DNA from: Candidatus Uhrbacteria bacterium | GTDB lineage: Bacteria; Patescibacteriota; Patescibacteriia; UBA9934; GWF2-40-263 | Assembly: GCA_037131775.1 (NCBI GenBank) | Contig: JBAXQK010000003.1 | Coordinates: forward strand, 12,439-76,438 | DNA: 64,000 nucleotides | Reading direction: 5' to 3' | Part shown: positions 1 through 64,000 of the stretch, piece after piece | How the letters are laid out: the number at the start of each line of letters is the position of its first letter | How positions within the stretch are numbered: the first letter of the stretch is position 1 | Notes under the pieces: model-generated | Database searches by the model: none | What the model saw: the letters and a program-made list of their open reading frames with translations, nothing else | What the model was told of the DNA's origin: nothing | Made by a program: the position numbers and the translations under genes

Positions 1-606
1 GGCCCAATCGTCCGTCTTGCCGTTTCTACCGGCATTATCGGCATAGTACGCGAAGATCTCATCGATCGCCACGTCATAGCCGCTTCGTTTCGTTGGGTCG
101 ATCGTATGGGTCATCTCGTGGCGAATCACTCCTGCGCCCTCGCCCGAGACGATCAGCTGCACGTCCTTGATTCCCCTCGCCTTTGCCTCGGGAAACACAA
201 CAACAAACCCGGCCGCCTTCCCGTGATGCTCCTCGGGTCTCATCGTGAAAAGCGCGCCAATTTGATTCAGCAATGCGCGGTCTGTTACGACGAATACCGG
301 ACGGACGATCTTTTTCCGCGCAATGGACGAGACGTCCTTGCTGTCCGCGATGACCACGGAGATCGACGACCGCTCGGCGGCCGTGAGAGGAAAATTACGA
401 CGGTCGCGAGGCAAGAGGTCAAGCTGCGGCTTTAAGACGGACAGCAAAATGTCCGCGTGCGAAACTCCGTCCTCGACCATCTTCCCCAGCCGCTCCGTAA
501 TTACCAGATATTCCGCCTCCCGCCGCTCGTCCAACGAAAACTCCCGGCCTTCCTTGGCAAGCTGACGCTTTCTGAGCACCTCCGGCGTGGGAGGCTTTTC
601 CGTCAT
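1..606 (-). CDS. Partial ORF (runs off left edge) with HEMTH (HExxH) motif; putative zinc metallopeptidase-like protein
   Basis: Manual minus-strand translation starts MTEKPPTPEVLRKRQ... and contains ...GVIRHEMTHTIDP...; not in ORF track because it has no stop inside the window; GC3-rich frame. Confidence 0.4.
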   Translation of the reverse strand, partial: MTEKPPTPEVLRKRQLAKEGREFSLDERREAEYLVITERLGKMVEDGVSHADILLSVLKPQLDLLPRDRRNFPLTAAERSSISVVIADSKDVSSIARKKIVRPVFVVTDRALLNQIGALFTMRPEEHHGKAAGFVVVFPEAKARGIKDVQLIVSGEGAGVIRHEMTHTIDPTKRSGYDVAIDEIFAYYADNAGRNGKTDDWA

Positions 607-699
607 CTTCGAAAAATCGATTCCGGTTGATTCTCCCATAGTTTCCGCATGATACCACAACCAAAAGACGGAACCCACTCGGGCTCCGTCTCGTTCTCA

Positions 700-2523
<1,824 letters not shown>

Positions 2524-2670
2524 AGATGGGGATAAATACCCGCGGATAATACAGGATTACGACGAAAGAGTCAAGGACGGAACCTTGATATTTCGGCGTA
2601 AATTTAGCGATTTTTAAATTGAAGGGTCGATGTCAAGACCGTTTGAGGACAAACCGGCCGTTGAGAACAG

Positions 2671-2700
2671 AAAAACATCCCGCATTTGCGGGATGTTTTT
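2671..2700 (-). terminator. Rho-independent terminator hairpin (catcccgca-tt-tgcgggatg) flanked by A/T tracts, downstream of tRNA-Lys
   Basis: Perfect 9-bp stem with T-tract on the minus strand. Confidence 0.6.
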
Positions 2701-2702
2701 CT

Positions 2703-2777
2703 GGTGCGCTGGGTGGGGATCGGACCCACGACCGCGGGCTTAAAAGGCCCTCGCTCTACCACTGAGCTACCAGCGCG
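2703..2777 (-). tRNA. tRNA-Lys (anticodon UUU), CCA encoded
   Basis: Cloverleaf by eye: acceptor GCGCUGG/CCAGCGC, D-arm GCUCAGUGGUAGAGC, anticodon loop CUUUUAA; T-loop UCCGAUC is slightly atypical. Confidence 0.8.
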
Positions 2778-2882
2778 TATTTGCGCCGAGATCATAACAA
2801 AAGATATCGCTCTTGACAACCCTCTTGCGATCTATTGGCCGCCAGCTATAATGTCCCTACATAATTTCTAAATTTCTTTTGT

Positions 2883-3035
2883 ATGGCAGACACTGGGGTC
2901 TGTACTCGCTGCGGTGCTGGCGAGAACGGTGACGAGGTTGAGTTGAACGAGATCGGCCTGTGCGTCGACTGCGAGGGCGAGGAGAGCCCGGACGGCCTGG
3001 AGAAGATGGACATGGGTCTGGACGAAGAAGCATAA
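2883..3035 (+). CDS. Small zinc-ribbon protein (50 aa; CxxC...CxxC)
   Basis: MADTGVCTRCGAGENGDEVELNEIGLCVDCEGEESPDGLEKMDMGLDEEA; below ORF-track size cutoff; followed directly by a terminator; AT-rich upstream. Confidence 0.5.
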   Translation: MADTGVCTRCGAGENGDEVELNEIGLCVDCEGEESPDGLEKMDMGLDEEA

Positions 3036-3041
3036 TCGAAA

Positions 3042-3073
3042 ACGTCCTCCGCGAATTGCGGGGGACGTTTTTT
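3042..3073 (+). terminator. Rho-independent terminator (acgtcctccgc...gcgggggacgt + TTTTTT)
   Basis: GC-rich stem plus T-tract immediately after the small ORF stop. Confidence 0.6.
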
Positions 3074-3080
3074 GTCCCTG

Positions 3081-4235
3081 TCATTGCGAGGTCATAGCCG
3101 AAGCAATCTTTTGGAGACGCTGGACGATCGTCGCGGCGACGTCCGTCCTCAGCAGCTTCTGAACATTGTCGCCAAGCGACCGTCGACGCTGTTCGTCGCG
3201 CAGCAACCCGCGAATCGCCTCGAGACACTCCTGCGGACTCGTGGCATCCTCGCAAAGGACGACTGCCGCCTCGCCCGCCTCGAGAACCCGCGCATTGTCC
3301 TCCTGCGGCGAATTCGGCAGCGGAACGACGATCGCCGCCTTCCCTCTCGCGGAAAGGTCCGAGATCGTTCCCATCCCGGCGCGACACACGACCAGGTCCG
3401 CGGCGGTCAGCGCGTCGGACATCGCCTCGGTAAGCAGCTCGACCGCGACGTAGTTGTCGCCCATGGATTCAAGCGTCGGCGTCATCTTGCCCGTCCCGAC
3501 GATGTGGATCACGTTCGCGGTCTCCGCGATCTCGCGCCCGATCGTTTCCATGAGGCGGTTCAGGAACAGCGCACCTCCGCCTCCGCCGAAGACAAGGACT
3601 GTTGGGCGCGAGGGGTCAAGACCGAAGCGACGAACGTAGGACTCGTGAAAACCCGACGGGACTAGAGTCCCTGGGAATTCCGTCGAGACGGGACTAAAGT
3701 CCCTGGGAAACGAGTTCACAGGGACTTTAGTCCCGTTCGCTCGCACAGGATTCCCCACCCACGCCGACTTCCCCTTCGGAAACGCCGCGAGCGACGATTC
3801 CCAGGCCGTCGAGATCCACGTCGCGAACGGGACGACGAGACGGCTCGACAGGATCGGACGAACGTCCTGCTGGTGGAGCCACGACGGGATCCCGAGCAGG
3901 CGCGCGGCGACGATGAGCGGAACGCCAGTAAATCCTCCCGCGGACGCGACAAGGTTCGGCTGTTCGTCCTTCAGAATCCCCCACGACTGCCGCGCCGCCC
4001 GAAACAGGTTCACCGGCAGCGTCAGCCACTCGACCGACGGATATCGCGTCAGACGCGCGACGGGAATCGAAACGAACCGCAGCCCCGCCGCCTCCACGAC
4101 CTTCCGGTCCGGCCCGCCCGGCGTCCCGACCCAAACGAACTCAACCGCAGGATCGACGACGCGCCAAGCCTCCGCGACGGCCAGAAGCGGCGTCACGGGC
4201 CCGAGCGTTCCTCCGCCGGCGAATAATATCTTCAT
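3081..4235 (-). CDS. murG: UDP-GlcNAc:lipid I N-acetylglucosaminyltransferase MurG
   Basis: MKILFAGGGTLGPVTP..., GNPVR, VLVFGGGGGA, VVCRAGMGTISD motifs; start taken at the internal Met (ORF-track N-extension unlikely); carries an extra ~25-aa loop encoded by a nucleotide repeat. Confidence 0.88.
   Translation of the reverse strand: MKILFAGGGTLGPVTPLLAVAEAWRVVDPAVEFVWVGTPGGPDRKVVEAAGLRFVSIPVARLTRYPSVEWLTLPVNLFRAARQSWGILKDEQPNLVASAGGFTGVPLIVAARLLGIPSWLHQQDVRPILSSRLVVPFATWISTAWESSLAAFPKGKSAWVGNPVRANGTKVPVNSFPRDFSPVSTEFPGTLVPSGFHESYVRRFGLDPSRPTVLVFGGGGGALFLNRLMETIGREIAETANVIHIVGTGKMTPTLESMGDNYVAVELLTEAMSDALTAADLVVCRAGMGTISDLSARGKAAIVVPLPNSPQEDNARVLEAGEAAVVLCEDATSPQECLEAIRGLLRDEQRRRSLGDNVQKLLRTDVAATIVQRLQKIASAMTSQ
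3654..3740. repeat. Three copies (two direct, one inverted) of palindromic motif ACGGGACTARAGTCCCTG inside the murG coding sequence
   Basis: Copies at ~3656-3677, 3688-3709 and inverted at 3719-3736; motif core GGGAC-N4-GTCCC is self-complementary. Confidence 0.75.
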
Positions 4236-4322
4236 AGTCGCTGAGTCATTGAGTCGCTGAGTCGCTGAGTTGAAAATTCCCAAGCAATTTTCCTTCACTC
4301 AATCACTCAACGACTCAACGAC

Positions 4323-5441
4323 TTAATCACTTTTTCCTTTTCCATACCTCGAAATATTCAGAACCACCCCGATCGCGCACATGACGATTGCCATGGACGA
4401 TCCTCCGTAGGAAATAAGCGGGAGGGTGATGCCCGTCATGGGCATGATGGCTACCATGGACCCGATGTTGACGAACGCCTGCAGCACGAGCCAGACGCCG
4501 ATGCCCGTTGCGACGTATTTGCCGAACTTGTCCGGGGACTCGTCGGCGATCTTGAGCGTGCGCCACAAAAACACCAGGAACATCACAAGTACGAGGACGG
4601 CCACGACCATTCCCATCTCCTCGCCGATGACCGCATAGATGGAGTCGCCCTCCACCTCCGGAAGGTACTGGAACTTCTGGCGCGAATGGCCGTATCCGAG
4701 GCCGAAGATTCCTCCCGATCCGATGGCGAGCAACGCCTGGTTGATATGGTAGCCGATCCCCTGCGGATCGAGCTCCGGATTCAGAAAGGTCGTGAAGCGA
4801 GCCGCGCGGTACGGGGCGATGCCGATCAGAATCGCGAGCGTCGAAGCGCCCGCGGCGATCAGTCCTCCGACGTATACGAGCGGCGCGCCGGCGACGAAGT
4901 AGACGACGAGCGACATCGCCGCGATAATCGTCATCGTGCCGACGTCCGGCTGGAGAAAGAGGAGCATGAGAATGATACCGAGCGTTCCGATGAACGGAAG
5001 GAACCCGCCTTGCACGTCGCGAACGCCCATTTCCCCGCGCTTCTCGAGCCAGGCGGAAAGATAGAACAGGAAGGTTAGCTTCACGATTTCCGACGGCTGG
5101 AGCGAGAATAGCCCGGCGATGGAAATCCAGCTGTGCGCCGTTCCAATTCTGGCAGAGATGCCCGGGATGAATACGATGACGAGAAGCCCGATCGAGATCA
5201 GCAGCAGGTTCCAGGCGTTCTTTTTCCAAAACGTGTACGGAATGAGGCTGAAGCCGATCATTCCCGCGAGGCCCGGCAGGAATCCGAACACCAGCTGGTG
5301 GACGACGAAGTAATAGCTGTCCGAAAACCGCGCGTACCCTACCGGCGCCGAGGCCGAGGCGAGCATCATCATGCCGAACAGCGCGATCGCGGACACGATC
5401 GCAAGGTAGGTGTAATCGAAGGGGCGGAGTTCTTTTGCCAT
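4323..5441 (-). CDS. ftsW: SEDS-family peptidoglycan glycosyltransferase FtsW/RodA
   Basis: 372 aa polytopic protein; FtsW/RodA/SpoVE-type sequence; position between mraY and murG. Confidence 0.85.
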   Translation of the reverse strand: MAKELRPFDYTYLAIVSAIALFGMMMLASASAPVGYARFSDSYYFVVHQLVFGFLPGLAGMIGFSLIPYTFWKKNAWNLLLISIGLLVIVFIPGISARIGTAHSWISIAGLFSLQPSEIVKLTFLFYLSAWLEKRGEMGVRDVQGGFLPFIGTLGIILMLLFLQPDVGTMTIIAAMSLVVYFVAGAPLVYVGGLIAAGASTLAILIGIAPYRAARFTTFLNPELDPQGIGYHINQALLAIGSGGIFGLGYGHSRQKFQYLPEVEGDSIYAVIGEEMGMVVAVLVLVMFLVFLWRTLKIADESPDKFGKYVATGIGVWLVLQAFVNIGSMVAIMPMTGITLPLISYGGSSMAIVMCAIGVVLNISRYGKGKSD

Positions 5442-5445
5442 GTCG

Positions 5446-6501
5446 TTATCGCATCAATGCGTCGAGAAGGGCGAGGGCGATTCCGATCGCGGCGGAGACC
5501 ATCGAGATGACCCAGAGCCGCATGACGATCTGCGGCTCAAGCCAGCCGGAGGCTTCCAGGTGATGGTGGAATGGCGCCGACAGAAACAGCTTTTTCTTGA
5601 ACAGCTTGCGCCAGGAGATTTGGAAGATAACGGACAATGACTCGAGCACGAACACGATTCCAATCACCGGCAGGAGCAGCGCCGAGTTCGTGAGCATCGC
5701 CACGATGCCGAGCGTGACGCCGAGCGACATGGCGCCCGTGTCGCCCATGAAGAACTTGGCGGGATAGATGTTTTCCCACAGGAACGCCAGCAGTGCGCCG
5801 ATGATCACGCCGCAGAACGCCGACAGGTCGTAGTGGCCCTGCGCGAACGCGACGATGGCGTACGCGGCGAACGCGGTGAACAGCGTGCCTCCCGCGAGGC
5901 CGTCGAGGCCGTCCGTCTCGTTGACCGAGAACGCGGTGGCGACGATGACGAAGATGAAGAACGGAACGTACCAGATGCCCACGTGGAAATCGCCCATGAA
6001 CGGGACGTGCAGCAGGTCCCAATCCAGCTTGGCGCGGAACCACCAGGCGCCGATGACCGCGATCAGCGTGTAGATCGCCAGCCGGTGGCGGGCACGGAGA
6101 CCTCCGCCGTGCGCTCCGAGGCCGCGGATGTTGAAGTAGTCGTCGACGAATCCGACGATGGCCGAGGCGACGAGCGCGCCGAGCGGAAGAAGCGTCTCGG
6201 AACGCGACAGGAAGCTCAGGCGCTCGAGGAACGTTCCCGGCACGGCCTGAGAGAGGACGGAGAGGCCGACGGCAAGCAGGAGGACCGTTCCCCAGATCAG
6301 GATACCGCCCATGGTCGGCGTCCCAGATTTCTTCGCGTGCAATTTCGCGAACACCGGCGTCTCGGCTCCCGGACGAATCGACTTTCCCGCGCGCCAGTGC
6401 ACGAGCGCCCAAAGCAGCATCGGCATCCACGCGAATGCGACGCCGAACGAAAGCGCGGTAAGCACGAGAACTCGGACGATCTCTGATGTTTCTAGGGTCA
6501 T
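5446..6501 (-). CDS. mraY: Phospho-N-acetylmuramoyl-pentapeptide transferase MraY
   Basis: 351 aa; conserved MraY blocks (DD...GLDGLAGG..., HH motif region); 10 TM-like segments. Confidence 0.9.
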   Translation of the reverse strand: MTLETSEIVRVLVLTALSFGVAFAWMPMLLWALVHWRAGKSIRPGAETPVFAKLHAKKSGTPTMGGILIWGTVLLLAVGLSVLSQAVPGTFLERLSFLSRSETLLPLGALVASAIVGFVDDYFNIRGLGAHGGGLRARHRLAIYTLIAVIGAWWFRAKLDWDLLHVPFMGDFHVGIWYVPFFIFVIVATAFSVNETDGLDGLAGGTLFTAFAAYAIVAFAQGHYDLSAFCGVIIGALLAFLWENIYPAKFFMGDTGAMSLGVTLGIVAMLTNSALLLPVIGIVFVLESLSVIFQISWRKLFKKKLFLSAPFHHHLEASGWLEPQIVMRLWVISMVSAAIGIALALLDALMR

Positions 6502-6884
6502 AGGTTCAGGAGGACGATCAGGACCATCGACACGAGCAGAATTGCCTCGGTCGCCACGGTCGCGACGGCGAAGAATGTCGACAGAACCTTTTCGCGCTTA
6601 GACAGGAAAATCTGAAAGATCGTGTTAATGACCAGAAGCGCCAGCCCGATCGCCGGAAGCACGAACACCTGCTGCCATGGGCCGGACTCGTCGATGCCCA
6701 TGTAGACGTTGTAATGCAGCGGGATGAACGGGGTCGTGCTGGCGATTGGAAGGATCCTCCATGCCGGGAGCGCGAACGTCATTAACAGCAAGACGCCGGA
6801 GACAATCGTCGTCCGGCGGTACAATTTGGATGTCTTGAGCAGGTCCCTGAGGTCTTTTCGAAGCATGAGCACATTATACCGCAT
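6498..6884 (-). CDS. Hypothetical small membrane protein (3-4 TM)
   Basis: 128 aa hydrophobic ORF; 4-nt overlap with the mraY start suggests co-translation in the operon. Confidence 0.55.
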   Translation of the reverse strand: MRYNVLMLRKDLRDLLKTSKLYRRTTIVSGVLLLMTFALPAWRILPIASTTPFIPLHYNVYMGIDESGPWQQVFVLPAIGLALLVINTIFQIFLSKREKVLSTFFAVATVATEAILLVSMVLIVLLNL

Positions 6885-7152
6885 CTTCGTCGTCGACGGA
6901 TACGACCTCCTTGACCACGTCCGGAAACGCGTCGGTCAGCGCCATCTCGATCCCCATCTTCAGTGTGATCTTGGACATCGGACAGCCGCGGCAGGCTCCC
7001 TCGAGGCGAACGCGGACGACTCCCGTTGCCTCGTCAAAACTCACCAACTGAATATCCCCGCCATCCATGCGGAGGGCGGGGCGTACTTGATTCAGGACCT
7101 GTTCGATTCGGTCGCGCATAGGGGAAGGGGTCAAGGGTTTCGATGGGTTCAA
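6874..7152 (-). CDS. NifU-like (Nfu) Fe-S cluster scaffold domain protein
   Basis: ...GGDIQLVSFDEATGVVRVRLEGACRGCPMS... CxxC NifU C-terminal domain signature. Confidence 0.78.
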   Translation of the reverse strand: MNPSKPLTPSPMRDRIEQVLNQVRPALRMDGGDIQLVSFDEATGVVRVRLEGACRGCPMSKITLKMGIEMALTDAFPDVVKEVVSVDDEDAV

Positions 7153-7204
7153 AGGTTTCGAGGGGTAATTTTCCCTAGATCCCTTTGACCCCTTCGACCC
7201 CCTC
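7137..7204. repeat. Imperfect palindromic/direct repeats (GGGTCAAGGG / GGTTTCGA units) filling the rpmA-nfu intergenic space
   Basis: gaaggggtcaagggtttcgatgggttcaaaggtttcgagggg...ccctttgaccccttcgaccccc; can fold into an extended hairpin ending at the nfu ATG. Confidence 0.4.
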
Positions 7205-7489
7205 TTATGCCTTCACCTCGATCACGTTCGCGTACGTTGCGCGCTTCAGGGCGCCCGTAAAGTTCGTGCGCATCTTCTTGGAAAACTTCACCATGCCGTC
7301 GATTCCGGCGTAGATGGTGTCGTCCTTCCCCTTTTTCACGCCGGCTCCCGGGTGAATCTTGGTGCCGCGCTGGCGAACGATGATCTGACCGGCCAACGCG
7401 CGGTCGCCATCCGAAATTTTCACGCCGAGGCGCTGACCCTGAGAATCGCGACCAAGGGATGTAGAACCTGCTGCTTTTTTATGTGCCAT
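7205..7489 (-). CDS. rpmA: 50S ribosomal protein L27
   Basis: [24 protein letters not shown]...GGIDGMVKF, classic L27 sequence. Confidence 0.95.
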
Positions 7490-7544
7490 AATTGGGTGAA
7501 AACTCGAAGCAAGAAGCTCGAAGTTCGAAGAGTAATAACGCCGG

Positions 7545-7573
7545 AAATGTACAGGAAAGGCAGGATTGTGTCA
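7545..7573 (-). promoter_or_regulatory. Putative sigma70-like promoter of the rpmA operon (-35 TTGACA, 17-nt spacer, -10 TACATT on the minus strand)
   Basis: Read on the minus strand upstream of rpmA; the leader contains CTTCGA x3 repeats and no obvious SD. Confidence 0.35.
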
Positions 7574-7602
7574 AACCATTCTGTGAATCTTGGGTAAAAG
7601 GA

Positions 7603-7626
7603 CAAAAAAAGAACCGCGATGCGGTT
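7603..7626 (-). terminator. Rho-independent terminator (gaaccgc-gat-gcggttc + T7 on the minus strand)
   Basis: Perfect 7-bp stem 3 nt after the stop of the 7630..8028 gene. Confidence 0.6.
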
Positions 7627-7629
7627 CAG

Positions 7630-8028
7630 TCAGCTCTGTTCGAGACGAGCGATTTCCGCGTCAATCGGGCGAAGTTCCCGATTCGTGTGGACGAAGTTCC
7701 ACAGGTTCAGGACGAGGACGAGTCCGAACGGGGCCGACAAGGCGAGCCTTGTCTCTCCCTCAGACTCGAACATGCGACCCATGACAAGCATCATAACGCC
7801 CGTCTCGACCCCGATCGCGAGCGGAACCGTGAAGATCGTCACGTAGAATGCCCTGGCCCGCGCCATCCACACGATCGCATCCCGCTGTTCCCGCAGCTCC
7901 CCGTGCTTCACCGGATCCAAAATCGGCTTTCGAATCGGCGAACGTCCGCCCGGATATATCCTGAATCTTCCTCGATCCATTTGTGCCTCCCTTCGATCAA
8001 AGCTATCGCGTTTGGTCGAAACGGTCAA
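7630..8028 (-). CDS. Hypothetical membrane protein (2 TM)
   Basis: 132 aa ORF with two hydrophobic helices; own terminator. Confidence 0.5.
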   Translation of the reverse strand: MTVSTKRDSFDRREAQMDRGRFRIYPGGRSPIRKPILDPVKHGELREQRDAIVWMARARAFYVTIFTVPLAIGVETGVMMLVMGRMFESEGETRLALSAPFGLVLVLNLWNFVHTNRELRPIDAEIARLEQS

Positions 8029-8054
8029 AATTCAAACAAAAAAATACCTCCGCC

Positions 8055-9617
8055 TCAGTAGGCGAAGGTGAACGTGGAGCCAGAGGACTCGATGGCGACG
8101 CTGACGTCGGTGAGCGTCTCGTCGACGTACCAGTGGTCCATGTTGGCCAGGCTGATGATGCCGTCCGCGTCGGTGGCGTACGGGCTGAAGCCGGTACGGC
8201 CTATTGAGATGGTCGTAGAGAAGCCGTCGCCGCCGTACGTTCCGTCCATGTCCGAGTAGCTTTTGTCAGTTGCCACGAGCATGATTCGGGCCGGCGAGAA
8301 TCCGGTGGTTTCCCAGGCATCCTCGTATCCGACGGGGACCGTGATCGTCACCTGGAAGCCGATCCCGTCGTTGTGGATCGCGACGGCCACCTCGCAGTCG
8401 GCGGTCGGCTCGTCGATGCCGGCCGTGCCGTCGCAGTCGAGATCTTCCGACGAGCAGCCCTCGTCAACGCCGGGGTGGACGCTCGCGTCGCGGTCGTCGC
8501 AGTCGTCCTCGCAGCCGAGGTACCCGTCGCCGTCCGCGTCGGAACCGGGAAAGGTCGAGGTGTCCGAGTCGTCGCAGTCGTCGCCGACCGTCGTCGCGTT
8601 CCAGAACGCGGTCGGATTGCAGGTGACATCGGTCACGCCCGGGTCGCCGTAGCCGTCCCGGTCGCCGTCGTTGTACCAGGTCATCGCATCCACCGCGTCA
8701 TTGTCGACCTGCCCGTCGCAGTCGTTGTCGCTCCAGTCGCAGATCTCGGGAGCGCCGGGATAGCTGACCGGGTTCCAGTCCTCGCAGTCGGTGGCATCCG
8801 CGACGTAGCCTTCAGGCTGATCGCAGGCGAACTCGACCTTTCCGGAATCGCCGAACCCGTCGGCGTCGCTGTCGAGGTAGAACGGCGTTCCGTCCTCGGG
8901 ATCGTCGTCGACTTCCCCGCTGCAGTCGTTGTCCACGCCGTCGCAGAGCTCTGTCGCCGCGGTCCGGATCGCCGGGTCCGCGTCGTCGCAGTCGTACCCT
9001 TTCGTCGCGTAGCCGTCGACGGGACGCTCGCAGGCGATGACCATGACGTCGGGGTTGCCCTCGAAGTCGCCGTCCGCGTCCGCATAGAACGTCTTTCCGT
9101 CCACGGGCTCCTCGTCGACCGCGCCGTCGCAGTCGTCGTCGAGCCCGTCGCACGTTTCGATCCCGGCCGGGCTGACGGCGGCGTTTCCGTCGTCGCAGTC
9201 CGTGCCGTCCGCGACGTATGCGGAAATCGTCTCGCAGGAGACGAACGGGGCGTTCGGATCGCCGAACCCGTCGGCGTCCGCATCGGCGAACCATGAGGTC
9301 GCGTCGAGCGAATCCGTCGGATCGACCGCGCCGTCGCAGTCGTCGTCGATCCCGTTGCAGAGCTCATCCGCGCCGGGGTGAACCTTCGGCCTCGCGTCAT
9401 CGCAGTCGTCCGCGTTGTCCGCGTAGTACCGGAGCTTGACGCACGACGAGATCGTCTCGCCGTTCGCGTCACCGTACCCGTCGTCGTCCGCATCCGTGTA
9501 AAACGTCGCGGGTTCCTGGCCGTCGACGCAGGGTGACGAGTTCGACGGAGAAACGGAATCGTTGGTCGTAGCGATCGTGGGGTTCTGGCAGGCAATCGTC
9601 AGCAAAAGAGCGAGCAT
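8055..9617 (-). CDS. Secreted lipoprotein with tandem Asp/Cys-rich putative metal-binding (MopE-like) repeats
   Basis: Lipobox LLTIAC after an internal Met; repeated DxDxDGYGD...CDDxDxxxxPGAxExCDGxDxDCDG units about 8 times. Confidence 0.75.
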   Translation of the reverse strand: MLALLLTIACQNPTIATTNDSVSPSNSSPCVDGQEPATFYTDADDDGYGDANGETISSCVKLRYYADNADDCDDARPKVHPGADELCNGIDDDCDGAVDPTDSLDATSWFADADADGFGDPNAPFVSCETISAYVADGTDCDDGNAAVSPAGIETCDGLDDDCDGAVDEEPVDGKTFYADADGDFEGNPDVMVIACERPVDGYATKGYDCDDADPAIRTAATELCDGVDNDCSGEVDDDPEDGTPFYLDSDADGFGDSGKVEFACDQPEGYVADATDCEDWNPVSYPGAPEICDWSDNDCDGQVDNDAVDAMTWYNDGDRDGYGDPGVTDVTCNPTAFWNATTVGDDCDDSDTSTFPGSDADGDGYLGCEDDCDDRDASVHPGVDEGCSSEDLDCDGTAGIDEPTADCEVAVAIHNDGIGFQVTITVPVGYEDAWETTGFSPARIMLVATDKSYSDMDGTYGGDGFSTTISIGRTGFSPYATDADGIISLANMDHWYVDETLTDVSVAIESSGSTFTFAY

Positions 9618-9730
9618 CGTGTGTATTCCTCTGGTTTGGTTGGGTATCGGTCCGGCCACGCCGGCCGCCGACGGTATCAAGAACGAGGCTGTTTGTCAAT
9701 CGTTACATGGGGAGAACCGTTGCGTTTGCG

Positions 9731-9759
9731 TTGACATACGGTCATTTTTCTGCTATTCT
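9731..9759 (+). promoter_or_regulatory. Putative promoter (-35 TTGACA 9731-9736, 17-nt spacer, -10 TATTCT 9754-9759)
   Basis: Consensus-like hexamers about 30 nt upstream of the SD (AGGAGG) and ATG at 9791. Confidence 0.4.
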
Positions 9760-9790
9760 CTCCCCTTCTCACACAAACAGGAGGTGCGAG

Positions 9791-10279
9791 ATGATTCTGG
9801 AACCTTCGGCCGCGAGCGCGGTCAAGAGAGCAATCGATGCCGTCTACCTCATGTGGCGGCAGGTGGGAATCGCGGTTCCCGGGATAATCGCCCCCGAGTC
9901 CCCGCCGATCATCTTCGCGGAGACCGACGGAACGCGCCACGCGATCGCCGCAGGATCGTCAAACGACGTGTTCGGCGCAGCCCATCTGTCCGCCGGCCAC
10001 ATGTGGCCGGTATATGGAAGCGGATGCGCTGTCAAAGGATCCGTGCAAATCCTGGACGATTCCGGGCAAACGGAGATTCCCGGATTTGTTCACCTGCACC
10101 GACGGGGGATCTTCGTCGGAGGCGGAAGTTCCGACAGTCCGGAGTCGGAAACAATCCGATACTTCTTTCGCCACCGGTCCGAGTACTCCGCCTTCTACCC
10201 CGTCACGTTCCGCCGCGTCCTCGACGCCGAAACGTACCCCTGGCGCGCCTTCCGTCGCGACCCGCCGGCCTCATCCTGA
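9791..10279 (+). CDS. Hypothetical protein (162 aa)
   Basis: Strong SD aggaggtgcgag-ATG; GC3-rich frame; ends in a terminator hairpin that includes the stop codon. Confidence 0.55.
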   Translation: MILEPSAASAVKRAIDAVYLMWRQVGIAVPGIIAPESPPIIFAETDGTRHAIAAGSSNDVFGAAHLSAGHMWPVYGSGCAVKGSVQILDDSGQTEIPGFVHLHRRGIFVGGGSSDSPESETIRYFFRHRSEYSAFYPVTFRRVLDAETYPWRAFRRDPPASS

Positions 10280-10292
10280 GGCCGGCACTTTT
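10264..10292 (+). terminator. Rho-independent terminator (ccggcctca-tcc-tgaggccgg + T5)
   Basis: Perfect 9-bp stem overlapping the stop codon, followed by a T-tract. Confidence 0.55.
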
Positions 10293-10336
10293 TGTCTAAA
10301 CCAAAAGACCGGACCAACCGGCCCGGTCTCAATCGT

Positions 10337-11557
10337 TTACGCGACCTCCTCGACGACCACCTTCTCCGGCATCTTCACGCGCGTCACGCGGCAGACGAAG
10401 CTCTTCAAGTAAATCGACTCCGGGAAATACACGCTCTGCGGATGGTCGGCGGCCTGGCGGATTACCGCGAGGATCTCGAGGCGAAGTCCAGCCTGGACGG
10501 ATGCGCGGCGAAGGATGAACGCGAGGTCTTCCTCGGGAAGGAAGTGCGAACAGCTGGAGGTGATGAACAGGCCGCCGTCGGCGACGAGGCGCATCGCGGC
10601 GCGGTTCAGGAAATGGTAGGCCTTCTTTCCTTCCTCGGCATCGCGGCCGGCCTTGATGAGCGCCGGGGGGTCGATGATGACCGCGTCGTAGCGGGAGTCC
10701 TTGTTCACGTTCAGGAAATCAAACGCGTCGGTGTCCTGGACGGTGAACTTGTCGGCGTCGATGCCGTTCATCTCGGCGTGGCGGGCGCATCCGGCGAGGG
10801 CGGCCTCGGAGCCGTCGACGTTGTGCACGCGCTCGGCGCCACTCTTCATGGCCGCGATTCCGGCGGCTCCGGTGTACGAGAACATGTTCAGCACGCTTCC
10901 CTTCACGCCGTGGTCGAGGATCCACTTGCGCAGGTCCTTCTGGTCGAGAAAGAATCCAGTCTTCTGCCCGAACGCGACGTCGGCCGTGAACTTCAGGCCG
11001 TTCTCCGTGAACGGAACCGGCTCCGGGTCCGTGCCGTAGCGAAGCGCGCTCACCGGGCCGAGGTTGTCCTCCTTGCGCACCGGCAGGTCGCTGCGCTCGA
11101 CGATCGCGGTCGGCTCGTAGACTTCGACGAGAGCCGCGACAACGTCGTCGCGCAGGTTCTCAAGTCCCGCGGTCGCGATCTGCATCACGAGCACGTTCTC
11201 GTACTTGTCGACGACCAGACCCGGAACTCCGTCGGCCTCGCCGAACAGCACGCGATACGCGGTCGTGTTCGCCGGGACGGTGATCGCGCGCGACGCCTGC
11301 GCCGCGCGAATCTTTTCGACGAACCAGGCCTTGTCGATCACGGCCTCCTTGAACTCAAAGAGGCGCACGCGGATCGAGCTCGACTTCGAGTACGTCCCGG
11401 TTCCGATGATCGTTCCCTTCCGATCGGAAACATGCACGAGCCCGCCGTGCTCCACGTCGTCCGGAACCACCGCCACCGCGCCCGAAAACACCCACGGGTG
11501 CCAGAATCCGATTGCCGCCTCCTTGCCTGGAACAAGCTGAACGATTGGGTAGGACAT
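10337..11557 (-). CDS. Class I SAM-dependent rRNA (cytosine-C5) methyltransferase, RlmI/YccW-like (PUA + MTase)
   Basis: 406 aa; SAM-binding motif region ...VLNMFSYTGAAGIAAM..., DPP(A) motif IIDPPAL, conserved Cys TSSCS. Confidence 0.8.
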   Translation of the reverse strand: MSYPIVQLVPGKEAAIGFWHPWVFSGAVAVVPDDVEHGGLVHVSDRKGTIIGTGTYSKSSSIRVRLFEFKEAVIDKAWFVEKIRAAQASRAITVPANTTAYRVLFGEADGVPGLVVDKYENVLVMQIATAGLENLRDDVVAALVEVYEPTAIVERSDLPVRKEDNLGPVSALRYGTDPEPVPFTENGLKFTADVAFGQKTGFFLDQKDLRKWILDHGVKGSVLNMFSYTGAAGIAAMKSGAERVHNVDGSEAALAGCARHAEMNGIDADKFTVQDTDAFDFLNVNKDSRYDAVIIDPPALIKAGRDAEEGKKAYHFLNRAAMRLVADGGLFITSSCSHFLPEEDLAFILRRASVQAGLRLEILAVIRQAADHPQSVYFPESIYLKSFVCRVTRVKMPEKVVVEEVA

Positions 11558-11618
11558 ATGCGTAAGAAAGACAAATGCGTGAGTAATGCGGGGATGTTCC
11601 CAGATTTGAGGCAGTTTG

Positions 11619-11906
11619 TCAATGGTTGCTCGGATGCGTTTCGTCGAATCGAATGGCTAGGTTTCGCGCCAGCTCAGCCAGCTCCGCCTTGCTCATGTTC
11701 GGAAAGCGAAGCCGATCGGCGCTCGTCATCTCGGACTTGGCCTGATCGATTTTCACGAGTTCCGTTTCGGAAAGGCCCAGCAATGGCTTTCCGAGCAAAA
11801 TCCCCGCGATCTGATTGTCCAGCGCCATGATGCGAAGCGCCGTCTGCTGCGTCGGATTCTCACCCTTGGTATAGGAATCCAGTCCGGAGCGTCCAAGATT
11901 TTCCAT
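11619..11906 (-). CDS. Hypothetical protein (95 aa)
   Basis: ORF between rlmI-like and pyrG, same strand; no recognisable motif. Confidence 0.45.
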   Translation of the reverse strand: MENLGRSGLDSYTKGENPTQQTALRIMALDNQIAGILLGKPLLGLSETELVKIDQAKSEMTSADRLRFPNMSKAELAELARNLAIRFDETHPSNH

Positions 11907-11917
11907 ACGATTGTCGG

Positions 11918-13525
11918 TTACTTCTTAGCCGCCGCCTTCGCGAAGGCAAGAAACAGCGGGTGCGGCTTCAGCGGCGAGGACTGGAACTCCGGATGAAACT
12001 GGACGCCGACGAAGAACGGGTGATCCTTCAGCTCGACGATCTCGACAAGCTTGCCGTCGGGCGTGGTGCCCGCGACGACGAGGCCGGCGGCCACGAGCTG
12101 GTCGCGGTAGGCGTTGTTGAACTCGTAGCGGTGGCGGTGGCGCTCGGAGACGATCTCGGCGCCGTACGCCTTGCGGCTGTGCGTCCCGGTCGCGACCTTG
12201 CAGTCCCAGGAACCGAGGCGCATCGACGCGCCGTAGTTCTTCTCGAGCATGAGCTTCTCCTGGTCGGGCATCACGTGGATGACCGGATGCTTCGTCTTCG
12301 TGTCGATCTCGGTCGTGTTCGCGCCCTTCAGCCCGACGACGTTCCTTGCGAACTCCACGCACGCCAGCTGCATGCCGTAGCACAGGCCGTAGTACGGCAC
12401 CTTGTTCTCGCGCGCGAACCCGATGGCCGAGATGATCCCCTCGATCCCGCGGCTCCCGAACCCGCCCGGGACCACGATCCCGTCGAATCCCTTCAGGCGG
12501 TCCGTCCCGTTCTTCTCAATTTCCATCGCGTCGATCCAGGTCAGCACCGGCTTGCGGCCCACGGCCCAGCACGCGTGCTTGATCGATTCGATCACCGAGA
12601 TGTACACGTCGGAAAGGACGAACCCGCCGGTCGTGAAGTACTTCCCAACGACCGCGATCTTCAAATCATCCGTCGGCTTCTTGATCTTCGCCACGAGATC
12701 CTTCCACGGCTTCATGTTCGACGCGTGCTCCTTCAGTCCCAACTTCTTGACGACCATGTCACCGAGCTTCTGCGTCTCGAGGATAAGCGGAATCTCGTAG
12801 ATCGACGAGACGTTCGGGTTCGAGATGACCGCCTCCTTCTCGACGTTGCAGAACAGCGCGATGCGCTCCTTGCGGCGGTCGTCCATCGGCTCCTCGCTGC
12901 GGCCGACCACGAAGTCGGGCTGGATCCCCATGGAGTTCAGCATCCGGACGCTCTGCTGCACCGGCTTGGTCTTCATCTCGCCCAGGTTGCCCGGGACCGG
13001 GAGGTACGCCACATGGATCTGCACGACGTTCTTCGGCTCGCGCATCTTGAGGATGCGGGTCGCCTCGAAGAAGATTCCGTTCTGGTACTCGCCGACCGTT
13101 CCGCCAAGCTCGACGATCACCACGTCGCTTCCCTTCACCGCGGCCTTGAACCTGCGGATGATCTCGTCGGTCAGGTGCGGAATCGCCTCCACGTCCTCGC
13201 CCTCGTACTCGAACGCGCGCTCCTTGCGGATGACCTCGGCGTACACCTGGCCGGTGGTCATGTAGTTTACGCGGTGGAGCGGCCGGCCAAGGAAGCGCTC
13301 GTAGTTGCCAAGGTCCTGGTCGCTCTCCAGCCCGTCCTCGGTCACGAACACCTCGCCGTGCTCCGAGGGACGGATCGTTCCCGCGTCGATGTTCAGGTAC
13401 ATGTCCACCTTCATGGCGGAAACGGAAAAGCCCTTCGCCTGCAGGATGGCGCCGAGCGACGCCGTGGTAATTCCCTTCCCGAGACCCGAGATGACGCCGC
13501 CGGAGACAAAGATGTATTTTGGCAT
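11918..13525 (-). CDS. pyrG: CTP synthase
   Basis: MPKYIFVSGGVISGLGKG... N-terminus, glutamine amidotransferase C-domain (GICYGMQ, HPEF); start set at the conserved MPKYIFV Met. Confidence 0.93.
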   Translation of the reverse strand: MPKYIFVSGGVISGLGKGITTASLGAILQAKGFSVSAMKVDMYLNIDAGTIRPSEHGEVFVTEDGLESDQDLGNYERFLGRPLHRVNYMTTGQVYAEVIRKERAFEYEGEDVEAIPHLTDEIIRRFKAAVKGSDVVIVELGGTVGEYQNGIFFEATRILKMREPKNVVQIHVAYLPVPGNLGEMKTKPVQQSVRMLNSMGIQPDFVVGRSEEPMDDRRKERIALFCNVEKEAVISNPNVSSIYEIPLILETQKLGDMVVKKLGLKEHASNMKPWKDLVAKIKKPTDDLKIAVVGKYFTTGGFVLSDVYISVIESIKHACWAVGRKPVLTWIDAMEIEKNGTDRLKGFDGIVVPGGFGSRGIEGIISAIGFARENKVPYYGLCYGMQLACVEFARNVVGLKGANTTEIDTKTKHPVIHVMPDQEKLMLEKNYGASMRLGSWDCKVATGTHSRKAYGAEIVSERHRHRYEFNNAYRDQLVAAGLVVAGTTPDGKLVEIVELKDHPFFVGVQFHPEFQSSPLKPHPLFLAFAKAAAKK

Positions 13526-13536
13526 ATTTGTGAGTT

Positions 13537-13611
13537 GTTTGTAGTGAGTAGTGAGTTGTGGTAGCCGACTACTCACCACTCACTACAAACCAAAGAGGGA
13601 CGTTAGTCCCT
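13537..13611 (-). promoter_or_regulatory. Structured pyrG leader: long imperfect hairpin (13537-13590) plus GGGAC-GTTA-GTCCC palindrome (13596-13611) overlapping the rplI stop
   Basis: gtttgtagtgagt...actcactacaaac pairing with additional inner pairs; no SD before the pyrG ATG. Confidence 0.45.
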
Positions 13612-14046
13612 TGATTCAACGATGACTCGGATGGTGGCCTCAAAGCCGTGCGGAAGATTGACCACCGCCTCCCGCTCTCCCGGCTCCTTCATCGGCGGCA
13701 TTTCCACCGCGTCCTCGGGAACCGCGAATCCGTTTTTCTTCAGCAGCGCCGCGACCGTCTTGGCCGTGACCGCCGCGTAGAGCACCCCGCTCTCGTTCGC
13801 CTTCTCCTTGACGACGAGCTCGAACCCGTCCAGCGCCGAGGCAAGCTTCTTGGCCTCGTTCTCGCCCTTCTTCGCGACTTTCACGAGTTTCGCCTCCGCC
13901 TCGCGCATCCGCTGGATGGACTGCTCGGTGGCCTGAACTCCCAGATTCTGTGGGAACAGAAAATTGATCGCATAGCCGTCGGAAACGTTCGCCACGTCCC
14001 CGCGCCGGCCGAGGGCCTTCACGTCCTTGAGGAGAATCACTTTCAT
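13603..14046 (-). CDS. rplI: 50S ribosomal protein L9
   Basis: MKVILLKDVKALGRRGDVANVSDGYAINFLFPQ... classic L9. Confidence 0.92.
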   Translation of the reverse strand: MKVILLKDVKALGRRGDVANVSDGYAINFLFPQNLGVQATEQSIQRMREAEAKLVKVAKKGENEAKKLASALDGFELVVKEKANESGVLYAAVTAKTVAALLKKNGFAVPEDAVEMPPMKEPGEREAVVNLPHGFEATIRVIVESRD

Positions 14047-14052
14047 ATCCGC

Positions 14053-14085
14053 CAGGATTATAGCACGCGGCTACCGGTTGACCAA
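14053..14085 (-). promoter_or_regulatory. Putative extended -10 promoter (GTGCTATAAT) ending about 10 nt before the rplI ATG (near-leaderless transcript)
   Basis: Minus-strand read cgTGcTATAATcctggcggatATG; weak -35 TTGGTC 17 nt upstream. Confidence 0.3.
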
Positions 14086-14259
14086 GATGACCGTCGCGAC
14101 CGTGATGGCAGCCGTCAAGAATCCGAAGCCGAACACGATGCGCCAGAACTTCTTCTGCGGCATCCCGTAGCAGTCGTTCGGCCCGTGCTTCGGGATTTTC
14201 TTCGGCTTTGCGGGAGCGTGATGGTCGTCATGCCCGTGGGCGGCGGGAGGATGGGACAT
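14071..14259 (-). CDS. Small His-rich membrane protein (62 aa)
   Basis: MSHPPAAHGHDDHHAPAKPKK... followed by one TM helix. Confidence 0.4.
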   Translation of the reverse strand: MSHPPAAHGHDDHHAPAKPKKIPKHGPNDCYGMPQKKFWRIVFGFGFLTAAITVATVILVNR

Positions 14260-14300
14260 AGTGGGATGAGGTTTGAGGATCGAGGCTCGAACTTCGAAGA

Positions 14301-14930
14301 CTACGGTACGAGCTTACCTTTTTCCCACTGAACGATCAATCCCGCCTTTACTTCGACCGCGTCCGCCGGTCGGAGCGTCGCGATCTGGCCTCGCGACAGG
14401 ATCGGCGTGTGTACCACGTCGCAAAGGTACTCTGGGACGAACCAGACAGGATCCTCGCTGGTCATCCAGCCGCGCGCGTCAAATCGGGACAGATCGACGG
14501 GTCGCGAGAACGATCTCAGCGTCTTCTTGCCGTTTGACTGCAGAAAATACTCATGGAAGTACGACATCGCCAGCTCGCGGATCGTGCGATAGACCGGCTC
14601 GCGGTAGCGGAGGACGGCGTGATTGGTCTTCGATATCGCACCCCAGTGGCCATGGCGACGAAAGAGGGCGACGACGTGGTCCTGGTCGTCGTCGGTCGAA
14701 GTAAGGTCGAGAATCAGCGGCCTTTCGCCGGCGAGGCGCAATGCGACGGCGGCGAGCATCGCGCCCTCGATGCAGTGCGCGCGCCCTTGGCGAAGGACGA
14801 GGCGCGGCGAGAAGCACGAGTCTCCGTCGGGCTCGTGGTTCTGCGGAAGCGCGTCAAGAAAGTCCTGGATTTTTGCCGGAGCGTTGAGTCGTTTGAGAAC
14901 GCGGAGTTCCGTTGGGTCGAGCCCGTACAT
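14301..14930 (-). CDS. Hypothetical protein, tentatively transglutaminase-like/cysteine-peptidase fold
   Basis: 209 aa; conserved-looking Cys/His context (GRAHCIEGAMLAAV..., HGHWGAI); no secure family call. Confidence 0.5.
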   Translation of the reverse strand: MYGLDPTELRVLKRLNAPAKIQDFLDALPQNHEPDGDSCFSPRLVLRQGRAHCIEGAMLAAVALRLAGERPLILDLTSTDDDQDHVVALFRRHGHWGAISKTNHAVLRYREPVYRTIRELAMSYFHEYFLQSNGKKTLRSFSRPVDLSRFDARGWMTSEDPVWFVPEYLCDVVHTPILSRGQIATLRPADAVEVKAGLIVQWEKGKLVP

Positions 14931-14935
14931 AAAAA

Positions 14936-15517
14936 TTAACTCCTTCTCTTTGGCCTATTCTCCAGCCGCAGCGACCAGCAGATCGCGAAGAACATCGGGC
15001 CCATCGCGAAGTACAGCGCCTGCATCCAGCGCGGGGCGTGGAGGCAGTCGCAGATCGGGAGGCCAGCGTATGCGGAGGAAGCGAGGTTGTGGATGTCGAA
15101 AACGTGGTACGCGATCGTCTCGGCCACGATCAGGAGCGGCCAGTAGAGAGTGAGGAACAGGCCGAGCTGCCGCGCGAATCCCTTCAGGCGAAAGACGTGT
15201 TCCTCATGGGAGAACAGCAGATACGACGCGAACAGTCCCGCGGCCCATCCGAACAGCGAAAACAGGTTCACTCCGTCGACGACGAGGAACGGATGGTTAT
15301 ACCCGTATTCCGAGCGACCGAGAAACGCCCAGATCGCGGCCATGGCGGACGCGACGGCAAAATGAAGGAACAGATTCGTCCGGCGCGTGACGACCAGGTA
15401 CAGGATCGTCGCCAGATAGGCGACGATCACCACCTGGTCGGCGGGAAAAATGCCAAAGAGCGCGATGACAAGCGCGATGAGCAACGCGTCGACGGTTAGA
15501 AGGAACGGACGGGACAT
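14936..15517 (-). CDS. Hypothetical polytopic membrane protein
   Basis: 193 aa with 5-6 hydrophobic segments. Confidence 0.55.
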   Translation of the reverse strand: MSRPFLLTVDALLIALVIALFGIFPADQVVIVAYLATILYLVVTRRTNLFLHFAVASAMAAIWAFLGRSEYGYNHPFLVVDGVNLFSLFGWAAGLFASYLLFSHEEHVFRLKGFARQLGLFLTLYWPLLIVAETIAYHVFDIHNLASSAYAGLPICDCLHAPRWMQALYFAMGPMFFAICWSLRLENRPKRRS

Positions 15518-15521
15518 GGGA

Positions 15522-15962
15522 TTAGATCAGAGATTTCTTTTTTCCAAATCGCAGCAAACAGCTTGAGACGAATACCGTCAGGATCGAAATCTGCGACGTG
15601 ACGCAGACGATACACCAGGCGTGCAGGACGAATGCCTCGACGCCGGTCAGGTAGAAGCTGAACGCGACCGCGCCGCCCGAGGCAAGAAACAGAAAGGTCA
15701 GAAGCGACGCGTCCGTCGGTCGCCTCGTCCTTAGGACCGCCGCCGAAAGCATGAACGCGTAGCCGAAAAGTCCAAGCAGCGCGACGGGAACCCCGCCGAT
15801 TTCCGAGTACGGGCCACGGTTCACGATGTCGCAGTTGAAGGTGGCGTTGAACGTGCAGAGCGCCCCGGAAACGAACGCCTCGTGATGCAGGAGCGAGTAC
15901 GTCGACAGCGCGAGGCCGACGACGGAGAATGCCATGATGACGCGCAGGAGCTTGCGTTCCAT
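15522..15962 (-). CDS. Vitamin K epoxide reductase (VKOR)-family membrane thiol oxidoreductase
   Basis: 4 TM segments with loop Cys pair (CTFNATFNC) and TM CxxC (CIVC), the VKOR hallmark. Confidence 0.75.
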   Translation of the reverse strand: MERKLLRVIMAFSVVGLALSTYSLLHHEAFVSGALCTFNATFNCDIVNRGPYSEIGGVPVALLGLFGYAFMLSAAVLRTRRPTDASLLTFLFLASGGAVAFSFYLTGVEAFVLHAWCIVCVTSQISILTVFVSSCLLRFGKKKSLI

Positions 15963-15965
15963 ACG

Positions 15966-16400
15966 CTACTTGGTCGACGCATCCGTCACGGGAGCGACGG
16001 CCGAATCAACGCCAGGCAGCGCGCAGCCGGACTTCGCGGCCAGCGTGTCGAACGTCTGCTCCCCGGAAAGCTGCGAACTGTCGGCGAGAACCCAGGTCGG
16101 GTATCCCTTGATTCCGGCGTCCTTGCACTCCTGGCTCATGTCCTTGGACTGGTTCGGGGAGCACTCGACGTAATCGATCTTCTTGAACGCCGTGCCAAAC
16201 AGCTCCTTCTGTGCCTTGCAGTGCGGACACCACCAGGCGCCGTACATCTTCACCCCCTTGTCGGCCAGGCACTGCGCGAACCCGTCGTAATCCGACGGGG
16301 CCGAGGACGTGACCCTGTTCGTTGCGATAAGGGCGATAAGGGCCACGACCGCGAGGCCGGCGGCGCCGTAAAGGAAGTAGGAGGATGGGATCTTTTTCAT
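15966..16400 (-). CDS. Membrane-anchored thioredoxin-like protein (WCPHC active site), likely VKOR partner
   Basis: N-terminal TM, YGAWWCPHCKAQKELF thioredoxin motif; directly downstream of the VKOR gene. Confidence 0.8.
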   Translation of the reverse strand: MKKIPSSYFLYGAAGLAVVALIALIATNRVTSSAPSDYDGFAQCLADKGVKMYGAWWCPHCKAQKELFGTAFKKIDYVECSPNQSKDMSQECKDAGIKGYPTWVLADSSQLSGEQTFDTLAAKSGCALPGVDSAVAPVTDASTK

Positions 16401-16405
16401 AGGGA

Positions 16406-17320
16406 TTAGTGGGAAATAGCTGAGATTGTCGTAATGCCGGTGCAGGATCCGCCGATTGAGTCGGGAATGGATACGTTGAAGTACAGTGTTTTTGACGGAG
16501 CCGGAGCCACGTCCGTACCATACGCCACGTCAAGATTCGTGTCGACAGGAGAGCCTGTCAGCGCATTCGCGGAACCGCTCCCAAAGCCAACGTCGCTCAA
16601 CGACCACTTGAAATTGCTCCGTGGAATCGACCCCGACGCGCAGGTCAATCCGGACGGCATGGAAATTTCCACGTCCGCGTTCACGTTCCCCGACTGCGAA
16701 ATGCTTACCTCCACGTTATTGCCCGCCGTCGTCACGTCACCGATGCTATGGTTTCCGAAGTTGATGTTTCCGGGAACCACGAGGCTGAGGATCGAACTCA
16801 TCTCCTTCGTCAGGGAGCTGTCCTGAGCCGTGTCCGTCCCGTCCGTCACTTCCACGTGCGCGACCCAGTTTTCCGATGGGTATCGACCGGACGCGTCGGT
16901 TGAGTCCGCGTAATAACTGATGTCAATCTCGCAGGAATAAACCTTCTGATAGGCGGTTGCGCCGGCGTAAAGACCGCAGGTGGGACGAACGAAACAATCG
17001 ATACCGGTCGCCGCGCACGCGCTTCCGCTCCCGACCCCGCTGCGATAAAAGACGCCGCGCACATTCGTAATCATGCTGGCGCCATCGAGATCCTCGACGA
17101 TTCCGTTCAGGTAGATCGTCTTCGTTCCGCCCGCTATCGGAGTGACGCTCCCGCCCGGATAGTTATCCGTGGTTCCGTTGAGCGTGTTGCTCGTGACGAC
17201 CGAGACGACCGTCGGCGGTGTGTTGGCCTGGGCCTCGGCGACGGGACCGTTCAGGGAGAATGCCGCGGCGATTCCAATCAAAAGTGCTCCGAACGCGGTG
17301 ATGGCAACGGGGTATTTCAT
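16406..17320 (-). CDS. Secreted Cys-containing protein, member 1 of a 4-paralog family (ends GSCTGITTISAISH)
   Basis: Signal peptide; shared blocks with 43773-47215 paralogs: TKTIYLNG, FYRSG, CxxxxxDC, YSCxIDxxYYADS, NFGNxSIG, C-terminal GxCxGxxT. Confidence 0.7.
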   Translation of the reverse strand: MKYPVAITAFGALLIGIAAAFSLNGPVAEAQANTPPTVVSVVTSNTLNGTTDNYPGGSVTPIAGGTKTIYLNGIVEDLDGASMITNVRGVFYRSGVGSGSACAATGIDCFVRPTCGLYAGATAYQKVYSCEIDISYYADSTDASGRYPSENWVAHVEVTDGTDTAQDSSLTKEMSSILSLVVPGNINFGNHSIGDVTTAGNNVEVSISQSGNVNADVEISMPSGLTCASGSIPRSNFKWSLSDVGFGSGSANALTGSPVDTNLDVAYGTDVAPAPSKTLYFNVSIPDSIGGSCTGITTISAISH

Positions 17321-17331
17321 ATGCGGCCAGT

Positions 17332-18504
17332 TTACCACGATCGATACCCCTCGTACGATCCGAGCTGCGTCGCCCACGTCGCCGACCCCTTGTCGACGTA
17401 AACCTTGATTCCCGCGAGCAGCTGGCGGAGAACCGTCTCGTTCTTCTTGTCGAGCAGCTCCATCGGGACGTGCACGTTCACGCGTGCCACGCGGCTCCGA
17501 TCGCGAATCGAGTCCGCCTGCTTGATCACGTCGAGCATCACCGTGACGTCGGCGGAATCCAGGACGCAGTTCGGGGAACAGTTGATCCGGCCCTCGGAAA
17601 GGCTCGCCAGCTCGCCGATGTCGCCACTCATGTTCACGACGACGCCGTCCGCGTCCGGAACGAGGTCCTTGGCGTCCTTCATCGGAATCGGGTACAGGCG
17701 GTCGGCAAACTCCGGCGGGATAGAATCGTGAAATCCCGTCTTCAGAATGTACGCGTTCGTCCAGGTGTCCGGTCGCGCCGAGGCGGGCATCGACAGATAC
17801 CCGAACCCGGTGACGGCATCCGTATATTCGAACCCGGCCGCGTGCTCGGCCAGGATCCAGTCGGTCGGCCCCGTTCCGCCGGAAACGCCACGATTGTTCT
17901 CGGCGCCGACGAGACCGTCCACGAGCGCCTTGTTTTCCTTAAACTTGGCGGTCAGCTCCGCGACAGTCAGTGCCGTGCCCTTCGTAGCACCGAATCCCGC
18001 GTGCGTCCCAACGCCATGGCCGCGGTCGATGACCTCTTTTAGAATATTCGTTCCCCACACAGTGTTCGCCTTCGCAAACGGCTGCTCGCTCTCGAACGTA
18101 AGCTTCGCGCCGTACTCATCGAACAGGTCCATGGCCCAGCGCATGTTTGCCACGTGACGCTCAAAAAGATTTTTGTCCGTGTCGTCCTTGAAGTCCTCCT
18201 CCATGTGGGTCATCGTCGTGACGTACAGCGGCGCGTCGCCCGAATGCTTTGGCGTAGCCGGAGAGGTCGGCGTCTCGGTCGTCGTTTCCGTCACGGGAGA
18301 GCCCGAGGTCGAAGGCGTCGGCGACGTCGGATTTGGCCGCGATGACGAGATCGGCGGACGAGGGACCGATGGGCGCGACCCGGACATCTTTTCGAGATAC
18401 AGAACGCGCATAACGAGAAGTCCGCCCGCGATGCCGACGACGACTGCTGCGGCGACGAGCGCCGATTGTTGCTTTGTGATCATACAAAGAGAGTCTACCA
18501 TCAT
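17332..18504 (-). CDS. Membrane-anchored extracellular protein with Ser/Thr/Pro-rich linker; catalytic-looking domain of unknown family
   Basis: N-terminal TM, then PSVPRPPISSSRPNPTSPTPSTSGSPVTETTTETPTSPATP linker, then ~300-aa globular domain (HGVGTHAGFG...). Confidence 0.65.
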   Translation of the reverse strand: MMVDSLCMITKQQSALVAAAVVVGIAGGLLVMRVLYLEKMSGSRPSVPRPPISSSRPNPTSPTPSTSGSPVTETTTETPTSPATPKHSGDAPLYVTTMTHMEEDFKDDTDKNLFERHVANMRWAMDLFDEYGAKLTFESEQPFAKANTVWGTNILKEVIDRGHGVGTHAGFGATKGTALTVAELTAKFKENKALVDGLVGAENNRGVSGGTGPTDWILAEHAAGFEYTDAVTGFGYLSMPASARPDTWTNAYILKTGFHDSIPPEFADRLYPIPMKDAKDLVPDADGVVVNMSGDIGELASLSEGRINCSPNCVLDSADVTVMLDVIKQADSIRDRSRVARVNVHVPMELLDKKNETVLRQLLAGIKVYVDKGSATWATQLGSYEGYRSW

Positions 18505-18549
18505 CCACGCCTGGGCGAACAGGCCGTTAGCCGTGTAAGATGAGCCCGT

Positions 18550-19383
18550 ATGAACATTCCCGCGACGACGATCTACCGCTATTCCCCTCTCGGCTGGGCC
18601 CGGCTCCTCTACGGCCCGATGTTTCTTCTGTTCGGACTCGGATTTCTATCCGTCTTTGTTTCGGAACTCCAACATCGACGGGCCAACGGCGGGTTATCCA
18701 CCGAACCGTTTGACTTGATCCTGTGGGGAGGCTTCCTCCTCGTTCCGATCGTTTTCCTTGCCTGCGGCGTCGCGATGATCCAATCCGACCGGCGCTCCTG
18801 GATCGAGGACGGCGCATGGCGCACGGCGCGCGGGGAGTTTCCGATGTTTCACCGTCGGATGACGAAGGACGACGTCCGCGGGTATTTTGTCGCGAACGTT
18901 CCGGCAATCGCCGTCTTCGGCAACCGAGCTTCCGTCGTCGGAAACCGCTTTCACGTCCAGGCGCTCCTTTCAAACGGCCTGCGCGTCGCCATCGCGTGGT
19001 TCGCGGACAGACCGTCCGCGAAATCCGTCGCCGACCGCTTCGAGCGCGAGGTCGGTTCGAAACCGAAGGAGACAGCGATCGGATTCGACGCGACGCCCTG
19101 GTACCTGTCGGGATCGCAATCGCAGGAGTACAAGACGATGCGTGGGAACAAGTCCGCCGCGGCCCTGTATGACGCGCTTTGCGACGTCTGGGAAACGTCG
19201 TACGCCGACCTGCGACCGTCCGGCGGTCCGTCGTACACCGAATCGAACGAGGCGTTTCCCTATCGCGGATCCCTCTCGGTCGATCTCGATCTGCTCCGAT
19301 ATTCGTACGACCTCCAGCAATTCGACCGTGCCTTGCGGACGCTCGTGACCGCCGGGCTTGTGAATCTTCCAAAAAACAGCTAA
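18550..19383 (+). CDS. Hypothetical membrane protein (N-terminal 2-3 TM, soluble C-domain)
   Basis: 277 aa ORF, GC3-rich, no known motif. Confidence 0.6.
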   Translation: MNIPATTIYRYSPLGWARLLYGPMFLLFGLGFLSVFVSELQHRRANGGLSTEPFDLILWGGFLLVPIVFLACGVAMIQSDRRSWIEDGAWRTARGEFPMFHRRMTKDDVRGYFVANVPAIAVFGNRASVVGNRFHVQALLSNGLRVAIAWFADRPSAKSVADRFEREVGSKPKETAIGFDATPWYLSGSQSQEYKTMRGNKSAAALYDALCDVWETSYADLRPSGGPSYTESNEAFPYRGSLSVDLDLLRYSYDLQQFDRALRTLVTAGLVNLPKNS

Positions 19384-19392
19384 CCTCCCGCC

Positions 19393-20391
19393 ATGAAATC
19401 CATTCTCGAGCAAAATCTCCGTGACGTCGTCTTCACCGCCATCGGCCACGCGCCGCCCGCGCGGGCGCTTATCGTGTACGACCGCGAGTCGCCGCTGTCG
19501 AATCTGCTGACGGACGCGTACGCCGCCGTCCTTCCGGACGCGACGCTCCTCGACTTTCTATCAACCACGCCCGACGCGGTGCGCGCCGCGATGGACGCGA
19601 TGTCGCCAGGCGACCTCGTCGTCATGGTCCAGTCGACCAGCTTCCGGCTCAACGAGTTCCGGTTCCGCATCGAGCTGTTCAAGCGCGGCCTCGCGGTGAT
19701 CGAGCACCCGCACGTAGCCCGCATCGTGGGCGACGAGGTGCGAACGTACGTCGACGCGCTCGCCTACGACGCCGAGTACTACCGGACGGTCGGCCCGAAG
19801 ATCAAGGCGCTCATCGACGCGGCGAAGCGCATCGTCGTGTCGTGCGACGGCGCCGAGCTCGTCTACGAGACCGCGTTCGAGACCGCGAAGCTGAACATCG
19901 GCGACTACTCTGGCATGACGAACCGCGGCGGGCAGTTCCCCATCGGCGAGGTGTTCACCGAGCCGGCCGACCTCTCGGGCGTAAACGGGACGGTCAAATT
20001 ATTCGCGTTCGGCGGCGCGGACTTCCGCGTCACGATCCCGGAAGAGCCCGTGCTCGTCGTCATCAAGGAAGGCAAGATCGTCGAGACGCCGAACGCGCCC
20101 GAGTCGTTCCTGTCCATCCTCGAACAGATCAAGACCGAGGAAGAGCTCTGGGTCCGCGAGCTCGGCTTCGGCATGAACCGTGCCCTCACCCGCCACCGCT
20201 TCCTCTGCGACGTCGGCAGCTACGAGCGCATGTGCGGCATCCATCTGTCCCTGGGCGCCAAGCATACCATCTACGCAAAGCCCGGCTTCCCGAAGCGCAC
20301 CAGCCGCTTCCATGTGGACGTCTTCGCGGACGTAAAAACCGTCACGATCGACGGCGTGACGGTTTTCAAGGACGGTTCCTACCGCGTGTAG
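19393..20391 (+). CDS. Putative aminopeptidase (M29/AmpS-like), tentative
   Basis: 332 aa; resemblance to the thermophilic metalloprotease family (GFGMN, HVDV blocks); family call uncertain. Confidence 0.5.
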   Translation: MKSILEQNLRDVVFTAIGHAPPARALIVYDRESPLSNLLTDAYAAVLPDATLLDFLSTTPDAVRAAMDAMSPGDLVVMVQSTSFRLNEFRFRIELFKRGLAVIEHPHVARIVGDEVRTYVDALAYDAEYYRTVGPKIKALIDAAKRIVVSCDGAELVYETAFETAKLNIGDYSGMTNRGGQFPIGEVFTEPADLSGVNGTVKLFAFGGADFRVTIPEEPVLVVIKEGKIVETPNAPESFLSILEQIKTEEELWVRELGFGMNRALTRHRFLCDVGSYERMCGIHLSLGAKHTIYAKPGFPKRTSRFHVDVFADVKTVTIDGVTVFKDGSYRV

Positions 20392-20401
20392 CGACACAAC
20401 A

Positions 20402-20425
20402 AGGCCGAAAAAATTCGGCATTTTT
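20402..20425 (+). terminator. Rho-independent terminator (gccgaa-aaaa-ttcggc + T5)
   Basis: Hairpin plus T-tract 11 nt after the stop. Confidence 0.55.
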
Positions 20426-20469
20426 CCACGCGCAAGATATTCACAGCAACGCTTGCCTGCGCGCGAAAA

Positions 20470-20810
20470 TGAGCATACGATATGCCCACTTGTTTTTTAC
20501 CAGAAATCCTGTGACCGTTCCCTCCACCGAAAAACTCCAGAGACTGCTGTCGAGCGAGGCCGTAAAATCGGGCCACACCATGATCCGCGTCATCGGAGGA
20601 CTTACCCGCTATCGAGTCATCGTTCTTCTCAAAAACGCCCCTTCCGGCCTTACCGTCACGGGACTTGCGAGAATTCTCGGGGCTTCCCCATCGCAAATCT
20701 CCCACCAGATTCGTATCTTGAAAAAATACCAGCTCGTCTTCGGCAATCCGGACGGACGCACGGTCACGTACCGCCTGAATGCCAAAAAAGTGGATCCGTT
20801 CCTGGTCTAG
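20470..20810 (+). CDS. ArsR/SmtB-family HTH transcriptional regulator
   Basis: 113 aa; ...LTVTGLARILGASPSQISHQIRILKKYQLV... winged-helix recognition region; start at ATG 20470, not the upstream ORF-track extension. Confidence 0.78.
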
Positions 20811-20816
20811 GGATAA

Positions 20817-20848
20817 GAAAAACATCTCCTCGCGAGATGTTTTTTCAT
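20817..20848. terminator. Bidirectional terminator hairpin (acatctc-ctcgc-gagatgt) with flanking A/T tracts
   Basis: Between the convergent arsR-like (+) and 20869..22125 (-) genes. Confidence 0.55.
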
Positions 20849-20868
20849 TGCGAAAAACCTGCCGCTGG

Positions 20869-22125
20869 CTAGTCGCGCGTTTCCCGGATGCTGTCCATCA
20901 CGTACTGGCGAAACCTCCGCAGGCGCTGTCTCAGGCGCTTCCCCGCCCCCGCGACGTTTTCCATGTCCCGGATCGTCATCTTCCCCGGCTTCCCGCAGAC
21001 GGAAAGGTCGCTGGCATCCGCCTGGATCTCGTCGAATGCCGTTGCCACGTCGCGGCGGGCAATGTCCGCGTACCAGCCGGCCGCGGCCCTCTGGCGGCAG
21101 CGAACCTCCCATCCCGCAAGGAACCCAAGGAGGACGAGGATGCCGACGGCGACGTCAAACTGCCACTTGGAAATTTGCGTTCCGCGGAAGACGAACAACG
21201 GGCGGCTGGCAACGGGCAGTTCCATCCGCACGGGAAGGCTTACGGCCCCGCGGTCATCGCCCGCCGCGACGGAAACAATGTAGTCGCCCGCCTTCAGCGG
21301 CTCGTCAAACCGCGCGCTCCATGAGCCGTCGGCCCCAGGAGCGACCGTGGCGGTTCCGATCGGCTCTCCGGAACGAGACGCCAGCGAGACGGACAGGCGC
21401 GTCCCCTGCCCCGCGGTTCCGCCAACCTCCAGGCCGCCCTCTCCCGCGTACAGGTCCGTGGTGACGGGGTTGAGCGTCGGCGACGGGATGGGAACGATCC
21501 TGAGCGCGGAGGACGCGGACGTGCGGTTTCCCGCGAGATCGATCGCGTCCACGTGGACGACATGATCGCCAACGGCAAGACCCGCGACCGAATAGGTCTC
21601 CTCCTTCGTCCGAACGGGCAGCTCCCCGTCGACGAAAATCTCGTAGGTCGCGAGACCGGAAAGATCGTCCTCGGTCCGATAGGAAACGGAAACGGTCGGG
21701 TTGTCCGTCACGGGAGCCGGGGCGATCGTCAGAGCGAACGGCGCGGGAGAAACCGTGTCGACCGCCAGCCGAACGTGCGTGGTTGCCCCCCACCCTGCCG
21801 CGTTCCCGCCTCGGACGTGCAGGTACCAGATCCCGTCCGACGGAACCTGGAACGTCTTTCCCGCGATCGCGCCCTCCCCCACCGTCGGATCGAACAGGAT
21901 CGCCTGGTTCAGGGCCGTGGCAACGTCGGTCACGCCGGCCTCCAGGCTCCATTCCGCGCGAACGGGTTCCCGCGAGCCATGCCACGCGGAAGAATCCGGA
22001 TAGGCCGAAACGCGGACCGAAACGGCTTCCGGCGGGAACGCCAACGGAAGCGGCGCGGCCATGGCCGCACGGCCCGCAAGCAGAGCGCAGAAGGAAATTG
22101 CAATTCGGAATGTGCGAAGGCCCAT
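20869..22125 (-). CDS. Secreted Ig-like/BIG-domain surface protein with C-terminal TM anchor
   Basis: Signal peptide, repeated beta-sandwich-like segments (VSVSYRTEDDLSGLATYEIFVDG...), C-terminal hydrophobic helix plus basic tail. Confidence 0.65.
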   Translation of the reverse strand: MGLRTFRIAISFCALLAGRAAMAAPLPLAFPPEAVSVRVSAYPDSSAWHGSREPVRAEWSLEAGVTDVATALNQAILFDPTVGEGAIAGKTFQVPSDGIWYLHVRGGNAAGWGATTHVRLAVDTVSPAPFALTIAPAPVTDNPTVSVSYRTEDDLSGLATYEIFVDGELPVRTKEETYSVAGLAVGDHVVHVDAIDLAGNRTSASSALRIVPIPSPTLNPVTTDLYAGEGGLEVGGTAGQGTRLSVSLASRSGEPIGTATVAPGADGSWSARFDEPLKAGDYIVSVAAGDDRGAVSLPVRMELPVASRPLFVFRGTQISKWQFDVAVGILVLLGFLAGWEVRCRQRAAAGWYADIARRDVATAFDEIQADASDLSVCGKPGKMTIRDMENVAGAGKRLRQRLRRFRQYVMDSIRETRD

Positions 22126-22146
22126 AGGAGGGAACGGTGCGAATGG

Positions 22147-23778
22147 TTAATCCGCGCCAAAGGTGAACGTATACAAGGAAACGCCCGCCGCCGGGATCGT
22201 CAGCTCCAGCAGATGATCCCCGACGCCCGTCTCGGCACCCAGGAGCGTATAGAGCCGATCGCCGGAAATAACGACGGAGTCACGAGCGATTCCGTCGACA
22301 GATACTCCGATCGCGGTCGGGGTCGTTGCGCTCGCGACAAGATAAACCTGTTTTGCCTGGAATCGATACCTCACGAGATCATCCGACGACGTGCTTACCG
22401 CGGCATCCGAGCGTATGTTCCACGTTCCGCCAAGAACGAGCGCGCCCGACGGCACGGACGGGTTCGGGACAAACGTCTGAAGACCGGAGACCCCCTTCTT
22501 TCCGTTCGCGAGAAACGCATTGCGGCCGGATCCAAAGTACGTCTCGGGGCTGGTCGGCCCGGACGCGAAGGACGGCTCTGGCATCGACAGAACATCCGTA
22601 TCAAGACCGAGCAGCTCGCGAATCTTTGCCTCTGTCTCAGCGTCGCCCCCTTCCCCGACGTGGTCATACGCGATGTTGCCCTGGAGATCGATCAGGTATT
22701 TGCGCGGCCAGTACTTGTTGCCATACGCGTTCCATGTTCCGTAATCGTTGTCGAGGACGACGGGAAACGTGATGCCAAACCGTCGCATCGCGTCCCGGAC
22801 GTTGTCGATGTCCTTTTCGAACGAGAACTCCGGCGTGTGAATCCCGATGATCTCAAGCCCTTGGTCGCGATACTTCTTGTCCCACCCGACCAGGTACGGG
22901 AAGGTGCGGATGCAGTTGATGCAGCTGTACGTCATGAAGTCGATCAGCACGACCTTTTTGCCGATAAGCGGCCCGATCGTGATCGGATCGGAATTGACGA
23001 AGCCCGAGGGACTGGCGATCTCGTGGTAGCGCCCCAAGGAAACCGACGACGCGGGCGGCGATCGCTCAAGCAGCGATCGCTCGAGTCCCGTCACGGTCGG
23101 ATATCCGTGATTCGCGAGCCACACCTCGACGGGAACGACGCTTCCCGTCGCGACAACGAGCCCGACGACGACGAACAGCGCTCCGATTGCCTTCTTGAAC
23201 CATCCGTTCGGATCCGCAAGGAATCGGACGCGTCGAATCAACCGCTGTCCCGCGAGACTGATCGCCAGCAGCGCGGCGGACAATCCGGCGGAGTAAACGA
23301 CGAGGTAGACCGTCCCGACGAGAACGCTCTGCGGCAAGACGGTCGCGAGGATGAGAAAGTACGTCGGCGAGCAGCTGGAGAAGACCGGGCCAAGCGAGAT
23401 GCCGATGAGGACGTCGCCTGCGAACCCGGACCTCTTCGCCGAACCGTCAAGCAGGGCGTCGGCATTCTTTTGCAAGGAAAATCGCCCGCTGATCTTTTCC
23501 CATACGCTCGGAAACAGCGAGACAAGCCCGAAAGCGATCAGCATCCCGCCGGAAACGGACATCCACACCGCCTGCGGGACGGACACGAACGCGGCACTGA
23601 ACTTCAGCAGCAGCGTGAACGCGACGATCGACGCGGCAAGCGAGACCGCGATGACGAACGGGTTCCTCCGTCGCGCGTCCTGCGCCGCCCCGCCGACGAT
23701 GATCGGAAGAAGCGGGAGAACGCACGGGGCGAGGACGGTGAGGACGCCCGAGAGGAATGAGACGAGGAGCAGGCCCAT
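22147..23778 (-). CDS. Fusion: CcdA/DsbD-like transmembrane thiol-disulfide transporter + TlpA/ResA-like thioredoxin domain + C-terminal domain of unknown function
   Basis: N-terminal 6-TM domain with TM Cys (LAPCVLP, SSCSPTYF); periplasmic redoxin domain with CINC active site (YSCINCIRTFPYL); ~150-aa beta-rich tail. Confidence 0.78.
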   Translation of the reverse strand: MGLLLVSFLSGVLTVLAPCVLPLLPIIVGGAAQDARRRNPFVIAVSLAASIVAFTLLLKFSAAFVSVPQAVWMSVSGGMLIAFGLVSLFPSVWEKISGRFSLQKNADALLDGSAKRSGFAGDVLIGISLGPVFSSCSPTYFLILATVLPQSVLVGTVYLVVYSAGLSAALLAISLAGQRLIRRVRFLADPNGWFKKAIGALFVVVGLVVATGSVVPVEVWLANHGYPTVTGLERSLLERSPPASSVSLGRYHEIASPSGFVNSDPITIGPLIGKKVVLIDFMTYSCINCIRTFPYLVGWDKKYRDQGLEIIGIHTPEFSFEKDIDNVRDAMRRFGITFPVVLDNDYGTWNAYGNKYWPRKYLIDLQGNIAYDHVGEGGDAETEAKIRELLGLDTDVLSMPEPSFASGPTSPETYFGSGRNAFLANGKKGVSGLQTFVPNPSVPSGALVLGGTWNIRSDAAVSTSSDDLVRYRFQAKQVYLVASATTPTAIGVSVDGIARDSVVISGDRLYTLLGAETGVGDHLLELTIPAAGVSLYTFTFGAD

Positions 23779-23819
23779 AGGGACATGTGGGTGTGTGAGT
23801 AGTTTGTAGGTTGGGGCGG

Positions 23820-24395
23820 CTAAAGAGCCGCGATCGCGTCCCAGACGTCTTTGCGGTTCTTGGCCGAGTCGACGGAGTGCGAGACGACGGGGATACCCGG
23901 GTACGTGACGGCGAGTCCGCCGACAAGCGTTGCCAGCTGCTGCGAAGAGAGCTTGTCGACCTTGTTGGCGACGATGGTAAACGGAACCTTGTGCGTTCGC
24001 AAAAACAGGAGCATGTCGCGGTCGAGGTCGGTCGGGCCGAGGCGGGCGTCGATCATGAGGAGGACGCGTCGGAGCTGGGACGTCTTTCGAACGTATGTCC
24101 GAACCATCTCGGCGAAATCGACGCGAATCTTCTGCGACTTGCGCGCGTAGCCGTATCCCGGTAGGTCGACGAGGTAGTACGCCCGGTCGATCTCGAACAG
24201 GTTCACGGTCTGCGTCCGGCCCGGCGACGAGCTGACGTGGGCAAGCGACTTCTGCTGCGTTAGGTGGTTGATAAGCGAGCTCTTTCCCACGTTCGAACGG
24301 CCAACGATCGCCACGTGCGGCTTCTCGTCGAACGGCAGGTCGTCGACCCTCGTGACGCTTTTGACGAACTTTGCTACCATACGGCTGGAATGCAT
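23820..24395 (-). CDS. engB: Ribosome biogenesis GTPase EngB/YsxC/YihA
   Basis: VAIVGRSNVGKSSLINHLT (G1), DLPGYGY (G3), NKVDK (G4). Confidence 0.9.
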   Translation of the reverse strand: MHSSRMVAKFVKSVTRVDDLPFDEKPHVAIVGRSNVGKSSLINHLTQQKSLAHVSSSPGRTQTVNLFEIDRAYYLVDLPGYGYARKSQKIRVDFAEMVRTYVRKTSQLRRVLLMIDARLGPTDLDRDMLLFLRTHKVPFTIVANKVDKLSSQQLATLVGGLAVTYPGIPVVSHSVDSAKNRKDVWDAIAAL

Positions 24396-24434
24396 CGGTT
24401 AAATCTCAGCTATTTATAGCATTTTTATCAGGAT

Positions 24435-25064
24435 ATGCAAAACATCATCGATGCGCTCAACTGGCGCTACGCCGTCAAAACGTTCGACCCGGCCAAGTCC
24501 GTCTCCGATGAGAGCTTCCGAATGATCCTCGAGGCCGGCCGCCTGGCGCCGAGCTCGTTCGGAATCGAGTCGTGGAAATTCATCGTCGTCGAGAACCCCG
24601 AGCTCCGCGCGAAGCTCCGCGCCGTGAGCTACGGACAGACGAAGGTGACCGACGCGACCCATATCGTGGTCATGGCCGCCCGAACGGACGTGTCGGCTCT
24701 CGCCGGAGAGCTGGTGGAGCGCACGGCGCGGATCCAGGGCGTCGACGCCGCTTCGCTCGACGGATTGAAAAACATGGTGGACGGCTACGTCGCGGGAATG
24801 AGCGCCGAGAAGGCCCTTGCCTACGCGCGCGAGCAAACGTTCATCGCGCTCGGCATGATGGTGGAGACCGCCGCTCTGCTCGGCGTCGACTCCTGCCCGA
24901 TGGGCGGGTTCGACCAGGCCGGAGTGGACGCGCTGCTCGGACTGTCCGCGCAGAACCTGACGGCATGCTCGATGCTCGCCGTCGGCTACCGCGGCGACGA
25001 CGAAACCGCCAGCCGGCCGAAGGTGCGCCGCGCGTTCGACGAGGTCGTCGAGTTCGTCCGCTAG
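24435..25064 (+). CDS. NAD(P)H nitroreductase-family oxidoreductase
   Basis: MQNIIDALNWRYAVKTFDP...APSSFGIESWKF... nitroreductase fold signature. Confidence 0.85.
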   Translation: MQNIIDALNWRYAVKTFDPAKSVSDESFRMILEAGRLAPSSFGIESWKFIVVENPELRAKLRAVSYGQTKVTDATHIVVMAARTDVSALAGELVERTARIQGVDAASLDGLKNMVDGYVAGMSAEKALAYAREQTFIALGMMVETAALLGVDSCPMGGFDQAGVDALLGLSAQNLTACSMLAVGYRGDDETASRPKVRRAFDEVVEFVR

Positions 25065-25074
25065 CCGACAGAGA

Positions 25075-25111
25075 AAAGATCCCACGCGATGAATCGCGTG
25101 GGATCTTTTAT
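25075..25111. terminator. Bidirectional rho-independent terminator (gatcccacgcg-atgaat-cgcgtgggatc + T4)
   Basis: 11-bp stem shared by convergent genes. Confidence 0.6.
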
Positions 25112-25115
25112 TGGC

Positions 25116-25283
25116 TTATTCCTCGCTGGAATCGTCGGTGTCCTGCGGCGACCACCAGATGACATAGTTCTTGTCGTTGCTCGAACACTGGTATTCGTGC
25201 ACATTATATGCCCCGCCGTCCTTCCCCTTGCTCGGATATCCCGTTACGTGCGTCATCGATCCTCCGCAGGTTGGGCAGTTCAT
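25116..25283 (-). CDS. Small zinc-ribbon-like protein (55 aa; CPTC...C)
   Basis: MNCPTCGGSMTHVTGYPSKGKDGGAYNVHEYQCSSNDKNYVIWWSPQDTDDSSEE; below ORF-track cutoff; convergent with the nitroreductase gene. Confidence 0.4.
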   Translation of the reverse strand: MNCPTCGGSMTHVTGYPSKGKDGGAYNVHEYQCSSNDKNYVIWWSPQDTDDSSEE

Positions 25284-25294
25284 AGCGTTTTCAC

Positions 25295-25567
25295 TTACGA
25301 ATTATTGTTCTCAAACTCCGTATTCAGCTCCTTGTACTTCCCGAGCCGGTACGACGCCCTCGCGCGCTCGGCGTCGGTCCTGAGGCGCTCGTCTGGATGC
25401 AGGCCATCGACGATTTTCTGCTGGAGTCGAATTTCCATCGCAACTCCCGCGCGCGCATTGTCCCCGTTCGACGCGAATGCCTCGCGGAGAAATGTCGCTT
25501 GCTCATCCATGTCGGCGACCGTTTCTGCGTCGACGGTCTGCGGGCGGAAGGATTCTCGTTCGATCAT
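25295..25567 (-). CDS. Hypothetical protein (start uncertain; longest ORF extends to 25681)
   Basis: ORF MIERESFRPQTVDAETVADMDEQATFLREAF...; alternative upstream starts overlap the EVE gene. Confidence 0.4.
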   Translation of the reverse strand: MIERESFRPQTVDAETVADMDEQATFLREAFASNGDNARAGVAMEIRLQQKIVDGLHPDERLRTDAERARASYRLGKYKELNTEFENNNS

Positions 25568-25638
25568 AGCGGTAACAGTGTAGCCAAACGACCGCGGAAA
25601 GACAAACCAATGCGCGGCCAAGACGCCGGCATCTTGCG

Positions 25639-26091
25639 TCATGAGACGAGAAGAACGTGCCCCGTTATAATGGACTTCCACTCTCCGGCGGTAACCGGCT
25701 GAACGGACAGCCTTGAGTTGTTCAGCAGGACCATCTCCGCGAGCGCCGGAATTTTCTTCATGTCCCCAAGCGTCAGGTCTCGTTCGAACGGACGCACCGG
25801 CTCGATGTCGACCGCCACCCAGTCGGTCCCGGAGGACCGTCCTGAGGCTCCTCGAAGGGCCCCTTCCGTCGCCGTCTCGTCCGGATATGCCGCCCGGACG
25901 ATCTTTGCGATCCCCTTGATCGCCTTCTCTCCTCCCGAATGATACACGAACGCAAGGTCGCCGACCCTCATGGCACGCAGCGTATTCCGCGCCAGATAAT
26001 TACGCACGCCTGTCCAGGACGTCCTCTTGTCCTGGACGAGGTCGTCCCAGGAATAGGTCGACGGCTCGGTCTTGAGAAGCCAGTGGTTCAT
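25639..26091 (-). CDS. EVE (PUA-like) domain protein
   Basis: MNHWLLKTEPSTYSWDDLVQDKRTSWTGVRNYLARNTLRAMRVGDLAFVYHSG... typical EVE signature. Confidence 0.8.
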   Translation of the reverse strand: MNHWLLKTEPSTYSWDDLVQDKRTSWTGVRNYLARNTLRAMRVGDLAFVYHSGGEKAIKGIAKIVRAAYPDETATEGALRGASGRSSGTDWVAVDIEPVRPFERDLTLGDMKKIPALAEMVLLNNSRLSVQPVTAGEWKSIITGHVLLVS

Positions 26092-26144
26092 ACCGGCGCA
26101 TTATAGCAAAAGAACCCCGGGTTGGCGTTCCATTCGTTTTCAAT

Positions 26145-26819
26145 CTATTCCGGTGTCGTTCTGTCGGCAAAGACCACGAGCCGATCGGGATACTGCCCGG
26201 CCAGCTTGTCCCATTTCCCGCCGCAGGTAATCAGGTTCAGATGGGCGTTTCCGTCGTCCGAGACGAAGACGGCCGTCGCGTCCGCGGCGGCATCGTACGT
26301 TCGAATTTCACGAACGACGAACGTGACGACAGCCCCCGCGTCGTCCTCGATCACGATCTCATCCCCTGGCCGCGCGTCCTTCAGATTCTTGAACGCGCCG
26401 GTCTGCCCGGCGTACCAGTCCACGTGCCCGTCGATGACCGCGCTCCCGGTTTCTCCAGGACGCTGGCCGTAAGAATACCAACCCGCGTCAAGCGGAAGCG
26501 CGGGAACGTCCATGGCCCCGTCCTTCGTGAGACCGACGGACTCGACGACCGCGTCAATGCCGATCCTCTGGATCCGAATGCGCGCCGGAATTCCAACCCC
26601 TATCACCGCGTCGATCGGCGGGACGATCGCCGCGCGTGCGATTTCTAAGGGACCCGTCCCGACCGTCGCGACGGTCGCGGACGTCGGGAACGCAAACGCG
26701 ACGACGCCTCCCCAAAGCAGAACGTCCGTGATCGCAAAGAGTGCGATCACGGACGTCTCCAGGATGAATCCGTCACGGAGCTGTTTCATAACGGTTCGCA
26801 TCGCATTTCTATTTTTCAT
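26145..26819 (-). CDS. Sortase (class E/F-like transpeptidase)
   Basis: N-terminal TM; catalytic His (IDGHVDW), TLxTC (LNLITCGG), Arg (RLVVFADR). Confidence 0.85.
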   Translation of the reverse strand: MKNRNAMRTVMKQLRDGFILETSVIALFAITDVLLWGGVVAFAFPTSATVATVGTGPLEIARAAIVPPIDAVIGVGIPARIRIQRIGIDAVVESVGLTKDGAMDVPALPLDAGWYSYGQRPGETGSAVIDGHVDWYAGQTGAFKNLKDARPGDEIVIEDDAGAVVTFVVREIRTYDAAADATAVFVSDDGNAHLNLITCGGKWDKLAGQYPDRLVVFADRTTPE

Positions 26820-28588
26820 TTCGCACCTTTCTCACGACGGAGAGCAGGCTCGACAGGGCAACGAATCCGGCCGCGAGAAGAACCCACGTCGGAACCGCCC
26901 GCGTCGACTCAATCCCCGTGTTTGGAAGCGACGGAACAATGCGGGCGGCCACGACGACGGTCGCGATCGCGAAGTCCCTCACGGTGAATCCGTTCGCCAA
27001 CCCGCTCGCGACGGCGGTATTCGTCGTGGTCGCGGTGAGATTCGAGCTGCAGGTGTATTTCCAGGATTCCGTCACGTCGAGGAGCGAATTGCCGTTCGTA
27101 TCGCCGGACACGATAGTTCACCGGGCTGCACTTGTCATCCGAGAGTACAACGGCACCAAGCGGGACCGTTCCCGGGTTCGTGATCGTTTCGGTATAGGTC
27201 ACCGTTCCGCCGCCGGCAGAAAGAGTCAGTGGGTTCGGAACCTTCGTGACGTGGATCAACGGCGGGACAAGCGGGACGCCGACCACGACGGTGGCGCTCG
27301 CGACGTCCACCGCGCTCAAGCCGTTGGCCCATCCGGTGGCCACGACCGTGTTCGTGTGCGTCTTCAACAGCGTCGTGGAACAGGCGTACTTCCAGGTCTC
27401 CGTGACGTCCAGCTTTGAGTCGCCGTTGGTATCGCCCGAGACGAGCACGACGGGAGAGCAGCTGTCGTCGACCATCGTCACGTTCGTCATCGGAACCGTA
27501 CCGATATTTCGGGCCGTGTACGTGTACTGGACCAGTCCGGGACCGTCCGGCAACGCCAGCGGACTCGGCACCTTTACGACATCGATAAGCGGCGGCACGG
27601 GCGGCACGGGCACGGGAGCGCCGATGTCATTGTTCGTAATGATGCAGATGGCGTTTTGTGCCGGGTTCAGGTAAACGAGGCCGTTCGCATCGCAGTCGCC
27701 GGAAAACGACGCGGCATACTTCTCGTTCGAAGTCTCGGATACCGTGTATGGGACGGCATTGTTGCTGAAGGAAAAATTGGTCGTCGATCCAGACGTGACC
27801 GCCACTCCGTTGATGAACAGCGGAAAACTGGAGACGATCGCGGTTCCGCCGTTGTCGTTGACGACGGTCTTCACGACGGTGATCGTTCCCGTGTATCCGC
27901 TTGCGCTGCTGGACGACGGAACCGAGCAAGTCGGCCCGGAAACGGCGTTGCCGGACATCGTCACCTCGGCCGTCCGCGCGAAAGCCCTTCTATCCAGGCT
28001 GGCTCCCGCCGCCATGGTGATGCTGGTATCCGCGAGGATATTTCCAACGAACGCGCTGCCCGCGCCGAACGTGGCGGTACTCACGACTCCCCACCACGCG
28101 TTGCACGCAAGCCCTCCTCCCGCGAACACCACTTGCGAGGCGGCGCCCGTGACGATCAGGTCGCTGGCCGACCTGAGGATCCAGACGTCGGCTGAATTTC
28201 CGGAAAGGGTGAGCGTTCCGTTCGTCAGGTGAAAGGAATCCGCACAGTAGACGCCGGGAGGAAGGACCTCTCCGGCCAGCTCGTGGATGCCCAATCCCGT
28301 ATAGTCCGTGCCGCCGTCGGATCCGCATCCCGGGACCGCGAGGTCCGCGTACGCGTCATTCCGATCCGCCATGGCCCCCGCCGCGATTCCGCCGCCGTCC
28401 GCGTCATACAGGATGCCCCCCATCGACGTCGACCCGGATTCGACGTAATGAGGTCCCGGGCCGATGCCCGGGCTGATGCCGATGTCGCCGCTCACCGTTG
28501 ACGCTCCGGTGTTCGTCACTTCGGATCCGGCCAGTATCGAGAACGTGGATGCCGTGCCAAGGTGTGAAATTATAACGACTTCTGCCAC
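26809..28588 (-). pseudogene. LPNTG-anchored surface protein with three DUF11-like repeats; reading frame broken by an apparent single-nt indel near 27108-27115
   Basis: Repeat 3 (…LSDDKCSPV) continues in another frame as SGDTNGNSLLDVTESWKYTCSS…IVPSLPNTG + hydrophobic stretch + RKVRNEK; the 559-aa frame ends in Arg-rich nonsense. Confidence 0.65.
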
Positions 28589-28594
28589 GCAGGA

Positions 28595-28640
28595 ATCATA
28601 TCATGTTTTTTCAAATTTTGATATTTTTTTCAAATTTCAC
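28595..28640 (-). promoter_or_regulatory. AT-rich upstream region with direct repeat TTTTTTCAAATTT x2; likely promoter/UP element of the surface-protein/sortase operon
   Basis: Only strongly AT-rich stretch in the neighbourhood; directly upstream of the 28588 start. Confidence 0.3.
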
Positions 28641-28683
28641 CCGAACAGGGAAAAAACCGTGTGTACCGCCTCTTCGTTCGAAC

Positions 28684-29568
28684 TTATTCCTCTGTCATTC
28701 TCAGATAACTGTCGTACCGTGCCTTCGCGACCATTCCGGACGCGACGGCCTCCTGAACGGCGCACTTCGGCTCGCGAAGATGAAGACAGTCCCGGAACTT
28801 GCATCCGTCTGAAAGCGCGTCGAACTCGCGGAAGGCGAATCGCAGCTCGTCCTTCGGGACGTGGTCGATGCTGAGCGTGCGGACCCCCGGCGTGTCGATG
28901 ATCGCGGAGCCCGGCTCCCATTCGTACAGTCCGCTCGTCGTGGTCGTATGCCTCCCCGTTCCGGTCTTCGCGCTGATCTCCTGGGTCCGAATATCGACGT
29001 CGGGGATGAGCGCACCGACCAGCGACGACTTCCCCACCCCGCTTTGGCCGACGAACACGGCGGTCTTTCCCCTTAGAATCTTTTTAAGATCCTCCAAGCC
29101 GGCGCCGGTCACCGTCGAGACTTCGACGATCGGGATGTCGAGCGAGCCGTAAAGCGCGACGGCATCGGCGAGTCGCGACCGAAGATCGGCCTTCGTGATG
29201 AAGAGCGCCGGCTGGATGTTTTCCATCTCAAGCAGAAGGAGGTACCGGTCGATGAACCGCGGATGAAACGCCGGCCGATCCGCCGACGCGACGATCACGC
29301 CGAGATCGACGTTCGCCGCAACGACCGACGGCTTCGTCGCCCCGCCCCGCCGCATCGCGTCGCCGCTCATGCGCGTCAGGACGCTCGTCCGCGCCACGCG
29401 CTCGACGATCGTCGGGACCCCGTCCTCCGAATCCTCGACGACGACCTGGTCGCCGGGAACGAGATCGCGAATCTGGTCCTCCGCGACGCGAAACGTTTCC
29501 GTTCCGCGGCGGAGCGTGACGAACGGGTGCGAGATTGCGATGACGGTGGCAGTGGAGATATTTGACAT
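28684..29568 (-). CDS. rsgA: Ribosome small-subunit-dependent GTPase A
   Basis: OB domain, circularly permuted GTPase (NKADL, VFVGQSGVGKSSL, DTPG) and C-terminal Zn motif CKFRDCLHLREPKC. Confidence 0.9.
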   Translation of the reverse strand: MSNISTATVIAISHPFVTLRRGTETFRVAEDQIRDLVPGDQVVVEDSEDGVPTIVERVARTSVLTRMSGDAMRRGGATKPSVVAANVDLGVIVASADRPAFHPRFIDRYLLLLEMENIQPALFITKADLRSRLADAVALYGSLDIPIVEVSTVTGAGLEDLKKILRGKTAVFVGQSGVGKSSLVGALIPDVDIRTQEISAKTGTGRHTTTTSGLYEWEPGSAIIDTPGVRTLSIDHVPKDELRFAFREFDALSDGCKFRDCLHLREPKCAVQEAVASGMVAKARYDSYLRMTEE

Positions 29569-29590
29569 GGCGACATGATACCACCAAACG

Positions 29591-29618
29591 AAAAAACCAC
29601 AGGCCTTGCGGCTGTGAT
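29591..29618 (-). terminator. Rho-independent terminator (cacagccgcaaggcctgtg + T6 on the minus strand)
   Basis: Downstream of the lipoprotein gene stop. Confidence 0.5.
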
Positions 29619-29722
29619 TTTCTCGTGGCAGAGCACACCGCTACTGAATTCAATTTCACAAGGCTTTCGAAGGGTTTCGTGAATGTAGTGCTGGCACGCA
29701 GGTACGATGATTTTAAGGGGCT

Positions 29723-30241
29723 TTAGAGATTGACGGTTTTAAATGATTTCAAGAAAGTTACAGCTTCGGCCATGTGTTCTGGAGTATCAAAGCCATAGTC
29801 GTAGCGAGGCGGTAGAGCAAAAACATAGGCAGTGTTCCGTCCGAGTTCGTTTGGTGAAAATGGTGCAGCACTCGTGCTAACGATACCGGTGTCAATATCA
29901 GCCCATTGATTAAGGGGGATGACCATAACCGGAATTCGTTGGCCGGTCGTGTCGGCCTTGGGGTTGTTGATGGTTATTGTAGTGCCTGTTTCGACGGTGG
30001 ATTCACTAGCTGCTGACCCAGGAGGATTCGCTTTATTGCCTTGCCAAATATCAGTCGTGATGGTGTAGCCTTGCCAGCTCTCCGGTAGTGTCAAACTAAA
30101 ACCGTATTGTGCGTTGACGTAGTTCAAACTGTCAGTGACCGCGGCCTTGTCTTGATTGGTTTGCGTGGTGGTCGTGACCGTCGAGCTGCAGCCAGCGCCG
30201 AGCAGGGCTAGGGTTGCAACAAGAACAAATAATGATTTCAT
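29723..30241 (-). CDS. Lipoprotein (lipobox LLGAGC), hypothetical; compositionally AT-shifted gene
   Basis: MKSLFVLVATLALLGAGCSS...; GC visibly about 48% against about 63% in its flanks. Confidence 0.75.
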   Translation of the reverse strand: MKSLFVLVATLALLGAGCSSTVTTTTQTNQDKAAVTDSLNYVNAQYGFSLTLPESWQGYTITTDIWQGNKANPPGSAASESTVETGTTITINNPKADTTGQRIPVMVIPLNQWADIDTGIVSTSAAPFSPNELGRNTAYVFALPPRYDYGFDTPEHMAEAVTFLKSFKTVNL

Positions 30242-30266
30242 ATAACGAAATCATAACGCTAAACAA

Positions 30267-30293
30267 AAAATCCTGCAAAATTGCAGGATTTTT
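30267..30293. terminator. Bidirectional terminator hairpin (aatcctgcaa-aa-ttgcaggatt) with A/T tracts
   Basis: Between the tRNA-Trp 3' end and the lipoprotein gene start. Confidence 0.55.
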
Positions 30294-30295
30294 CG

Positions 30296-30371
30296 TGGCA
30301 GGGGCGCAGGGATTCGAACCCTGAATGAGAGTTTTGGAGACTCTAGTGATAGCCATTTCACTACGCCCCTG
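30296..30371 (-). tRNA. tRNA-Trp (anticodon CCA), CCA encoded
   Basis: Acceptor AGGGGCG/CGCCCCU, D-arm GUGA...UCAC, anticodon loop CUCCAAA, T-arm CAGGG-UUCGAAU-CCCUG. Confidence 0.88.
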
Positions 30372-30402
30372 TTTGGCTTTCCGTCCGGGAATAATAGCCC
30401 CG

Positions 30403-30432
30403 TTGACGATTTGCGTCAATCCGCGTACACTT
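30403..30432 (+). promoter_or_regulatory. Putative promoter with palindromic -35 (TTGACG-ATTTG-CGTCAA) and -10 TACACT
   Basis: 17-bp perfect inverted repeat overlapping the -35, 24 nt upstream of the 30443 start. Confidence 0.3.
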
Positions 30433-30442
30433 CCGCTCATGT

Positions 30443-31081
30443 TTGAGGGATGGCCACCCTCCTGCATGCCACCGTCCACGCCAACCGCAACCAACTGGAG
30501 CTCCCTTGAGCAACGATTCTCCCCTCGCATCCGCCGGTCCCGACGGATCAACGCCCCGCAAGCCTCACGTCCCCAAGACGCCCGAGGTTCCCGCGCTCAA
30601 CCGCCTTGCCTGGACGCCCAGCGGAATCCGCGTCGAGGACCCGACGAGCCTCTCCGTGATCCTCGCCGAGGCATACCCCGTCTGCGTCATCTCGTTCGCG
30701 GAGTTCTACCACTCCGCCATGGACATCCACTACGTGACGGACGCGCACGAGATGATCGTCCGCCGGCTCACGAGCAAGATCGTCCTTCTCGCCAAGCCCG
30801 GAAGCCATCGCTTCGGCAACAACCCGCGGAACATGCGCGACGCGCTCGGCCGGCTCGACAAGCTCGGCATCCGTTGCGCCTACGAGCCGTCCGACGAGCT
30901 GGTCGCCTTCCTCGGGATCGGCGACAACCGCGGCGGCATCCGCAACGCGATGCACCGGTTCCAGGACGGCCTCCTCGTCCGGTCCTGGATCGCCGCGATC
31001 TCCACCCCGACCGCGGAGCACCGCTCCGGCGCCGCGGACATCCTCTCCCTCCCCGCCCCGAAGGTCTCCGGGCGGAAGTAG
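30443..31081 (+). CDS. Hypothetical protein with Pro-rich N-terminus
   Basis: GC3-rich frame (unlike the overlapping Arg/Pro-rich 30325..31122 frame); no family recognised. Confidence 0.45.
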   Translation: MRDGHPPACHRPRQPQPTGAPLSNDSPLASAGPDGSTPRKPHVPKTPEVPALNRLAWTPSGIRVEDPTSLSVILAEAYPVCVISFAEFYHSAMDIHYVTDAHEMIVRRLTSKIVLLAKPGSHRFGNNPRNMRDALGRLDKLGIRCAYEPSDELVAFLGIGDNRGGIRNAMHRFQDGLLVRSWIAAISTPTAEHRSGAADILSLPAPKVSGRK

Positions 31082-31143
31082 CCGCCCCTGCCCCCGCCCA
31101 CTCGGCGCGGGCTTTTTTATAGGAAGCGAATTTCCCTCGTCCG

Positions 31144-32421
31144 TTACGAGCAGTCCTGCGGACACAGGGTGCGCTCGATTTTCTCGCATACCCCGTCCCC
31201 ACAGCTTCCACGCGGCGTCCCGTTTGGCGAGGAGGCCCCGGACGAACCCTTCGCGGGCATTCCGGACGCCTTCGAAGCCGAGGATGCCGACCATTCGCTA
31301 TTCGGCATCGGGCCCGGTTCCGACGTCGTGGTCAGACCGTTCCAATGAAGAACGGACGGGACCGACCCGTACGTTTCGGTCCACGCGCGATAGGTCTCCG
31401 TGATCGTTGCCCAAAACAGCCTGCCCGATGCCGTTTCGTCCGCGTACGCGTCCAGACGCTCGCCGAACGCCTTCGTATACGCGGCGCGAAGATCGTTCTG
31501 AACGCTCATGAGCGAGACCGTGTAGATCTTTCCCGCCTCAAGTTTTCCACCGATCTGCAGGGCAAGCAGCTCATCGAGCCCCTCCCAGTCGCTCTTGTAG
31601 TGTCCGACGTCCACGAGCGGCGCGGACGGATCGTCCGTGTCATACTGTTCCGCGCTCTTCGGACGCCAAACGCCCGATATCCAAACGTCCTCCTCGTTCT
31701 GGTGAAGTCCCGTCCCTCCTCCCCACAGGATCTGGGGACTCCACGCGTAGTCGGGATATTTTAATCCATGGGAAAGCGCTGAGAAGTACGCTACCTGCGA
31801 GCTGGACGCGGGCGCCGCAATGAAGCCGCCGACGACGCGGCTCGGCTCGACGCCAAGCTGCTTGATGAGGTATGCCACGTCGGCATAGTTATATCCCCCG
31901 TTCTCATGCGAATGAGGGTCGATCTCGACGCCCAGGTCTTCCGACAGGTAGCGAACGACGTTCTTCCCGTCCGTGTCCGTCGTCCCGCGGTCGAAGGCAA
32001 GGACCCCGTTGAGAAAGTTCCAATCCGATTGCCAGTCATATTTGACCCCGTGCGCCGCAAGCATTCGCGCAAACGCGAGAAGCTCGGCCCGCTGCGCATC
32101 GAAGGACGCCTTGTCCGTCTGAAAATTCGGAGTGCCCGCGTTAAAGGTATCCTCGCTGTGCGACGCGACGGTTACGTAAATGACGGGTAGTCCGTCGCGC
32201 GTCGTTGCCGGGGAAGGTGCCGTCGCGGACGCGGCCGCGTCCGTCTTGGCGGGTTCCGGCGTTATCCCGGCAGTCTCGTTCGCGTCCTCGGCAACCGACG
32301 GCAAGACGGAAGCGTGCGACGAACGCCGCATCGCCCGGGCACCAAAAAAACTTCCGAGCGCAACCGCGCAAAGGGCTGCCGCCACGATTGAAACGCGAAT
32401 CCACGGGCGCATAGAGATCAT
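31144..32421 (-). CDS. Secreted hypothetical protein with C-terminal small Cys-rich motif (CGDGVCEKIERTLCPQDC)
   Basis: Start at MISMRPW (ATGA overlap with the upstream gene stop); signal peptide; ~400-aa domain of unknown family. Confidence 0.6.
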   Translation of the reverse strand: MISMRPWIRVSIVAAALCAVALGSFFGARAMRRSSHASVLPSVAEDANETAGITPEPAKTDAAASATAPSPATTRDGLPVIYVTVASHSEDTFNAGTPNFQTDKASFDAQRAELLAFARMLAAHGVKYDWQSDWNFLNGVLAFDRGTTDTDGKNVVRYLSEDLGVEIDPHSHENGGYNYADVAYLIKQLGVEPSRVVGGFIAAPASSSQVAYFSALSHGLKYPDYAWSPQILWGGGTGLHQNEEDVWISGVWRPKSAEQYDTDDPSAPLVDVGHYKSDWEGLDELLALQIGGKLEAGKIYTVSLMSVQNDLRAAYTKAFGERLDAYADETASGRLFWATITETYRAWTETYGSVPSVLHWNGLTTTSEPGPMPNSEWSASSASKASGMPAKGSSGASSPNGTPRGSCGDGVCEKIERTLCPQDCS

Positions 32422-33563
32422 AAGGAAGTTATGCAGTCGACGGTCCAGGAACTTTTCCCGGGACCGGCAAAACGATCCGAGAGATCCTTTCCGATCGGGC
32501 GATATGCGGGGATGGAACCCGACAGGTCGATAAGGAACAGCCGAGAGAATGTCACGCCGGCTCCGGCGCCCATATTGCAGGACGTGCTCACCAGCAGATG
32601 CTCGGTGTCCCCGCAAAATGTCGGGTAGTTGAAGCTCGTGCCTCCGCAGGAAGAAAACGCGGGGTCATATTGGGAAAGCTGGGACGGACGGAGGTCCGCA
32701 AGAAGCGTTTCCGATCCGAGAGACCCGTTCTGGAACGCCCGCTCGAAGAGTCCCCCGCCCGTGCTGTTATCACAGATCGTCGTCATTCCGTCGAGACCGA
32801 ACGCGCAGTGGCCCGTTCGGTCCGGCCACTCCGTCGCCGTGCCGCGCGCGACATCGAGGATGACCCCGTGGGCTCCGTCCGCCATAATCTGGTGCAAAAC
32901 GACAAGGTTCCCGTCCGGGGCGAAATCGGGATCATGCTGTTCCTTGACCCCCGTCAGCGCCGCGCCCGGTCCGACCGTAAGGCCGCCGTTCGAGAGCGCG
33001 GCGGACATGACCGTTCCCGTGTCGCTTGTCACGTACAGGAGGCTTTCCCCGTCCGGTCGCACTTCCGGCCAGGTTGCCATCGGAACGAGCAAACCGGTCA
33101 GGCCTGTGGACAGATCCACGTAATTTACCTGCTTCTCCCTCATACCCTTGAACACGCTCGCATAGGCGACCGTCCCGTTTTGATTCCATGCCGGGTACGC
33201 CTCGCTCGCGTCCGGGGTGCTCGTTGCCTGCCTGATCTCCGATACCGCTCCGGTGGACAGGTCGAGCGAGGCGGTGAACAGGTCGCACCGGTCGGTCGTG
33301 CCATGATCGGCGCATCCGCCGTTCGTGGCAAAGTCCGCGGCGAATACGATCCGGGACAACGATGCTCGCGCGCTCGCGCGCGGCGCCTCCGCGGGCACGG
33401 TGACTGTTTCCTCTTTGGAGACGCGATCATTCGTCGGGAAGGCCCCGGCGTTCGGAGCCAGGTCCGGTGGCCAAGACGCCCAACCGGCCAGGCCAAACGC
33501 AATGCCTGTCCCAGCGAAGAGGGTCGCGAATGCGGCACGCGTTGCGAATCGATTCCATTCCAT
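32418..33563 (-). CDS. Periplasmic/secreted beta-propeller (TolB-like) repeat protein
   Basis: Start at MEWNRFATRAAFATLFAG (signal/TM); repeated PDG/DG...Y turn motifs typical of TolB-like propellers. Confidence 0.55.
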   Translation of the reverse strand: MEWNRFATRAAFATLFAGTGIAFGLAGWASWPPDLAPNAGAFPTNDRVSKEETVTVPAEAPRASARASLSRIVFAADFATNGGCADHGTTDRCDLFTASLDLSTGAVSEIRQATSTPDASEAYPAWNQNGTVAYASVFKGMREKQVNYVDLSTGLTGLLVPMATWPEVRPDGESLLYVTSDTGTVMSAALSNGGLTVGPGAALTGVKEQHDPDFAPDGNLVVLHQIMADGAHGVILDVARGTATEWPDRTGHCAFGLDGMTTICDNSTGGGLFERAFQNGSLGSETLLADLRPSQLSQYDPAFSSCGGTSFNYPTFCGDTEHLLVSTSCNMGAGAGVTFSRLFLIDLSGSIPAYRPIGKDLSDRFAGPGKSSWTVDCITSL

Positions 33564-33646
33564 GCCCCACAGTATACCATCCCCGAGGAATCGCGGGACG
33601 ACCTGAAAATAACAAAGCCCCGTCGGTTGTGCGACGGGGCTTTGTC

Positions 33647-33802
33647 TTACTTGGTTTCCTTGTGCGCGACGTGGGTCTTGCACCACTTGCAGAACTTGGA
33701 AAGCTCGAGGCGGTCCTTGAGCATTTTCTTGTTCTTATGGCTCATGTACCCCACGTTCTTGCAGGTGGTGCACTCAAGCTTGATGACGTTGTCTTGGGAC
33801 AT
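33647..33802 (-). CDS. rpmG: 50S ribosomal protein L33
   Basis: [51 protein letters not shown]; zinc-ribbon L33. Confidence 0.85.
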
Positions 33803-33858
33803 ATAAGGGGAATCGTTTAACGCCGGAACAGTACCAAATCGCCCGGTTTTGGTCAAGT

Positions 33859-33933
33859 GGAGCCGCTTGTCGGATTTGAACCGACGACCTTCACTTTACA
33901 AAAGTGTTGCTCTACCACTGAGCTAAAGCGGCA
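33859..33933 (-). tRNA. tRNA-Thr (anticodon UGU), CCA encoded
   Basis: Acceptor GCCGCUU/AAGCGGC, D-arm GCUCAGUGGUAGAGC, anticodon loop UUUGUAA, T-arm GUCGG-UUCAAAU-CCGAC. Confidence 0.85.
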
Positions 33934-33940
33934 CGGATAC

Positions 33941-33978
33941 ACTCCAGGCCCCAGCATGTATGCTGGGGCCTGGAGTGG
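33941..33978. repeat. Perfect 18-bp-arm palindrome (cactccaggccccagcat|atgctggggcctggagtg) between tRNA-Thr and tRNA-Tyr
   Basis: Abuts the tRNA-Tyr CCA end; likely processing/terminator-like hairpin. Confidence 0.6.
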
Positions 33979-34061
33979 TGGGCAGAGAAGGATTCGAACC
34001 TTCGAAGCCGTGAAGCAAGAGATTTACAGTCTCTCCCCGTTGACCGCTTGGGTATCTGCCC
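33976..34061 (-). tRNA. tRNA-Tyr (anticodon GUA), long variable arm, CCA encoded
   Basis: Anticodon loop CUGUAAA, type II variable arm UUGCUUCACGGCUUC, T-arm GAAGG-UUCGAAU-CCUUC. Confidence 0.85.
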
Positions 34062-34094
34062 GCGGCAATAGTATAGCCGAACGGTCGGATACGA

Positions 34095-34529
34095 TCAAGG
34101 GGTCCCCTCTGCGACGGAAGGAACCGGGCTGGCCGAGGGGCATCCAAGGAATCCGTTAACCCTGCCGACGACCTCGTTGATCCCCAGGTCGGATTTCACT
34201 AAGAAGTCGAGCGCGCCCATCTTCTTCGCGCGTTCCCGGTCCTCGCTCTGGTTGAGGTTTGAGAATACGACGACCTTGATGTCCTTGATCTCCGGATCGG
34301 CCTTGGCTTCCTCCAGCACCTGGAACCCGTTCTTGTTCGGCATGATCAGATCAAGCAGAACCAGCTGCGGCTTGATCAGGCGCATCTTCTCAAGCGCCTC
34401 CACCCCGTCCGCGGCCGTCTCCACGACGAAGCCGTGCCGGGCCAGCTTGCTCTTGAGCACGCCGGAGAGCGCGCTCTCGTCCTCGGCGATCAGGATGAGC
34501 GGATTCGTCACTTTTGGTTCGATTTCCAT
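34095..34529 (-). CDS. Stand-alone response regulator receiver (CheY-like)
   Basis: ILIAEDE...LLDLIMP...K motif; 144 aa, no output domain. Confidence 0.85.
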   Translation of the reverse strand: MEIEPKVTNPLILIAEDESALSGVLKSKLARHGFVVETAADGVEALEKMRLIKPQLVLLDLIMPNKNGFQVLEEAKADPEIKDIKVVVFSNLNQSEDRERAKKMGALDFLVKSDLGINEVVGRVNGFLGCPSASPVPSVAEGTP

Positions 34530-34537
34530 ACGCGTGA

Positions 34538-36793
34538 TTATTTCTCATTCGTCGTTAGCGACTTCCCTCCCCCGCGTCCCTTGCTTCCCGCGACGGGGAG
34601 CAGGAACCAGAAGGTGCTTCCATGTCCCTCGTCCGAGTCGAAGGAGATCATACCTCCCGACTCCTCGATGATCAACTTCGCGATGTACAGCCCGAGCCCG
34701 GAACCCTCCGCCTGTTTCTTCACCGCGTTGTTCGCGCGGAAGAACCGCTCGAAGATCCGACCCTTGTCCTCTGCGCCGATTCCCATCCCGTTGTCGGTTA
34801 CCGTCACGCGGTAGTAGTGCTTTCCATCCTTGGTCAGCGTCACGTCCACCTGGGGCTTCCCCGTTTCGGGATAGGTGTACTTGACCGCGTTCGAGACGAG
34901 GTTTGCCGCGACCTGGCGGATGAGCACGGGATCGACGCTGATGGTCGGAAGCGGATCGGTGGGCAGATGCAGGTTGAGCGCACATCCCTTCGCGACGGCG
35001 ATCCCTGTGTTCTCCTGGACGACGTCCCTCAGAACACCGGCGATGTCCGTCGGCTTGGGCTCGATGGCCAGGCGGCCCGTTTCCAGGCGGGAGACGTTGA
35101 GCAGGTCGTTGACGAGATTGATCATGCGGGCGGTGGACTCGACGGCCTGGTCCACGCTTGCCTTCTGTTCCGGAAGCAGCGGGCCGATTTCCTGGGACTG
35201 CAGGTCCTCAAGGTACCAGCGGATGGCGGTCAGCGGCGTGCGAAGCTGGTGGGAGGCGACGGAGACGAACTCGGTCTTCAGTCGGTCCACCTCGCGCTCG
35301 TGCGTCACGTCGCGGAACACGATGACCGCGCCCACGACCGACCCGTCCGCGCCCACGATCGGCGCCGACGAATCGGCGACCGGCAGGAGCGACCCGTCCG
35401 GACGAATGAGCGACATCCCGTCGGGCATCACCGACAGCTTTCCATTGAGCGCCTTCCTGACAAACGAGTCGTCCGCGACGCGATCCTTCTCATGGACGAA
35501 CCGCAGGACGGACCCGTACGGCTTCCCGATCGACTCGTCGGCGGTCAGGTCGGAGATCCGCTCCGCCGCGTGGTTGAACAGGATGATCTTCCCGTCCGAC
35601 CCGATTGCGACCACGCCGTCGCCGATCCCGAGCAGGATCGCGTCGGACTTGGCCTTCGCCTGCTGGAGAAGGGACTGAGACTCATGGATCCGGTCGATCA
35701 TCACGTTGAACGAGCGACCGAGCGTTCCCACCTCGTCGCCCGAGGAAAGCAGCTCCTCCGGAAGACGCTCGTCCTCCGTGCCTCCCGCGATGTGCTGGAT
35801 GGTGTCCGTGATCTGGTTCAGGCGGCGCGTGGACAGGCGAACGGTGATCCAGAGCGCCAGCGCGAGCGCCAGGATCATTCCGGCGCCCGCGCTGGAAAGA
35901 ATCAGGACGATCCGCTGTTCCACGTGATTCGCGAGCGAGCTCGGCTCCACTTTAATGAGCGTGAATTTTCCCGGATCTTCGTCATACTTGTCATAGGCGG
36001 CCACCATTTCCGAATCGTTCACCCGTATGTTGAACACGCCGTTCGTTCCGCTCCATTTGGCAGCCTCCTCGACGGCGCGGCCAACAACCGCGTCATAGAG
36101 GGTTCCATCTCCCTGTGTCAGCCCGCCCGTTCGAGTGTCGATGATCACCCGGTTGTTCCGATCGAGCACGACGGCAAACTGCCCGGGCTGCTGGAGGCCC
36201 TTCAGCTGGTTGCCCAAGCTCTCCAGGTCGAGCGTTGCCGATACGATGCCGGTCTTCATTCCGGCCTCGTTTCGAATGGGAACGGCCATCGTAAGAACCG
36301 AACGGTCCGTCAGCGCGCTGACATACCTCCCCGAGACAAAGACGTCCTCGTCGAAACCGACATCCGCGCAATAGTCGGATTGTAGAAAATTCCTTGGATC
36401 GGCCGCCGCATAGTCGCTGTCGGCCGCGACGATCGTGCAGTCCGCGCGTTGCAGGACGATGTTTTCCAAGGAGTCGACCAGGGGAACGGCTCCGCGCAGC
36501 CCGCTCCTTGCCTCTCCGACGGCCGCCGGCTTCGCATCCGCCGAGAGCGCGGCGACAAAAACAGGATCGCGGGCAAACGATTCGAGCGACAGCCTCACGT
36601 AGCTCAGCTGGGACCGCAGCAACTGCTCGTTGAAATCCAGCGTCTGCTTGGTCTGCGTCACCAGGTCGTCCCTGAGCAGCTGCCGAATCATGGCGACCGA
36701 CGCGAACACCGTGGTCGGCAAAATGACCGCGACGCACAGGAAGGCGACGAGGATGATGTCGAAGGCGATGGAATTGACGCGCTTCAGGGCCAT
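34538..36793 (-). CDS. Sensor histidine kinase (TM-extracellular sensor-HAMP-PAS-HisKA-HATPase)
   Basis: Two TM segments flanking a ~280-aa periplasmic domain; H-box SHQLRTPLTAI; N, G1 (DNGMGI), G2 (GSGLGL) boxes. Confidence 0.9.
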   Translation of the reverse strand: MALKRVNSIAFDIILVAFLCVAVILPTTVFASVAMIRQLLRDDLVTQTKQTLDFNEQLLRSQLSYVRLSLESFARDPVFVAALSADAKPAAVGEARSGLRGAVPLVDSLENIVLQRADCTIVAADSDYAAADPRNFLQSDYCADVGFDEDVFVSGRYVSALTDRSVLTMAVPIRNEAGMKTGIVSATLDLESLGNQLKGLQQPGQFAVVLDRNNRVIIDTRTGGLTQGDGTLYDAVVGRAVEEAAKWSGTNGVFNIRVNDSEMVAAYDKYDEDPGKFTLIKVEPSSLANHVEQRIVLILSSAGAGMILALALALWITVRLSTRRLNQITDTIQHIAGGTEDERLPEELLSSGDEVGTLGRSFNVMIDRIHESQSLLQQAKAKSDAILLGIGDGVVAIGSDGKIILFNHAAERISDLTADESIGKPYGSVLRFVHEKDRVADDSFVRKALNGKLSVMPDGMSLIRPDGSLLPVADSSAPIVGADGSVVGAVIVFRDVTHEREVDRLKTEFVSVASHQLRTPLTAIRWYLEDLQSQEIGPLLPEQKASVDQAVESTARMINLVNDLLNVSRLETGRLAIEPKPTDIAGVLRDVVQENTGIAVAKGCALNLHLPTDPLPTISVDPVLIRQVAANLVSNAVKYTYPETGKPQVDVTLTKDGKHYYRVTVTDNGMGIGAEDKGRIFERFFRANNAVKKQAEGSGLGLYIAKLIIEESGGMISFDSDEGHGSTFWFLLPVAGSKGRGGGKSLTTNEK

Positions 36794-36802
36794 AGGGTTC
36801 GA

Positions 36803-37198
36803 TTAGACCTCGCGCCAGGAGGAGATGACGATCTTCGGGCTGAGCGCGCTCGTGGAGATGAGCAGCTTCTTGGTGACATTCGCGACCGTCGCGGTAACGC
36901 TGATCGTCCGCACGCTTCCGCCGGAGTTCGCGACCCCGTACGTGCACGACCCCGCGCCAAGCGTCACGGATCCGGAACCAGTATACAGCACGTTGTCATG
37001 GATCTGCCGCAGCGCCACGTCCGCGCACGCGCGGGCGATTCCTTTCGCCTCGTAATACTGCCGCAGTCCAAGCGACGCCTGTAGCGAATTCGTGCTCGCG
37101 AACACCAGGGCCGACGCGGTGGTTGCCGCGACGGCACCGAGAACGAGAACGCCGATCAGGGCGGCGAACCCGCGATCATTGCAGGCTTGCGGATCCAT
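36803..37198 (-). CDS. Pilin-like/pseudopilin-like protein (G|F N-terminus without Glu5), tentative
   Basis: MDPQACNDRG|FAALIGVLVLGAV...; position within the pilin gene run. Confidence 0.45.
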   Translation of the reverse strand: MDPQACNDRGFAALIGVLVLGAVAATTASALVFASTNSLQASLGLRQYYEAKGIARACADVALRQIHDNVLYTGSGSVTLGAGSCTYGVANSGGSVRTISVTATVANVTKKLLISTSALSPKIVISSWREV

Positions 37199-37682
37199 AG
37201 AAGGTTTGCGAGTAGGTAAACGGCGCGGAGCTTCCCGACGCTCCGGACAGGGTAAAGCTGACGCGGACCGTGCCGGGAGTCGATGCGCGGGAGAGATTTT
37301 GAAAGGAGAGGCTTGACGCGACCACGTTCGCGTTCGTGAGCGGAACGGCGGCCGACGCGCCTTCCGTCGCCATGATCGCCCCGCCCGAGAGCGAGAACAC
37401 GGTCGGGCTCGCCGGGGCGCTGTCGACGCTCACCGTGAGCGAGGCCCCGGTGGCGCCGGAGGCGGGAGCCGTAATCGCCGAGGCGTTACGCGTCGTCTGC
37501 GTGATGATCTCCAGCGCCTGCCTTCCCTGCTCCTCCACCTCCCGCCGCACGGCTTCCCTTCCGCTCGACCGCTGTACGATTCCTGCGAGCAGGCCGACCG
37601 TGCCAATCAGCAACGAAACAACCCCGAGGTAGATGACCGCCTCGATGTAGGTGAACCCTCGGTTGTTCGTTGCGATGCCCAT
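37176..37682 (-). CDS. Type IV prepilin-like protein (class III leader MGIATNNRG|FTYIE)
   Basis: Internal Met start; GFTYIEAVIYLGVVSLL N-methylation/cleavage motif. Confidence 0.72.
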   Translation of the reverse strand: MGIATNNRGFTYIEAVIYLGVVSLLIGTVGLLAGIVQRSSGREAVRREVEEQGRQALEIITQTTRNASAITAPASGATGASLTVSVDSAPASPTVFSLSGGAIMATEGASAAVPLTNANVVASSLSFQNLSRASTPGTVRVSFTLSGASGSSAPFTYSQTFYGSASLQ

Positions 37683-37690
37683 GCGATTGG

Positions 37691-39436
37691 TCAGAGCCTC
37701 CAGTAGGCGAATGAGAACGGGTTCGTAATCTTCTGAGGCAGCGTCGGCACCAGCACGGCGCCGTCCGAGTTCGTCCAGGTAAACGCGGGAACGGCGCTCA
37801 TGACGACGCGCTTGGAATACAGGTCGTTCGCGTTCTCCGCGATCGAATACATGAGCGTGTCCTTGCTGAGCGGGTTCATCTGCGCCTCCAGGAACGACTG
37901 CGGGGTTGTCGGCGCCGGAGCCAGGGCGACGTCCGCCTGGAGGGTGAAGACTCCTGCGACCCCCGTGTACCAGTCGACGTTCGTCGTCGCGTTGTCGCCG
38001 TAGATGACGATCGAACGCGTGGTCGCCCCGTTGATCAGCCAGCCCGTCGAGACGATCTTGCCGCCCGCGACCGGCGTATTGCAGCTCGTGTCGACGTTCG
38101 CGGTATCCGTCCATGCCGCCCCGCTCCAATATCCGGCCTGCATGTCGCTTCCCGCGTTCCCGACCGAGGCGAAAACCATTTCGTCCGTGTTCGGATTCGC
38201 GGAGAGGTCGAGGTTCGTGGCGTCGTCGGCAAAGGTCGGGGGCGTCGTCACCGCTCCCCACGCGCACGCCGACGTCCCGCCGGTGCAAACGCGATACCGC
38301 ACGCCGTTCGATCCGTTCGAGCCGGCCGAGTTCGCCCAGACCATCATCACGTCGCCGGAAACGGACTCGTACTCAACGTCGAAGTCCTCCACGTCCTGCG
38401 CCGCCGCCACGATTTCAAGCGATGCCTCCGACACGGCCGCGGGCTCGTTCCCCCACGCGGTCCCGCTCCAGACCATTGCCGACAAATCGGATGCCGCGTC
38501 GGCCCAGATGGCCGTGATCAGGTTCTGCGCGGAACGCCGGTCCCAGGCGAGCTTTACCCATTGGACGACTCCGGACGTCCGTACGGGATCGAGGTTGGCC
38601 GCGGCGGCCCAATTTGCCGTCCCGCATCCCGACGTCCCGAGCTTCGTGCGGTACGCCATCTCGTTCGTCGTCGCCGCGTTCGTGGAATACAGCACCATCA
38701 CGTCCCCCGAGCTTGTCTCGTACGCGATATCAAATCGTCGCGTCGTCCCCGTTCCGCCCACCGTGACGCTCCACTCCTGCGTCCATGTCGCGCCGTCGTA
38801 GCACATCACGTTCAGCACTCCCGCCGCGGTCACGTACCCGGTGATTGCCTCGGTCTTCTGCGGCGAGGTCCGCGTGACGAACGTCACGCCGCTCGACCCG
38901 ACGACCGTCGCCGTCTGCGTTCCGAAGGAGTTGGCCGTCGTGTCGTATTTGCGGTACTTCGGCGTGGTCGTTCCGTCGCCGTAGGACATGAGACCGCCGA
39001 GCGTCGTCGTTACCGCGTTCCAGTCCGCAAAATACGTGACGAGCGACACCGAGCGCGTCTGCCCGGTCGGCTCCTTCCAGGAGACCGTGCTCGTGTCCGA
39101 CTTCTTCGTCGCGTCCACGACGGCGATCGTCTGCGTCCGCGTATAGATTCCCGTGGTGTCCGACGCGCCCGATAGGTTCCATTGGTTTCCCGTCGTGGTC
39201 AGCCCGTACGTTCCCGCCGACAGGTTGGAATAGGCCGCGTCGCGGATATTCTGCGTCGCCTCCAATCCTTCCTCGGCCAGGAACACGGCCTGGCTCTTTC
39301 GTCCGGCCTCCTTCGACATCCGCACCCCGAACAGCAGACCGCCCGCGCAGGACGCCACGAACAGCCCCGCGAGCGCGGTGGCGAGAATGATCTCCACGAC
39401 GGAGAAGCCGGCTCGGTTTGGACACGAGTCTCTCAT
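37691..39436 (-). CDS. Giant type IV prepilin-like protein (581 aa; leader ...NRAG|FSVVE), candidate tip adhesin/minor pilin
   Basis: Prepilin N-terminus followed by ~540-aa Thr/Gly/Ala/Trp-rich beta-type domain with scattered Cys pairs. Confidence 0.78.
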   Translation of the reverse strand: MRDSCPNRAGFSVVEIILATALAGLFVASCAGGLLFGVRMSKEAGRKSQAVFLAEEGLEATQNIRDAAYSNLSAGTYGLTTTGNQWNLSGASDTTGIYTRTQTIAVVDATKKSDTSTVSWKEPTGQTRSVSLVTYFADWNAVTTTLGGLMSYGDGTTTPKYRKYDTTANSFGTQTATVVGSSGVTFVTRTSPQKTEAITGYVTAAGVLNVMCYDGATWTQEWSVTVGGTGTTRRFDIAYETSSGDVMVLYSTNAATTNEMAYRTKLGTSGCGTANWAAAANLDPVRTSGVVQWVKLAWDRRSAQNLITAIWADAASDLSAMVWSGTAWGNEPAAVSEASLEIVAAAQDVEDFDVEYESVSGDVMMVWANSAGSNGSNGVRYRVCTGGTSACAWGAVTTPPTFADDATNLDLSANPNTDEMVFASVGNAGSDMQAGYWSGAAWTDTANVDTSCNTPVAGGKIVSTGWLINGATTRSIVIYGDNATTNVDWYTGVAGVFTLQADVALAPAPTTPQSFLEAQMNPLSKDTLMYSIAENANDLYSKRVVMSAVPAFTWTNSDGAVLVPTLPQKITNPFSFAYWRL

Positions 39437-39437
39437 A

Positions 39438-39893
39438 TTAAAAATCCACCCTTCCGAACCCGTTGACCGCGACCGCCTTCGACGTGCCGCGCGAATCCGT
39501 GATCGTCAGGGTTCCCGAGGTCGTTCTCCCGGTGCGCTTCGCAAAGTCGAACTCGCTCGTTCCAGAGACGACGAAGCTTGCCGGGATCGACACGGCCTGG
39601 TCGTACGTCGCCGTCCGCGTCGCGTACGTCGCCCCCTGGAACAGGATGACCTGTCCCGTCGACACCTTCACGCCCCACGCCGCGTCGTATAGGCCCGCCT
39701 GGGAACGCATCTGCGCGTACCGCGCCGTCGAGGCGAACTCACGGACGGCCGCGTCGAGATTGCCGCGCTGGAGGTATGTCTGCCCGAGCGGGAAGGTCGC
39801 GCCAACGAAGATGCCGGCGAGCGCAATAACGAAGATCATCTCCAGCAGCGTGAAGCCTTTTGGTCTGCGAATAACGTATGAGCTGCCAATCAC
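39438..39893 (-). CDS. Type IV prepilin-like protein (leader ...RRPKG|FTLLE)
   Basis: GFTLLEMIFVIALAGIF motif; 151 aa. Confidence 0.82.
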   Translation of the reverse strand: MIGSSYVIRRPKGFTLLEMIFVIALAGIFVGATFPLGQTYLQRGNLDAAVREFASTARYAQMRSQAGLYDAAWGVKVSTGQVILFQGATYATRTATYDQAVSIPASFVVSGTSEFDFAKRTGRTTSGTLTITDSRGTSKAVAVNGFGRVDF

Positions 39894-39920
39894 ACAAATT
39901 GCTTCGTATCGCTACGAATG

Positions 39921-41000
39921 TTACTCGATGCCTCCAACGAGGGTGTAGATGGGAAGGACGACGGCGAGGGCAAGGAACAGGACGCCGACGCCCATGACGA
40001 GGAGGAGAAGCGGCTCGAGAATGACGGTGAGGTTCTTCGAGGCCACGTCGGCCTTGAACTCGTACAGCTCGCCGATGCTGAGAAAGGCCTGCGGCACGGT
40101 ACCGGACTGCGCCGCGGTAACGATGAGCTGCTGCATCGGGATGGAAAGGACCGAACTGGTCCGCTTGTAGGAGCGGAACGCCTGCTCAAACGTGCTTCCC
40201 TCCTCCAGCCGGTCGGCGAGGTATTCGAAGAACTTCGAAAACGACGCGAACGTTGACGCGCGCGCGACGGAACGGACGGACTCGATCAGGTCGACGCCGG
40301 CGCCGAGAAGGGTGCCCAGCAGGTACCCGACGCGGCCGGTTTCCGAATCAATCAGCAGGCGCCCGATCGCCGGGGTGCGAAGCAGGAAGAAATGACCGAT
40401 GAACCGCAGCGGCGGTATGACGAAGCCGACCAGAAGGACGACGGCTGCCGTCCCCAGGATGGACGGGACCAGAACGGTCCAGTGGTCGCGCGTAAACGAA
40501 CCGACGGAGATGAGCGCGCTCGTCACGAACGGCAACGGCATGTTCAGCGACGAGAAGGTGGTGGCAAGCTGCGGAAGGAGAAAAAACAGCACCCAGGATC
40601 CGACGGCCGCCCCGAGGATGATCACGAACGAGGGATAGGCCATGGCCCCGATGATCTTGGATCGGAACATGCGGTCCTTCTGCCGCTGGAGAGCGAGGAT
40701 GTGCAGGTTCTGGATGAGCCGGCCGGTCTCCTCGCCGATGCGGACGAGCGAGACGGTCTGGCTCGTGAACAGGCACGTGTTGTCCAGGGCGCGCCACACC
40801 GGGTCCCCGTTCTCCACGTCCTCGACCATCCGTCGCACGAGCTTCCGGAGTCGCCGACTCTTCGTCTCCGCGGAGATGGCATTCAGCGCGGCCAGGATGT
40901 CCATGCCGGAACTCAACAAAACCGAAAGATTGTCCACGAGATATTCCTTCTCGCTTCCAAGGCCGAACGTGTGAAAAAAGGATGCCTTCTTTTTCGGCAT
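39921..41000 (-). CDS. pilC: Type IV pilus assembly platform protein PilC (GspF family)
   Basis: 359 aa; duplicated GspF domains with 3 TM segments. Confidence 0.88.
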   Translation of the reverse strand: MPKKKASFFHTFGLGSEKEYLVDNLSVLLSSGMDILAALNAISAETKSRRLRKLVRRMVEDVENGDPVWRALDNTCLFTSQTVSLVRIGEETGRLIQNLHILALQRQKDRMFRSKIIGAMAYPSFVIILGAAVGSWVLFFLLPQLATTFSSLNMPLPFVTSALISVGSFTRDHWTVLVPSILGTAAVVLLVGFVIPPLRFIGHFFLLRTPAIGRLLIDSETGRVGYLLGTLLGAGVDLIESVRSVARASTFASFSKFFEYLADRLEEGSTFEQAFRSYKRTSSVLSIPMQQLIVTAAQSGTVPQAFLSIGELYEFKADVASKNLTVILEPLLLLVMGVGVLFLALAVVLPIYTLVGGIE

Positions 41001-41004
41001 AGGA

Positions 41005-42702
41005 TTAGGACGCTTCGGGCGGCGCGACGACGCGAAGCAGCTCGTCGATGGTGATCACGCCATTGATCACCTTGTCGACGCCGTCAAGGAACATCGGCCT
41101 GGTTCCGGACGCGACCGCGGAGGCCATCACGTCCTTGGCGCTCGGCCGGCGCATCACGAGGTCGCGCAGTTCCGGCGTGGCCTGAATGAACTCGAACACG
41201 CCGATGCGCCCCTTGTATCCGGAATTCGCGCAGGCGGAACATCCCTTGCCCTGGTAAAGCGTCACCGTGGCCCCCGGAAAGTACTTCGCCGCGTCGGGAT
41301 ACTTCTCCGCGAGCTGCGCCTGGCTCATTTCCGTGCCATAGCGGCAGGTCTCGCACGTCTTGCGGGCTAGGCGCTGGGCCACGATCAGCTCGACGGTAGA
41401 TGACAGCAGGAACGGCTCCACGCCCATGTCCACCAGGCGCGGAATGGCCGAGGCGGCGTCGTTGGCATGGAAGGTCGTGAGCAGCATGTGGCCGGTCAGC
41501 GCGGCGTTGACCGCGATCTCGGCGGTCTCCTGGTCGCGTACCTCTCCCACGAGGATGATGTCCGGGTCCTGGCGCACGATGGACCGAAGGCCCTTGGAAA
41601 AGGTCAGGTTGGTCTGGAGGTTCACCTGGATGTGGTTCACGCCCATGATCTTGTACTCGACCGGGTCCTCGATGGTGGAAATGTTCACGTCGGGGCGGTT
41701 CAAGAACTTCACGGCCGCGTACAGCGTCGTGGTCTTTCCCGATCCGGTCGGCCCGATCACGAGGATCATCCCGAACGGCTTCTCCGCCGAGGCGGTGAGC
41801 TGTCGCTGCAGCGCCGGCGAAAGACCGAGGTCCGTGAGCTGATATCCGCGCATGTACTCCGACAGGAGGCGCATGACGATCTTCTCGCCGTCCACGAGCG
41901 GAACGACGGAGACGCGAACGTCCACGACCTGGTTGGCGAGATGGTAACGGATGGCCCCGTCCTGCGCCGAATAGTGCTCGTCGGTTCGGAGATGCGCCTG
42001 CACCTTGACGCGGTTCAGAACGTTTTCGTACAGCTCCTTGCTCAGGCGGCCGGCCTCCTCGAGCAGGCCGTCCACGCGGAACCGGATCAGCACGTCCTTC
42101 TCGCGCGGCTCGAAATGGATGTCGGACGCGCGAAACGTGACCGCGTCGAGCATGATCTCGTCCACCACTTCCGGGGCCACCTTTCCCTTCTCCGCCACGA
42201 TCTTCGCGAAGCGCGTATCCAATGCCTTGCGGTAGTGCGCGAACGCCGCCTCCAGGTCTTCCGGAAGCGTATATGCCAGATTGACGGTCTTTCCTGGGAA
42301 ATGCGAGCGAAAATCGTCCGTCATCTCAATCTGCGGGCGGTCGGTCGCGATGATCACCTCCGTCGGCGCGTCGCGAAAAATCACGCGCCGGTCGCGACGC
42401 GCGAACTCCTCCGGGATGCGCAGCACCTCCTCCTTGGTGGGAGGGTGCGAATTGAGGTCGGCGTACGGAACGCCGTAGTGCTCGGCGATCGCCTGGCCGA
42501 ACAGGTCCTTGGTGATGATGCCCGACGAGAAGAGCGCGTCGAGCGAATCGGCGCTCGTCGCCTTTGCCTCCGCTTCCACCTTCGCGAGCGCGTCGGCGGT
42601 CAGGTAGCTCTCCTCGACGAGAATTTCCTGCCACGTCTTTTGAGGCGCCGGCGCCGCGGCGGGGACGACCTCATTTTTTTTCCTCCTCAGTAACATATGC
42701 AT
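41005..42702 (-). CDS. pilB: Type IV pilus assembly ATPase PilB (GspE family)
   Basis: Walker A GPTGSGKTTTLYA, Asp box, His box, tetracysteine CETCRYG...CSAC. Confidence 0.92.
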   Translation of the reverse strand: MHMLLRRKKNEVVPAAAPAPQKTWQEILVEESYLTADALAKVEAEAKATSADSLDALFSSGIITKDLFGQAIAEHYGVPYADLNSHPPTKEEVLRIPEEFARRDRRVIFRDAPTEVIIATDRPQIEMTDDFRSHFPGKTVNLAYTLPEDLEAAFAHYRKALDTRFAKIVAEKGKVAPEVVDEIMLDAVTFRASDIHFEPREKDVLIRFRVDGLLEEAGRLSKELYENVLNRVKVQAHLRTDEHYSAQDGAIRYHLANQVVDVRVSVVPLVDGEKIVMRLLSEYMRGYQLTDLGLSPALQRQLTASAEKPFGMILVIGPTGSGKTTTLYAAVKFLNRPDVNISTIEDPVEYKIMGVNHIQVNLQTNLTFSKGLRSIVRQDPDIILVGEVRDQETAEIAVNAALTGHMLLTTFHANDAASAIPRLVDMGVEPFLLSSTVELIVAQRLARKTCETCRYGTEMSQAQLAEKYPDAAKYFPGATVTLYQGKGCSACANSGYKGRIGVFEFIQATPELRDLVMRRPSAKDVMASAVASGTRPMFLDGVDKVINGVITIDELLRVVAPPEAS

Positions 42703-42703
42703 T

Positions 42704-42714
42704 CAGTATAGCAC
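42704..42714 (-). promoter_or_regulatory. Extended -10 element GTGCTATACTG on the minus strand, 2 nt from the pilB ATG (leaderless-type arrangement)
   Basis: Part of an 11-bp inverted repeat with the pilA promoter element at 42757-42767. Confidence 0.4.
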
Positions 42715-42756
42715 ACCGCGCCTTATCCACACGAGCTTCGTTCTGCGATTTGACGT

Positions 42757-42767
42757 TCCGTGCTATA
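42757..42767 (+). promoter_or_regulatory. Extended -10 element GTGCTATACTG for pilA (with TTGACG upstream)
   Basis: About 30 nt upstream of the pilA ATG; same motif recurs at 43748, 45869, 47307 and 14056 on the minus strand. Confidence 0.45.
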
Positions 42768-42797
42768 CTGGAACCAATAATTTATAAATCGTAACGT

Positions 42798-43286
42798 ATG
42801 CAAAAGAAAAATACGCAGGGCTTCACGCTCATCGAGCTTCTCATCGTCATCGCGATCATCGCGATCCTCGCCGCCGTCGTCTTCGTCGCCCTCGACCCGA
42901 GCAGCCGCTTCAAGAAGGCACGCGACGCCCGCCGCCAGACCGACGTGCAAAGCATCGCCGGCGCCATCGTCACCTACCAGGTGGATAACGACGGAAGCCT
43001 TCCGTCCGCCGTCAGCGCCCTGACCGCCGGAAGCGCGTACATCGTGGGAACGGCCACCTCCGGCTGCAACACCGGCTGTACGGCCACCACGACACAGGCG
43101 TCCTGCGTGGACCTTACCGCGCTCCAGACCGGCGGCTACCTGGGCAGCGTTCCGGTCGATCCGACGGGCGGAGTAACGGCCACCGCCGCGCACACCATGT
43201 ACTACATCATCAAGAATTCCACCGGAACCCTGACCGCCGGAGCCTGCATCCCGGAACTCGCCTCCTCGGTCAACGTTACGCGCTAA
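42798..43286 (+). CDS. pilA: Type IV major pilin (PilA-like; leader MQKKNTQG|FTLIELLIVIAIIAILAA)
   Basis: Canonical prepilin N-terminus; 162 aa; C-terminal Cys pair. Confidence 0.88.
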   Translation: MQKKNTQGFTLIELLIVIAIIAILAAVVFVALDPSSRFKKARDARRQTDVQSIAGAIVTYQVDNDGSLPSAVSALTAGSAYIVGTATSGCNTGCTATTTQASCVDLTALQTGGYLGSVPVDPTGGVTATAAHTMYYIIKNSTGTLTAGACIPELASSVNVTR

Positions 43287-43296
43287 GCAGGAAAAC

Positions 43297-43335
43297 AAAA
43301 ACTCCCGGCCTCGATCATCGAGGCCGGGAGTTTTA
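43297..43335. terminator. Bidirectional rho-independent terminator (actcccggcctcga-tca-tcgaggccgggagt)
   Basis: 14-bp stem flanked by A5 and T4; between convergent pilA and the receiver gene. Confidence 0.65.
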
Positions 43336-43341
43336 TGTTCC

Positions 43342-43725
43342 CTAGGGATTTTCCGCGAGGACTTCCTTGACCATGTTCGCCAGGTCGTCGATGGAAATCT
43401 CCGTCTTGATCAGGAACTTGGTCGCCCCGAGCTTTTCGCACTGCACGCGGTCCTCGTCCTGGCCGAGGTTGGTCATGACCACGATCGGCACGCCCGCGAG
43501 CGACTTTTCCTTCGCGGCCTTGCGGAGGAATTCCAGACCGTCCATTCCCGGCATGATGATGTCGAGCAGGATCAGGTCCGGCATCTGCTCGCGGATCCGA
43601 ACGAATGCCTCCTTCCCGTCCGAGGCCGACGCGACGTCGTACCCCTCCGAGAGCAGCTTGGCCTGGTAGATCGCCTGGATATCGACGTTGTCCTCGGTGA
43701 TAAGGATGTGCGCTTTTGTTGGCAT
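43342..43725 (-). CDS. Stand-alone response regulator receiver
   Basis: MPTKAHILITEDNVDIQAIY...LLDIIMPGMDG...; ORF-track N-extension rejected. Confidence 0.82.
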   Translation of the reverse strand: MPTKAHILITEDNVDIQAIYQAKLLSEGYDVASASDGKEAFVRIREQMPDLILLDIIMPGMDGLEFLRKAAKEKSLAGVPIVVMTNLGQDEDRVQCEKLGATKFLIKTEISIDDLANMVKEVLAENP

Positions 43726-43747
43726 AGGATGATGAGATATCGGATCC

Positions 43748-43758
43748 AGTATAGCACA
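43748..43758 (-). promoter_or_regulatory. Extended -10 element TGTGCTATACT (minus strand) about 23 nt upstream of the receiver ATG
   Basis: Same motif as the pilA/pilB promoters. Confidence 0.4.
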
Positions 43759-43772
43759 GATTCGCAAAGACG

Positions 43773-44771
43773 TTAGTGGGATACGGCGGAGATGGTCACG
43801 GAACCCGTGCAGGTTCCGGAGACGCCTGAGTCCGGGATGGAAATATTCCAATAGATAGGCTCGGACGGAACGGTCGCGCCATGGCGGTATCCGACGCCCA
43901 GAGGAACGATGGACGGAACGGCGGTCAGCGAAACCGATCCGGAACCTCCGTAATGGTTCGGCACGACGGACCACTGCTGGCGTCTGCTCGGGACGGCGCC
44001 GATCCCGCCGTTATGGACGCAATCCATGGTTCCTCCATACCCGGGCGCCCCGGGCGCCGTCGAGTACGAAACTTCCGCGTCCGATTCGTCGTTCCCCTCC
44101 TGGGAGATGACATGGGCGAACTCATTCGTTTCGTCGGTGGATTCTCCGACCGAAAGGATTCCATAGTTGACGGAGTTGGGAACATGAAGCGCCAAGAGCG
44201 TCTGGATCTCGCGAGTAAGCGACGCGTTTGTCGCCTGCGCGCCCGCGCGGTCGAAGACGGTGACGCTTGCGACCCAGTGATCGTCTGGAAACTCACCGCC
44301 GGCAACCGTACTGTCCGCGAAGTACCAAAGGTCCAGCGGACAGCTGTACCGACGCTGCAGACTCGTTACACCGTCCGATGACAGCTCGCAATCAAAGACC
44401 TTGTAACAGTCATTCCCGTCATTTTCGACGCAACCGCCCGCGCCGGCGACGCCGGACCGGTAAAATACCGAGTCCACATGATCGATCTGGTCGCCCGAGT
44501 TGTTATCCTGAACGACGCCGTTCAGGTAAACGGTCTTCGTGCCGCCAGGCACGAGACTATTGATCCCACCGGAATATTCTTCCGATCCAAACGCGGAATT
44601 GCTGAGGCGGACGGAGGAAACGAACGGGGGCGCGTTTGCAAGAAGGATCGACGTGCCGACTGTTTGAGCCTCGGAATCCGTTTGGACGAGCAGCAATGCC
44701 GCCAGACCGCAAAGAACGAGAATGGCAGAGCCGAAAGCGACGGTGCGAAACGGAAAGATGTTCGGGCTCAT
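43773..44771 (-). CDS. Secreted Cys-containing protein, paralog family member 2 (ends GTCTGSVTISAVSH)
   Basis: Signal peptide; family blocks TKTVYLNG, FYRSG, CxxxxxDC, YSCPLDLWYFADS, NYGILSVG. Confidence 0.72.
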   Translation of the reverse strand: MSPNIFPFRTVAFGSAILVLCGLAALLLVQTDSEAQTVGTSILLANAPPFVSSVRLSNSAFGSEEYSGGINSLVPGGTKTVYLNGVVQDNNSGDQIDHVDSVFYRSGVAGAGGCVENDGNDCYKVFDCELSSDGVTSLQRRYSCPLDLWYFADSTVAGGEFPDDHWVASVTVFDRAGAQATNASLTREIQTLLALHVPNSVNYGILSVGESTDETNEFAHVISQEGNDESDAEVSYSTAPGAPGYGGTMDCVHNGGIGAVPSRRQQWSVVPNHYGGSGSVSLTAVPSIVPLGVGYRHGATVPSEPIYWNISIPDSGVSGTCTGSVTISAVSH

Positions 44772-44789
44772 ACGGGAAGGCGATTCAAT

Positions 44790-45836
44790 CTAACGGCTTG
44801 TCTTTGCAATGATCGTAACTGTCCCGGAACACGCGCCCGCCACGCCAGAAGTCGGAACCCGCACTTCGTTCCGCAGCACGACCGCCTTTGGCGACGACGG
44901 ATCGGTCTGCAGCGGAACATTCAGTTCCGCGACATGGGTGACGGACGATCCTTCGTCGACGTAGGCCTCCATCCCGATTCCGTCAAACCCTGCGTCCGTC
45001 GATTCCCCGTCGACGCCAACGCCGAACTGAAGGTTCGACACGGGAACGATCCCCGTGTCGCAGGACATGTCCGTCGCATAGACGTACGCATCCTGCGTAT
45101 CGTTCGCGGCCTGTCCGACAAGGATGTCCTCCGTGCCCACGGAAGTGTCGCCCTCGTATCCAAGCGACCTGGAACCGTAGTCGATGGATGACGGCATGCT
45201 CAGGCCGAGGAAGGCGTTGATCTCCTTGTCCAGATGCGCGACCGCGGATCCGGCGCCGTCCGCGTCCAGCGCGAGAACCTCCCATTTCCAAACGTACCCG
45301 TTCACCGTCGCGCTCGGTCCGCCGGCCGTATAGCTCGCAAATGCTCGCAGGTCGATCTGACACTCATACACGACGGTAAGGCCGGAAGGATCCGACGCAT
45401 CCCGCTCGAACACGCACTCCGGAACCATTCCGTCGGATGACGCCCAATAACAGACATGTTCCGTACCCGTGCACCGCGAGACGACCGGACGCGCATACGA
45501 GATGGGATCTCGGTCGCTTCTTCGCGCCTGCGCGTAAATTTTTTGAACGTCCTCCCATCCGTTCGCGTCGGAAATTCTTCCGTTCAGATAGACCGTAAGG
45601 CCAACGCCCGGAACGATGGTGTCAATGTTCCCGGCAAAGTCGTCGGAAAGCGAAAATCCCGAATCGAGGCTGATGTGCTCCTCCGTCACGACCGGCGCCG
45701 CGTTGACGAGCCACATCAGCATGTCGACGGTTTCGGCCTCTGAGGAAACCACCCGGACGACGGATGTGAGGACGCAAACAAGCGCCACCCACAGGACGAT
45801 CCCAAAAAAAACGCGTGACTGCTCTTCGTTCGGCAT
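44790..45836 (-). CDS. Secreted Cys-containing protein, paralog family member 3 (ends GACSGTVTIIAKTSR)
   Basis: Signal peptide; family blocks LTVYLNG, YECQIDLRAFASY, DYGSRSLG. Confidence 0.72.
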   Translation of the reverse strand: MPNEEQSRVFFGIVLWVALVCVLTSVVRVVSSEAETVDMLMWLVNAAPVVTEEHISLDSGFSLSDDFAGNIDTIVPGVGLTVYLNGRISDANGWEDVQKIYAQARRSDRDPISYARPVVSRCTGTEHVCYWASSDGMVPECVFERDASDPSGLTVVYECQIDLRAFASYTAGGPSATVNGYVWKWEVLALDADGAGSAVAHLDKEINAFLGLSMPSSIDYGSRSLGYEGDTSVGTEDILVGQAANDTQDAYVYATDMSCDTGIVPVSNLQFGVGVDGESTDAGFDGIGMEAYVDEGSSVTHVAELNVPLQTDPSSPKAVVLRNEVRVPTSGVAGACSGTVTIIAKTSR

Positions 45837-45868
45837 GCCTGTGATAGATCAGGGTTCCGTTTCGGATA

Positions 45869-45879
45869 GTATAGCACAA
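45869..45879 (-). promoter_or_regulatory. Extended -10 element TGTGCTATACT (minus strand) upstream of paralog 3
   Basis: Motif recurrence; about 33 nt before the ATG at 45836. Confidence 0.4.
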
Positions 45880-45912
45880 AAAGCCGCCGAGCTTGCGCGC
45901 GGCGGCTTTTTG
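45878..45912. terminator. Bidirectional terminator (gccgccg-agcttgcgcg-cggcggc with A5/T5 flanks)
   Basis: Follows the 45926..46165 gene on the minus strand. Confidence 0.55.
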
Positions 45913-45925
45913 TCAGGCCCTTTGC

Positions 45926-46165
45926 CTACTTCACGTTGACCTTCATGTCGACGTTGTCCTGGACGATCTCCAGCTTCGTGCCGACCCCGGAGTTTGGCGG
46001 CAGCGGAGTGGCAGCGTCAACGGTCTTTGAGGTTCCGGAGGATGCGGACGCGGAGATGGCGGGAGCGGGCGAAACGGACGACTTCTTTGTCGAAAGTCCG
46101 ACGAAGGTCATCGCGCTCGCAAGCGTGATCGCAACCGCCAGTCCAGCCAGTAGTTTCATGTTCAT
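45926..46165 (-). CDS. Small secreted protein (79 aa, signal peptide)
   Basis: MNMKLLAGLAVAITLASAMTFVGL...; sits between paralogs 3 and 4. Confidence 0.5.
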   Translation of the reverse strand: MNMKLLAGLAVAITLASAMTFVGLSTKKSSVSPAPAISASASSGTSKTVDAATPLPPNSGVGTKLEIVQDNVDMKVNVK

Positions 46166-46189
46166 AGGAACAGGCTTAGACGGCTTTGA

Positions 46190-47215
46190 TTAGCGATTGG
46201 TCTTCGCGGTGACAGTAACCGTTCCGGCACACGAACCCTTGACTCCCGACGACGGGACGGTGATCTCGTTGCGCCACATGACCTGCTTGGAGGATCCATT
46301 TGTCTGCGGGTCCAGGTTGAGCTCGATAACGTCCGTCGAGGCGGTGTTGATGTAGTTCACCATGCCCGTGCCGCCGTATCCGACGTCAGATCCTTCGCCG
46401 GCAACGCCGACGCCGTACTGAATGTTGGCGACCGGGATGGAACCAAGACCCGAGCAGGTCATGTCCGTCGCGCTGATGTAGGCGTCCTGGGTGTCGTTCG
46501 ATTTGTTCGCGATCGGCTGGTCCTCACCGCCGACGCTCGTGTCGCCGACGGATCCAAGCGACTTGTTTCCGAAGTTGATGTTGCCCGGGATTGCGAGCCC
46601 GAGATACGCGTTGAGCTCCTTGTCGACGTTCGAGATGCTCGAACCGTCATTTGCGGCGTCAATCGCGAGAACCTGCCACTTGTAGGTCTGGGCGTTGATC
46701 GCGGAGTTCGCGCCTCCGTTCGTGTACTCAAACCAGTACGGGAGATTGAACGCACAGCTGTAGTTGACCGTGTTCCCGGATCCGCCGTAGAGGGAACAGA
46801 GGGGGGATCCGCCATCGGACATGGCGATCAAACAGTCGAACTGGTTCGGGGTGCAGTTGGTGAACGCAGGCTTCGAGTAGGAAAGCAAGGTGCCGTCCGT
46901 GCTGAGCGCCACGGAGGCGACCACCTTGGTGACGTCCGCGTATCCGTTGAAGTCCGTGATCACGCCGTTGACGTAGACGGTCGCTCCCATGCCGGCAACC
47001 ATCGTGTTGATGTTGCCGCCCCAGAAGTTCGAGTTCGTGTTCGCGGCGTTGCTGAGGAATTCCGACGTGACGGTAGGAGCGTCGTTGTTAACGCCAAGGG
47101 TCATGTTGGTCGGACCGGCCTGCGAGTTGATCATGACGAGGGAGGCAACCACGAACACGGCGATCATGACGAGCGAGATCCCGAGAATGTAGTGCAATGT
47201 CTTGGACTCTTGCAT
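46190..47215 (-). CDS. Secreted Cys-containing protein, paralog family member 4 (ends GSCAGTVTVTAKTNR)
   Basis: Start at MQESKTLHYILGISLVMIAV (TM/signal); family blocks ATVYVNG, YSCAFNLPYWFEYT, NFGNKSLG. Confidence 0.7.
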   Translation of the reverse strand: MQESKTLHYILGISLVMIAVFVVASLVMINSQAGPTNMTLGVNNDAPTVTSEFLSNAANTNSNFWGGNINTMVAGMGATVYVNGVITDFNGYADVTKVVASVALSTDGTLLSYSKPAFTNCTPNQFDCLIAMSDGGSPLCSLYGGSGNTVNYSCAFNLPYWFEYTNGGANSAINAQTYKWQVLAIDAANDGSSISNVDKELNAYLGLAIPGNINFGNKSLGSVGDTSVGGEDQPIANKSNDTQDAYISATDMTCSGLGSIPVANIQYGVGVAGEGSDVGYGGTGMVNYINTASTDVIELNLDPQTNGSSKQVMWRNEITVPSSGVKGSCAGTVTVTAKTNR

Positions 47216-47306
47216 ACGGATAGAAGAATTATTTAGAGAACGAACGCGTGCCTCAAATTTTCTGCACTGTTGTGGGGGGGTTAATGAATTATGATTCTGC
47301 AATTGT

Positions 47307-47319
47307 GGATAACTGACGA
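47307..47319 (-). promoter_or_regulatory. Extended -10-like element GTGTGGTATACTG (minus strand) about 90 nt upstream of paralog 4
   Basis: Variant of the TGTGCTATACT motif. Confidence 0.3.
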
Positions 47320-47353
47320 CAGTATACCACACGGATTGCTCAGGGACCAGAAC

Positions 47354-48718
47354 TTACCATCGGCGTTCCGCATCGGAAGGGATCGGCGCGTCAGGAATCT
47401 TCTCCGCGGGCGGCACGGCGGCCGAACGGACCTCCGTCACGACGGGCGACGGCGACTGTTCCGTCGGACGAGCCTTCGCCGTCGCCTCCTTTCCATGACG
47501 CCGACGGCGAACGATGACGATCAGAAGGACGAAAAGGAGGATGACGACGGAAAGAACTCCGATTCCCACGTATGAGTTGAGCGTCTTCAACGCCACGGCC
47601 TCGTTGACCGTAAGAACAACATCTTTTGACAGCGTCTTCTTGTTGCCAAACTTCACGTAGGTAGTCAGCGAGTACCGACCTGGATCCTTCGGATCAAGCA
47701 GGAGGGAAAGATTGGAGGATTCCCCCGGTCCGACGGAAACTTCCTCGCCGCGAATCAGGTCGACATACGCCCCGTCCTTGTACAGCTCCCCCATCAGCAG
47801 TCCGCTGATGACGATATCGCCGGTGTTGGAAAAGACCGCGTCGACCGGCACCTTCTCGCCGAGCTCAAACGAATCCTTCTTTGTCGAAACGGACACAAGC
47901 TCTCCGGACTGGGCCATGGTTCCCGGGGCGAACACGTTGAAGTCGAAGGACGTCAGCTCGCCGATCTGCTCCTTCTGCTCATTGAAGAACTTCGTCGTCA
48001 GGGAGTACGTGCCTTCCGGAAGACTCCGGTCGAGTTCGATCCGAACGTTGCCTTCCTTGCCCGGGCCAACGGAATCGAACTTGTCTGATTCCAACGAGTA
48101 GAGGATCTGGTCGGACGGATCGTTCTTGTTCGAGAACGCAAGCTCGGCACGGTACGGCTTCCAGTTGACGTTACCGGTATTCGCGAAGACGTACGTGACA
48201 AACGGATGGAGGTTTGACTCCGTGTCATCGACATGCGACGTCCTGATTTCAAAGGAGACAAGTTCCTTTCCGCTCACGGCAAAGTTTATTTCCAGCGCCA
48301 CCCCGGTAAGGACACCCATTCCCATCTGATCCCCGGTGGCCGCTCCACCCGCACCCACGCGCGAGTTCATGAACGACAGGACGCCCTTGTGGGAACCGGA
48401 CTGGGCAATGCCGGGATCGACCTGAAACGTATAGTCAATTCCGTCCATGCCGCTTGGAATAATGGCGGCCGGCTCAAATCTCAGATATTCCGCGGCGTCT
48501 CCAACGGCCAGGATATTCAGCTTCAGTTCCCCTTCCTGATCCGAACTCCGAAGGAGATGGACGGTGACGTTCTGCGGAATCCCCCGCATGACGTCTGGAA
48601 TTATGACCGACGACGGCGAGAGTCCGAGCGCAAGCGCGGGATGCGCGACCAGCAGGGCCATGGCGCACGCGAACGAAGCCGCGAGACTATTTTTGAGCAA
48701 GGAACGAGTCTTTGGCAT
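47354..48718 (-). CDS. Cell-surface protein, type I membrane topology (signal peptide, GLSP N-domain, C-terminal TM + RRRRH), paralog 1 of 3
   Basis: 454 aa; N-terminus LALGLSPSSVIIPDV shared with 49590 and 50498 proteins; C-terminal TM and basic stop-transfer. Confidence 0.68.
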   Translation of the reverse strand: MPKTRSLLKNSLAASFACAMALLVAHPALALGLSPSSVIIPDVMRGIPQNVTVHLLRSSDQEGELKLNILAVGDAAEYLRFEPAAIIPSGMDGIDYTFQVDPGIAQSGSHKGVLSFMNSRVGAGGAATGDQMGMGVLTGVALEINFAVSGKELVSFEIRTSHVDDTESNLHPFVTYVFANTGNVNWKPYRAELAFSNKNDPSDQILYSLESDKFDSVGPGKEGNVRIELDRSLPEGTYSLTTKFFNEQKEQIGELTSFDFNVFAPGTMAQSGELVSVSTKKDSFELGEKVPVDAVFSNTGDIVISGLLMGELYKDGAYVDLIRGEEVSVGPGESSNLSLLLDPKDPGRYSLTTYVKFGNKKTLSKDVVLTVNEAVALKTLNSYVGIGVLSVVILLFVLLIVIVRRRRHGKEATAKARPTEQSPSPVVTEVRSAAVPPAEKIPDAPIPSDAERRW

Positions 48719-48720
48719 AG

Positions 48721-49062
48721 CTATTTCGTTAGCACCACGATAAGAATAAGAATCGTCGTAATGAAAATGGCAAGAAGGACGCTTGTCTTGGTTCGGTCGG
48801 CCATCTTTGAATAGTCCGAGTACGACCTTGAGAAGGAACCGTCTTCCCTCCGCGGGTACAGCTTCTCGAACGCCTTCGATTTGTCTTCGAACAAGACGGT
48901 GGAAATCTGACGCGGCTTGTCCGTCATCAAAAACGCATGTGCGATCGTGGAAACAAGAAAGCCGACCGCGAATCCCCAGAACAGTGGGTAATCACCGATC
49001 CGCCTCAGCGTATCCCACGACGCGCCAAGCACGGCGCGCATTCCCAAGAAAAAATTTTGCAT
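48721..49062 (-). CDS. Hypothetical membrane protein (2 TM)
   Basis: 113 aa; low GC relative to genome. Confidence 0.5.
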   Translation of the reverse strand: MQNFFLGMRAVLGASWDTLRRIGDYPLFWGFAVGFLVSTIAHAFLMTDKPRQISTVLFEDKSKAFEKLYPRREDGSFSRSYSDYSKMADRTKTSVLLAIFITTILILIVVLTK

Positions 49063-49076
49063 AGCTAGAAAGAAAC

Positions 49077-49616
49077 GTGAGAATAGTATATCATGATTCC
49101 AATACTATGCTGCTCTCTTACCTGTGGAAAACATTTCGGCTCGCATCGTGTGCTGTCCTGATTATCCTGTTCGTGAGAACGTTCGTGATCGAGACGGGAC
49201 GCGTAAACGGCGTCTCCATGGAGAGCACGTATCTGGACAGCCAGACATTTTACATCAATAAATTTGCGCTGCTGCTTTCCACGCCGAAGCGCGGACAGAT
49301 CATTCAGTGCAAGGCTCCGAACGGCGAGTCGCTCCTCATCAAGCGCATCGTCGGGCTTCCGGGAGAAACCGTGCACATTCACGAGAACGAGGTCTCTATC
49401 ACGGACAGCCGGGGAAACCTGATCCGTCTAAACGAGACGTACCTGAAGCCGGGGTCCATCACGCAGACCTGGAACCACGAGCCCGGGGACTACCCGGTCC
49501 TTGGTCCGAACGAGTACTTCGTCATGGGGGACAACCGCCGGGAGAGCGGCGACTCTAGGCACTTCGGCCCCGTCCCGAGAGAAAACATCCTAGGGTTGGT
49601 TATCTCTCCGTTTTAA
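49077..49616 (+). CDS. lepB: Signal peptidase I (LepB-type Ser/Lys)
   Basis: Box B GVSMEST, box D IKRIVGLPGETV, box E VMGDNRRESGDSRHFGPV; start could alternatively be the Met at 49107. Confidence 0.85.
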   Translation: MRIVYHDSNTMLLSYLWKTFRLASCAVLIILFVRTFVIETGRVNGVSMESTYLDSQTFYINKFALLLSTPKRGQIIQCKAPNGESLLIKRIVGLPGETVHIHENEVSITDSRGNLIRLNETYLKPGSITQTWNHEPGDYPVLGPNEYFVMGDNRRESGDSRHFGPVPRENILGLVISPF

Positions 49617-50501
49617 CGCACGGCGCCGTCGAAACGTGCCGCCGAACGCGGCCAGGATGACGGCGGCAAGCGCCCCCGACGTCAGCACGACGAGCCGCTT
49701 TCGAAGCGTCGGCTGCAAAACCCAGAATGAGACGTCCTTTGTTACGCCGCCCACGGAAACCTCTGCCGTATATTTTCCCGACGGGAAGGATTCCGACAGG
49801 TCGAAGTCATAGGATTGCACGCTGGCCCCGCCAACGGGAATGTCGTCGGAGAGAAGGTATGTCTGGGCATTCACCGGCACCCCGTCCTTCGACACCACCA
49901 CGTGACTCTCGACCCCTTCGATCGGATTTTGACCCGCATTGACCAGGTCCCACGCCACGTGAAGGCGACGGCCGTTTCGAAGGGACGACTGGGTCACCCG
50001 CGGCACGCGAACGGAAATGTCCTTCATCAGCGTCGGATAATCGACGGCGCTCAGGACCACGTTCGATCCTGGACGATCCTGCACGGACAGGTGCACCTGA
50101 AACATGAGCCCCGCGATCACCTGTTGGCCACTGGCGGCCTGGTCACCGGGTGGGTCGAGGAGAAACTGAATCGTTTCGTCATATTCTCCCACGGGCAGAT
50201 CCAAGGAGCTGACCGTAAAGCGAAACGGGACAAAGTGCTCGCCGTCCGGAATGGTCACGCTCGCTGTACCGCCGATATCGATTGCGGCGGACTTCGTCAG
50301 TTCGGAGACATGAAACACCGACTCCCCCTCGGCATCCTGACGCGAAATCATAATTTCCTCCGTCAGCGTGTCGCCGCGATACACCACCAGGTTCATCTCT
50401 CCCGGAGAGAGGCCGATTGTCTGCGCGGCGGACGATGGCGGGACCAGCACGAACATGCCTAGCAAAACGAGGACGGAGAGGAACGGAAGGCGGAATGTCA
50501 T
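49590..50501 (-). CDS. Cell-surface protein paralog 2 of 3 (signal peptide, IGLSPGEMNLVV N-domain, C-terminal TM + RRRR)
   Basis: 303 aa; 3' end overlaps the lepB 3' end convergently (27 nt). Confidence 0.68.
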   Translation of the reverse strand: MTFRLPFLSVLVLLGMFVLVPPSSAAQTIGLSPGEMNLVVYRGDTLTEEIMISRQDAEGESVFHVSELTKSAAIDIGGTASVTIPDGEHFVPFRFTVSSLDLPVGEYDETIQFLLDPPGDQAASGQQVIAGLMFQVHLSVQDRPGSNVVLSAVDYPTLMKDISVRVPRVTQSSLRNGRRLHVAWDLVNAGQNPIEGVESHVVVSKDGVPVNAQTYLLSDDIPVGGASVQSYDFDLSESFPSGKYTAEVSVGGVTKDVSFWVLQPTLRKRLVVLTSGALAAVILAAFGGTFRRRRALKRRDNQP

Positions 50502-52123
50502 ACAGGATCAATTTCAGGGTGAACGATCGATTCGTCTTCCTCCTCGTTCTTTCCTCGTGAGAACGCGAGCGCGACGATGGCGATGGCGGCCAGAAAAAAC
50601 GAGAGGACAAGCATCAGGCAGATGGGGAATTTTTTCTTCGTCAGGCACGGGCAGACCGTCATCAGGGACGCCTGTTCCGGTGCGGCAGGAACGCTGGCCG
50701 CGACGAGGAAGCGACCGGAGAGGTCTTCTGTCCGAACCGCGTCCGATACCCGCATCTGTCCGTTTACCGAATCCACGCCACCAAACTCCAGCGAGGTCGT
50801 TGCCTCCCGCTTCGGACGGAACTGGAACGCGGCGACATATCCGCGCGTCCCGGAGAAAGCGACGTCCGACGCGCCAATGAGGCGAATGGAACCGGCGCCC
50901 GCCTTTCCGTATTCCCCTCGGACGTACGGAAAGATGGACCCGAGCGTGCTGACGTCAACGAGATCGAGGACGTCCGTGTCGTACCGGAATGTGACGTCAG
51001 CCGCACGGACGCCGGACGGGCCCGTGTCGGCAAGAAGATAGAACGTCACGAGATCGTCGGGCGTCTTCTCGGCGGCCGCGAGCACGAACTCGTATTTGCC
51101 CAGAGCGCCCCCCTCCTCGAAGTAGAAAGTTTCCTGCTCGGTCGCAAGCGCCGGACCGGGCGTCACGGGAGGAACGGACGGTGCCGCATCCTTCGGGGCG
51201 CCAACGAGCTCGGCGGCCGCCGCGATATCCAGCAGGGTGAACGCGCAATCCGCGTTCAGGTCGCACGTCAGCGCGCAGGTCGCGCCAAGATACTCGCTCA
51301 TGAGAGTCGTGACGTCGGCCGAGCCCTGGATTCCATCGCCGTTCCGGTCGAGCGAAAATCCAGCGTTATCGCATGCCGCTCCGGAGGCAGGCGCTCCTTC
51401 CTGCGATACCGAGCCTGTCGGCCCCGCGGGAGTGACAGTCGGGACAACGACGGGAGCCTGCGATACGGACGGCGTTCCCGTCGTATCCGTGAAACCCGTG
51501 TCACTGCCGAACGATCCGGACGAACCAGTGTCCGCGGGAGTCTGCGCAATGGATCCGCCGGTGCCATCCGTCGTTGTGGTGTTCGTCGACGGGGTCGTGG
51601 GAGTGGTCGTTGGCGTCGACGGGGTCGGTTCCTGCGTGATCCCGCCGCCACCGCCGCCCGTCGGGTTTCCACCTCCGGACCCCCGCGCCCTGACGGAAAA
51701 CCTTACCGTCGCCGTTACGCCGCGTTGAACGGCGTTGCCGGACCCGTCGCCGGAACCGGAAACGTCCGTCAGAAGGAACGCGATGTACTGCCGGTAATCC
51801 CCTGTCTCAATGTCCGCGCCAGGCGAGACGACGAACTTGTATTCCACCGCGTCTTGGTCCGGCCCCATCACGATCGTATTTTCTCCCGTGACGCATCCGC
51901 CGCATTCCCCGTGAAATCCAACCTCGAAGACCAGCGCGCCGACTTCCCCGTCCCCGCGCTGAAGCCCGACCGTCTCGCGGACGGAGGAAGAGGAGGACAG
52001 CGTCCGGGAAACCGTGACCTCCGGCGGGGAGAGGCCGAACGCGAAGGACGGATGCGCAGACGCAAAAAACGAACTGGCGACAAGGAAAATTACGGCGGCT
52101 AACTTTTGATGAAACGGGCGCAT
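50498..52123 (-). CDS. Cell-surface protein paralog 3 of 3 with Thr/Pro-rich linker, dockerin-like double repeat, cohesin-like C-domain and C-terminal TM
   Basis: FGLSPPEVTVS N-domain; TPSTPTTTPTTPSTNTTTT linker; DRNGDGIQGSADVTTLMSEYLG + DLNADCAFTLLDIAAAAELVG; cohesin-like VTFRYDTDVLDLVDV...; ATGA overlap with the paralog 2 start. Confidence 0.72.
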   Translation of the reverse strand: MRPFHQKLAAVIFLVASSFFASAHPSFAFGLSPPEVTVSRTLSSSSSVRETVGLQRGDGEVGALVFEVGFHGECGGCVTGENTIVMGPDQDAVEYKFVVSPGADIETGDYRQYIAFLLTDVSGSGDGSGNAVQRGVTATVRFSVRARGSGGGNPTGGGGGGITQEPTPSTPTTTPTTPSTNTTTTDGTGGSIAQTPADTGSSGSFGSDTGFTDTTGTPSVSQAPVVVPTVTPAGPTGSVSQEGAPASGAACDNAGFSLDRNGDGIQGSADVTTLMSEYLGATCALTCDLNADCAFTLLDIAAAAELVGAPKDAAPSVPPVTPGPALATEQETFYFEEGGALGKYEFVLAAAEKTPDDLVTFYLLADTGPSGVRAADVTFRYDTDVLDLVDVSTLGSIFPYVRGEYGKAGAGSIRLIGASDVAFSGTRGYVAAFQFRPKREATTSLEFGGVDSVNGQMRVSDAVRTEDLSGRFLVAASVPAAPEQASLMTVCPCLTKKKFPICLMLVLSFFLAAIAIVALAFSRGKNEEEDESIVHPEIDPV

Positions 52124-52139
52124 ATCCGACGCAAGTATA

Positions 52140-52862
52140 TCACATTTTCCTTGCGTCCCTCAGCTTCCTGCGCAAAATCCAGAGATGCTTGAAGTTATCC
52201 CAGGCGGTTGCAAAAATTTTCACCGACGTCTTCCTCCTCGCGTCGCGTCCTTCCTCCCAACGCACGGGAATGTTCGCCACGACGAACCCGCAACGCTCGG
52301 CATGGGCAAGAATCTCCGTGTCGAAAAAGAATCCTTCGTGCGTCCAGAGGGGAAAAAGTACCTGTGCCGCGTCTCGCCGGACCGCCTTGAATCCGCACTG
52401 CAGGTCCTGCGCGGAGATGGAAACCAGGACGCGCGCGATCAGCCGATACACCCGCGAAACGATTCGGCGGGACAGCGACCGTCTCACGACGGAATCGCGA
52501 TGAAACCTGGACCCCGCCGCAACCCCGCGTCGCGTCGCCCCGTCGATAAGCGCGGGGACGTCCCGCAGGTCGGTCGCCAAATCCGCGTCCATGAACGCGT
52601 ACACGTCGGCATCCCGTGACTTCCACGCCTCTCGGATCGCGAGCCCCTTCCCTTTTTGCTGGAGAGGAAACAATCCGACGCGGGAATGGTCGCAGGCGAC
52701 GGACCGGACGATCTCGCACGTCCGGTCAACGGACCCGTTGTCCGCAACCAAAATCATCCAGTCGTAGTCCCTCAGCAAGCCGTCAAACGCAGCGACGGAC
52801 TGACGCAGGCTGTTCTCGATCACCAGCTCCTCGTTGTACGCGGGAATGACCATCAGCACCTT
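52140..52862 (-). CDS. GT2-family glycosyltransferase, polyprenol-phosphate sugar synthase-like (DPM1/Ppm-like)
   Basis: MKVLMVIPAYNEE..., DAD motif (FMDADLATD), QxxRW-like region; start at the internal Met 52862. Confidence 0.82.
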   Translation of the reverse strand, partial: KVLMVIPAYNEELVIENSLRQSVAAFDGLLRDYDWMILVADNGSVDRTCEIVRSVACDHSRVGLFPLQQKGKGLAIREAWKSRDADVYAFMDADLATDLRDVPALIDGATRRGVAAGSRFHRDSVVRRSLSRRIVSRVYRLIARVLVSISAQDLQCGFKAVRRDAAQVLFPLWTHEGFFFDTEILAHAERCGFVVANIPVRWEEGRDARRKTSVKIFATAWDNFKHLWILRRKLRDARKM

Positions 52863-54430
52863 CATAGCGTTGAAATTGGAGTGTAAATCTGCGACCACTC
52901 GTCCTCGTACGCCTTTTCATACTGTCCGGACTCCTCCGCGTGAGCGCCGATCGGAGAGGGGTTGCGACGATCGATCAGGATGGCCGACGCGTGAAAGACC
53001 GAGCGGATTTTTTCCACCTCCTTGTCGTCGCCGTTGCACAGCGCATACCAGACGCGATACTTCTCGCTGTCATTCTCATACATGAGACGCGGATCCAGTC
53101 CGACGAGAAGGTACTGTGCGTCATCCAGGTAGAAGTACATCATCGATGAGTCCCATTGCGTATTGAAGACGATCGCGCCAGGCGGGAGGTTCGACCGGAG
53201 CCAGTCCGCGCTTCCGCGGTAACGCGCCTCGGTGAACACGCCGCCCTTCTCAATGGAGTGACTGACGCCACGAATAAAGAGCATCGCCCCAACAGACAGG
53301 CAGGCAATCGCGACGACCGCGTATGATTGCCATCGGAAGCGCGAGGCCGTCCGATTTCCACGGAGATCTTTTTTCAACTGAATGATCCCCTGCCGCAAGT
53401 ACGGCCAGACCATTGACAGGACCGCGCCGGCGGACAGAATGACGAGGGGGACGAAGTACTCCGCATATCGCATCGACCGCAGCGCGAAGACGAAAAAGAA
53501 CGTCGCAAAGAGCGTGAGCGTGAGCGCCGAACGAACGCGAGCCGGCGAGCGGTCGAGGAGCGAGGACGCTTTTGCGGGAAGGAGGAGTGCCGTGCCGACA
53601 AACGCGCAGATGAGGACCGGCATGTTCACAAGCACGAGCAGGATCCAGCTTCCGGCCTTCCACTCTACGCCGGCGGGGATCTCATGCGACCCGTCGATCC
53701 CGATTTTCACGCTGTCCGCGACGCTTGAAAGAACGTTCGTCGGGAAATACGGACTGACGACGAGACCGACCGCAATCCCGACGGCGAGCGCGATGCCCGT
53801 CTTCAGAGCGTCGTACCGCGCAAGGGGATCGTCTTCGCCCGGTCGCGCAATGCGACGCGCGGCAGCATCCGCGATCACGAAACAAAAATACCCCACGAGA
53901 ACGATCGGCCAGCCGTGATAGAGCCAGACAAAGGCCGCCAACGCGACAACCAGCGTCTTGCGGCGAGATGTCAGCATCGCCCAGATGCAGAACAATAGGA
54001 AAACGACGGAAAGGGACGGCGCTCGCGGCATGGATACCCTTTGCAGAAAGTCGAATGAGAACGCGGTGGCAAACGTCAGCCATTCCGGATACGGGGAGCC
54101 GATCGATTTTAAAAATCGATAAATCGCATAGAACGCCAGCAACCCGAATACAACGGCCGATTCCTTCATCCCAACGATCGGGTCGAACAGCGTCACGAAC
54201 GGGATCAGCAAAACGTGATAGAGCAGATGCACGTCCACGTACTGGTCGCGCCAGGTCGTTTCCTGCAGCCATGGAAACGAGTGGATGAACCCATGGTCCC
54301 GTATCGTGAGCGCCATCTTGGCGTGATAAAACGAGTCCGCGTCCGGAAACGACGGCCGCGCATTGATGGCAACGAGCATCACGGCGATCGTGGCAAAGAC
54401 GAATATTGTGGACCAGGAGGGTCGATGCAT
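52862..54430 (-). CDS. GT-C-fold polytopic membrane glycosyltransferase (PMT/ArnT-like), tentative
   Basis: 522 aa with >10 TM segments and N-terminal DxD-like loop (FPDADSFYH); stop overlaps the GT2 start. Confidence 0.65.
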   Translation of the reverse strand: MHRPSWSTIFVFATIAVMLVAINARPSFPDADSFYHAKMALTIRDHGFIHSFPWLQETTWRDQYVDVHLLYHVLLIPFVTLFDPIVGMKESAVVFGLLAFYAIYRFLKSIGSPYPEWLTFATAFSFDFLQRVSMPRAPSLSVVFLLFCIWAMLTSRRKTLVVALAAFVWLYHGWPIVLVGYFCFVIADAAARRIARPGEDDPLARYDALKTGIALAVGIAVGLVVSPYFPTNVLSSVADSVKIGIDGSHEIPAGVEWKAGSWILLVLVNMPVLICAFVGTALLLPAKASSLLDRSPARVRSALTLTLFATFFFVFALRSMRYAEYFVPLVILSAGAVLSMVWPYLRQGIIQLKKDLRGNRTASRFRWQSYAVVAIACLSVGAMLFIRGVSHSIEKGGVFTEARYRGSADWLRSNLPPGAIVFNTQWDSSMMYFYLDDAQYLLVGLDPRLMYENDSEKYRVWYALCNGDDKEVEKIRSVFHASAILIDRRNPSPIGAHAEESGQYEKAYEDEWSQIYTPISTL

Positions 54431-54441
54431 ACGGTTTCCTT

Positions 54442-55014
54442 CTATTTGAATTCCCCTTCCAGCACATGCCCGGACGGATCCGGGTTCCCGTCCTTCGGCT
54501 CCCTGGTCACGACGACCCGAACGTACCCGTCATACTTCCCCGCCGCGCTGGCCCATTCGAGCCCCCAGGTTCCGTCCTCGTTTCCGACGAATGACCCGAC
54601 GGAGACAAAATCGTACGGAACCTGACGAACGAGCCATCCCTCGTAGGATTCCTTTTCCGGGTCGATCGGCGGGAAGGACGACGCCTTGATCTTCAAAAGC
54701 ATCTGCCCGTCGACGGTCTCGCGGATCGTCGTCCCCGTCGCGGATCCGCCCGACACGTCGCGCAGCGTCGCCTCGCGGACCGTCCCGGACATGGATACGG
54801 CCAGGTCGGCGGCAGAGACAGCCGTCGGCGACATCACGTTTGCGATCGTGTTCGTGGCGACGACATCCGTCGACGGTTTCGGCCGGAACCGGAACCACCA
54901 GATTCCGCACGCGAACAGCCCCGCGATCGCGACAATGATCAGCGCGATGACGACAACCGTCCCGGTGACGCGCGGGGAACGGCGGCGGGCGTGGAATTGG
55001 GAACGGTATTGCAT
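54442..55014 (-). CDS. Hypothetical membrane-anchored protein
   Basis: Start at MQYRSQFHARRR...; one TM then ~150-aa soluble domain. Confidence 0.5.
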   Translation of the reverse strand: MQYRSQFHARRRSPRVTGTVVVIALIIVAIAGLFACGIWWFRFRPKPSTDVVATNTIANVMSPTAVSAADLAVSMSGTVREATLRDVSGGSATGTTIRETVDGQMLLKIKASSFPPIDPEKESYEGWLVRQVPYDFVSVGSFVGNEDGTWGLEWASAAGKYDGYVRVVVTREPKDGNPDPSGHVLEGEFK

Positions 55015-55022
55015 AGAAGATG

Positions 55023-55105
55023 GGGATATGAACCTGCGAACTGGCTGCGAACCTACTAAGTCTGAACTGACAACGAAACGTTCGTGGGTTCGCAGGTTCG
55101 TATCC
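55023..55105. mobile_element. Degenerate copy of an ~82-bp MITE-like palindromic element (TIR GGATAYGAACCTGCGAAC)
   Basis: Termini match the 58896-58977 element; 9 nt upstream of the ATG at 55014. Confidence 0.55.
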
Positions 55106-55109
55106 AATT

Positions 55110-56246
55110 TCAACCCTTCACAGCCTCCGCCACGATCCGCGCGGAATCGACGTCGAACAGCGACGGGAGTATTCGCTCCGCGGTCGGGGTCTCGACGGTC
55201 GCGGCGAGGGCGCGGGCGGCGGCGAGGAACATGGCCGTCGTGAACGCTGGAATCTTGCCCTCGAGGACGCCGAGGAACAGGCCGGGGTACGCGAGCACGT
55301 TGTTCACCTGGTTCGGATAGTCGCTGCGCCCCGTCGCGATCACGGCCGCGCCGCCGGCCTTCGCGACCTCGGGCGTCACCTCGGGGACGGGATTCGCCAT
55401 GGCGAACACGATCGCGCCCGGCGCCATCGAGCGGACCATCTCCTCGGAAACGATTCCCGGCGCGCTGACGCCAAGGAACACGTCCGAGCCAGCCAGCGCA
55501 TCACCGAGCGACCCGAGGCGGCCGTCCGGGTTGATCCGCGCCGCGAGTTCGTCCTTCTGCGCGTTCATCCCCTCGCGTCCGACGGCGATCATCCCCTTCG
55601 AGTCGCACATCGCGACGTTCTTCGCGCCCGCCTCAAGCAGCAGACGAGCCGATGCGACGCCAGCCGCGCCGACGCCCGAGATGACGATTTTCGCCGTCTC
55701 GATCGACTTATCCACAACCCTCAGCGCGTTCAAAACTCCGGCAAGGACGACAACCGCCGTCCCGTGCTGGTCGTCGTGCATCACCGGAATGTCCAGCTCC
55801 GCGGCAAGCCTCTTCTCAATCTCAAAGCATTTCGGCGCCGCGATGTCCTCGAGGTGGATCGCCCCGAATCCCGGCGCGATGTTCTTGATCGTCGCGATAA
55901 TCTCCTCCGTATCCTGCGTCGCGAGACAGATCGGAAACGCGTCCAGCCCGGCGAACCGCTTGAACAGAATCGCCTTCCCTTCCATCACCGGCATCCCGGC
56001 TTCCGGTCCGATGTTGCCAAGGCCGAGGACGGCGGACCCGTCCGTCACGACTGCGACGAAGCGACCCTTGATCGTCAGTTCCCGCGCCAGCGACTTGTCC
56101 GCCGCGATCGCGAGACAAACGGCCGCGACGCCCGGCGTGTACGCCGTCGCAAGGTCGTCGCTCGTTTGCAACGGCACGGTCGAGGCGATCTCAAGCTTGC
56201 CGCGCTTTTCGCGGTGGAGTTTCAGGGAGAGTTCGGAGTAGTTCAT
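55110..56246 (-). CDS. maeA: NAD(P)-dependent malic enzyme (short form)
   Basis: Malic enzyme N- and NAD-binding domains (GVGAAGVASARLL Rossmann motif, DDQHGTAVVVLAG). Confidence 0.88.
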   Translation of the reverse strand: MNYSELSLKLHREKRGKLEIASTVPLQTSDDLATAYTPGVAAVCLAIAADKSLARELTIKGRFVAVVTDGSAVLGLGNIGPEAGMPVMEGKAILFKRFAGLDAFPICLATQDTEEIIATIKNIAPGFGAIHLEDIAAPKCFEIEKRLAAELDIPVMHDDQHGTAVVVLAGVLNALRVVDKSIETAKIVISGVGAAGVASARLLLEAGAKNVAMCDSKGMIAVGREGMNAQKDELAARINPDGRLGSLGDALAGSDVFLGVSAPGIVSEEMVRSMAPGAIVFAMANPVPEVTPEVAKAGGAAVIATGRSDYPNQVNNVLAYPGLFLGVLEGKIPAFTTAMFLAAARALAATVETPTAERILPSLFDVDSARIVAEAVKG

Positions 56247-56271
56247 AGAATCGGGTCCGTTGGGTTGCCGT

Positions 56272-56769
56272 TTATTGAAGCGTATTTCTGCCCAAGGCAT
56301 CGACGATCATTTTGCGAGCGTCATCGATCCCGCGGATAAGCGGAAGCATCTGATCAAGATCGTGGGCATAGGACCCGGAAAGCTTGAACGAGCTTTCGAA
56401 TACCGACTGCTGTTCCGGCGACAAAAAACGTGAGGAAGCTTCCAACATTTTCGGAACGGTCTCGAGTTCTTTCTTTACGACCTGCGTGCCCTTCGCTACG
56501 TATTCCTTTAGGCTGCTTTCCTTTTTAGTCTCGGAAAGAGTGCCTGGCGGTCGGGCCCGGGACGCAATGTCGCCGATGCTTGACGACGTCTCGGATCCGG
56601 AATCGGCGCTTGCGACGGAAAGAATTTCCTGAAGGCTCTTGATCAGCATGAGCGCGCGTTCGACCCGCAGTGCCTGAGAACGAAACTCGTTCACCTCCGC
56701 GCGTCGTGGAATTCCATCTGCCAGATAGGATTTTGGTTCCAAGGGCTGAAACTGGGCTCGCTCGTTCAT
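56272..56769 (-). CDS. Hypothetical protein (165 aa)
   Basis: ORF with helical-looking sequence; no motif. Confidence 0.45.
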   Translation of the reverse strand: MNERAQFQPLEPKSYLADGIPRRAEVNEFRSQALRVERALMLIKSLQEILSVASADSGSETSSSIGDIASRARPPGTLSETKKESSLKEYVAKGTQVVKKELETVPKMLEASSRFLSPEQQSVFESSFKLSGSYAHDLDQMLPLIRGIDDARKMIVDALGRNTLQ

Positions 56770-56799
56770 ATGGTAGGTCGGCTGAATTACCGTTAATAA

Positions 56800-58887
56800 C
56801 TAAAGATCCTCCACGTTCCGCAAAAAACTTCCTGTCATCGGCTTCGTCGGTTTCTTTTCTCCGAGACTGTCAAGCACGATCGTCGGGCCGTCGTCATCCG
56901 GGGCCGCGTAGTGGAACGGACGCTTAGGCGGGAAGCTCGACGATCCGAACGTCGACGGGCGCAGGCGGACTTCCTCGACGAGACCGTCCGGAAGTTCCTG
57001 GATGAACTGGCTTGGCTGTCCGAACATAAGAGTATCATCGCCGGAGGAGATCGGATAGGTCAGGAAGAGATGTTTCCGTGCTCTCGTCGCCGCGACGTAG
57101 AACAGGCGGCGTTCCTCTTCAATCCCGCCTTCCTCGCCGAGAGAACGCTGATGCGGAAACTTGCCGTCGACCAGACCCATCACGAACACCGCTTCCCACT
57201 CGAGGCCCTTCGCCTGGTGAATGGTCGAGAGGACGAGCCGCTCGCGGTCGTCGGTTCCGGACGACGACTTCCCCGCCCCGTAATCCTCGGTCAGCGTCAC
57301 CTCCTCGAGAAACGTCGAGACAGCCTCGTACGGCTCGGCGAACAGCGCGAACTGCTCGAGGTCGTCGAGGCGATCCATGTAATCGGGATATTCCGCCTCG
57401 AGATAGTCGCGGTATCCGCTCGCGATGACCGCGCGAATCATGTGCGACGGCTTGGCGTGCTGGCTCATCGCGGCGACGGTCTCTTTGACGGCGGCGAGCG
57501 CGATCCCCGCCTTGCCCGCGACGACCGGATTCGGATCGACCTGGAGCTTCTCGACGATCTTTCGCGCCGTCACGTCGCCGATCCCCGGCTGCATGCCGAG
57601 CACTCGGGCCCAGGCAAGCTCGTCCTTCGGGTTCGCGACGATGCGGAGGTGGGAGACGACGTCCTTCACGTGGGCGCGTTGGAAGAACTTCATGCCGCCG
57701 CGGAAATCGTACGGGATGTCGCGCTTGGCCAGTTCGAACTCGAGCGCCTGGCTCTGGAACGATCCGCGAAACAGAACGGCCATGTCGCGCAGCGGCGTGC
57801 CGTCGGCGCGGAGGATGAGGATCTGCTCGGCGATGTACTGCGCCTCCTGGAACTGGTTCGCGGCCGGCACGAGGCTCGGCTTCTCGAACGGAGGGCGGAC
57901 GGCGCGAAGATCCTTCTTGAACTGGTCGCGATTCTGCGCGATCACCGCGTTCGCAAGCGACAAAATCTCCGGGCTCGACCGGTAGTTGGTAACAAGCCGG
58001 AACGTCTTGGCTCCGGGATACGTCTCCGGAAACTGGAGGATGTTGCGAATCTGCGCGGCGCGGAACGAGTAGATGCTCTGCGCGTCATCACCGACCACGA
58101 GGACATTGTTGTGGACGCTCGCGAGCTGGCGGACGATGCCGGCCTGGATCGTGTTCGTGTCCTGGAACTCGTCCACGAGGATGTACTGGAACTGCGTGGC
58201 GAGACGGTCGCGCACGACGGGATTGGTGTAGAGCAGCTTGCGGACCAGGAGGAGAAGATCGTCGAAGTCGACGATGTCGGACTGCGACTTGCGCGTCTCG
58301 TACAGCTCGGCGATGCGTTCGATGGTCGGGATGATGTCGCGGAAGTTCGGGTGCTTCTTGAGCGTCGACTCGCGGACGGAGATGCTCGCGTTCATCGCGT
58401 ACGAGATGACGTTGTGCAGGTTCGCCGGCGACGGGAACTTACGCGCCGTCGTGTCGACCGCGAGTTCCTTCACGCACGACTTGATGAGGTCTCGCGCGTC
58501 CTCCTCGTCCATGATCGTGAAGTTCGGCGTGTGACCGACGTAGGGCGCGTAGGTTCGCAAAAGTCGATTGGCGACGGAGTGAAACGTTCCGCCCCACATC
58601 CCGCGAGGGTTCGCGCAAAGCAAGCCCTCGACGCGGCCGAGCATTTCCTTGGCGGCCTTGTTCGTAAACGTCAGCAGCAAGATGTTCTCCGGCGAGACGC
58701 CGTTCTCGATGAGATACGCGACGCGGTACGTGATCGTCCGCGTCTTCCCCGACCCAGCGCCGGCGAGGACGAGGCACGGACCGTCTCCGTTCAACACGAC
58801 CTCGACCTGCTCCTCGTTGAGTTCCTTGCGATAGTCAATCTTGCAATTGGCAGGATCAAAGCGGTTTTGGAGGACGAATTCTTTCAT
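56800..58887 (-). CDS. uvrD: ATP-dependent DNA helicase UvrD/PcrA family
   Basis: Walker A LAGAGSGKTRTIT, motifs II (DEFQDTN), VGDDAQSIY, and C-terminal ...VAATRARK. Confidence 0.92.
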   Translation of the reverse strand: MKEFVLQNRFDPANCKIDYRKELNEEQVEVVLNGDGPCLVLAGAGSGKTRTITYRVAYLIENGVSPENILLLTFTNKAAKEMLGRVEGLLCANPRGMWGGTFHSVANRLLRTYAPYVGHTPNFTIMDEEDARDLIKSCVKELAVDTTARKFPSPANLHNVISYAMNASISVRESTLKKHPNFRDIIPTIERIAELYETRKSQSDIVDFDDLLLLVRKLLYTNPVVRDRLATQFQYILVDEFQDTNTIQAGIVRQLASVHNNVLVVGDDAQSIYSFRAAQIRNILQFPETYPGAKTFRLVTNYRSSPEILSLANAVIAQNRDQFKKDLRAVRPPFEKPSLVPAANQFQEAQYIAEQILILRADGTPLRDMAVLFRGSFQSQALEFELAKRDIPYDFRGGMKFFQRAHVKDVVSHLRIVANPKDELAWARVLGMQPGIGDVTARKIVEKLQVDPNPVVAGKAGIALAAVKETVAAMSQHAKPSHMIRAVIASGYRDYLEAEYPDYMDRLDDLEQFALFAEPYEAVSTFLEEVTLTEDYGAGKSSSGTDDRERLVLSTIHQAKGLEWEAVFVMGLVDGKFPHQRSLGEEGGIEEERRLFYVAATRARKHLFLTYPISSGDDTLMFGQPSQFIQELPDGLVEEVRLRPSTFGSSSFPPKRPFHYAAPDDDGPTIVLDSLGEKKPTKPMTGSFLRNVEDL

Positions 58888-58895
58888 AGGATGGA

Positions 58896-58977
58896 TGGAT
58901 ACGAACCTGCGAACTGGCTACGAACCTACGAAAATTTCCGTTTAGCAGGTTCGTAGCCAGTTCGCAGGTTCGTATCC
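58896..58977. mobile_element. MITE-like element: perfect 31-bp terminal inverted repeats (ggatacgaacctgcgaactggctacgaacct / aggttcgtagccagttcgcaggttcgtatcc) around a 20-nt core
   Basis: 8 nt upstream of the uvrD ATG; second degenerate copy at 55023-55105. Confidence 0.6.
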
Positions 58978-59044
58978 TCTCTCATTTCCCCGCAATGATA
59001 CCATATGCCCGGTATAAAAAAATCGGCCCGGAATGGGCCGAAGG

Positions 59045-59290
59045 CTAGCGTGTTCCCGGAGTCCTCGGGACGCGGAATTCCTTTCTCCGACGATCGACGC
59101 CGCCGAGTTCCTTGGTGATGTCGAACGGCCGCTCGTCGATCGGGCCGTCGGGATCGACTCCGGCGGACTCGCGTTCCGCGGCGGCAAGGTCGCGCAGTCG
59201 ACGCGCCTCTTCCTCGGCGAGAAGCGCGGCGCGGCGCGCTTCATACTCGGAACCCGAATCGGGCGGCACGTGGGATGGCTTTGGTCTCAT
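59045..59290 (-). CDS. Hypothetical charged/helical small protein (81 aa)
   Basis: SD GGAGGG 3 nt before ATG; MRPKPSHVPPDSGSEYEARRAALLAEEEARRLRD... Confidence 0.4.
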   Translation of the reverse strand: MRPKPSHVPPDSGSEYEARRAALLAEEEARRLRDLAAAERESAGVDPDGPIDERPFDITKELGGVDRRRKEFRVPRTPGTR

Positions 59291-59351
59291 AGTCCCTCCA
59301 TGGTAGCAAAGAAAATGGTCCGGGGCGAGGCGCGCCGGACCAGACGGACGA

Positions 59352-60581
59352 TCAGAGCGGAAGCGTTCCGGCCTCGATCGCGTCGCAGAACGCCTTTGGG
59401 TCGAACTCGACCTCGAGCGCAAGGGCACGCGCGGCGTCGAGATGCGCGACGGAGCGCGCGACGACCGGGTTCTCGAAGTCGTGGTCGACCGGGACCCCGT
59501 CGATCACGAGCAGGTCGCGGACATGGTCGATCACGTCGACGAGCCCGTTCTTGTCCTGCTTCGTCAGCTCGATGTGGGCCTTCTCGACGCGCGACGCCAC
59601 GGTGTGCGTCTGCTCGAGGATGCGCCGGCCGTCGACGAGGACGAACGATCGCCGACAGCGGTCGAGCAACTTGCGCGCCGCCTCGTAGTTCCCGGCGCGG
59701 AGCGCGACGACTACGCGGTCGAGGTCGCTCGCGATGCGCGGGAATCCCCGGCGGCTGTACGGGGCGATGGAGACGCTCCTGAGGCTGCCGGCCAGCTTCT
59801 CGAGGCGAACGGCCATCCTGGTCGCGTCATCCGCGTTCAGGGCGCGGACGCCGCGACTGCCCCACCGAAGCGCCTGGACGATCTCGCGCTCGAAGTCCGT
59901 CTTCACCTTCCATGCCTCGTCGGCGAGCGCGAGCAGGTCGCCGTTGCGCACCGAGATCCGCGGACGGATCCGGTGAACGGTGCCCGTGCGCTTGCACAGG
60001 GCGAGGTCCGCGCTCCACACGATCGGACTGCGCGAGGTGAAGTTCGTCCTTCCGAGCGCGTCGGTCGGGTTCGCACCGCGGCCCGACTGCGTTCGCGCGC
60101 GCCTCTTGTCGTCGTCGACGACCTTCCGAAGCCCCGTGCTCACGGAGCCGGTACGTTCCTCGTACGCGGCAATCTCCTCGGCGCTGGACCGGCTGTTCAG
60201 GTACCAGGTCTGCTGGAGCGCCCACTCGAGCGTCTCCCGGTAGCAGAAGATCTCGATCTTCTCCACGTCCTGGGTATCCGGAACGTGGAACCCCTGCGAG
60301 CGGATGGCGGCGTAGATGCCGTCGTTGAAGATCATGAAGTAGGGCACGCCCTCGCGATCGAGGTTCGTTCTCCGAACGAGCACCGCGCCCTTCCGGATGC
60401 AGAAGGCCTTCTTCCCCTGCTTCAGTCCGCCCGTGTCCTCGCATGCCACGTACAGCACGCGGTCGCGGATGACCTTCACCTCCACGTCGATGACGTTCCC
60501 GCCCTTCACGCGGATCCTGCGCATGACGCGCGCTGACCGACCTGCCGGCATCGTAGACCGGCTTCCTGATGGGAAATTCAC
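59352..60581 (-). CDS. Conserved-looking hypothetical protein (409 aa), no family recognised
   Basis: Long GC3-rich ORF with beta-rich N-half and helical C-half; possible Rx5H (RRILEQTH) near the C-terminus. Confidence 0.6.
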   Translation of the reverse strand: MNFPSGSRSTMPAGRSARVMRRIRVKGGNVIDVEVKVIRDRVLYVACEDTGGLKQGKKAFCIRKGAVLVRRTNLDREGVPYFMIFNDGIYAAIRSQGFHVPDTQDVEKIEIFCYRETLEWALQQTWYLNSRSSAEEIAAYEERTGSVSTGLRKVVDDDKRRARTQSGRGANPTDALGRTNFTSRSPIVWSADLALCKRTGTVHRIRPRISVRNGDLLALADEAWKVKTDFEREIVQALRWGSRGVRALNADDATRMAVRLEKLAGSLRSVSIAPYSRRGFPRIASDLDRVVVALRAGNYEAARKLLDRCRRSFVLVDGRRILEQTHTVASRVEKAHIELTKQDKNGLVDVIDHVRDLLVIDGVPVDHDFENPVVARSVAHLDAARALALEVEFDPKAFCDAIEAGTLPL

Positions 60582-60596
60582 TGTAGACTCCTTGCC

Positions 60597-60622
60597 CGTA
60601 GGGCGTCGAAAAGGTACACTCT
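60597..60622. promoter_or_regulatory. Palindrome TCGAAAA-N10-TTTTCGA in the divergent promoter region
   Basis: Between the 59352..60581 (-) and NUDIX (+) starts. Confidence 0.3.
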
Positions 60623-60632
60623 TTTTCGATAT

Positions 60633-61097
60633 ATGTCAATGTACCGACCAAACGCGGCAGTCATCGTCACGGACGGAAACGGAAAGATTTTGTTATGCGA
60701 GCGCGCGGACCTTCCGGACGCGATCCAGACCGTCCAGGGCGGAATCGACGAGGGCGAGTCGCCCGAGCAGGCGGCACGACGCGAGCTGAGCGAGGAGATC
60801 GGCCTCACGCACTCGCAGTATGAGATTGTCGACCGCATCGCGGAGCCGATGCGCTACGTCTGGCCCGAGCACATCAAGCAGTGGTTCGTCAGCCACAAGG
60901 AGCTCGACGGCTACGTCGGCCAGGAACAGCACTTCTTCCTCGCCAAGGTAGAGCCGGACGTCCATTTCAACCTAACCTCGCATGCCCAGGAATTCTCCAG
61001 GGTCTGGTGGGGCTCCCCGGAGGAGATGGTTGAGAGGTCTTGGGAGTACAAGAAAGAAATCCTGAGGTCCGCGCTCGAGCAGTTCAAGCTGCTCTAG
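60633..61097 (+). CDS. NUDIX hydrolase (RppH-like)
   Basis: Nudix box GGIDEGESPEQAARRELSEEIGL. Confidence 0.85.
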   Translation: MSMYRPNAAVIVTDGNGKILLCERADLPDAIQTVQGGIDEGESPEQAARRELSEEIGLTHSQYEIVDRIAEPMRYVWPEHIKQWFVSHKELDGYVGQEQHFFLAKVEPDVHFNLTSHAQEFSRVWWGSPEEMVERSWEYKKEILRSALEQFKLL

Positions 61098-61108
61098 GGA
61101 CCGAGATG

Positions 61109-61136
61109 AAAATACGACCCGATCGGGTCGTATTTT
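61109..61136. terminator. Bidirectional terminator (atacgaccc-gatc-gggtcgtat with A/T flanks)
   Basis: Perfect 9-bp stem between convergent genes. Confidence 0.65.
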
Positions 61137-61144
61137 ATATAATC

Positions 61145-62845
61145 CTACCAGCTCCCTCCGCCTCCGCCGCCGAACCCGCCTCCCGAGAACCCGCTGCCTC
61201 CGCTGCCACCCGACGACTTCGGGGCGGCGACGGCTGCCGCGGCGCTCGTGAACGTGTTGACTCGGTGCGAGAAATCGACGGCGTTGAACGCGACGTAGTT
61301 TCCAACGAACCAACCCGGCTGTTCCCTTGCGACGTCGGCGAGCGCCTTGCTCCACCTGTCCGCGACGCCGAAGACCATCGCGTACGGGAGGAACTTTTCG
61401 AAGATCTTTTCCTTCTCCTGCCACTGGATCCGGTACTTCTCCGCCGTTTCCAGGTAAAGCTTGAACCCGAGCGCCTTCTCGCACGCGATCGCGCCGAGCT
61501 CGGTCTTCTTCGGCATGACCATCCCGAACACCCCCACGATGACCGCGGTCGCAATCCCCGCGACATACACGAACACGGCGCCGTTCAGTGTCGCGGCGAC
61601 GGCAGTGCCCAGAACGTGGGTCAAGAACGCCACGACAAGCGCAATCGCGACGTACCAGGACCGAACCGTCGTCGGGTTCTTCGCGTAGTAGCCGAGCGTC
61701 GCCATCTCCTCGTAGACGTCCTTCTCGATCTTGCGCTTCGCCACGACCATCGACGACCGTCGGTCCGTCAGCCTCACCTCCTCGTCGCTTCCGAACAACC
61801 CGAGCATCAGCGCGACCTCGAACGGCTTGAGCGTCGCGTCGTCGGGCTTAAGACGCTTGAGACGATAACTCTTGCTCGTGACGAACAGTACCTTCGTCTC
61901 GTCCTCAATGATCTGCAGATACCCGCGAACCGCGAGGTCGACGATCGCCGCGGAGATGTCGCGGTCATGGACCTTCGCGTCCACGAGCGTCCCAACTTCC
62001 GTCGGTCGCAGACTGTCCGGCGGCTCATACTCGGCGATGATCGTTCCGCGGCCCTTCGCGTCCTTGCCGTTCTTGCGCCAGCGGGAAAACAGGAAGACGA
62101 ACGCGACGATCGGGACGAGGAGAAAGAAGATTCCCGCGTTGTCCGCGACCAGCTGCTTTGCGCGGTCGAGCTGGGTCGGCTCGGTGACGATTCCCTTTGG
62201 GAAGGACACGGAGACGGTCAGAAAGTCCTCGGCGACGACGGTCACGTTTCCGTCGGCGACCCGTTTGTCGCAGTTCATCGCGGTCGATCCGCTCACGCCG
62301 GTGTAGCACGAGACGTCGAGCGCGTCGACCGACGCGCCCGAGACCCGCACCGTCGCGTTCACCGTCGAAAACGCCCCTTCCCAATCGGACCCCGTCACGT
62401 TCCAGTACAGCTCGTCCGTGTCGGCGTGATACAAAATGGCACGGTCGACGCGATAGCGAATCGAATATTCGAACGGCCCGGAGAGCGTCTCACTCGCGTC
62501 GCCGATCTTGATCGTCTCGTATCCTCCATTCCTCGAGACCTCGTACGGCTCCGCCCTCCCGAACAGTCCCACCGCCTCGACGGTGATCCCGATCGTCTCG
62601 TTCATGCCGGCCGCGGTGCGATACTGGTACGGGATGTTTCGAAAGATTCCGTGGCGCGGAGTATCGAACGATCCCGTGATCGTCTCCACGACCTCAAGCG
62701 ACGCGTCGGGCTCTATGTCCACGACCGCCGAGAACACGTCGTAATTCGTCGCGGCGAGCGTCGGCGTTCCCATCGCGAGGAACGCGACGACGCTAGCGAA
62801 GGTAGCGATTCTTGTTCGCAATGTGCTCGTCGAACGTCGCGGCAT
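61145..62845 (-). CDS. DUF2207-type predicted membrane protein with C-terminal Gly-rich tail
   Basis: Signal peptide, ~240-aa extracytoplasmic domain, TM segments, terminal ...SGGSGGSGFSGGGFGGGGGGSW. Confidence 0.75.
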   Translation of the reverse strand: MPRRSTSTLRTRIATFASVVAFLAMGTPTLAATNYDVFSAVVDIEPDASLEVVETITGSFDTPRHGIFRNIPYQYRTAAGMNETIGITVEAVGLFGRAEPYEVSRNGGYETIKIGDASETLSGPFEYSIRYRVDRAILYHADTDELYWNVTGSDWEGAFSTVNATVRVSGASVDALDVSCYTGVSGSTAMNCDKRVADGNVTVVAEDFLTVSVSFPKGIVTEPTQLDRAKQLVADNAGIFFLLVPIVAFVFLFSRWRKNGKDAKGRGTIIAEYEPPDSLRPTEVGTLVDAKVHDRDISAAIVDLAVRGYLQIIEDETKVLFVTSKSYRLKRLKPDDATLKPFEVALMLGLFGSDEEVRLTDRRSSMVVAKRKIEKDVYEEMATLGYYAKNPTTVRSWYVAIALVVAFLTHVLGTAVAATLNGAVFVYVAGIATAVIVGVFGMVMPKKTELGAIACEKALGFKLYLETAEKYRIQWQEKEKIFEKFLPYAMVFGVADRWSKALADVAREQPGWFVGNYVAFNAVDFSHRVNTFTSAAAAVAAPKSSGGSGGSGFSGGGFGGGGGGSW

Positions 62846-63821
62846 ACACGACCGTCCCGTCGGACGTGGTTAGGAAGTAAAGATACGGATTGCTCGTGGG
62901 ATGCGTCACGGCATCGATCGCGTTTAATCCCGGGTTCGAGATCGGTCCGGGCGGGAGTCCGGCGCGGGTGTAGGTGTTGAACGGGTTGTCCTTCTTCAGA
63001 TCGTCGACCGTCATCTCGGCCGACGTCTTGCTGAGATAGTACGCGATGGTCGAGTCGGCCTGCAGCGGCATGCCCATCTTGAGGCGCTTGAGGAAGATGT
63101 CCGCCACGTCCTTCATGTCCTTGGGGTCGCGGACTTCGCGCTCGACGATCGACGCGAGGGTAAGGACCTCGTGCGGCGTCATCGCGCCCGGGAGCGACAT
63201 CCCGTTCTCGTCCTTCGCGAGCGATTCGCTCAGCTTGTCGCTCATCTCGCCGAGCATCTTCGCCACGACGTCCTCGGCGGTCGCGGTCGCGTAGAAGCGA
63301 TACGTGTCCGGAAACAGGTAACCTTCCAGGTCGACGCCCGCCGGCTTGTTCTGGCTCACGAACATACTGGCGGCCCCGGCCGTCGACGATGTGCCGACCG
63401 CCGTCTTCCACTCGTCCTCCGTGATCTTCGGCAGCGCCGCCCGCACGCGCTCGCCGATCTGCCTGACCGTGTATCCCTCCGGAATCGTGACCTGGACCTC
63501 CTCGACGTCCGCGTGCGACAGGGCGCCGACGATCGATCGGAAGCTCATTCCCGGCCTCAGCTGGAACGTTCCGGGAAGGAACGACGACTCGGCGTGCGAC
63601 AGGCGGACGTACGCCTTGAAGAACAGCAGGTTGTCCACGACCCCCTTCTCGCGAAGGTGCGTGCCAATGGTCGAGACTCCCTCGCCTTTCTCAACGACGA
63701 ACGAGACCGTATCCGCGTCCGCTTTCGGGGACAGGACGTAGGACTCGTATGCGAAGTCGCCCGCCACGGCGGCGGAACCGAGGACAAGCAGCGCAATGAC
63801 GGCGGCGACAATCTTTCCCAT
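62793..63821 (-). CDS. mltG: Endolytic murein transglycosylase MltG (YceG-like)
   Basis: N-terminal TM, YceG domain blocks (LEGYLFPDTY, IASIVEREV, LQADSTIAYY, GLPPGPISNPG). Confidence 0.87.
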   Translation of the reverse strand: MGKIVAAVIALLVLGSAAVAGDFAYESYVLSPKADADTVSFVVEKGEGVSTIGTHLREKGVVDNLLFFKAYVRLSHAESSFLPGTFQLRPGMSFRSIVGALSHADVEEVQVTIPEGYTVRQIGERVRAALPKITEDEWKTAVGTSSTAGAASMFVSQNKPAGVDLEGYLFPDTYRFYATATAEDVVAKMLGEMSDKLSESLAKDENGMSLPGAMTPHEVLTLASIVEREVRDPKDMKDVADIFLKRLKMGMPLQADSTIAYYLSKTSAEMTVDDLKKDNPFNTYTRAGLPPGPISNPGLNAIDAVTHPTSNPYLYFLTTSDGTVVYAATFDEHIANKNRYLR

Positions 63822-63822
63822 A

Positions 63823-64000
63823 TTATTTTCCGTGGCACTCCACGTATTTTTTTCCGGATTTGCAAAAGCACGCGCGCTCGCCGCGGTCCTCGGCCGTGAG
63901 CCAGGAACTCGACTGGACCTTTCCTCCCCTGCCGACGCCGTACACGATCTCGATGCCGAGCTCCGCGCACAGCTTTGCCTCGGGATTCTGCGACGAGTTC
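63823..64000 (-). CDS. Partial ORF (runs off right edge): C-terminus with SEC-C zinc motif (CFCKSGKKYVECHGK), likely SecA
   Basis: Manual translation of the minus strand; the stop is 1 nt before the mltG ATG. Confidence 0.45.
   Translation of the reverse strand, partial: NSSQNPEAKLCAELGIEIVYGVGRGGKVQSSSWLTAEDRGERACFCKSGKKYVECHGK

Follow-up and report, generated by a model that had tools for sequence, protein, structure and literature searches.

The window analysed here, a stretch of 64,000 nucleotides of Candidatus Uhrbacteria DNA matching the ENA contig ERZ27300037 k141_1166528, carries two copies of a palindromic repeat that probably belongs to a small family of non-autonomous elements found in a narrow clade of Candidatus Uhrbacteria (Patescibacteria/CPR). 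In the best reading of the data, the element is a low-copy repeat of the same general type as MITEs and as Correia or ERIC elements. Its copies would have been gained, lost and duplicated in short intergenic spacers, with only the two 18-bp termini staying constant, and these termini, each of which is the outermost of the paired tandem 19-bp units at its end, may be the sites recognised by a mobilising enzyme. The first copy, designated W1, has the following parts:

58897–58977, strand not applicable: copy W1 of the palindromic element, 81 bp, covariance-model score 99.4 bits
58960–58977, strand not applicable: outer 18-bp terminus on the side away from the ATG, GGATACGAACCTGCGAAC on the minus strand, the same in W1, L031 and L012
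58915–58959, strand not applicable: inner units and centre, variable among copies (32–64% identity)
58897–58914, strand not applicable: outer 18-bp terminus proximal to the uvrD ATG, from the 18-mer search and the terminus comparison

An inverted-repeat search placed the arms of W1 at 58897–58933 and 58941–58977, each 37 nt long and 95% complementary to the other, with perfect complementarity over the outer 31 nt. The unpaired centre is 7 nt with the 37-nt arms and 19 nt with the perfect 31-nt arms. An earlier note on this DNA had rightly reported perfect 31-bp inverted repeats, but its total length of 82 bp and its centre of 20 nt have to be corrected to 81 bp and 19 nt, and the arms extend to 37 nt. 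Each arm is composed of two tandem 19-bp units, TGGATACGAACCTGCGAAC and TGGCTACGAACCTACGAAA, which is more repetition than the direct repeat of CGAACCT previously described. The complete layout is one of four 18–19-bp units, two direct and then two inverted, around the 7-nt centre; the units of an arm can also be read as octamers, (A/C)T(A/G)CGAAC twice, TGG, and twice again, and the inner part gives the spacing GAAC-N7-GAAC / GTTC-N7-GTTC. Copies of the family range from 81 to 126 bp, have perfect inverted repeats of 18–31 bp as termini, with ends that can be written as GGATACGAA...TTCGTATCC, and contain no ORF of their own. W1 is the longest inverted repeat in the window, where most of the others are A/T-flanked hairpins at gene ends. 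The fold of the uvrD leader, which had been proposed as a check, gave a hairpin of -72.6 kcal/mol for the W1 region in the gene direction (z = -10.9 against shuffled sequences).

A search of the window with the 18-mer GGATACGAACCTGCGAAC, allowing up to three mismatches, returned seven matches against 0.04 expected. Six of them fall within W1 and W2, the second copy, and the remaining one, at 33990, is the T-arm of a tRNA-Tyr gene, a match explained by the resemblance of the termini to a tRNA T-arm (GGTTCGTATCC versus GGTTCGAATCC). Several termini also read 5'-TGG...CCA-3' when the flanking base is counted. A relation to tRNA was considered and discarded, as the element has no tRNA structure.

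W1 lies in front of a helicase gene, in a leader that could be compared with those of relatives whose loci (designated by L numbers) were retrieved through UvrD homologues:

56800–58887, minus strand: uvrD/pcrA-type helicase gene, ATG at 58887 (Pfam UvrD-helicase 7e-79, UvrD_C 4e-60)
58890–58987, minus strand: full insertion relative to empty uvrD sites, 98 nt, from the alignment with L038, L039 and L040
58995–59003, minus strand: extended -10-like box TGGTATCAT, the presumed uvrD promoter, conserved in the uvrD-leader alignment
59015–59041, minus strand: intrinsic terminator-like hairpin with its T-run, belonging to the 81-aa gene upstream; also conserved in L038 and L012

In the direction of the gene, the terminator-like hairpin (59041–59015) is followed by TGGTATCAT (59003–58995), TGCGGGG and the insert. 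Read on the minus strand, the 98-nt insertion consists of a purine-rich left tail, AAATGAGAGA (58978–58987), the palindrome, and a pyrimidine-rich right tail, ATCCATC (58890–58896). The right tail was at first suspected to be part of the element, but a pyrimidine-rich -8 to -1 region is also found at 19 of the 56 genes of the window, and this tail may be the usual start-codon context. The position before uvrD given in the earlier note holds, with a gap from the GGATAC terminus to the ATG of 9 nt instead of 8; the same 9 nt separate W2 from its downstream gene, and both genes are on the minus strand.

The comparison with relatives, which had been suggested as a search for an empty site, found one in five of them: L038, L053 and L054, with UvrD proteins 96–98% identical to that of the window, and L039 and L040, with about 78% identity. 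L038 and L042 come from assembly ERZ27265269 and L053 from ERZ27280311. The leaders of the empty sites consist of the terminator, the box TGGTATCAT, TGGTATTCT or TGTTAATCT, G(G/T)CGGGG, (T/C)T and the ATG, and in the alignment of L038, L039 and L040 (C/T)TATG comes directly after CGGGG. Between CGGGG and CTATG there are clean insertions of 98 nt in the window and of 92 nt in L012, from the MAG nzgw368 with accession JAHFIS01. The tree of uvrD four-fold sites is (L012,(window,L038)), with identities of 0.72, 0.80 and 0.70. Together with the distribution of filled and empty sites, this tree implies one gain with a later exact loss, two separate gains at the same site, or recombination between alleles, and under each of the three scenarios the segment would be one that moves. 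The description of W1 as a repeated palindromic element is thus borne out: it is non-coding, occurs repeatedly, and appears to be gained or lost at specific sites such as uvrD.

The second copy had been reported as a degenerate one at 55023–55105, 9 nt before a start codon, and was confirmed with its boundary shifted by one base:

55024–55105, strand not applicable: copy W2, 82 bp, conserved termini and diverged interior, covariance-model score 62.2 bits
54442–55014, minus strand: gene for an RskA_C-like membrane protein downstream of W2, ATG at 55014 (Pfam RskA_C 7.8e-09)

The 18-nt termini of W2 show a single mismatch, and the copy occupies the whole spacer between the malic-enzyme stop codon (55110–55112) and the RskA_C-like gene. 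This spacer is reduced to 1 nt in L039 and L040, and in L038 and L053 it holds unrelated hairpins.

Further copies were sought by exact-terminus scans with GGATAYGAACCTGCGAAC, one through 185,579 species genomes and one through the JGI metagenomes, which returned 16 and 20 loci, respectively, with about 35 chance matches estimated for the genome scan. Structured copies were found only at L012, L016 and L031, so that the species genomes contributed a single other genome with two loci and the metagenomes one further source; all other scan loci were rejected as chance matches, being lone 18-mers with no second arm. The L012 and L016 copies both belong to the MAG nzgw368, the former at the orthologous uvrD site and the latter in front of an amidohydrolase gene, 3 nt past a TAGAAT box. 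The L031 copy, from a JGI metagenome, matches W1 at 80 of 81 positions, loop included, and is located between a trmB-family gene and a DUF218 gene. The L031 TrmB is identical to P0370 (MEI6511305.1; 252/252) and the UvrD of the window to P0361 (MEI6510826.1; 695/695), both of which NCBI lists, under accession numbers close to each other, for a Candidatus Uhrbacteria MAG. These exact identities and the closeness of the accession numbers make it very probable that L031 is a third copy within the same MAG or species as the window, and it and W1 are very probably recent duplicates, in either direction. At the trmB/DUF218 spacer the element is missing from L049 (TrmB 98% identical) and L050 (75%), which have unrelated palindromes instead.

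An additional family member of 126 nt was detected just downstream of lexA in L042, L044, L045 and L046, and the contig of L043 breaks off within it. Neither L040 nor L048 has the element at this place, and a 20-nt remnant, GGATACGTTGATTCGTATCC, precedes the next gene at the lexA locus. A covariance model, R1, built from six copies and run with filters off, recovered the two copies of the 64-kb window and no diverged ones, and none in about 110 kb from relatives; its matches at about 20 bits were generic terminator hairpins and not copies. Scans of viral sequences with exact and degenerate patterns gave nothing real, and blastn against plasmids and phages returned no matches. Copies attributable to one MAG or species are W1, W2 and L031, and two are attributable to nzgw368, in counts from exact-18-mer scans that miss diverged copies. 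The search for further copies called for earlier brought up L012, L016 and L031, and the copy number is low, with two in 64 kb. Two independent assemblies, L056 (964–999) and L043 (5639–5685), terminate inside the element, which fits a repeat or palindrome that tangles the assembly graph.

The earlier statement that the termini are conserved and the interiors divergent was supported by the comparison of W1, W2, L012 and L016, the copies of about 81–87 nt, in which both 18-bp termini are identical at 34–36 of 36 positions against 32–64% identity for the interiors. In the orthologous pair W1/L012 the termini match at 36 of 36 positions and the interior at 28 of 45, while uvrD four-fold sites are 72% identical. 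At a uniform identity of 72%, a 36/36 match would be expected about 7 times per million, a figure to be read with the fact that any copy discovered by the exact 18-mer search necessarily had one terminus intact, so that the set of copies is biased in this direction. The conservation of the termini between W1 and L012 would equally be expected of a site selected by the host. The 126-nt variant has four terminal differences from the consensus, all mirrored in the opposite arm, a pattern compatible with the need to keep a hairpin as well as with recognition of both ends by a single protein. On the gene-sense strand, G.U pairs outnumber A.C mismatches by 9 to 2 (binomial p ~0.03), W2 having been left out of the count owing to its poorly aligning interior; this is a weak hint that the sense RNA or a single strand matters.

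With regard to mobility, the element is short, below the limit of about 500 bp for a MITE, and non-coding, has terminal inverted repeats and shows the insertion polymorphism of a MITE, with the uvrD site filled in the window and L012 and empty in five relatives, and with a second polymorphic site downstream of lexA. Target-site duplications, which had been proposed for examination, could be demonstrated at none of the copies: in W1, W2, L012, L016, L031 and L042 alike, the two flanks carry no matching direct repeat. An 8-bp duplication at W1, ATGAGAGA / ATGAAAGA, was rejected as it is unsupported by L012 and conflicts with the CTATG common to filled and empty sites, and other registers (5-bp, TA, and the left-flank GAAAT as an IS200/IS605-type target) were not consistent across copies. 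Transposase, integrase and HUH domains were absent from the 64-kb window, and with them the HUH feature of REP/REPIN systems, at a density of two copies per 64 kb. The scans of genomes, metagenomes and viruses gave no longer element with matching termini, which is a weak negative as exact matches were required. The genes near W1 encode UvrD, an 81-aa ORF, a NUDIX protein and malic enzyme, and the other genes of the window are chromosomal housekeeping genes (murG, ftsW, mraY, CTP synthase, type IV pilus genes and a two-component system).

Because the test for target duplication failed and a known transposase partner is absent, we file the element in the broad class of small mobile palindromic repeats and outside any named family. 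The earlier alternative of a non-autonomous mobile element or REP-like palindrome is upheld as to gain and loss at specific sites; a target duplication and a transposase partner lend it no support, and the copy number is low. The same note had proposed that a lack of further copies, with both loci conserved in relatives and showing covariation, would favour a gene-specific hairpin; the copy number is indeed low, but the sites are not conserved.

Several known systems resemble the element in part. Correia elements of Neisseria (CREE/NEMIS) are non-coding palindromes of about 100 bp with long terminal inverted repeats, are polymorphic among strains, and insert near gene starts or between co-transcribed genes, where their hairpin transcripts alter mRNA processing and stability. 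The Uhrbacteria element is likewise a non-coding, strain-polymorphic palindrome near gene starts. Correia elements, however, duplicate a TA target, number in the hundreds per genome and carry an IHF site and outward promoters, whereas our element shows no duplication, a handful of copies and no convincing internal promoter, and we know of no sequence similarity between the two. ERIC/IRU and REP/BIME/REPIN sequences of Proteobacteria are also imperfect intergenic palindromes gained and lost at orthologous spacers; ERIC and REP act as RNA stem-loops in transcribed intergenic regions, and REPINs are inverted doublets that form one hairpin. REPs differ in their tens to hundreds of copies and in their ties to RAYT (HUH) transposases, neither of which was seen here, and the tandem 19-mers of the element, unlike ERIC and REP units, are individually non-palindromic. 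The arrangement of two tandem 19-bp units per end, inverted and with the outermost most conserved, and the 5'-TGG...CCA-3' reading of several termini recall the ends of Tn402/Tn5053 (19-bp repeats), Tn7, Mu and IS21 and the MITEs derived from such ends, and arrayed transposase-binding sites are carried by the ends of Tn402, Tn7 and Mu. Those transposons make target duplications of 4–8 bp, in contrast to the element, for which neither these nor a cognate transposase or full-length relative were found.

The insertion at uvrD has to be considered in relation to the gene starts of this genome, in which extended -10 promoters are in use. An SD-like motif was found in only 7 of the 56 genes of the window, while TGNTANNNT is about seven-fold enriched upstream of genes and 7 of 56 have this box at most 10 nt from the ATG. 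Examination of the 45 nt upstream of the 56 gene starts also showed in many genes a pyrimidine-rich tract, for example (TAA)TCCCT, just before the ATG. In seven genes extended -10 boxes (TGCTATAAT and similar) finish 2–10 nt before the ATG, which points to frequent leaderless or near-leaderless mRNAs. The proposal that the element replaces the usual SD region is wrong in view of the scarcity of SD-like motifs and of the uvrD genes of relatives, whose -10 box lies 9 nt before the ATG. This spacing fits a leaderless-type layout of the empty-site uvrD genes. In the window the distance from TGGTATCAT to the uvrD ATG is 107 nt, the longest such distance observed, and the insertion between an extended -10 promoter and the ATG would thereby give a leaderless-type uvrD a leader of about 100 nt. 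If transcription starts a few nucleotides after TATCAT, this leader would be essentially one closed hairpin, and folding predicts that its 5' GGGGAA and the pyrimidine tail before the AUG form 8 bp in W1 and 6 perfect bp in L012. In the malic-enzyme/rskA and trmB/DUF218 spacers the hairpin stands between genes arranged head-to-tail, a separate promoter would not fit, and no U-tract comes after the hairpin.

By analogy with Correia, ERIC and REP elements, the effect is likely to be exerted at the RNA level, by a 5'-terminal or intercistronic stem-loop that alters mRNA stability, processing (for instance by RNase III) or translation and start-codon access. W1 was not called by the terminator scan, and the sequence downstream of it, AUCCAUCCUAUG, has no U-tract of an intrinsic terminator. 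An internal outward promoter was also looked for; the best candidate, TTCGTA-N17-TATCCA, matches at 3/6 plus 3/6 positions and is unconvincing.

The malic-enzyme/rskA and trmB/DUF218 spacers appear, from these comparisons, to be hot spots of hairpin turnover, as the same spacers carry unrelated palindromes in other strains. The long palindromes concerned are different and mutually unrelated (L038 10085–10195; L050 6770–6824; L049 2586–2630; L053 13795–13830), and in some strains the spacer is wholly absent at one or the other of these places. L053 also has, at 14420–14642, an AT-rich spacer of 223 nt that is missing at this position in the window and L038 and that repeats the terminal motif in other arrangements (TATTCGTATCA-AATA-TGATACGAATA, TGATACGAAAC and TGATACGATAA); this spacer may derive from a degraded family member, or the motif may be bound by a protein independently of the family.

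This turnover of unrelated long palindromes is also what would be seen if the copies were non-mobile host RNA elements, such as intercistronic stabilisers or terminator-like and processing hairpins, exchanged between strains by ordinary recombination. Such an origin would account for the failure to find either a target-site duplication or a transposase, for the slight G.U excess on the sense strand, and for the two loci at which the entire spacer differs among strains instead of showing a clean insertion. We nevertheless regard it as unlikely, since copies identical at 80 of 81 positions occur at unlinked loci, the uvrD site is a clean 98-nt indel between conserved flanks, and no U-tract follows the hairpin. 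Moreover, the 18-bp termini are identical despite divergence of the interior, and RNA structure alone tolerates compensatory change. A vertically inherited cis-regulatory RNA specific to the uvrD leader, of riboswitch or attenuator type, would agree with the very stable structure within the predicted 5' UTR and its presence at the same site in two genomes. This reading is very improbable and is contradicted by the distribution of the element as inferred from the alignments: it is missing in five relatives, three of them with UvrD 96–98% identical, the same sequence stands before unrelated genes, and the interior is unconserved. Rfam 15 contained no family at the gathering threshold, and its only matches, to plant and animal miRNA-precursor hairpins (35 bits against 200, and 24 against 90), are noise. 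Short tandem repeats in a CPR genome could also suggest a guide-RNA array of the TIGR or CRISPR kind, as TIGR arrays occur in CPR bacteria (PMC12045711). A TIGR array, however, has alternating edge and loop repeats with 9-nt variable spacers, in 5–15 units, and an adjacent Nop-domain Tas gene (PMC12045711), whereas the element has two units per arm only, inverted and not all tandem, no variable 9-nt spacers, no Nop-domain (Tas) or cas gene nearby, and near-identical copies at several loci, so that this possibility is scarcely credible.

Another explanation on which we place little weight is that the units are sites of a host transcription factor, with LexA as the most specific candidate, and that the element is an operator cassette placing uvrD and other genes under this regulator; such a cassette could still be spread by mobile DNA. 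The lexA promoters of four Uhrbacteria have TTGCGTTCGGnTTTTGTTCGGTnTAnAATACGAACAnAnnCCGAACAG in common, in which the -10 box is preceded by GTTCG-N6-GTTCG and followed by CGAAC-N6-CGAAC, so that oppositely oriented GTTC-N7-GTTC direct repeats stand on its two sides. W1 has one correctly spaced GTTCG-N6-GTTCG box per arm, likewise in opposite orientations, as in direct-repeat LexA operators, and in W1 and L031 one arm contains GAAC-N7-GAAC and the other GTTC-N7-GTTC, with three of the five such spacings of the window located within elements. The uvrD gene is a classic SOS gene in E. coli, the 126-nt family member lies inside the lexA-IMS (Y-family polymerase) operon, the W1 and L016 elements are immediately downstream of -10-like boxes, and the termini are conserved in the orthologous pair W1/L012. 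GTTC-N7-GTTC is the alphaproteobacterial LexA motif (PMC8565304), and the direct repeats of the lexA promoters agree with a passage of PMC7739468 in which a study of Patescibacteria LexA is named among cases of LexA evolved to direct-repeat recognition.

Against the operator reading, the boxes are poorly conserved within the family: W1 and L031 have them in both arms and W2 in one, those of L016 are degenerate, those of the orthologous L012 are disrupted (GAAC-N7-GTAA; GTCG-N7-GTTC), and the 126-nt variant has none. The conserved outer unit has instead a GAAC-N4-GAAC spacing unlike that of the lexA-promoter boxes, the order of the boxes differs from that in the lexA promoters of the clade, and the spacer is GC-rich in the element and T-rich in those promoters. 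No regulon is apparent among the flanking genes (RskA_C-like, DUF218, amidohydrolase), the head-to-tail genes around W2 and L031 leave no space for a promoter, and close relatives are entirely without the site at uvrD. A bolder version, in which LexA binds the GTTCG-N6-GTTCG repeats of a mobile cassette and its insertion recruited uvrD into the SOS regulon of this strain, is quite improbable. If true, the sister strains with empty sites would express uvrD constitutively, and a transposable palindrome would have rewired a regulon in a reduced CPR genome.

The lexA loci presented other features. Promoters with two such boxes are located at L040 16081–16203, L042 3579–3756, L043 4803–5000 and L047 4892–5000, and a perfect DnaA-box-like TTATCCACA occurs farther upstream in the lexA promoters. 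A conserved hairpin, GACGAGG(C/T)GCGAAGGGATCACG...CGTCGTCG, stands between lexA and an ORF of about 49 aa, ahead of an 82-aa gene and the IMS gene (L040 15395–15453, minus strand; L042 4531–4591; L048 2677–2772), and may serve the SOS operon as a leader or as a regulatory RNA. A further conserved structured segment, CTTATGGGGGCGGAAGAACAGGACTCCTGTCGCC...GGGGCCCCATAAG, immediately precedes the IMS gene, at L052 15030–15110 (minus strand; on the contig of the window, just outside it) and L042 5096–5221; the contig of the window terminates 146 nt upstream of the IMS gene.

We also detected a second, unrelated family of palindromic repeats, ACGGGACTAAAGTCCCTGGGAA with the core GGGACTAAAGTCCC, at 3657–3736 of the window, within the murG ORF (3081–4235, minus strand). 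Three units lie in the murG frame, between the Glyco_transf_28 N and C domains, and the 16-mer GGGACTAAAGTCCC is also present in other ORFs of related genomes (L049 214–268; L043 426–441). In this respect the units resemble the palindromic elements of Rickettsia, which insert into genes in frame.

Proteobacteria, Neisseria, Rickettsia and cyanobacteria are well known to carry small palindromic repeats, and a full-text search of a collection of papers found no description of such repeats in CPR/Patescibacteria. For a small element of mobile type, the short spacers of a reduced genome would offer no harmless landing place, and W1 stands between a leaderless-type promoter and the ATG of a core repair helicase gene, with the empty-site relatives as a natural control. 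In practice, the element breaks assemblies, with consequences for the contiguity of MAGs, and can mislead the annotation of starts and promoters. The uvrD locus would thus be a usable case for the effects of insertions on expression in an uncultured lineage that is largely without Shine-Dalgarno sequences.
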